DNA of 63,475 nucleotides, filler included, from Reclinomonas americana ATCC 50394 (lineage: Eukaryota), in assembly GCA_048213135.1 (NCBI GenBank). It is 14 parts of 14 records of this genome, joined end to end, with 100 filler letters (N's around TTAATTAATTAA, not from the genome) between each part and the next. Parts side by side here need not be neighbours in the genome. Positions count along the whole stretch, not along the records: positions 56,070 to 61,213 come from AFZH01023429.1; 13 more parts are not named here. One strand, given 5' to 3'. The notes under the pieces are model-generated. The model was not told where the DNA came from. It searched no databases and worked only from the letters and a program-made list of their open reading frames with translations. Each line of letters begins with the position of its first letter. The stretch's first letter is position 1. This document shows, one piece after another, positions 1 through 63,475 of the stretch. Made by a program: the position numbers and the translations under genes.

Positions 1-11629: not shown

Positions 11630-13487
11630 ATGTGGATACCAGTGATCGACTCGCTGCCTGTGTCACCGCGCCTTCGGTTTGTGTGTGTGTGACTGTGTGA
11701 CTCTGTTCGCTTGTTACTCACTCACTCCTCCTCACAGATCGCTGCTCCGATCGACGCTGCTGACTGCGGGTGTCACGCCACTGGTGGCCACGGTGGTCAT
11801 GGCAGTTTGGAAACGACAGCCGCGACATACGTGGCCTCGTGTGGTCGCCGATGTGGCTGGCCTCTTGTCTCTGGAGGTGCGCGCTGGTCGGCCGCGGGTT
11901 GCTTCCTGTGTGCCCGTCACTCATATTATCTTTTCTTGCGCAGCTCATGGCCGCACAAACGCTGCTGGGAACGCGGTTTCCGGCCGTGGAGCGTGTGTTT
12001 GGCTTTGACAGGACCATGGTGTTGCATCGACAGGTGGCGATCGCGCGTGCTATCTCTCCTCGCGAGTTGCAACTGCTGACACACCCGTGTTTGTTAGTAG
12101 ATGGCGTACTGGTCGGTGGGGCTGGTCATGGCGCACGTGGCTCACAAGGCGTGGGGCAAGCCGGTGGATTACCTGTTTCGCTTGCGAGGTCCCGGTCTGC
12201 GGGCTCTCAAGTGGGGCCGACTCGCCTGGTACGGCATGATGTTGTTGCCGCTGGTGGCCTACTACCAGCGCAAGCCGCAAAAACAGGTGAGTGTGTGTGA
12301 GGGGGGTGAACTGGCAAGACGTGCCGGGCAGCAAAGTCAATCGTGTCGCACAGGGGTTCATTCCGTGGAACGTGTGGAAGCCCACGCATTACGCGTTTTA
12401 CGCGGTGGCCATTGGCGCCCTGGCACATGCGCGTGGCATGGGCTTGGAGCGCAAGGCGTACGGTCGTGTCGCGTGGGTGACGACGGCGCTCGTGTTTGGA
12501 GGAGCGACCGTATGGCGTCTGTTGGACCGCTGGCGTCGCGACTCGACCTCCACGTGGATGGTGTCCAAGGTGGAGCACGACACGTACGATGTCACCACCG
12601 TAGTTGCGTGCATCTCCACCGTTCCATGCTTGTTGGTCGATCCTCATTGCTCGCGGAGAGCAGACGGTGCATCACGCCACTGGCACACCGCCACCACCCA
12701 TGCTGCAACGGCAGGCCGGTCAGTTCTGCATCATACGCACACGCAACACGGCACCGGGGCGCTGGTGGATGCGACCCAAGTGGAGCGAGCCGCATCCCTT
12801 CACCGTGTCGTCGTCTCCTCGCGACGGCGAGCATCTCTCGTTCACCATCAAATCAATGCCCGGCGGCTCGTTCACACCGGGAGTGCGGAACTGGCGATCG
12901 GGCATGGAGGTGCTGGTCGAAGGCCCCTTTGGTGTGTTTGTGCCCGACCTCGACCGCGAGCGACACGTGCTCATGATTGCTGGCGGTTCGTGTGCTTCTC
13001 CGTCCCCACTTCCTTCCGCTTCTCCTCATTCTCCCTCTCTGTGCCAGGTGTCGGCATCACTCCATTCTTGGCCATTCTCCGCGACATTCGCCACCGAGTG
13101 AGGCACGAGCCGGGCTTCCGCCCGCCCTCTGTGCGCCTGGTGTGGGGCATCAAGGACCGCCGCGATCTGATGCAGTTCGAGCTTCTCGACGAGTGCACCC
13201 AGGCCGGCTGGCTGCGCCTGCTCCTGTTGTTCTCCACCAAGGGAGCCCTTACCGACACCGCTCAAGTGTCGTCCACTTGCCCGACGCCACCTCCGCTGGC
13301 CACCCTCGCCGAAGGCTTTGTCAGCAAGGGCGTGCTGCAGCAGGTGATGCCCGCGTCCGACGAGCTGCCGCACACCGGATTCTACGTGTGCGGACCGCCC
13401 ATCATGACGCAGGGCGTCTCCAAGCTGCTGCGTGAGGATTTCGGCGTGCCTCCCTCACGCGTGCGCTTCGAGTTCTTCTCGTGGTGA
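11630..13487 (+). CDS. Ferric-reductase-like transmembrane domain fused to an FNR (FAD/NAD(P)H) domain, multi-exon
   Basis: Paired heme histidines (LHRQMAYWSVGLVMAH; THYAFYAVAIGALAH), HPFT FAD motif, EGPFG, AGG|VGITPF, FYVCGP and terminal FEFF. Confidence 0.88.
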
Positions 13488-13819
13488 ACGCCACTAACAT
13501 AATAATAGCACACATTCAATTTTACACACACATCAAACAATCACTTGCCAGCCACACCGCTGCTGCTCGCCCCATCGCCACCAGACAGACCCCACGCCAC
13601 CTGTCGCGGCACCATCGATCCCGGCGGATCCAGCTTGCGCGCCCGACCCTGCGACGGCATCGCCGGTGGCGNNNNNNNNNNNNNNNNNNNNNNNNNNNNN
13701 NNNNNNNNNNNNNNNTTAATTAATTAANNNNNNNNNNNNNNNNNNNNNNNNNNNNNNNNNNNNNNNNNNNNCACTGCTTGCCGACGATCAGCAACACGCG
13801 TTTGACAGATAATCTGGCT

Positions 13820-14111
13820 TGTCCATACACGCAACGTGTTGTGCACTTCGACGCCCGAGTGAAAGGCTCCGAGACCCGCCCAGAACGACCACTCGTTCAC
13901 CTGTCCCAACCGCAAAAATAGAAGAGAGGAAATGTGTGTGAATTGTGAGCATCATCCTCGCACACACACACATGTACACACACACACCCGTGACACGCAC
14001 ACACAGAGAGAGAGAGAGCGAGGCGTGGAGACACACTCTCAGAGGAGGCAGTGAACTCACCGGTGACAGATCGTACACATGAAGGAACACAGCGTATCGC
14101 GGTCGGCTCAT
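13820..14111 (-). CDS. DeSI/PPPDE family deSUMOylase/deubiquitinase, 5' exons (continues into gap)
   Basis: Spliced MSRPRYAVFLHVYDLSP|VNEWSFWAGLGAFHSGVEVHN matches the PPPDE V.L.VYD...G.FHSG.E motif. Confidence 0.85.
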
Positions 14112-14198
14112 GGATCACCAGCACACACACACACACACAATGACTATGAGCACCAGAGAGGATTGACACACGCGTGTGCGAGTGTGCGAGGAGTTGCA

Positions 14199-14361
14199 AT
14201 GGACAGTCGCGGACAGCGCGAGCAGGCTTTGTCCACATCACACACTTTGATGTCTGCGCCGGACGCGGCAACCGCGGCGATGCTGGCGCTGCTGGCGCGC
14301 GTGCAACAGCAGCAGCTGCTTCAGATGCGGCAACAGCAGCAGCAGCACTTGCAGCAGATTC

Positions 14362-14393
<32 letters not shown>

Positions 14394-16039
14394 GAGGCGG
14401 CGCAGGTGGCGATGATGTCCATGCCCACATCACCACCACCTCCGCCGCCGCCCGTTCCGACTCCGCCTCCCGCTGTCGTATTACCTCCGCCACCACCGCC
14501 GCCGGCTCCTCCAGTTGTGCCTGTGTCGTCGCCGCCACCAGCGGCGATTGTGGTGCCCGACAGTCCGTCGTCTTTGGTTTCGCCCGTGACTTCCCCGGGT
14601 CAGCAACAACAACAACAACAACAACAGCAGCAACACACAGCGTTGGCGATGGGTATGTCGGATGGTCCGCGTGTGGTTGGCGGGCGCACCGTGTGGACCG
14701 ATGAGGAGGAGAGTTTTCTGTGGGATGCAGTTGCGTTTGTGGGGTGACATCGCACATCACGTCGTGCACTCACTTGCTCACTCTTTCGCTTGCGCACACG
14801 CTCCCGTGCACGCAGTTCAACTTGACGGGGCGGTTAAATGCAAAGGAACTGTTGGCGCACTTTCCGGAGGTGTTTCATCCGTCGCGGACTGTTCGTGGAA
14901 TCGATGCACATTTCTATCGCTTGCGGTTGCGCTTGCAGGAGAGGACGAAGCGTGGTGCGCCGGCTGTGACGCCCAGTGGGCAACCGTTGGTGTGGCCGCT
15001 GTTTGGGACGGGTGGACCACCGTCGTCGGCGTCGACTTCGGCGGCGACGTTGTCGGCACTGGCCTCGTCGGCGACTCCTTATGGGACCGGAGCGTCGTCT
15101 TTGGCCAGTGCGGGGGCTCCGATGGTGTACCGTGAGCGATCGAAACCATACGCGTCGCATCATCGAGCGTCTCCGCACCGTGGGATGAATGCTGATGGCA
15201 GTGGGCGGAGGTCGGGAGGGACAATGGGTGGTGGTGGTGGTGCTGGTGGTCGTGCAGCGGCGCGAAGGGCGGTGCATGCGGCGGCCATGTTGGCGCTGAG
15301 TGATGATGACGATGATGAAGACTTTGAGTTGGGGGAGTCGGACGAGGATGATGATTTGGATCAGGACGATGACTTGTTGTTGGATGATGAGGACGATGAT
15401 GATGAGGAAAGGAGGAGAAGGCGGAGGCAGCAGCAGCAGCAGCAGCGGAGGATGCAGAAGAGACCAACACGGTCGAGCAGCTCGGCAGTGACCTCGCCCT
15501 CTGCTGCTGCTGCTGCTGCTTCTGAGCCAGTGGCGATGCCGACCATCAGAAGGAGACCATATGCTGTGGCGGTGCCGACGGTGGGAGAACCGTACTACTA
15601 CTCGCACTACGTGCTGCCGTATGATACTGTGGATCTACGTGACCAGCCGCACAAGAGGACCGCGTCGGATTTGCTGGAGATGGCGGAGGAGGTGACGCGT
15701 TTGCCGTACGAGTCGTCGATGGTGAGGCGGAGGTGGAAACGGTTGTTTTTTCCCCCCTTGCGTTGCTGTTGTTGTTGAAACCGTGCGCAGGCGTCGGTGA
15801 CACACGGGGAACCGCTGCGCAAGCGACGCCCGGCACCGAGTGCATCTGAGTTGTTCGACTTGGGTGGCGAGTCGTCGCGCAAGTACCGTGTCGTCCCGGA
15901 GTGTGTGCGTGTCAGCGTGTCGCAGCTGTCGCAGGCAGTCGGTGCCGATGCCAGTCGGTCGCAGTCGTCGCCCACTGTGTGCGATTCTACCGGTGCGCAT
16001 GATCTTCTTGTGGATCTACTTGGGTTCCCTGACGACTGA
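14199..16039 (+). CDS. Q/P-rich protein with a Myb/SANT-like domain (putative transcription regulator)
   Basis: WTDEEESFLWDAV...FPEVFHPSRTVRGIDAHFYRLR has a Myb/SANT-like pattern, with polyQ/polyP and acidic tracts. Introns are inferred. Confidence 0.55.
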
Positions 16040-16466
16040 CTGTTCCCCTTCCCTCACGCAGTGCACACCAAGGCACGACGGCGATTTGTGGGCCGTCGTG
16101 CACAGTCGTTGTACACGGCACCGTCGTTTGAGTTGGAAAAACTGTGGCTGGTGGCTCGGCGAAACGAAAAGAGGTGCGTCGGTGTTTATGATGTGAGGGG
16201 GTGGGAGAAGAGAGAGGATCTGGGAAAGAAGAGTTGTGTGCTTTTCTTTGTGCATTCGGTGATGATCCAAAACCTGCTCCGTGAACTCTGTGAGCGTTGC
16301 AATAACCAAGATCTGGTCTGAGTAGTGCATGAAGATAGCGTGCCTCCTATAGTTGTGCTTGTTCTTTCAATGCACTGGGTGCTTCGGCCGTGTGTATTGA
16401 CTGTGTTGTTTTCGCCTGCAGTGAATGGCCTGCACGGTCGGAGACACTCGACTGGAAGCCTGGCTT

Positions 16467-18504
16467 GCATGTCGACAAGAAAGGTGCGTCATCGGGGTTT
16501 CCTGCTTCGCGTTTGTCTCCACTTATGTGCTGACGAGGACCGGTGTCTGTGCTCTGTTGTGTCGTGCAGCATTCGGGTTGGCGATGGAGATTGAAACGGA
16601 GCTCATGTGCGATCGGCTCTTTCCGATACACGAGCCCACCACCGACGTGTCGCTCGGCTACAACCTCACCCTCGACGTGCGTTCAAGTGCACTGATTCGC
16701 AGTGTGCGATGGATGTCGCCTCCCAGAGGCAGCATGGAGGTCGACGGTGTGGCGTCGGTAGCTGCACCACCTCTGAGCGAAGAAGAGGCCACGAAGCAGG
16801 GTCGAGTGCTGGGTGTGCTGCGCGGATACGCGTGTGCCTTTCTTGTTGATGCGCCTGTCGTTGCGTCTTCTATGTGGGCGCTTGCTGCCTCTCACTTCAC
16901 CACTCTTGCTTACCGTCTGCGCTTGGCATCACAGTGTCTGTTTGGTCGCGGGTTGGAGAACGGCGCGACAGTGTCGTTCCCGTCGCGGTATCACAATATG
17001 ACACCGGAGCTGAGCAATCGGTGAGACCCGCCAGTGTTGGTCACCTTTTTCTTTCTCTGCGGCTTACCCCCATGTGTCGTCAGGTACATTTCGCGACCGC
17101 ACATGGAGGAGAGACGTGTGGGAACAGTTGCACCGGCAGCCGCCGAGACACGGGCCGCAGCAGCCATGCGCCACTCGCGACGCTTCTCGGACGCCTCGAT
17201 GAGCTCGCTGTCGAGTTCATCGCCATCACCGGTACGTACAGTACACACATGCCATGAGCACTGCTCTGTGGTCCCCAAGGCACTGAGAATGCAATGACCC
17301 TTGCGCAGCACGAGTCGCGTGTGGATGTGGTGCAGACGGACACGGAAAAGGAGGCGCTGCTGCTGTTTCGGCGCATGTCGCGTGAGCATTTCTATGTGGA
17401 GCACTGTGCAGAGGGTCTGCCCGAGGAGCCGCTCGTGCGATTTGCACTGATCGTGTTTGGCAAGGCGCCCGTGCTGCTCAACGGTCAGCCTGTGCCTCGT
17501 ATGGTGCGAGTGGCGCTGTGGCACAACTCGTTTATCCAGGTAACATTTTCTGTGTCGTTGCTTTTTGTCAGGCTGTCGTCGATGAACTCACTCTCTTTCC
17601 CCGCTCAGACCTGCGGCCTCTCGTTTGTGTTTGAGACGCGCGAGGAGTTTGCCGACTCGCCGGTTCCTGCACGTCCGGCGGAAACAACAGTGGTGGTTGC
17701 ACCGGCGGCGACCAGCGGTCTCCCCGGTCCCGCACCGGCTCGTGTCGCAGCAAGTCGACTTTCGGCGCTCGCACCGCCGCAGCTGGTGAGTCGCGGCGAG
17801 AGACTATTTCACGTAAGAATGGTGTGCTGATCGAGTATCCCCACCTTTCGCAGTCGGCCGAGGACGACGATCTCGCGTCATTGCCGACACTCGAGCACGT
17901 GGTGCCGTTCCCAGGCTCGCCGTGGAGTTCGCCAGTCGCTCACTCGGTGTCGCCGTCACCGCGATCGCGGCGTGCAAGTGGACCACAGAGCCCGCTGCAG
18001 CGCCTGCTGGTGCGCGCTCGCAAGGCCGCCGCACTCGCGCCACCCTCTGTCCCTGTCGTTCCCGACCGGGAGATTGCGGCGGCGGTGGCAATTGCCAATG
18101 AGGAAGACGCACAGTTGGAGGAGGTGTGGCACGACGAGGACGAGGCACGGTTGAGTCCGTTGCCGGAGACGGTGGAGAGTAGTGGCCCCTTGCCGGCACT
18201 GCCAACTGCTCCCTCGGCTGCCACTGCCGCTCCTCCTGCACCTGCCGCGGCGTCGGCCGTGTCACCACCGCCACCACCACAGCCGTCAACAGCGGCTGCA
18301 GCTGTACCGCCGCCACCACCGCCGTCGTCTGCTCCCTCATCTGCGGCGACAACAGCGACTGTCGGTGCTTCCTCTTCTTCCGCCAAGTCGCGTGCATCGA
18401 CTGGGGGGGCGTCTGGTGGTGCCGCGAACTCGACTGGAACTACGGGTGCGGCGACTGCGAGTGGCGCCAGTGCAGGACGCGCACCGCCTGCTCGTCGCCA
18501 ATAA
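16467..18504 (+). CDS. Hypothetical multi-exon protein with a P/A/S-rich C-terminus
   Basis: Consecutive coding-like ORFs (16425-17024, 17034-17297, 17294-17830, 17824-18504) with GT-AG introns. No family recognised. Confidence 0.45.
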
Positions 18505-18638
18505 TACAATGACGACACGAAACGACACTCACACACATATACGCTTGTTACATTTTTGAGGGGGATTGGTGGGAGAGAAGAGGATCTAGAAAGCAAAGGA
18601 GAGATTGGGATTGGACAGAAGAAAAACACAAGGGCCGA

Positions 18639-21596
18639 TTATCGTTTCCGGAAGATCTTGCGTCGTTGTGAGCGGTACTCGAGTTCCTCGCGACTCATCA
18701 TGATGAAGATGGCGCGACGAATCGAGGCCTTGTTGAAGCCCATGGAGGACAGGAACTCGATGAGTGCTGTCTCCGGCATGGAGGCGTTGACAGCGAGGCG
18801 ACTGCGGATGCGCTCCTCCACCTGCTGCACCTCCGACATCATGTCGTCGGTCAGCGCCATCACGTCAATCATGCCCGACTTGGCGGTGTCGAGTGTCGCC
18901 GAGCGGAACAGCCGAATGGCCTGCGCCACCAAAAAAGGGACAGTCAGGAGGGTGGGCGGAAGACAAAGCTGCCAAGCAAAAAAAGAAAACGCAACTTCGG
19001 CGACGTGCTCGGCAGTGGCCACCGGTGACAGCGTCATCTTGGCCAGCGATTCAGAGATACGCACAATGGCCTCCAGCTGGCGCACGGTAATGGGAATGGC
19101 GGCCGTGCCGCTGCCTGCAGCAGCATCGCGCACGTCCTGTCGCATGGCCACATACTCGTTGCGCAGCGTGGCTGCGGCCTCCTCCGCCAAGCGTGGCGCG
19201 CACTTGCTGCACGTCGACACCAACAACATTCATCAGAGACATTTTCCAAACAAACAAAAAGCAAGGCAACACGAGCAAGACTCAACTGTCGGGCATAGGC
19301 AATGTAGCGTCGCAGCTCCTCCGAGTCGATTTCCGGCGCCGGACCCATGTTCGACGACGACACCTGCTGGTGAATGTGCAACACGTGCGTGGCAATGTGG
19401 CGATCCTTGGCCTCGTCGCGCACATCACGCACAATGAAAATCATGTCGAAACGCGACAAGATGGTGGTCTGGAAGTCGATTTGATCCGTGGCCGCCTGCG
19501 TGTCGTCGTACCTGCCGAACGAGGGATTGGCGGCGGCGAGGACGGCGGTTCGCGAGTTGAGCATGGTGGTGATGCCGGCCTTGGCAATCGAAATCGTCTG
19601 CTGCTCCATGGCCTCGTGAATGGCCACGCGGTCTTGCTCACGCATCTTGTCGAACTCGTCAATGCAGGCCACACCGCCGTCGGCCAGCACCATCGAACCG
19701 CCTTCCAGATAGAATTCGCCCTGTGTGCGCACACAAACATTCAGCACACTCAGGCAAATGATAGGAAGGGTGAGTAGTACTAACACTGCTGTCTCGAATG
19801 ACCGAGGCCGTCAGACCGGCAGCACTGCTGCCCTTGCCACTGGTGTACACGCCCACTGGCGCAATGCGCTGCGTGTACTTGAGCAGCTGCGACTTGCCAG
19901 CCGACGGATCGCCGAGCAGCAGGACATTAATGTCACCGCGGAGACGAGTGCCGTCGGGGAGACGCTTGGAGGAGCCACCAAACAGCAGGCAGGCAATGGC
20001 CTTCTTAATGTCCTCCAGACCGAAAATGGCCGGATCAATGCTGCGCGCAATCATGTCCTGCAAGTCGGGCATGCGCGAGATTTCCGCGTAGCGGCCCTCC
20101 TCCTCCGGATTGAACTGCACCGAGAAAAACAAAGGAGGTGGTGAGACGGGCAGCAATACAAAGGAAAGAAAGTGAGGCATGGGCGCACCAATTCGGCACC
20201 GTCGCCCGACGCCAACTCCAGACCGAGAAGACGCAAGTACGGATGCCGAATGCCGGCCGCACCCACGCCCGTGCGACCGCCGCTACCAAACTTTTGGTAG
20301 ATTGAGTGAATGCCCACCATGCGAACACGTGTGCCTGCGTCCATCGATCACCGTCAGCAAGAGGGCGAAGAGGGAAACAGTGATTGATTCTGCAAACGCA
20401 CCTGGAGCAACACGATCGCAGAGCGTTCGATCGGCCACGCACAGCACATGCCGTGGCATCTCACCCGTCGGCACATTCTCCGGCAGCTCCTGCACCTTCA
20501 GCACCTGCTGGTTGAGGAACGCCGATCGCTGCGGATCGATAATGTACGGATCGACCGGGCACGGCCGCGATCCATCCGGCTGTGCCTCGCTCATGCACTT
20601 GCGCGGCAGCGTCGCCGAACCCATACCCGGCGTCACCGAAATGTACGCCACATGCCCGCAGCTCGCGCACCGAATGCCCAGACGAGTAGCCTTGCACCTG
20701 CACACACACACAATCATCAATCACCGTCAGTCAAATCATCGCCCGTTCGGAAAAACCACCCGACTATCTCTCGCCTCGCCGCACCTCGTCTTGCTGGCAC
20801 TAATGACAATGCCACGCAGGGTGACCAGCTGCGAGATGCGCACCGACGAGAGCACACGCACACCGACCTCCGACGCCTGCCCGCGCAACAGCACCTGCAC
20901 CGGCACCGACAACGCCGGCACCAACTCCATCTCCGCCACCGCTCCCGCCGCCGGCCGCACATCCGTAAACTGAATCGCCTCGTGCGCCGCACTCTCAAAC
21001 TGCACAAGGAGGTTCCAGTCACAGTCGGAGATGGCATGTCACACACACTCAAGCAAACACGAACCGCTTGCATCAGCTGCGCTGGTCGCTCCATCAACGC
21101 ACCCGCCAGCTGCGCATCACAACATGTCACTGTGTGTGAGAGAGCAAGCACGACAATGCGTGTTTTTGTGATGTGCACACTCAACATCTGCATCGTACGA
21201 TCGCAAGTCGGCCAAGTCGACCACGATAAAGCGCAACGACGACGACGGCGCATGCACGGCCTCACGCAGCGCCACTCGATACGGGTACTCGACGCCACCT
21301 CCCGCCGCCACGTCGACATCGACCGCACCTCCCATTGCCGCCGCCGCGCCGCCCGCACCGGCCTTGGAGATGCTAAAGTGGCGCAGGAACTCAAAGAAGC
21401 GCCGCCGCGCCACGTCATTGGTGGCGAGGCCGGCGGCCACGATCGAGTCGTCGTCGCCTCCACCGCCAAAGCCCAGCAAGCCGGCGCCACCTGCTCCGCC
21501 CGCGAGCTGCGAGCCGTCACCGCTCAGGCGGCTGGCGGAGACAAGGCCCACGTCGTTGGCGTACACGGCGCCCACATCCCATCCCGCGCCCGCCAT
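18639..21596 (-). CDS. MCM5: DNA replication licensing factor MCM5 (multi-exon)
   Basis: N-terminus [98 protein letters not shown]. Confidence 0.96.
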
Positions 21597-21709
21597 GTGA
21601 AATTGAAGCGAAGTGTGGTGGATCGCCAGTCGACGGAGCACTTCGGTCGACCTCATCTGCCGCTGAGCGCTCCTCGCGTCGCGGTGTGCACTCTGCGTAT
21701 TGAGCCGCC
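21597..21709. promoter_or_regulatory. 113-bp divergent intergenic region (putative bidirectional promoter) between MCM5 and CWC21
   Basis: Start codons at 21596 (-) and 21710 (+). Confidence 0.6.
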
Positions 21710-22997
21710 ATGTATAACGGTGACTATCTGCGTCTGTGTGTGACTGTTGCACACGTTTGGGAGTGCGGTTGGCGGCAATGTCTCACTCTCGTTGTCTCTC
21801 TCTCCCTCCCACAGGCATTGGTCTGCAGTCTGCGCGTGGCAGGTACGCGACTCGCCGCTCATCTCGCACTGCGCCGCACACACATACACACGCATGTCAC
21901 TCACTTGCGCTTTCATTTTTTGTGTGTCGCGTTGTTAGTGGAACCAATGGGTACGTGCAGCGCAACTTGTCTGCGGTGCGCTTCAAGGCCGGTCCGCCGC
22001 CGAGTCTGAAGGCGGGCCCGGGGTCGGCGACTGGTTCGAATGCGTTTGGGATGGACAAGAGCGGTGGGGCGGCCATGGCGCCACGCAAGGGCGCCAACAA
22101 GGAGATCTTGATGCATGAGGCCAAGCGACAGATTGAGAACGAGGTGAGTGAGTGAGTGGGAGCACAGAGTGGAGAGAGAGAGGGAGAGAGCGTGCTGCTG
22201 AGTCGTCGCCTCTGCAGGTCATGATGTTGCAGGTGCAGCTGGAGGACCAGGGCGTGTCGGCAGAGGTGATTGAGACCAAGTGCGGCGATCTGCGCCGGCG
22301 ATTGTTGGAGTCGCAGCAGCACATGGAGCTGAAGCACAAGTTGAGTGGATCGTAGTTCGGCGTCTGATTTCTTGTGTGTGTGCCGACGATCGCCTGGCGT
22401 CTGCAGGGAGAACGACACGCATCGGCGAGTGGAGAACAAGATGCGACAGCTGGCGACGCTGCGCAGTGGGCTCGGCATTGACTCGCAGTATCGTGAGGGT
22501 GAGGCGTTTGATCCGGTGGCGCAGGAGTTGAAGCGCAAGGCGCGACAGGAGGAGCGGATTCGGCAGGAGGAGGAGGCGCGGTTGCGTGAGGAGCGCGCGG
22601 CCAAGGAGAAGCGTCGCCGTGAGCGTGAGGCTCGGCGAGAGGAGAAGAGACGACGAAAGGAGGAGAAGAAGAAGGCCAAGAAGAAGAAGTTGTGTGCACA
22701 CACACACACACACCCGCTGCATGGTTGGCCACTTGACCCATCTCTCCCACCACCATGTGCAGGCGTTCACCTTCACCGTCGTCGTCGGGCTCGTCGGGAT
22801 CGGCGTCAGAGTCGGAGTCGGATGATGGCGATCGCCGTGGTAGCAGGAGACGCGCCAAGAAGCGATCAAGGTCACCGTCGGGTTCGTCGTCGTCGTCGGC
22901 CTCGGCCTCACCACCACCGCGTCAGCGACGCAAGCGCAGTGGATCACCGCCGTCGTCGCGCACGGCAGCGCCACCACCACCACCACCACCCCCTCCA

Positions 22998-23029
<32 letters not shown>

Positions 23030-23151
23030 GCCACCGGTGGCAGAATCGACGCGCCATCACCGTCGGTCGCCGTCGCCACCGGCGCGCCGCCGTTCCCCAT
23101 CACCACCGCGTCATCGTGCTTCCCGGCGTTCCCCGTCACCTCCACCGCCAT
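21710..23151 (+). CDS. CWC21: Splicing factor CWC21/SRRM2-like (3' end in gap)
   Basis: Spliced MYNG|IGLQSARG|SGTNGYVQRNLS; cwf21 domain EILMHEAKRQIE; GEAFD; RS/P-rich tail. Confidence 0.93.
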
Positions 23152-23321
23152 NNNNNNNNNNNNNNNNNNNNNNNNNNNNNNNNNNNNNNNNNNNNTTAAT
23201 TAATTAANNNNNNNNNNNNNNNNNNNNNNNNNNNNNNNNNNNNNNNNNNNNGAAGCACTGCGCCGCTCACTCACTTTACAACGCCACAAGGACAGATGTT
23301 TGCAATGCTCGCGTGCTTTCA

Positions 23322-24118
23322 ATGTCACTCACTGCGACGAGGTTGAGTGGCCTTCGGGGACAGCTCACTGCGGCTGCGGTGGAGGAGGCGTACTGTGCGG
23401 CGGTGGCGTGCGAGCGAAGTGACGTCACTGGCGACTCGTTTGCGCATCTGGCGTGTCGCGTGGATTCTCTCACAGGTTCACACCGGTGTGTTCCTTACTC
23501 CTCCGCTGCTGCCTCTCACACTGTCGTTTTCTTGCAGTGTTGGAGCAGTGCGTGGCGGAGGATGAGACGTTGTTGTGTGCGGTGAATGCCAGTGGATCGG
23601 CGCCGTTGCATGTGGCGGCGCAGTATGGCAGTGTGGCGTGTGTGCGGTGGCTTGTGTGCGACAAGCGCGTTGATGTCAATGTGCAGGAGACGGGTGATGC
23701 GTACAGTGCGTTGCACTATGCGGCGTTGTGTGCGACTGGAGATCCGTTGGGAGTGGTGCGCGTGTTGGTGGAGGCGGGTGCGGATGTGACCGTGTTGGAT
23801 CGGCGCAATCGGTCGGCGTTGCACAGGGCCGCCGAGAAGGGACACGAGGTGGTGTTGCGGGAGCTGTTGCAGTGTGCGCGTGTGGCGTCGGTGCTCGATG
23901 TGCAAGACAAGTATGGGTGGACGGCGCTGCATTTTAGCTCGTACAATGGACACGAGGAGTGCTCGAGGTTACTGATCGAGGCCGGTGCCTCCACGCGCCT
24001 GCGCAATGCCGATGGCAAGGATCCACTGTTCTACGGCTTTGGTACCTCGCTGCACTACTGTCCCGGTGGCGAGCACTGCACTCATCAGCACCAGCACCGC
24101 CATCAACATCGCAAGTAA
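23322..24118 (+). CDS. Ankyrin-repeat protein
   Basis: Repeats GSAPLHVAA, YSALHYAA, RSALHRAA, GWTALHFSS, GKDPL. Confidence 0.88.
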
Positions 24119-24805
24119 AGGCGCGACTTCTGTTTTGTCTTCTTTTCGTCTTTTTTAAAAAAGAGAACTGTACACGGAGATAGAGACGCCAGAGGAGGCG
24201 AGAGAAAATCAAAGAAGACACAAGGGCCGCAAAAAAAGAACTGATGGCTGACGTTTCTGTGCCGGGTGGACATGGTGGTGCGTGTGGTGAGAGAAATGGA
24301 AGGCGTGTGGGGACCATGAACAACACAGGAGCGCGTCTTCACACCCCACCTATTGTCACAATACCTCAAGAGACCGATACAGCAAACACACACGCACGCA
24401 CACGAGCGGGAGTGTGGGGGAGAGATGGAGAGGAAGTGAACAAAAGACACTGCACGACTGGCTCACGTCGCCACCCGTCAGTCCCGTCCGTCTGTCCGCC
24501 TCGCCCACACCTCCCGCTCCACACACTCGCAAACACATAAAGAGCGCAAGCGGCAACACAACAAATGCAAAGAGTGTAATCGTAATTGGAGAGAGGGAGG
24601 GTGGAGCGTGGCAAGGCGAAAAAAAAAGAGAGGGAGAATATAAGAGAGAGAGACGGAAAGAGAGGTTTCCTTTTTTTCGTGGAGAGCCAGCCATGATTAG
24701 CCACCATCACCAACCACGCCACTACCACCACCACCACCAACACCACCACGCACACATGCGCCCGCACAAAGTAGCACAACAAGTAGGGGAAAAGAGTGGG
24801 CGAGA

Positions 24806-50871: not shown

Positions 50872-52556
50872 TCATGCCTTGTAGGTCATCCAGTAGAGAA
50901 CCAGCAGCGCGACAAACATAAAGAGAATCAGGTAACACATGTGTTTCGACGACGCGGCCTTGGTGACCTCCTTCATGCGGTCCATGGTGCGCGACAGGAG
51001 ATTGGAGGTGTTGCCCATTTCATCTTGCTGTGTGGGGAGAAGGAGTGAGACAGAGAAAGGGGAGGAAGTGGAGATGTTAGAGGCACGCACCATGCCGTTC
51101 AGCAAGCTATTCTGTCGATCCACTTCTTCTGAGATGCCCTCGGCCACGGTGCGCAGCATTGCTGCGCCCTTGCCGAGGTCCACGATGTAGGTGTCGTTTT
51201 GGCGCTCCAGGAGGCCTGCGGGAAGGAGGGGAAGGATGTCAGGGAAGGGGAGGGCAAAGGGTGCGGAAGGGACGAACATTGGCGCAAGAGGGGGTGAGGA
51301 AGATGGAGTGCGCAGAACGTCGGCATTGGAGTGGAAATGCAAGACACAAGACGCACGATCATAGGGCAAGCGCGCAAGAAAGACGAGAGAGGGAGAAGAG
51401 ATCTCCAGCAAGGGAGAGAGCAGAGAATCATCTGCAGACTGAAACAACACGATGCGCGAACTGAAGAGAAGAGCTTGCGAAGAAGATACAACGCAAATCA
51501 AAGCGTACACAGGAAGCAAGCGCACAAGAGAATTCAGCGAGCCGATCCCAGGGAGGGGATGCGTGAACTGAAGGGGACAAGAACTGACGTAGGAGCAAAG
51601 GAAGCTTTCAGAGCAGTCGCAATACGAAAGGAGACGTAGCAAGAAACTCAAGATGAGAGGTGGAATGGTGGCATGCAAGCGACAATCTCACTCTGAGTCC
51701 TTGCCCTCTTGCTCTTCTTCCTCTCTATCTCTCTCCCTCAGAGAATCTGAGAGTGTCTTCGATCGTCTGTGTGCCTATCCCCGTTGCACCTCCTTGCGTT
51801 CAGCATCCTCCCACTCTGTCCTCTCTCTTCTTTCTTTTTCTCCCTCAGAGCACGCGAGTGTGTCTACGATCGTCTCTGTGCCTGTCCCCTTGCACCTCCT
51901 TACGTTCCTCATCCTCTCTTCTCTCTCTCTCTCTCTCTCTCTTCCTCTCTTCATTCTTTCTCTCACGCAGAGTAGACGAGTATGTCTACGATCGTCTCTG
52001 TGCCTGTCCCCTTGCACCTCCTTACGTTCCTCATCCTCTCTTCTCTCTCTTCTTCCTCTCTCTCTCTCAGAGTTCACGAGAATGTCTTCGATCGTCTCTG
52101 CGCCTGTCCCCGTTGCACCCCCTTCTGTTCCTCATCCTCTCTCTCACCCTCCCTCTCTCTCCCTCTCTTCTTTCTCTCTCGCAGAGTTCACGAGCACGTC
52201 TACGATCGTCTCTGCGCCTGTCCCCGTTGCACCTCCTTCTGTTCCTTATCCTCTCTCTCCTTCCCCCTCTCTCTCCCTCTCTTCTTTCTTTCTCAATCTC
52301 TGAAAACACGAGTGTGCCTACGATCGTCTCTGCGCCTCTCCCCATTCCCTCCCTCCTTCCCCTTTTCCCCCTCCTTCTCCCTCATCGCAACTCTCCGTCT
52401 CCATCTGCTGCTGCGATGCCGCCGCAGACAAGGCGCCTCCAGATGCCGACGCCGCCGCCTGTCGCCGCCCGCCCGCTCCCGGTGGACCCGAGAAGAGTCG
52501 GCTCTTGGGTGCCACTGCGCCGACGCCAGCAATGCTGGAGGAGAAACGGGAATCGC
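50872..52556 (-). CDS. BET1: BET1-like Qc-SNARE (5' part in gap)
   Basis: LLERQNDTYIVDL...ISEEVDRQNSLLNGM|QDEM..TSNLLSRTMDRM, followed by a C-terminal TM helix CYLILFMFVALLVLYW. Confidence 0.75.
51740..52345. repeat. Intronic tandem repeat, unit about 110-120 bp (ACGAG..TGTCTACGATCGTCTCTG.GCCTGTCCCC)
   Basis: About 6 copies separated by (CT)n. Confidence 0.85.
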
Positions 52557-52761
52557 TGCAACAAAGAGAGAGAGGGAAGGATGAGAAGGGGGCGAGGAGA
52601 GAGAGGGAGAGAGAGAGAGAGAGGAGGAGAGAGTAGGAGAGAGAGAGAGGAGAGAGAGAGANNNNNNNNNNNNNNNNNNNNNNNNNNNNNNNNNNNNNNN
52701 NNNNNTTAATTAATTAANNNNNNNNNNNNNNNNNNNNNNNNNNNNNNNNNNNNNNNNNNNN

Positions 52762-53237
52762 CTGTCGGCCTCGGCCAGGGCTCGCAGGGCACCGCCAGCA
52801 ACAACATTGGCACGCCGACTCAGGGCGCTCTGACCCAGACGGGCCAGGCTGCCGCTCCGGCCGCCCCGACTCAGGGCACCAACACCAACACCTCGATCAC
52901 TGTCAACTTTGCCACCCCGGTGTACACTGGTCTGGGCCTGATCACCAGCTACCAGATCCAGACGTTCCCGGAGAACGGCGGCAACGTGATCCTCGGCTAC
53001 AAGAACGCCACCGACTCGACGTCGTCGTCGCGCGCCAACTACACGTTCACTCAGGCGAACCTGCAGCCGGGCACGCCGTACGTGGTGAATGTGCGCGCCA
53101 TCAACTCGTTCGGCCAGTCGATCCCGTCGGCCAACCTGCGTGTGTCGACGACTGGTGGTGCCGGTTTCGCCGCGACCTCGTCGCTGTGGACTGTGGTGCT
53201 GATGGCCATTGCCGCGCTGCTGGCGTTCGCCTTCTAA
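52762..53237 (+). CDS. C-terminus of a fibronectin type III surface protein with a GPI-like/hydrophobic tail
   Basis: TSITVNF..P...ITSYQI...NLQPGTPYVVNVRAINSFGQS is an FN3 signature; the protein ends in LWTVVLMAIAALLAFAF. Confidence 0.85.
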
Positions 53238-53540
53238 AACGGAGAAGGTGGAGGAGCTGGTGAAGATGCTTTTTTGTTGGTTTTGTTTCCGTCGTGTGTG
53301 CTTAATCCGTTCTGGTGGGTTTTCTCTGTCTGCTTTCTCTCAACTGTTGTTTGGGGTCGTGTTGTTGAGGGAGTGAGAGAGGGAGAGAGTCTTGAACGAG
53401 GCGACAGCAAGATTGTGCGCTCCATTTTATTTTTTGTGGTCCGTGAGCGTGCGAGGTGACTTGTTGTTGTTATGTGTAGTGATGGAAATGAATCGATTGG
53501 AGCATGTCGGTGATCTATCAAGTATGTACAAGCAACACGT

Positions 53541-53665
53541 GCATTAGAGAGAGGCAACCTTTGTAGCAAGATGTACAGAGAGAGGTGCAAAACGAGCACC
53601 GAGCATTAGAGAGAGGCAACCTTTGTAGCAAGATGTACAGAGAGAGGTGTAAAACGAATACCGAG
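53541..53665. repeat. 62-bp direct duplication
   Basis: GCATTAGAGAGAGGCAACCTTTGTAGCAAGATGTACAGAGAGAGGTG occurs at 53541 and 53603. Confidence 0.9.
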
Positions 53666-53687
53666 TAGGCCACTTAACAATATCAAC

Positions 53688-55690
53688 TTACTGACCATCA
53701 CCACTGGCGCCACCAAAGCCCGCCGAATGCGGCTGCGGCACATCCAAGTGCTCCAGATGTGCAATGAGCTGCATTAGCGACCGCGGCAAGTCCACGAGCG
53801 TCCCACGCAGGCACATCTCATCATCATCGTCGTCGTCGTCGTCGCCACCACGTTTACCGCTGTACGCACCAATGCCACCGGTGTCCACCGGCGTATTCGG
53901 GGGTGCGCGTGGGTGTGGCATGGGCCGATGACGCGCGCCGTAAGAGTACAGGAAACTGATTGGCGCATCGGGTCGGCTGCGGCCGGCGCCTTGACGGGCA
54001 CTGCCGTCCTGTTGTTGGTGCAGATGATGATGGTGACGACGGTGGCCGCTGCGTGCACAACGATGCGGCAGTGTTGCACGCTTGCCACTTGTGCGACCGC
54101 CAATCGGCGTCGTCACGATCAGCGCCGCGCTCCGCATCTCGTCGTCGTCGTCGTCGTCTTCGTCGTCGTCGCCCTTCTCCTCGCCGACTCTCTCGCGGTC
54201 CAACTCCTTTGCCGCTTCCACGGCAGTGTGCGGCACACACATCTCTATTGTGGCGCAGTTTTCGGCGGTGGCCACCGTCATGGGCACCTTGATGAGTACC
54301 GGCACGCGCAGTGCACGCCCAAGCTCCGACAAGTCGTCCGAGCACACGGAAGAGGCCGATTGTGACGCCGTTGACATGGACGACAGTGGCGAAAGTCGGG
54401 AGAGGAACGATGTTGGCGACGAGTCACCACCCGTCGCCTTTTCATCGTCGTCGTCTGCGGGTGCGCCGAGTTGTCAGAAGTTTGCAAATGGAAATATTAC
54501 TGCTGAGGTAAAGTAACAACTGACCGACAGAGTGCTGGCTGTGGCTGCAACCGAGCGGACAGTGGTGGCGCGAAGAGCGCAGTAACAGCTGCTGCTGCTG
54601 CTGCTGCTGCTGATGGTGATGGTGACGGTGGTGGTGATGGTGAAACTGCCGAGGCTCATCGTCGTCGTCACCCAACTGTTGCAACTGCTGCTGTTGCTCA
54701 TGCAGCTCACCCAATGCGGCAGCCACCGTGGCCGGTCCCGCCGGCAGTGCTTCGAGCTCCATCCCCGCTTCGGAGGAAGCGACAGTCGGGGGCGACAGCG
54801 ACCGCATACGGAGATGCGGCGACGGAACACGCAGCTCGCCGCCGTTCATGTGGCCGGCCGCAACCCCCAGTGGCGCAGTCCCGCCTCCATTATCGGCACC
54901 GCTCATTTCGTGCTGCGACGCTGGCGGCAGCAAGGCATGAGTGCCCGCCGCACTGGCGCCCGCTTCATGGACGAACAAGTCCGCTGAGCACAACAAAAGC
55001 CGAAACAGGTGAGGAGGACAAGTCGGTCACAAACCCCCTCGCCGACAACGCAACTCGACATATCACCAGTGCTCGCACTGTGCATCCACGGGCGTGTGGC
55101 TGTCTCCTTGACTGCACCACCGCCGTTGTCATTGTCAACTGCGCTGCCTTTTCGTCCGACAACTGCACCTCCTCCTCTGCCTCGTCCTCCATCGCCGTGG
55201 TCCTTGTTGTTGCTGTGAACGCTGCCCTCCGACGGCTCCACAACAATGTGAAAGTGCGCCTTCTTCGGCCGGCGCCGGGCCATTATGGAGCGATGCAGTG
55301 ACGACATCAGTGGGGGGCGGAAAAGAGAATCTTGTTGCTGCGCACGACACCAGCACAATCAGCGACCGCTACTCACTGACAAGCAACCCGCCCAAGGTGG
55401 ACAGAGACACAGAGACAGACAAGCGAAAAGAAAGGCAGCGAGGAGGGGTGGGGGGAACACACCTGCTCGTCACCAACAAGCACAATCAGTTAGTAGTAGT
55501 AGTGATCTTGTCTCGACATCATTCGCAGGCAAATGAACCACTCGTTTTTTACATAAATGTATGATGATTTTAGGAAGGAGGTTTGCTGGCGACTCTGGCC
55601 TCGGCCTCGCGCACGACTCGCACATAGGCGTCCTCGATGAGGCGCAGTGAGCGGCGGGAGCGGAGGACAGTGGCACCGAGGAGACCTGAA
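53688..55690 (-). CDS. Hypothetical low-complexity multi-exon protein
   Basis: Long coding-like ORFs (53688-54377, 54442-54996, 54903-55358) with polyD/H/Q tracts. No family recognised. Confidence 0.5.
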
Positions 55691-55790
55691 GAGAGAGAGA
55701 GAAGGGAAGAGAGAAGGTGAGTGAGTGAGAGAGAGAGAGAGGAAGTGTGAGCGACTGTGTCTGTGTTGTCTCTGTCTCTCTGTCTGTTCT

Positions 55791-55845
<55 letters not shown>

Positions 55846-56085
55846 TTTGTATGTGAGTTCTCCACCTCTGTGTGTTCTAAGTGTGCACCTTTCTCTCTCT
55901 CTCTGTATGTGTGTGTGAATGAGTAAGTTGGTGCTTGCGCTCTCCGCCTCTCAGTGTGCACCTCTCTCTNNNNNNNNNNNNNNNNNNNNNNNNNNNNNNN
56001 NNNNNNNNNNNNNTTAATTAATTAANNNNNNNNNNNNNNNNNNNNNNNNNNNNNNNNNNNNNNNNNNNNACTCGCTCTCTCGGTC

Positions 56086-56143
<58 letters not shown>

Positions 56144-56379
56144 GTCACACTGCCTTGTCTCAGTCTTCCTCTTATCTCTCTCAGTCACACAGCCTCGTCT
56201 CAGTCTTCCTCTTGTCTCTCACTCACACACTGCGTTGCCTCTCACTCACTCTCTCTCTCTCTCTCTCTCTCTCTCAGTCACGCTCATCACACTCGACGAT
56301 TGTGGCCTCGCGCACTGTGCAAGCTGCGGCTGCGGCACTGGTCGAGCTGGACGGCGACTCACAGCAGCAACAACAACAG

Positions 56380-58800
56380 ATGCAGATGCACGAGCAAGGG
56401 GATGAACACGTGGAGCGTCGTCGCAGGCATGATGTGTTTGGCGCGGATCCAGAGCTGGACTCGGACGGTGTGTGTTGTCTCCCTTCTCTCGCTTGTCTGC
56501 TTGCTTCTCTGTCTTCCGTCCTTGTTTCCTTTGCTGAGCTGCCTTCTCTTGCTGTCTCCGTCTCCCTCTCTCCTCCTTCTTTCGTGTCTGCTGCCTCGTG
56601 TCCATCTTCTGTCTTTGTTCTTCCTTATCTGGTGTATGCTTCTCAGTTTCTCACTCACCAGGCTTCCATGTTTCCTCCGTCCTCTACGTTCCACCCTCTC
56701 CCCTCTTCTCTTCGCTCTCTTGCTCATTTCTTCGCCTCTCCCCTCCACCATTCCTTGGCTTATCTCTCTCTCTCTTCCACAGGCGAGGCCGCGAGTGACG
56801 TTCCACTCGCCGATCGCGCCGTATCGCCACCCGTCGTGCTGCCGAGGAGGCACGGCTCGGTGGTGATCATGGGGCGACCGGTGACGCACACGGTGCCGGC
56901 GATGGAGGTGCGCGAGGTGAGTCCATGCGACAAGTGCACGCCGCGCGCCACAAACGAGCCTCACTGTGTCCGTGCTGCTGCAGCATGCTTCGATTGGCAG
57001 CTCGCTCAGCGACCCGTCGTCCATCGATGCCTCGGTGCTGACGTCGGCCAACTCGGCCACACGGCCGGCGATTGAGGAGGGTGGTGTGGATCAGGACGAT
57101 GATGAGGAACCGCTGGAGCCCATGTCGGGCGTGGTGGACATGACGAATGCGGGCGGCAAGTTTGCCGAGCGGGAACTGACGGCGGTGAGCACGCGCCACG
57201 TTTTTCACATGATGATGATGAGCATCTCACCTATTTTTCCTGACACAGACACGAAATGGGCACGGATCGGGTCTGCGGACAACCACCACAACCACGATTG
57301 CTTCCATGCTCACCGGCACATCGTCGGTGGCCACTCGCTTGTACTCGTTGCGTTGCTCACACGCAGGTTGTCTCTCTCTTTACCCGCTCCAGTCACCCTT
57401 GACCCCTCGCACAGCGGTGTAACCTACGACGGAGAGGTGTTGGATATTAGTGCGCTGGGTGTTCGTGAATGGCCGTGTCCACCCGACCAAGTCCGCTGTG
57501 CAAGAGTCTCCGATAGGTGTGCCGGCGGACTCTCTGTGCCTTTCTTCTCGTCTCTCAGTCACTCACTTTTGTGCGCGCCACACTCAGCTCGGGAATGTCG
57601 TTTGCGGACGACGTACCTCACGACCTCTCTGTTCTGCACGCACTGGGCACACGCATTCCTCTGTGTGTGGTGAAGAGGAGGAGACCAATCGAGGGCGGCA
57701 AGAAGGAGGTGTGTCACCTCCTTCCCTCACTCCACCGTCCCAAACACTCAATATTCTTCTCTCTCTCCTGCCAGCGCCCCGTGTTGGAGCTCATGCTGCC
57801 GTATGCGTGGAACGGACAACCGGAAGATGTGGTGTGCTGTCGAATGAAGCGGAACGCGCGTGTGGTGCGCTTCTCCACCAACCCGGAGAAGCTGGAGAAG
57901 CGTCGCAACCCGGCCTACAAGGGCAAGCTGTCGTTTTCGCCACTTGCCGTCGCGGCCGAGTCTGGAGTGGAGACGCCACCGCCGCGCCTGTCGGTTGAGG
58001 GTGCCACAGCTTCGAGCCGCCTTGGTGGAGGCGCGAGCGGCACTCGCCATCTCTCCTCGGACTACCTGCTGGATCTGTCGGGTCTCGGCAGGAAACGCAA
58101 CGCCAGCCTGCCCGACGATGGTCTCATGGCACGAGCGACACTCGTGTCGAGTGGCAGTGTGGGTGTGGCTGGTACGAGTGACACCCTGGCCGTACCGGGC
58201 GCCGGCTCAACTCCCAGTGGCGGCGCGACGCCCCGTGAGAGCAGTCCACGGCCGGGCTCGGCGGATCCATTCGGTTGCTTCACGCTGCACGACGCGCAAG
58301 ATCACGTGCTGCTGACGGGTGTGATTGATCGACAAAAAGGCACCATGACGGTGGAGTTTACGCACCCCGTTCTCACGTGCAACCGATTAGAGCATGGTGA
58401 GTGTGTCTTTTCTCGCGCAACGTGAGTTGTGATCTCATTTTTCCCACTCGCTACAGGCGCTGGTGGACGGTGCCTGACGGGCGAGTTGGGCGCGCATGTG
58501 GGACCACTGCTGAATCTGTCGGTGCGAGTCAGCAAGCGATCAGTGCTGCGCGTGTTCCGTGGTGGTGAGATCATTATCCTCCCTTGTGCCCTCCTTTCCC
58601 TCCACGTGCTCATCATCCCCCCAGCCGACTGGTCCTCGGCCGACACACTGCACGCGTCGTCACGTTCCGCGTCGGCGGCGAGTACCGAAGACCCGTCGAG
58701 CAGCGTGCTCTTGCAACTGGATTACCCTCTGTCTGTGTTTACTGCGTTTGCACTGTGGGCGGCCTTGGAGGCACCACGGTTACAGGCGGCAGACTCATGA
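56380..58800 (+). CDS. Divergent tubby-like (TULP) protein, multi-exon
   Basis: VVCCRMKR...FSTNPEKLEKRRNPAYKGKL resembles tubby IS.DP.DLSR....YIGKL. C-terminal LDYPLSVFTAFALWAALEAPRL resembles tubby DY.YPL.ALQAFAI.LSSF..KL. Confidence 0.5.
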
Positions 58801-58829
58801 TATGTATATACTGCATTGCATTTCATTAC

Positions 58830-60600
58830 TTAGCGAATCATGTTGAGTCCGCGGCGAGAGAGCGTGCCAAAATGCTCAATCAGCTCGTGTTCGCGACGCT
58901 CAAGCGCCTCCTGGTCGCCAACCGCGTCCATCACAAACAACATTCTGTATGCCAATAAGTGAGGAAGAGGAAATAAGAATGAGAAGAATCGCAGAGAGAC
59001 GCAACGAGGAGCGTGTGCCGAGCGCATGACTGCCGAGGGAGGCCAGCACTGCATCGCACAGGCTCGGCAGGCCCGAGCTCCAGCTGTGGTTGCGTGCATT
59101 TCTCAGCGCCCCTCGCGCGTCGCTGAGATGCATGTTCCAGCGCTCGCACGCCGAGTTGCTCGCCAGTCCCACGTACCCCTGATCAGGCTCTGCCTCGTCG
59201 TGCACATCCCACACCACCCAATAGTACACCGCAAACGGGTCGGTCACCGCCGGCATGTCGCTCCACGAGACCGCCGCGTCCACCCGTCCGCGCAAGAAGC
59301 GCACAGCCGCACGAAAGTGCGACGACCGCGTCCACCACAACTCGATCTCCTCGGCCGTCAGCTCGCCCGTCACCTGCCCCCGTCGCGCCAAACTGTGATA
59401 GTGCACGCCCACGGGCGCACTATCATCGCCGCCCACCCCAAACTCAATCGCATGCACCACGCGGAACTCGCGCAGGTCCGGATCAAACACCGGCTCGGCT
59501 CCGTCGACCAGTCGCTCTAGCAGCAACACGCGCTCGCGTCGACGCTCCGCAGCCTGCGCATAGCTCGCCTTGGCGTCCAGTCCCGGTGTCGGAAGGGCGA
59601 GCTCCACCTCGGAAGAAGGCGGTGCAGCAGCAGCCGACGTGGCCAGTGTATGAAACCCGCGACCGCGCCCAGGACCGCGCACCGTGCCTAGCGTCGGTGG
59701 AGGAGGAGGCGCATGCAAGCAGCTGCGCCACGTATGCCCCGGCTGCTTGCACGTTGTGCACAGACGCGGACTTCGTGATCGTTGTCGCGTCTCATCGTCC
59801 GCCTCGCCATCGCGCGGCGGCACACGCGGGGAGGGCGGTCCGAGTCGCCCACTGCGGTCCTCCACAGCCGGGCGCGCAGGGCATGTGCGACTGTTGTGCC
59901 CTGGAAGCTTGCATGTTCGACAAAGGCGCGGACTTGGCGGGCCTCCGCGTCTGCAGACTTCCTGCTCGCCCTCACTGCTGCTGCTGCTCTCGGCCTCCAC
60001 TGGTCGCGCAGGGCATGTGCGACTGTTGTGCCCAGGCTGCTTGCACGTTCTGCACAGTCGCGGACTGGGCGGACCTCCTCGCCTGCTGCCTTCCTGCTCG
60101 CCTTCACTGCTGCTGCTCTCGGCCTCCACTTGCACAGTCCGCGCAGGGCATGTCCGACTGTTGTGTCCAGGCTGCTTGCATGTTCGACAAAGGCGCGGAC
60201 TTGGCGGACCTCCTCGTCTGCCTTCTTGCTCGCCTTCACTGTTGCTGCTGCTCTCGGCCTCCACTGGTCGCGCAGGGCATGTCCGACAGTTGTGTCCAGG
60301 CTGCTTGCAGGTTCTGCAAAGGCGTGGACTGGGCGGACCTGCACGTCGTCTGCCTTCCTGCTCGCCCTCACTGCTGCTGTTGGCCTCCACTGGGCGAGCT
60401 GCACATGTGCGACTGTTGTGCCCAGGCTGCTTGCATGTTCTGCACAGTCGCGGACTATGCCTTCTCCTGTCTTCCTCACTGCTGCTCTCTGCACTACTGC
60501 TGCTGCTACTGTCCGCCTCCTCAACTCGACCGGCACATGTTCGCCGATTGTGCCCCGGTTGCCCACACAAACGACACACGCGGACTCTCACAGTCGCACC
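58830..60600 (-). CDS. 7x CCHC zinc-knuckle plus GIY-YIG endonuclease (intron 59005-58945; upstream exon(s) uncertain)
   Basis: Seven CxxCxxxGHxxxxC motifs; AVYY...YVGLAS...ERWNMH; after a 61-nt phase-2 intron, LERREHELIEHFGTLSRRGLN supplies the conserved E and N. Confidence 0.82.
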
Positions 60601-61330
60601 TGTGTGGCACACACACAGAGAGAGAGAAGAGAGAGTGAGTGAAAGAGAGGAGAGTGAAAAGTGAGTGAGAGAGAGCGCGCGCAGTTGTGGTCACGTTAAC
60701 GAGCACACAAAGAGTGCAGTGGATACGCAAGTGCAACAACAGGTGCAAGAGAGACAGAAACAAGTTGATCTTCTCTCGCGCAACTCATTGAAATATCAGT
60801 CGAAATTTCCACGCAAGGAGTCGGTATCTCACGCGCCTCTTGCGAGTGATTGTTGCACGTCTCACAAAGAGAGGCACTCACACACACGCGCGCGCCACAC
60901 ACACAGAGAGTGAGAGAGTCGCAGGCGCGTATTGACCCGAGCGCAAAGTGTGTGTTTTTGCTCGGCCATTTTCCACTTTTTTGTGCACTCGCTCTCCCTG
61001 CGTGAGACAGAGAGTGTTGTGTGAGAGAGTGTGTCTTGTGTGAGAGAATGAGCTTGGAGGATGATGATGGGTGGGAGTGCATGACGACTTCGAGCCTGTT
61101 TGCTGTTCCATTGCCTGTACGAGGTGACGCCATTCCGCAAGTGTGTCTCTCTCTGTCTCTGTGTGTGTGTCTCTCTCACTCTCTTCTTTTTCTTCTCTCT
61201 CTCTCTCTCTATTNNNNNNNNNNNNNNNNNNNNNNNNNNNNNNNNNNNNNNNNNNNNTTAATTAATTAANNNNNNNNNNNNNNNNNNNNNNNNNNNNNNN
61301 NNNNNNNNNNNNNTCGCTCTGCCTGTATCG

Positions 61331-61370
<40 letters not shown>

Positions 61371-61587
61371 GTCTGCCTGTCTTGCTCCCTCCCGCGCTTT
61401 CTACCTTTGCCTGTCTTCATTCACTTCATCGCCACATCTCTCTCTCTCTCTTCCATGATCTCCTCCCTTCTCTGCTCCTCCTCTTCTCCATCTCCTTCTT
61501 TGGTGTTTGTGTGTTGTTATTGCTCTTCTCCACCGAAACCCAAGTGTACCCAATTCGTTCGCTTGCTCACTGATCGCGGTGCGCAGG

Positions 61588-62276
61588 TGGACGACCACGA
61601 TCGTCCGCACGGCAAGGGCACTCATCGGTGGCCCTCCGGCGCTTGTTATGATGGTCAGCTCCTCTTCCCCTTCACTCTGTTGTCCTTGGCCACTGGCTCA
61701 CCTGTGGACACAGGCGACTACATGCACGGACAGAGACACGGTCGCGGCAGATATCGGTACGCCGACGGCGGCGTGTACGAGGGCTCGTTCGAGAACGACC
61801 TGCAGCACGGCATTGGCACGTTTGTGGACGCCGCGGAGAGCGCCAAGTACTCGGGCGAGTGGAAGCAGGGGTCGCGCGATGGATTTGGGCGACTGGAGGT
61901 GACGAGTGGTGGTGGTGGTGGTGGTGGTGGCAGTGGTGTGGCGGCGCCCGGTGTCTTCGAGGGCGACTTTGTGCAGAACGAGCGACACGGCAACGGCACG
62001 TTTCGTTTCGCCGACGGTCGCGTGTACACGGGTCAGTGGCAGCACAACATGCGCCACGGTGACGGCATGTTTCTGTGGCCGGACGGGCGGGCGTATGCGG
62101 GCGAGTATCGGCACGGGAAGAGGCACGGGCAGGGGAGATTTTCGTGGCCCGACGGCAGCTCGTACACCGGTGCCTTTGCCGATGATCAGCGCCACGGGCA
62201 TGGTGTGTATGTGTGGGGCGGGGATCGGCAGAGGTGGGAGGGGGAGTTTGTGCGGGATAAAATGATGAAGCAGTGA
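61588..62276 (+). CDS. MORN-repeat protein (5' part in gap)
   Basis: About 8 Y.G.W....RHG.G....DG repeats. Confidence 0.92.
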
Positions 62277-62391
62277 TTGGGGGGCAAAGGGGGAGGCGAG
62301 GGTGTATAGTTCTTTATCGAAGAGAGAGAGAGAGAGAGAAAGGTGAACGACAGCGCGAGGAGCTGACAATCGGTGAATCAGGCAGTACAGA

Positions 62392-63229
62392 TTACTTGCC
62401 CCAAATCTCTCCCGGAATCCGTTCGTCGGCACTGACAACAAATTTGGTGACGCGCATGAACCGATAGCCTTTAGCGTGCAACACGTCGTCGACATCTCCC
62501 ATGTTTTTTCGTGTGACTTGATGACCGAACGAACCAGTGGCATCGGCAGCCTCTTTAAACAGTTCCTGCAAGATTTGGCGAGGGCCCCACACGACGACTC
62601 CTCCCCAGCCATCATGCCGGCAAACCAAGAGGCTTGACACCGGTGCCGGCAGCGCGTTTCTTGCAGCTCGTGCCTCCTCCTGCATCTACTTTACATTCGA
62701 GTAAGACACCGCAACTGCGGGGCAGCACACAGGAACGCAAAATCGAACCTCTTGATTCATTTGCGCCACTCGCTACAACAGGAGCGAGTGTTAGAGCAGC
62801 AACTCCACTTACTGTGCTGCATGCTGAAGCTTGGCGATAGTGCAACATGCAAACCTCTACGCTCTCGGTCGCAATACGTGTCACGCGATCCTGCATGGAC
62901 ACAGGTGAGTTCAGAAATTATCAGCGATTGCACAAACAGGGAAAATTCGCGGACGGCGTCTGCGCTCACCAGAACTTGCTGCACACGCTCGTCACTGCGT
63001 ACCTGCAACTGGCGCATCTCCTCGGCGTGGGCCAGTTGCTGTTCGCGCTGTCGCAAATCAGCCATCTGAGCTTGCATGGCCAGTTGATCGCGGAGAGCGA
63101 TAATCTGTGTGGCAAGAGGGCATGTTGTTAGAGCCACAGTGGGAGGAAGCGCGGGCTATAGCTGCAGAGGAAACGCTAGCGAGAACCAACCTGTCGTTCC
63201 AATTCTTGCAAACGGAGAGCGTCAGCCAT
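62392..63229 (-). CDS. Small orphan multi-exon protein (coiled-coil N-terminus, unknown C-terminal domain)
   Basis: MADALRLQELERQ|IIALRDQLAMQAQMADLRQREQQ...|DRVTRIATESVE|MQEEARAARNALP...GEIWGK, joined by GT-AG introns. Confidence 0.4.

Positions 63230-63475: not shown

What the first reader, a model, noticed from the sequence alone, without database searches (positions are those of the whole stretch)
58830..60600. Stand-alone nuclease: seven tandem CCHC zinc knuckles fused to a GIY-YIG domain completed by a cryptic intron
Seen: seven CxxC(K/G)(Q/L)PGHxxxxC knuckles, most in recently amplified units of about 125-135 bp with acidic/Ser linkers, followed by VYY...YVG...RW..H. The raw ORF ends in non-conserved sequence. 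Removing intron 59005-58945 gives ...MLFVMDAVGDQEALERREHELIEHFGTLSRRGLN, the canonical GIY-YIG E...I...T...GLN end. Established: cellular eukaryotic GIY-YIG proteins (SLX1, ANKLE1, MSH1) and Penelope endonucleases have other architectures. Inference: a domesticated mobile-element nuclease or a defence nuclease with a modular, expandable nucleic-acid-binding array.
Basis: partly seen in the sequence, partly recalled or inferred. Interest (0 to 1): 0.72.

Follow-up and report, generated by a model that had tools for sequence, protein, structure and literature searches.

The report
Zinc-knuckle array fused to GIY-YIG nuclease
A single spliced gene of a protist-like eukaryote joins a variable-length row of zinc knuckles to a DNA-cutting domain of the viral homing-endonuclease type; it looks like a tamed, working nuclease, and is an unusual arrangement of familiar parts.

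Summary
Seven CX2CX4HX4C knuckles lie in one frame. The GIY-YIG domain is real but divergent. Pfam misses it, yet a profile of 37 I-TevI-type viral domains scores it 28.5-32.9 bits spliced versus 20.9 unspliced. A profile of only the C-terminal half ranks the terminal exon first of 1304 six-frame segments. A second haplotype supports splicing: 4 of 4 terminal-exon differences are silent only in the spliced frame, and pN/pS is about 0.07. That haplotype has five knuckles, so array length is polymorphic. Refinements: a second in-frame donor (59059) cannot be excluded; the start codon needs an upstream exon; about 120 aa between array and nuclease are unassigned. The gene is single-locus, lies between host genes and shows no terminal repeats or reverse transcriptase. 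GIY-YIG plus CCHC knuckles is not new: 52 of 77 giant-virus-type proteins of another subfamily carry 1-3 C-terminal knuckles, and plant ET proteins pair GIY-YIG with variable zinc repeats. The scan already noted this gene, apparently on the other haplotype (e1-7451718). Verdict: new variant of a known kind, most likely a domesticated tethered nuclease; expression and activity untested.

The parts
60785..60788 (-). Candidate first coding micro-exon (ATG plus one base); one of several in-frame options, unproven
   Evidence: One search lists in-frame ATG/donor pairs. This one has a GTTGCG donor, gives a 184-nt intron and is identical in the second haplotype. Inference only.
60601..60784 (-). Putative 5' intron ending in a CT-rich tract and CAG acceptor at 60601
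   Evidence: Sequence; acceptor kept in the second haplotype; no Met upstream of the knuckles in the raw ORF
59719..60576 (-). Array of seven CX2CX4HX4C zinc knuckles (GHNxRTC subtype) with Ser/acidic and Arg/Pro linkers; five in the other haplotype
   Evidence: two in-frame 129-nt indels and one 6-nt indel between haplotypes
59602..59718 (-). Pro/Gly/Ala-rich linker
   Evidence: Translation
59242..59601 (-). Unassigned conserved region of about 120 aa (helix, strands, helices) between array and nuclease
   Evidence: 7 silent versus 2 replacement differences; no Pfam, PHROG or NCBIfam hit; low-confidence models
59006..59241 (-). N-terminal part of the GIY-YIG domain: Tyr 59226 or 59223, YVG at 59175-59167, Arg 59142, His 59130
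   Evidence: (hhalign probability 93); atlas top hit GIY-YIG 0.88, a lead only
58945..59005 (-). Intron (61 nt, donor GTTGCGT); alternative donor at 59059 (GTGCGA) would give 115 nt
58830..58944 (-). Terminal exon with metal-binding Glu (58892), conserved Asn (58844) and stop
   Evidence: Top of 1304 segments with the C-half profile, 0 of 2000 shuffles as high; 4 of 4 allelic differences silent

Best explanation
A single-locus, intron-containing host gene that arose by capture of a homing-endonuclease-type (I-TevI / Tlr8p / virus-like) GIY-YIG domain and its fusion behind a tandem zinc-knuckle array. It is now kept by purifying selection. Proposed mechanism: the near-identical knuckles bind nucleic acid, probably single-stranded or distorted, with low specificity and high avidity. 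They hold the weakly binding GIY-YIG domain on its substrate through a flexible linker. The single one-metal active site (Tyr, Arg, His, Glu, Asn) then nicks DNA, as in other tethered GIY-YIG enzymes. The most likely job is processing structured or damaged DNA in the host's own genome. Shown: sequence, residues, selection, single locus, repeat-number polymorphism. Inferred: splicing (strongly), nuclease activity, what the knuckles bind, and the cellular role.
For: The catalytic-site residues (the four named essential for I-BmoI in PMC2853131, plus the His) are present and identical in both haplotypes. Profile of 37 viral I-TevI-type domains: 28.5 or 32.9 bits spliced, 20.9 unspliced; that family's nearest solved structure is I-TevI, 1mk0/1ln0. 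The C-half profile, independent of the selecting pattern, gives the terminal exon 14.8 bits, versus 5.5 and -2.3 for two other viral subfamilies. Middle region plus nuclease: 18 silent and 4 replacement differences, pN/pS 0.07, p 3e-8. One locus per haplotype, with three consecutive contigs doubled at 93-97% identity. Neighbouring host gene stops 29 nt away. No terminal repeats. Host-like GC3, 143 of 180 codons. Tethering by separate binding domains is the rule for GIY-YIG domains (PMC3664794 Introduction).
Against: No transcript or activity data. No orthologue found: phmmer of 1.84 billion representatives gave one spurious hit, and word searches gave nothing for the nuclease region and only a knuckle-only Dunaliella protein for the whole ORF. 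A housekeeping repair role would more often be shared across lineages. The domain is below Pfam detection and has insertions: 15-16 residues between the two Tyr motifs against about 10 in the family, and His-to-Glu spacing 59 with the 59005 donor against 40-52. Slightly more replacement change than two neighbours (4 of 534 sites versus 0 of 454 and 0 of 455). N-half profile scores are inflated because that family was selected with motifs from the query. Tree position is unresolved on a long branch.
Confidence: 0.5

Rival explanations
1. The same active nuclease is used in conflict: the knuckle array recognises invading nucleic acid (viral DNA, retroelement intermediates) and the GIY-YIG domain cuts it; repeat number tunes avidity.
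For: Lineage-restricted; repeat number differs between haplotypes; low-GC virus-like contigs with related GIY-YIG genes (L018-L021, GC 0.29-0.31) and many reverse transcriptases are in the same assembly; unchecked scan notes report other orphan GIY-YIG genes in this genome.
Against: Single locus rather than an expanded family; strong purifying selection; the central knuckles are homogenised, not diversified; neighbours are ordinary host genes.
Confidence: 0.27
2. A still-selfish free-standing homing endonuclease, or the remnant ORF of a transposon (Penelope-like or DNA transposon), kept by its own spread.
For: The nuclease is of the homing-endonuclease type. The same knuckle subtype occurs on DDE transposases (3 of 82 ORFs) and at the end of one viral homing-type GIY-YIG ORF, L372.
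Against: Both haplotypes carry the gene at about 10% silent divergence, so there is no empty site. One locus only. No terminal repeats. This contig and its haplotype are not among 23 reverse-transcriptase matches. Only 29 nt to the next gene's stop. No Cys pair between the two Tyr motifs as in canonical Penelope elements (PMC8557442).
Confidence: 0.1
3. The intron is not spliced or the domain is dead, and the product is mainly a knuckle-array nucleic-acid-binding protein.
For: Pfam, PHROG and NCBIfam do not detect the domain. The 59005 donor lacks the usual +5 G. Knuckle-only arrays of the same subtype exist as complete-looking ORFs: 36 of 232 have four or more knuckles, and those with visible record titles are mostly Poseidoniales; also Dunaliella P0004.
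Against: 4 of 4 terminal-exon differences are silent in the spliced frame (p 0.002) and 0 of 4 in the other frames, and the unspliced stop is not conserved. The same GTTGCGT donor opens a 75-nt intron in the window's MCM5-like gene. All catalytic residues are kept.
Confidence: 0.13

Closest known systems
I-TevI / I-BmoI-type GIY-YIG homing endonucleases and their free-standing viral relatives (HE_Tlr8p_PBC-V_like group)
   Same: Best-scoring nuclease subfamily of those tested (28-33 bits against 4-5 for two other viral subfamilies); same Tyr, Arg, His, Glu, Asn set; nuclease tethered to separate binding modules (PMC3664794)
   Different: Nuclease is C-terminal, not N-terminal; no NUMOD or HTH; binding part is a CCHC array (0 of 39 such viral loci had a knuckle within the 1 kb held; one example, L372, found by another scan); nuclear, spliced, no empty allele
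Giant-virus-type GIY-YIG plus CCHC proteins (the NVRGG-motif family)
   Same: GIY-YIG and CX2CX4HX4C knuckles in one polypeptide (52 of 77 ORFs)
   Different: Different nuclease subfamily (4-5 bits); 1-3 knuckles, always C-terminal and gag-like (GHF/GHY); proteins about 150-260 aa in the examples printed. Convergent fusion.
Viral SLX1-like GIY-YIG proteins with one N-terminal GHNxRTC knuckle (L369, L380, L401, L541)
   Same: Same knuckle subtype and same domain order
   Different: One knuckle; SLX1-type nuclease, which forms a separate supported branch; no middle domain
Plant EFFECTOR OF TRANSCRIPTION (ET/HRT) proteins
   Same: Domesticated cellular GIY-YIG nickase with a variable number of tandem zinc- and DNA-binding repeats (PMC6585611 passages): the best 'works like' model
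   Different: ET repeats are another Cys/His motif and lie C-terminal; plant-specific; no sequence link tested or found here
Penelope-like retroelement endonucleases (including Chlamys)
   Same: GIY-YIG of the homing-related cluster; one Chlamys type has an upstream zf-CCHC ORF (PMC8557442)
   Different: No reverse transcriptase, no internal CCHH motif, single locus, purifying selection

Membership tests
GIY-YIG nuclease superfamily | GIY and YIG motifs on an N-terminal hairpin | tested here: met
   YVG aligns to YIG. The first Tyr (59226 or 59223) is present but 15-16 residues upstream and outside the aligned stretch of the profile, so its register is unsure.
GIY-YIG nuclease superfamily | Arg and His on helix 1 | tested here: met
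   Arg 59142 and His 59130 in both haplotypes; the comparison family was selected on this motif
GIY-YIG nuclease superfamily | Metal-binding Glu and C-terminal Asn at correct spacing | tested here: met
   Glu 58892 and Asn 58844, spacing 16 (family median 16, range 12-20); C-half profile top of 1304 segments, 0 of 2000 shuffles; requires splicing
GIY-YIG nuclease superfamily | Pfam PF01541 above cut-off | tested here: inconclusive
   No hit for the separate exon pieces and the locus is absent from the genome search; the spliced whole was not scanned against Pfam
GIY-YIG nuclease superfamily | Alpha/beta fold and metal-dependent cleavage | not testable with these tools
   Single-sequence models of exon pieces had pLDDT 42-46; no assay
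GIY-YIG homing endonucleases (I-TevI type) | N-terminal nuclease plus C-terminal NUMOD/HTH binding domain | tested here: not met
   Nuclease ends the protein, with the stop three codons after the Asn
GIY-YIG homing endonucleases (I-TevI type) | Mobility into an empty allele | tested here: inconclusive
   Both haplotypes of this assembly carry the gene; other isolates unavailable
Penelope-like elements | Reverse transcriptase in the same or an adjacent ORF | tested here: not met
   No room or ORF beside the gene; contigs absent from 23 RVT_1 matches, which are a lower bound
Penelope-like elements | CCHH motif with two Cys between GIY and YIG (absent in Chlamys and Hydra) | tested here: not met
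   No Cys between the Tyr motifs (PMC8557442)
DNA transposon ORF | Terminal inverted repeats, target-site duplication, dispersed copies | tested here: not met
   Only microsatellite-type inverted repeats on the contig; two allelic loci only
Giant-virus NVRGG GIY-YIG/CCHC family | NVRGG-ended nuclease with C-terminal knuckles | tested here: not met
   3.9-4.5 bits; terminal exon -2.3 bits; opposite domain order
Plant ET/HRT proteins | ET repeats C-terminal to an ET-type GIY-YIG | not tested
   No ET sequence was compared; domain order differs per PMC6585611
CCHC zinc knuckle | CX2CX4HX4C spacing | tested here: met
   7 of 7 motifs; PF13696 70 bits over a cut-off of 27

The most novel reading that the evidence does not exclude
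A eukaryote has turned a viral homing-type nuclease into a host genome-surveillance or defence enzyme whose targeting module is a tandem zinc-knuckle array that gains and loses whole units between alleles. Repeat number would tune binding in natural populations, making it a length-polymorphic, repeat-guided nuclease arisen independently of plant ET proteins, with a new 120-aa accessory domain.
Probability: 0.15. Interest if true: 0.68.

Novelty: new variant of a known kind. Interest (0 to 1): 0.36.

Why it matters
Few cellular eukaryotic GIY-YIG families are described (SLX1, ANKLE1-type, MSH1 and Penelope in PMC1564403 Table 1; ET in PMC6585611). This would add an independent domestication of a homing-type nuclease, complete with spliceosomal introns and measurable purifying selection. 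It would also be a natural case of GIY-YIG tethered by a repeat array whose length varies between alleles. It is directly testable by RT-PCR and by an assay of the 5- versus 7-knuckle alleles. Its reach is limited because it is confined to one genome so far, and knuckle-GIY-YIG fusions have arisen several times in viruses.

Tried and rejected
No RNA holder was listed; this says nothing about expression. Homolog searches gave nothing for the nuclease or middle region; none of 8000 candidates, lengths 311-991 only; one repetitive spurious hit; only a knuckle-only protein; 2 viral and 3 metagenome loci; the two metagenome matches read (L024, L026) are chance word matches, and the long ORFs of the two viral loci show nothing related. 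PDB sequence search: 0. A chromodomain-like reading of the middle region, seen by eye, was not supported: the locus is not among 19 PF00385 matches and Pfam gave no hit. The atlas hit to FAD-oxidase_C (0.90, 122 shared features) was treated as chance. The 503-aa antisense ORF (59127-60638, + strand) was rejected: 2 silent versus 21 replacement codons, against 16 versus 8 in the gene frame. A search of the own genome with one viral homing-type protein found nothing (not found with this query). The tree placed the query on a long branch with no supported group (46 rows, random subsets of 18, 8 and 10 from the three viral sets). Literature: searches for GIY-YIG with 'zinc knuckle' (5 papers) or 'CCHC' (6 papers) and searches listed no paper on this architecture in a nuclear gene, judged from listings and the passages read. 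The library lacks most subscription papers and no supplements were read, so domain-architecture tables there could hold it.

Full report
Observation. The minus-strand frame 60690-58900 holds seven CX2CX4HX4C motifs at 60576, 60444, 60318, 60189, 60054, 59922 and 59760. They sit inside a 132-nt tandem array of 4.5 copies with 83% matches, and Pfam zf-CCHC_2 scores 70 bits. A Pro-rich linker and about 120 unassigned residues follow, then YVG, Arg and His motifs. The stretch 59005-58945 is GT..AG, 61 nt and 74% pyrimidine, with GC 0.43 against 0.56-0.69 on either side. Removing it joins the frame with Glu 58892, Asn 58844 and stop 58832.

A second haplotype as a natural control. Searches of the own genome with the nuclease region, the array and the terminal exon each returned only this contig and C8146. 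C8146 is collinear over the whole 5-kb contig, with 153 mismatches in 4794 aligned bases. The window's contigs on either side also have partners, C8144 and C8148, and unrelated genes occur in near-identical pairs too. I read it as the other allele; a large segmental duplication is not excluded. In the terminal exon 4 of 4 differences are silent in the spliced frame and 0 of 4 in either other frame, and the unspliced stop is lost (p about 0.002). Over the middle region and nuclease there are 18 silent and 4 replacement differences, pN/pS 0.07, p 3e-8, counting one two-base codon change as one of each. Two neighbouring genes show 14/0 and 8/0. The allele has five knuckles, through two separate in-frame 129-nt differences. 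I could not check reads, so assembly collapse remains possible.

Is it GIY-YIG? Pfam, PHROGs and NCBIfam do not detect the separate exon pieces; the atlas gave a GIY-YIG cluster as a lead (0.88). I therefore gathered viral domains by pattern (11 and 39 loci; 39 distinct ORFs, 2 short ones dropped, 37 used). Four tested members are Pfam GIY-YIG, and an alignment of 30 finds I-TevI as nearest solved structure. This profile scores the spliced domain 28.5 bits and the unspliced 20.9. The family was chosen on N-half motifs resembling the query, so the fair test is the C-half profile. It ranks the terminal exon first of 1304 six-frame segments of the window (13.0 bits, next 5.6), and 0 of 2000 shuffles reach its score. 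The Glu-to-Asn spacing is 16, the family median. Two other viral subfamilies score 4-5 bits, and their C-halves 5.5 and -2.3 against 14.8. The residues named essential in I-BmoI (PMC2853131 passages) are present in both haplotypes. The first Tyr lies 5-6 residues further upstream than usual. A tree left the query on a long, unsupported branch among homing-type rows.

Which donor? One search found three in-frame donors besides 59005 for the 58945 acceptor; only 59059 keeps the Arg and His. It scores higher (32.9 bits) and gives His-to-Glu spacing 41, inside the family range 40-52, whereas 59005 gives 59. It also has the +5 G seen in most donors I read by eye. For 59005: the 54 nt between the donors are exon-like (GC 0.69, GC3 12 of 17), and 3 of their 4 allelic differences fall on third positions. 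They also encode a helix that aligns to the family's conserved L..AI helix. Both donor words have precedent in the window: GTGCGA at 25599 in a Rab-like gene and GTTGCGT at 18995 in an MCM5-like gene (gene names recalled from motifs). I favour 59005 at roughly 60:40; either gives a full active site. The start is open: the raw ORF has no Met before the array, and an ATG micro-exon at 60788-60785 is the neatest of several options.

Context. A conserved spliced gene ends head-on 29 nt from the stop, and a MORN-repeat gene lies on the other side. There are no terminal repeats beyond microsatellites, and neither contig is among 23 reverse-transcriptase matches (a lower bound). The assembly also holds bacterial contigs and low-GC virus-like contigs with GIY-YIG genes. 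One of the latter, L020, scores 49.8 bits on the same profile, so potential donors of this type coexist with the host; this does not show descent.

Relatives and precedent. No orthologue was found. The parts recur elsewhere. The GHNxRTC knuckle subtype was found in 232 distinct viral and prokaryotic ORFs (both scans capped). Five carry GIY-YIG: L401, L541 and L372 by my profiles, and L369, L380 and L401 by Pfam. L372 is homing-type with the knuckle at its end. Among the 82 of 232 sent to Pfam, 9 had RING, 6 DUF4012, 3 DDE transposase, 3 GIY-YIG and 2 DEDD exonuclease domains. Thirty-six of 232 had four or more knuckles and no GIY-YIG hit; those with visible titles are mostly Poseidoniales. Plant ET proteins combine a nicking GIY-YIG domain with a variable number of zinc repeats (PMC6585611, passages). 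The superfamily table of PMC1564403 (passages) lists no knuckle-array fusion. Other papers seen as passages: PMC8557442, PMC5906684 (not relevant), PMC8263062. PMC3664794 was read in its Introduction. The rest were seen only as search listings.

Mechanism. GIY-YIG domains bind DNA weakly, rely on separate anchors, and nick with one metal (PMC3664794). I infer that the basic, near-identical knuckles give avid, low-specificity binding. That CCHC knuckles favour single-stranded nucleic acid is recalled knowledge. The Ser/acidic linkers could be phosphorylation sites (inference). Identical central knuckles argue for tuning of avidity rather than a recognition code. I put a host DNA-processing role at 0.5, defence at 0.27, a dead or unspliced product at 0.13 and a selfish element at 0.1.

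Verdict. A real, selected, spliced gene with an unusual but convergent architecture: new variant of a known kind, interest 0.36. The scan had already reported a five-knuckle form in this genome (e1-7451718), which matches the haplotype analysed here. New here are the allele comparison, the donor ambiguity and the survey of knuckle partners.

Noticed in passing
window 693-5048 (-) and 32381-36736 (+): Two paralogous 1451-aa intronless ORFs with a P-loop NTPase motif and long 126-bp WD40-like repeat arrays (about 13 copies), resembling STAND/NWD immune-type receptors (label recalled).
   Followed up: no
window 37889-38280, 46681-47830, 49173-49714, 51808-52343: Tandem repeats of 112-416 bp that look like duplicated exon-plus-intron units, some around 9-nt micro-exons; real or assembly artefact unknown.
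   Followed up: no
window 18995, 59005, 60784: A recurrent GTTGCG splice-donor word lacking +5 G, used in the MCM5-like gene.
   Followed up: partly
L033 / L034, DEAD-box helicase intron: One haplotype has a GT donor and the other a GC donor at the same intron.
   Followed up: no
L018-L021 (G000 C13305, C12602, C518, C10200): Low-GC (0.29-0.31) virus-like contigs with GIY-YIG ORFs in a 56% GC assembly.
   Followed up: partly
L010-L015 (G000 C1, C2, C8160): Bacterial contigs are co-assembled with the eukaryote, including UvrC-like genes.
   Followed up: no
L457, L459, L460, L466, L471 and about 30 more: Poseidoniales (Marine Group II archaea) encode small basic proteins made almost only of 4-7 tandem GHNxRTC knuckles.
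   Followed up: partly
L372:745-1569: Viral homing-type GIY-YIG ORF with repeated basic motifs and a C-terminal GHNxRTC knuckle.
   Followed up: partly
window 56300-58800 (+): Conserved spliced neighbour gene (14 silent, 0 replacement differences in one exon) that looks Tubby-like by eye but has no relevant Pfam hit.
   Followed up: partly
L035 (G000 C8:36528-39575): ORF with two gag-like knuckles followed by a YqaJ-like motif (recalled), probably the transposon of an earlier scan note.
   Followed up: no
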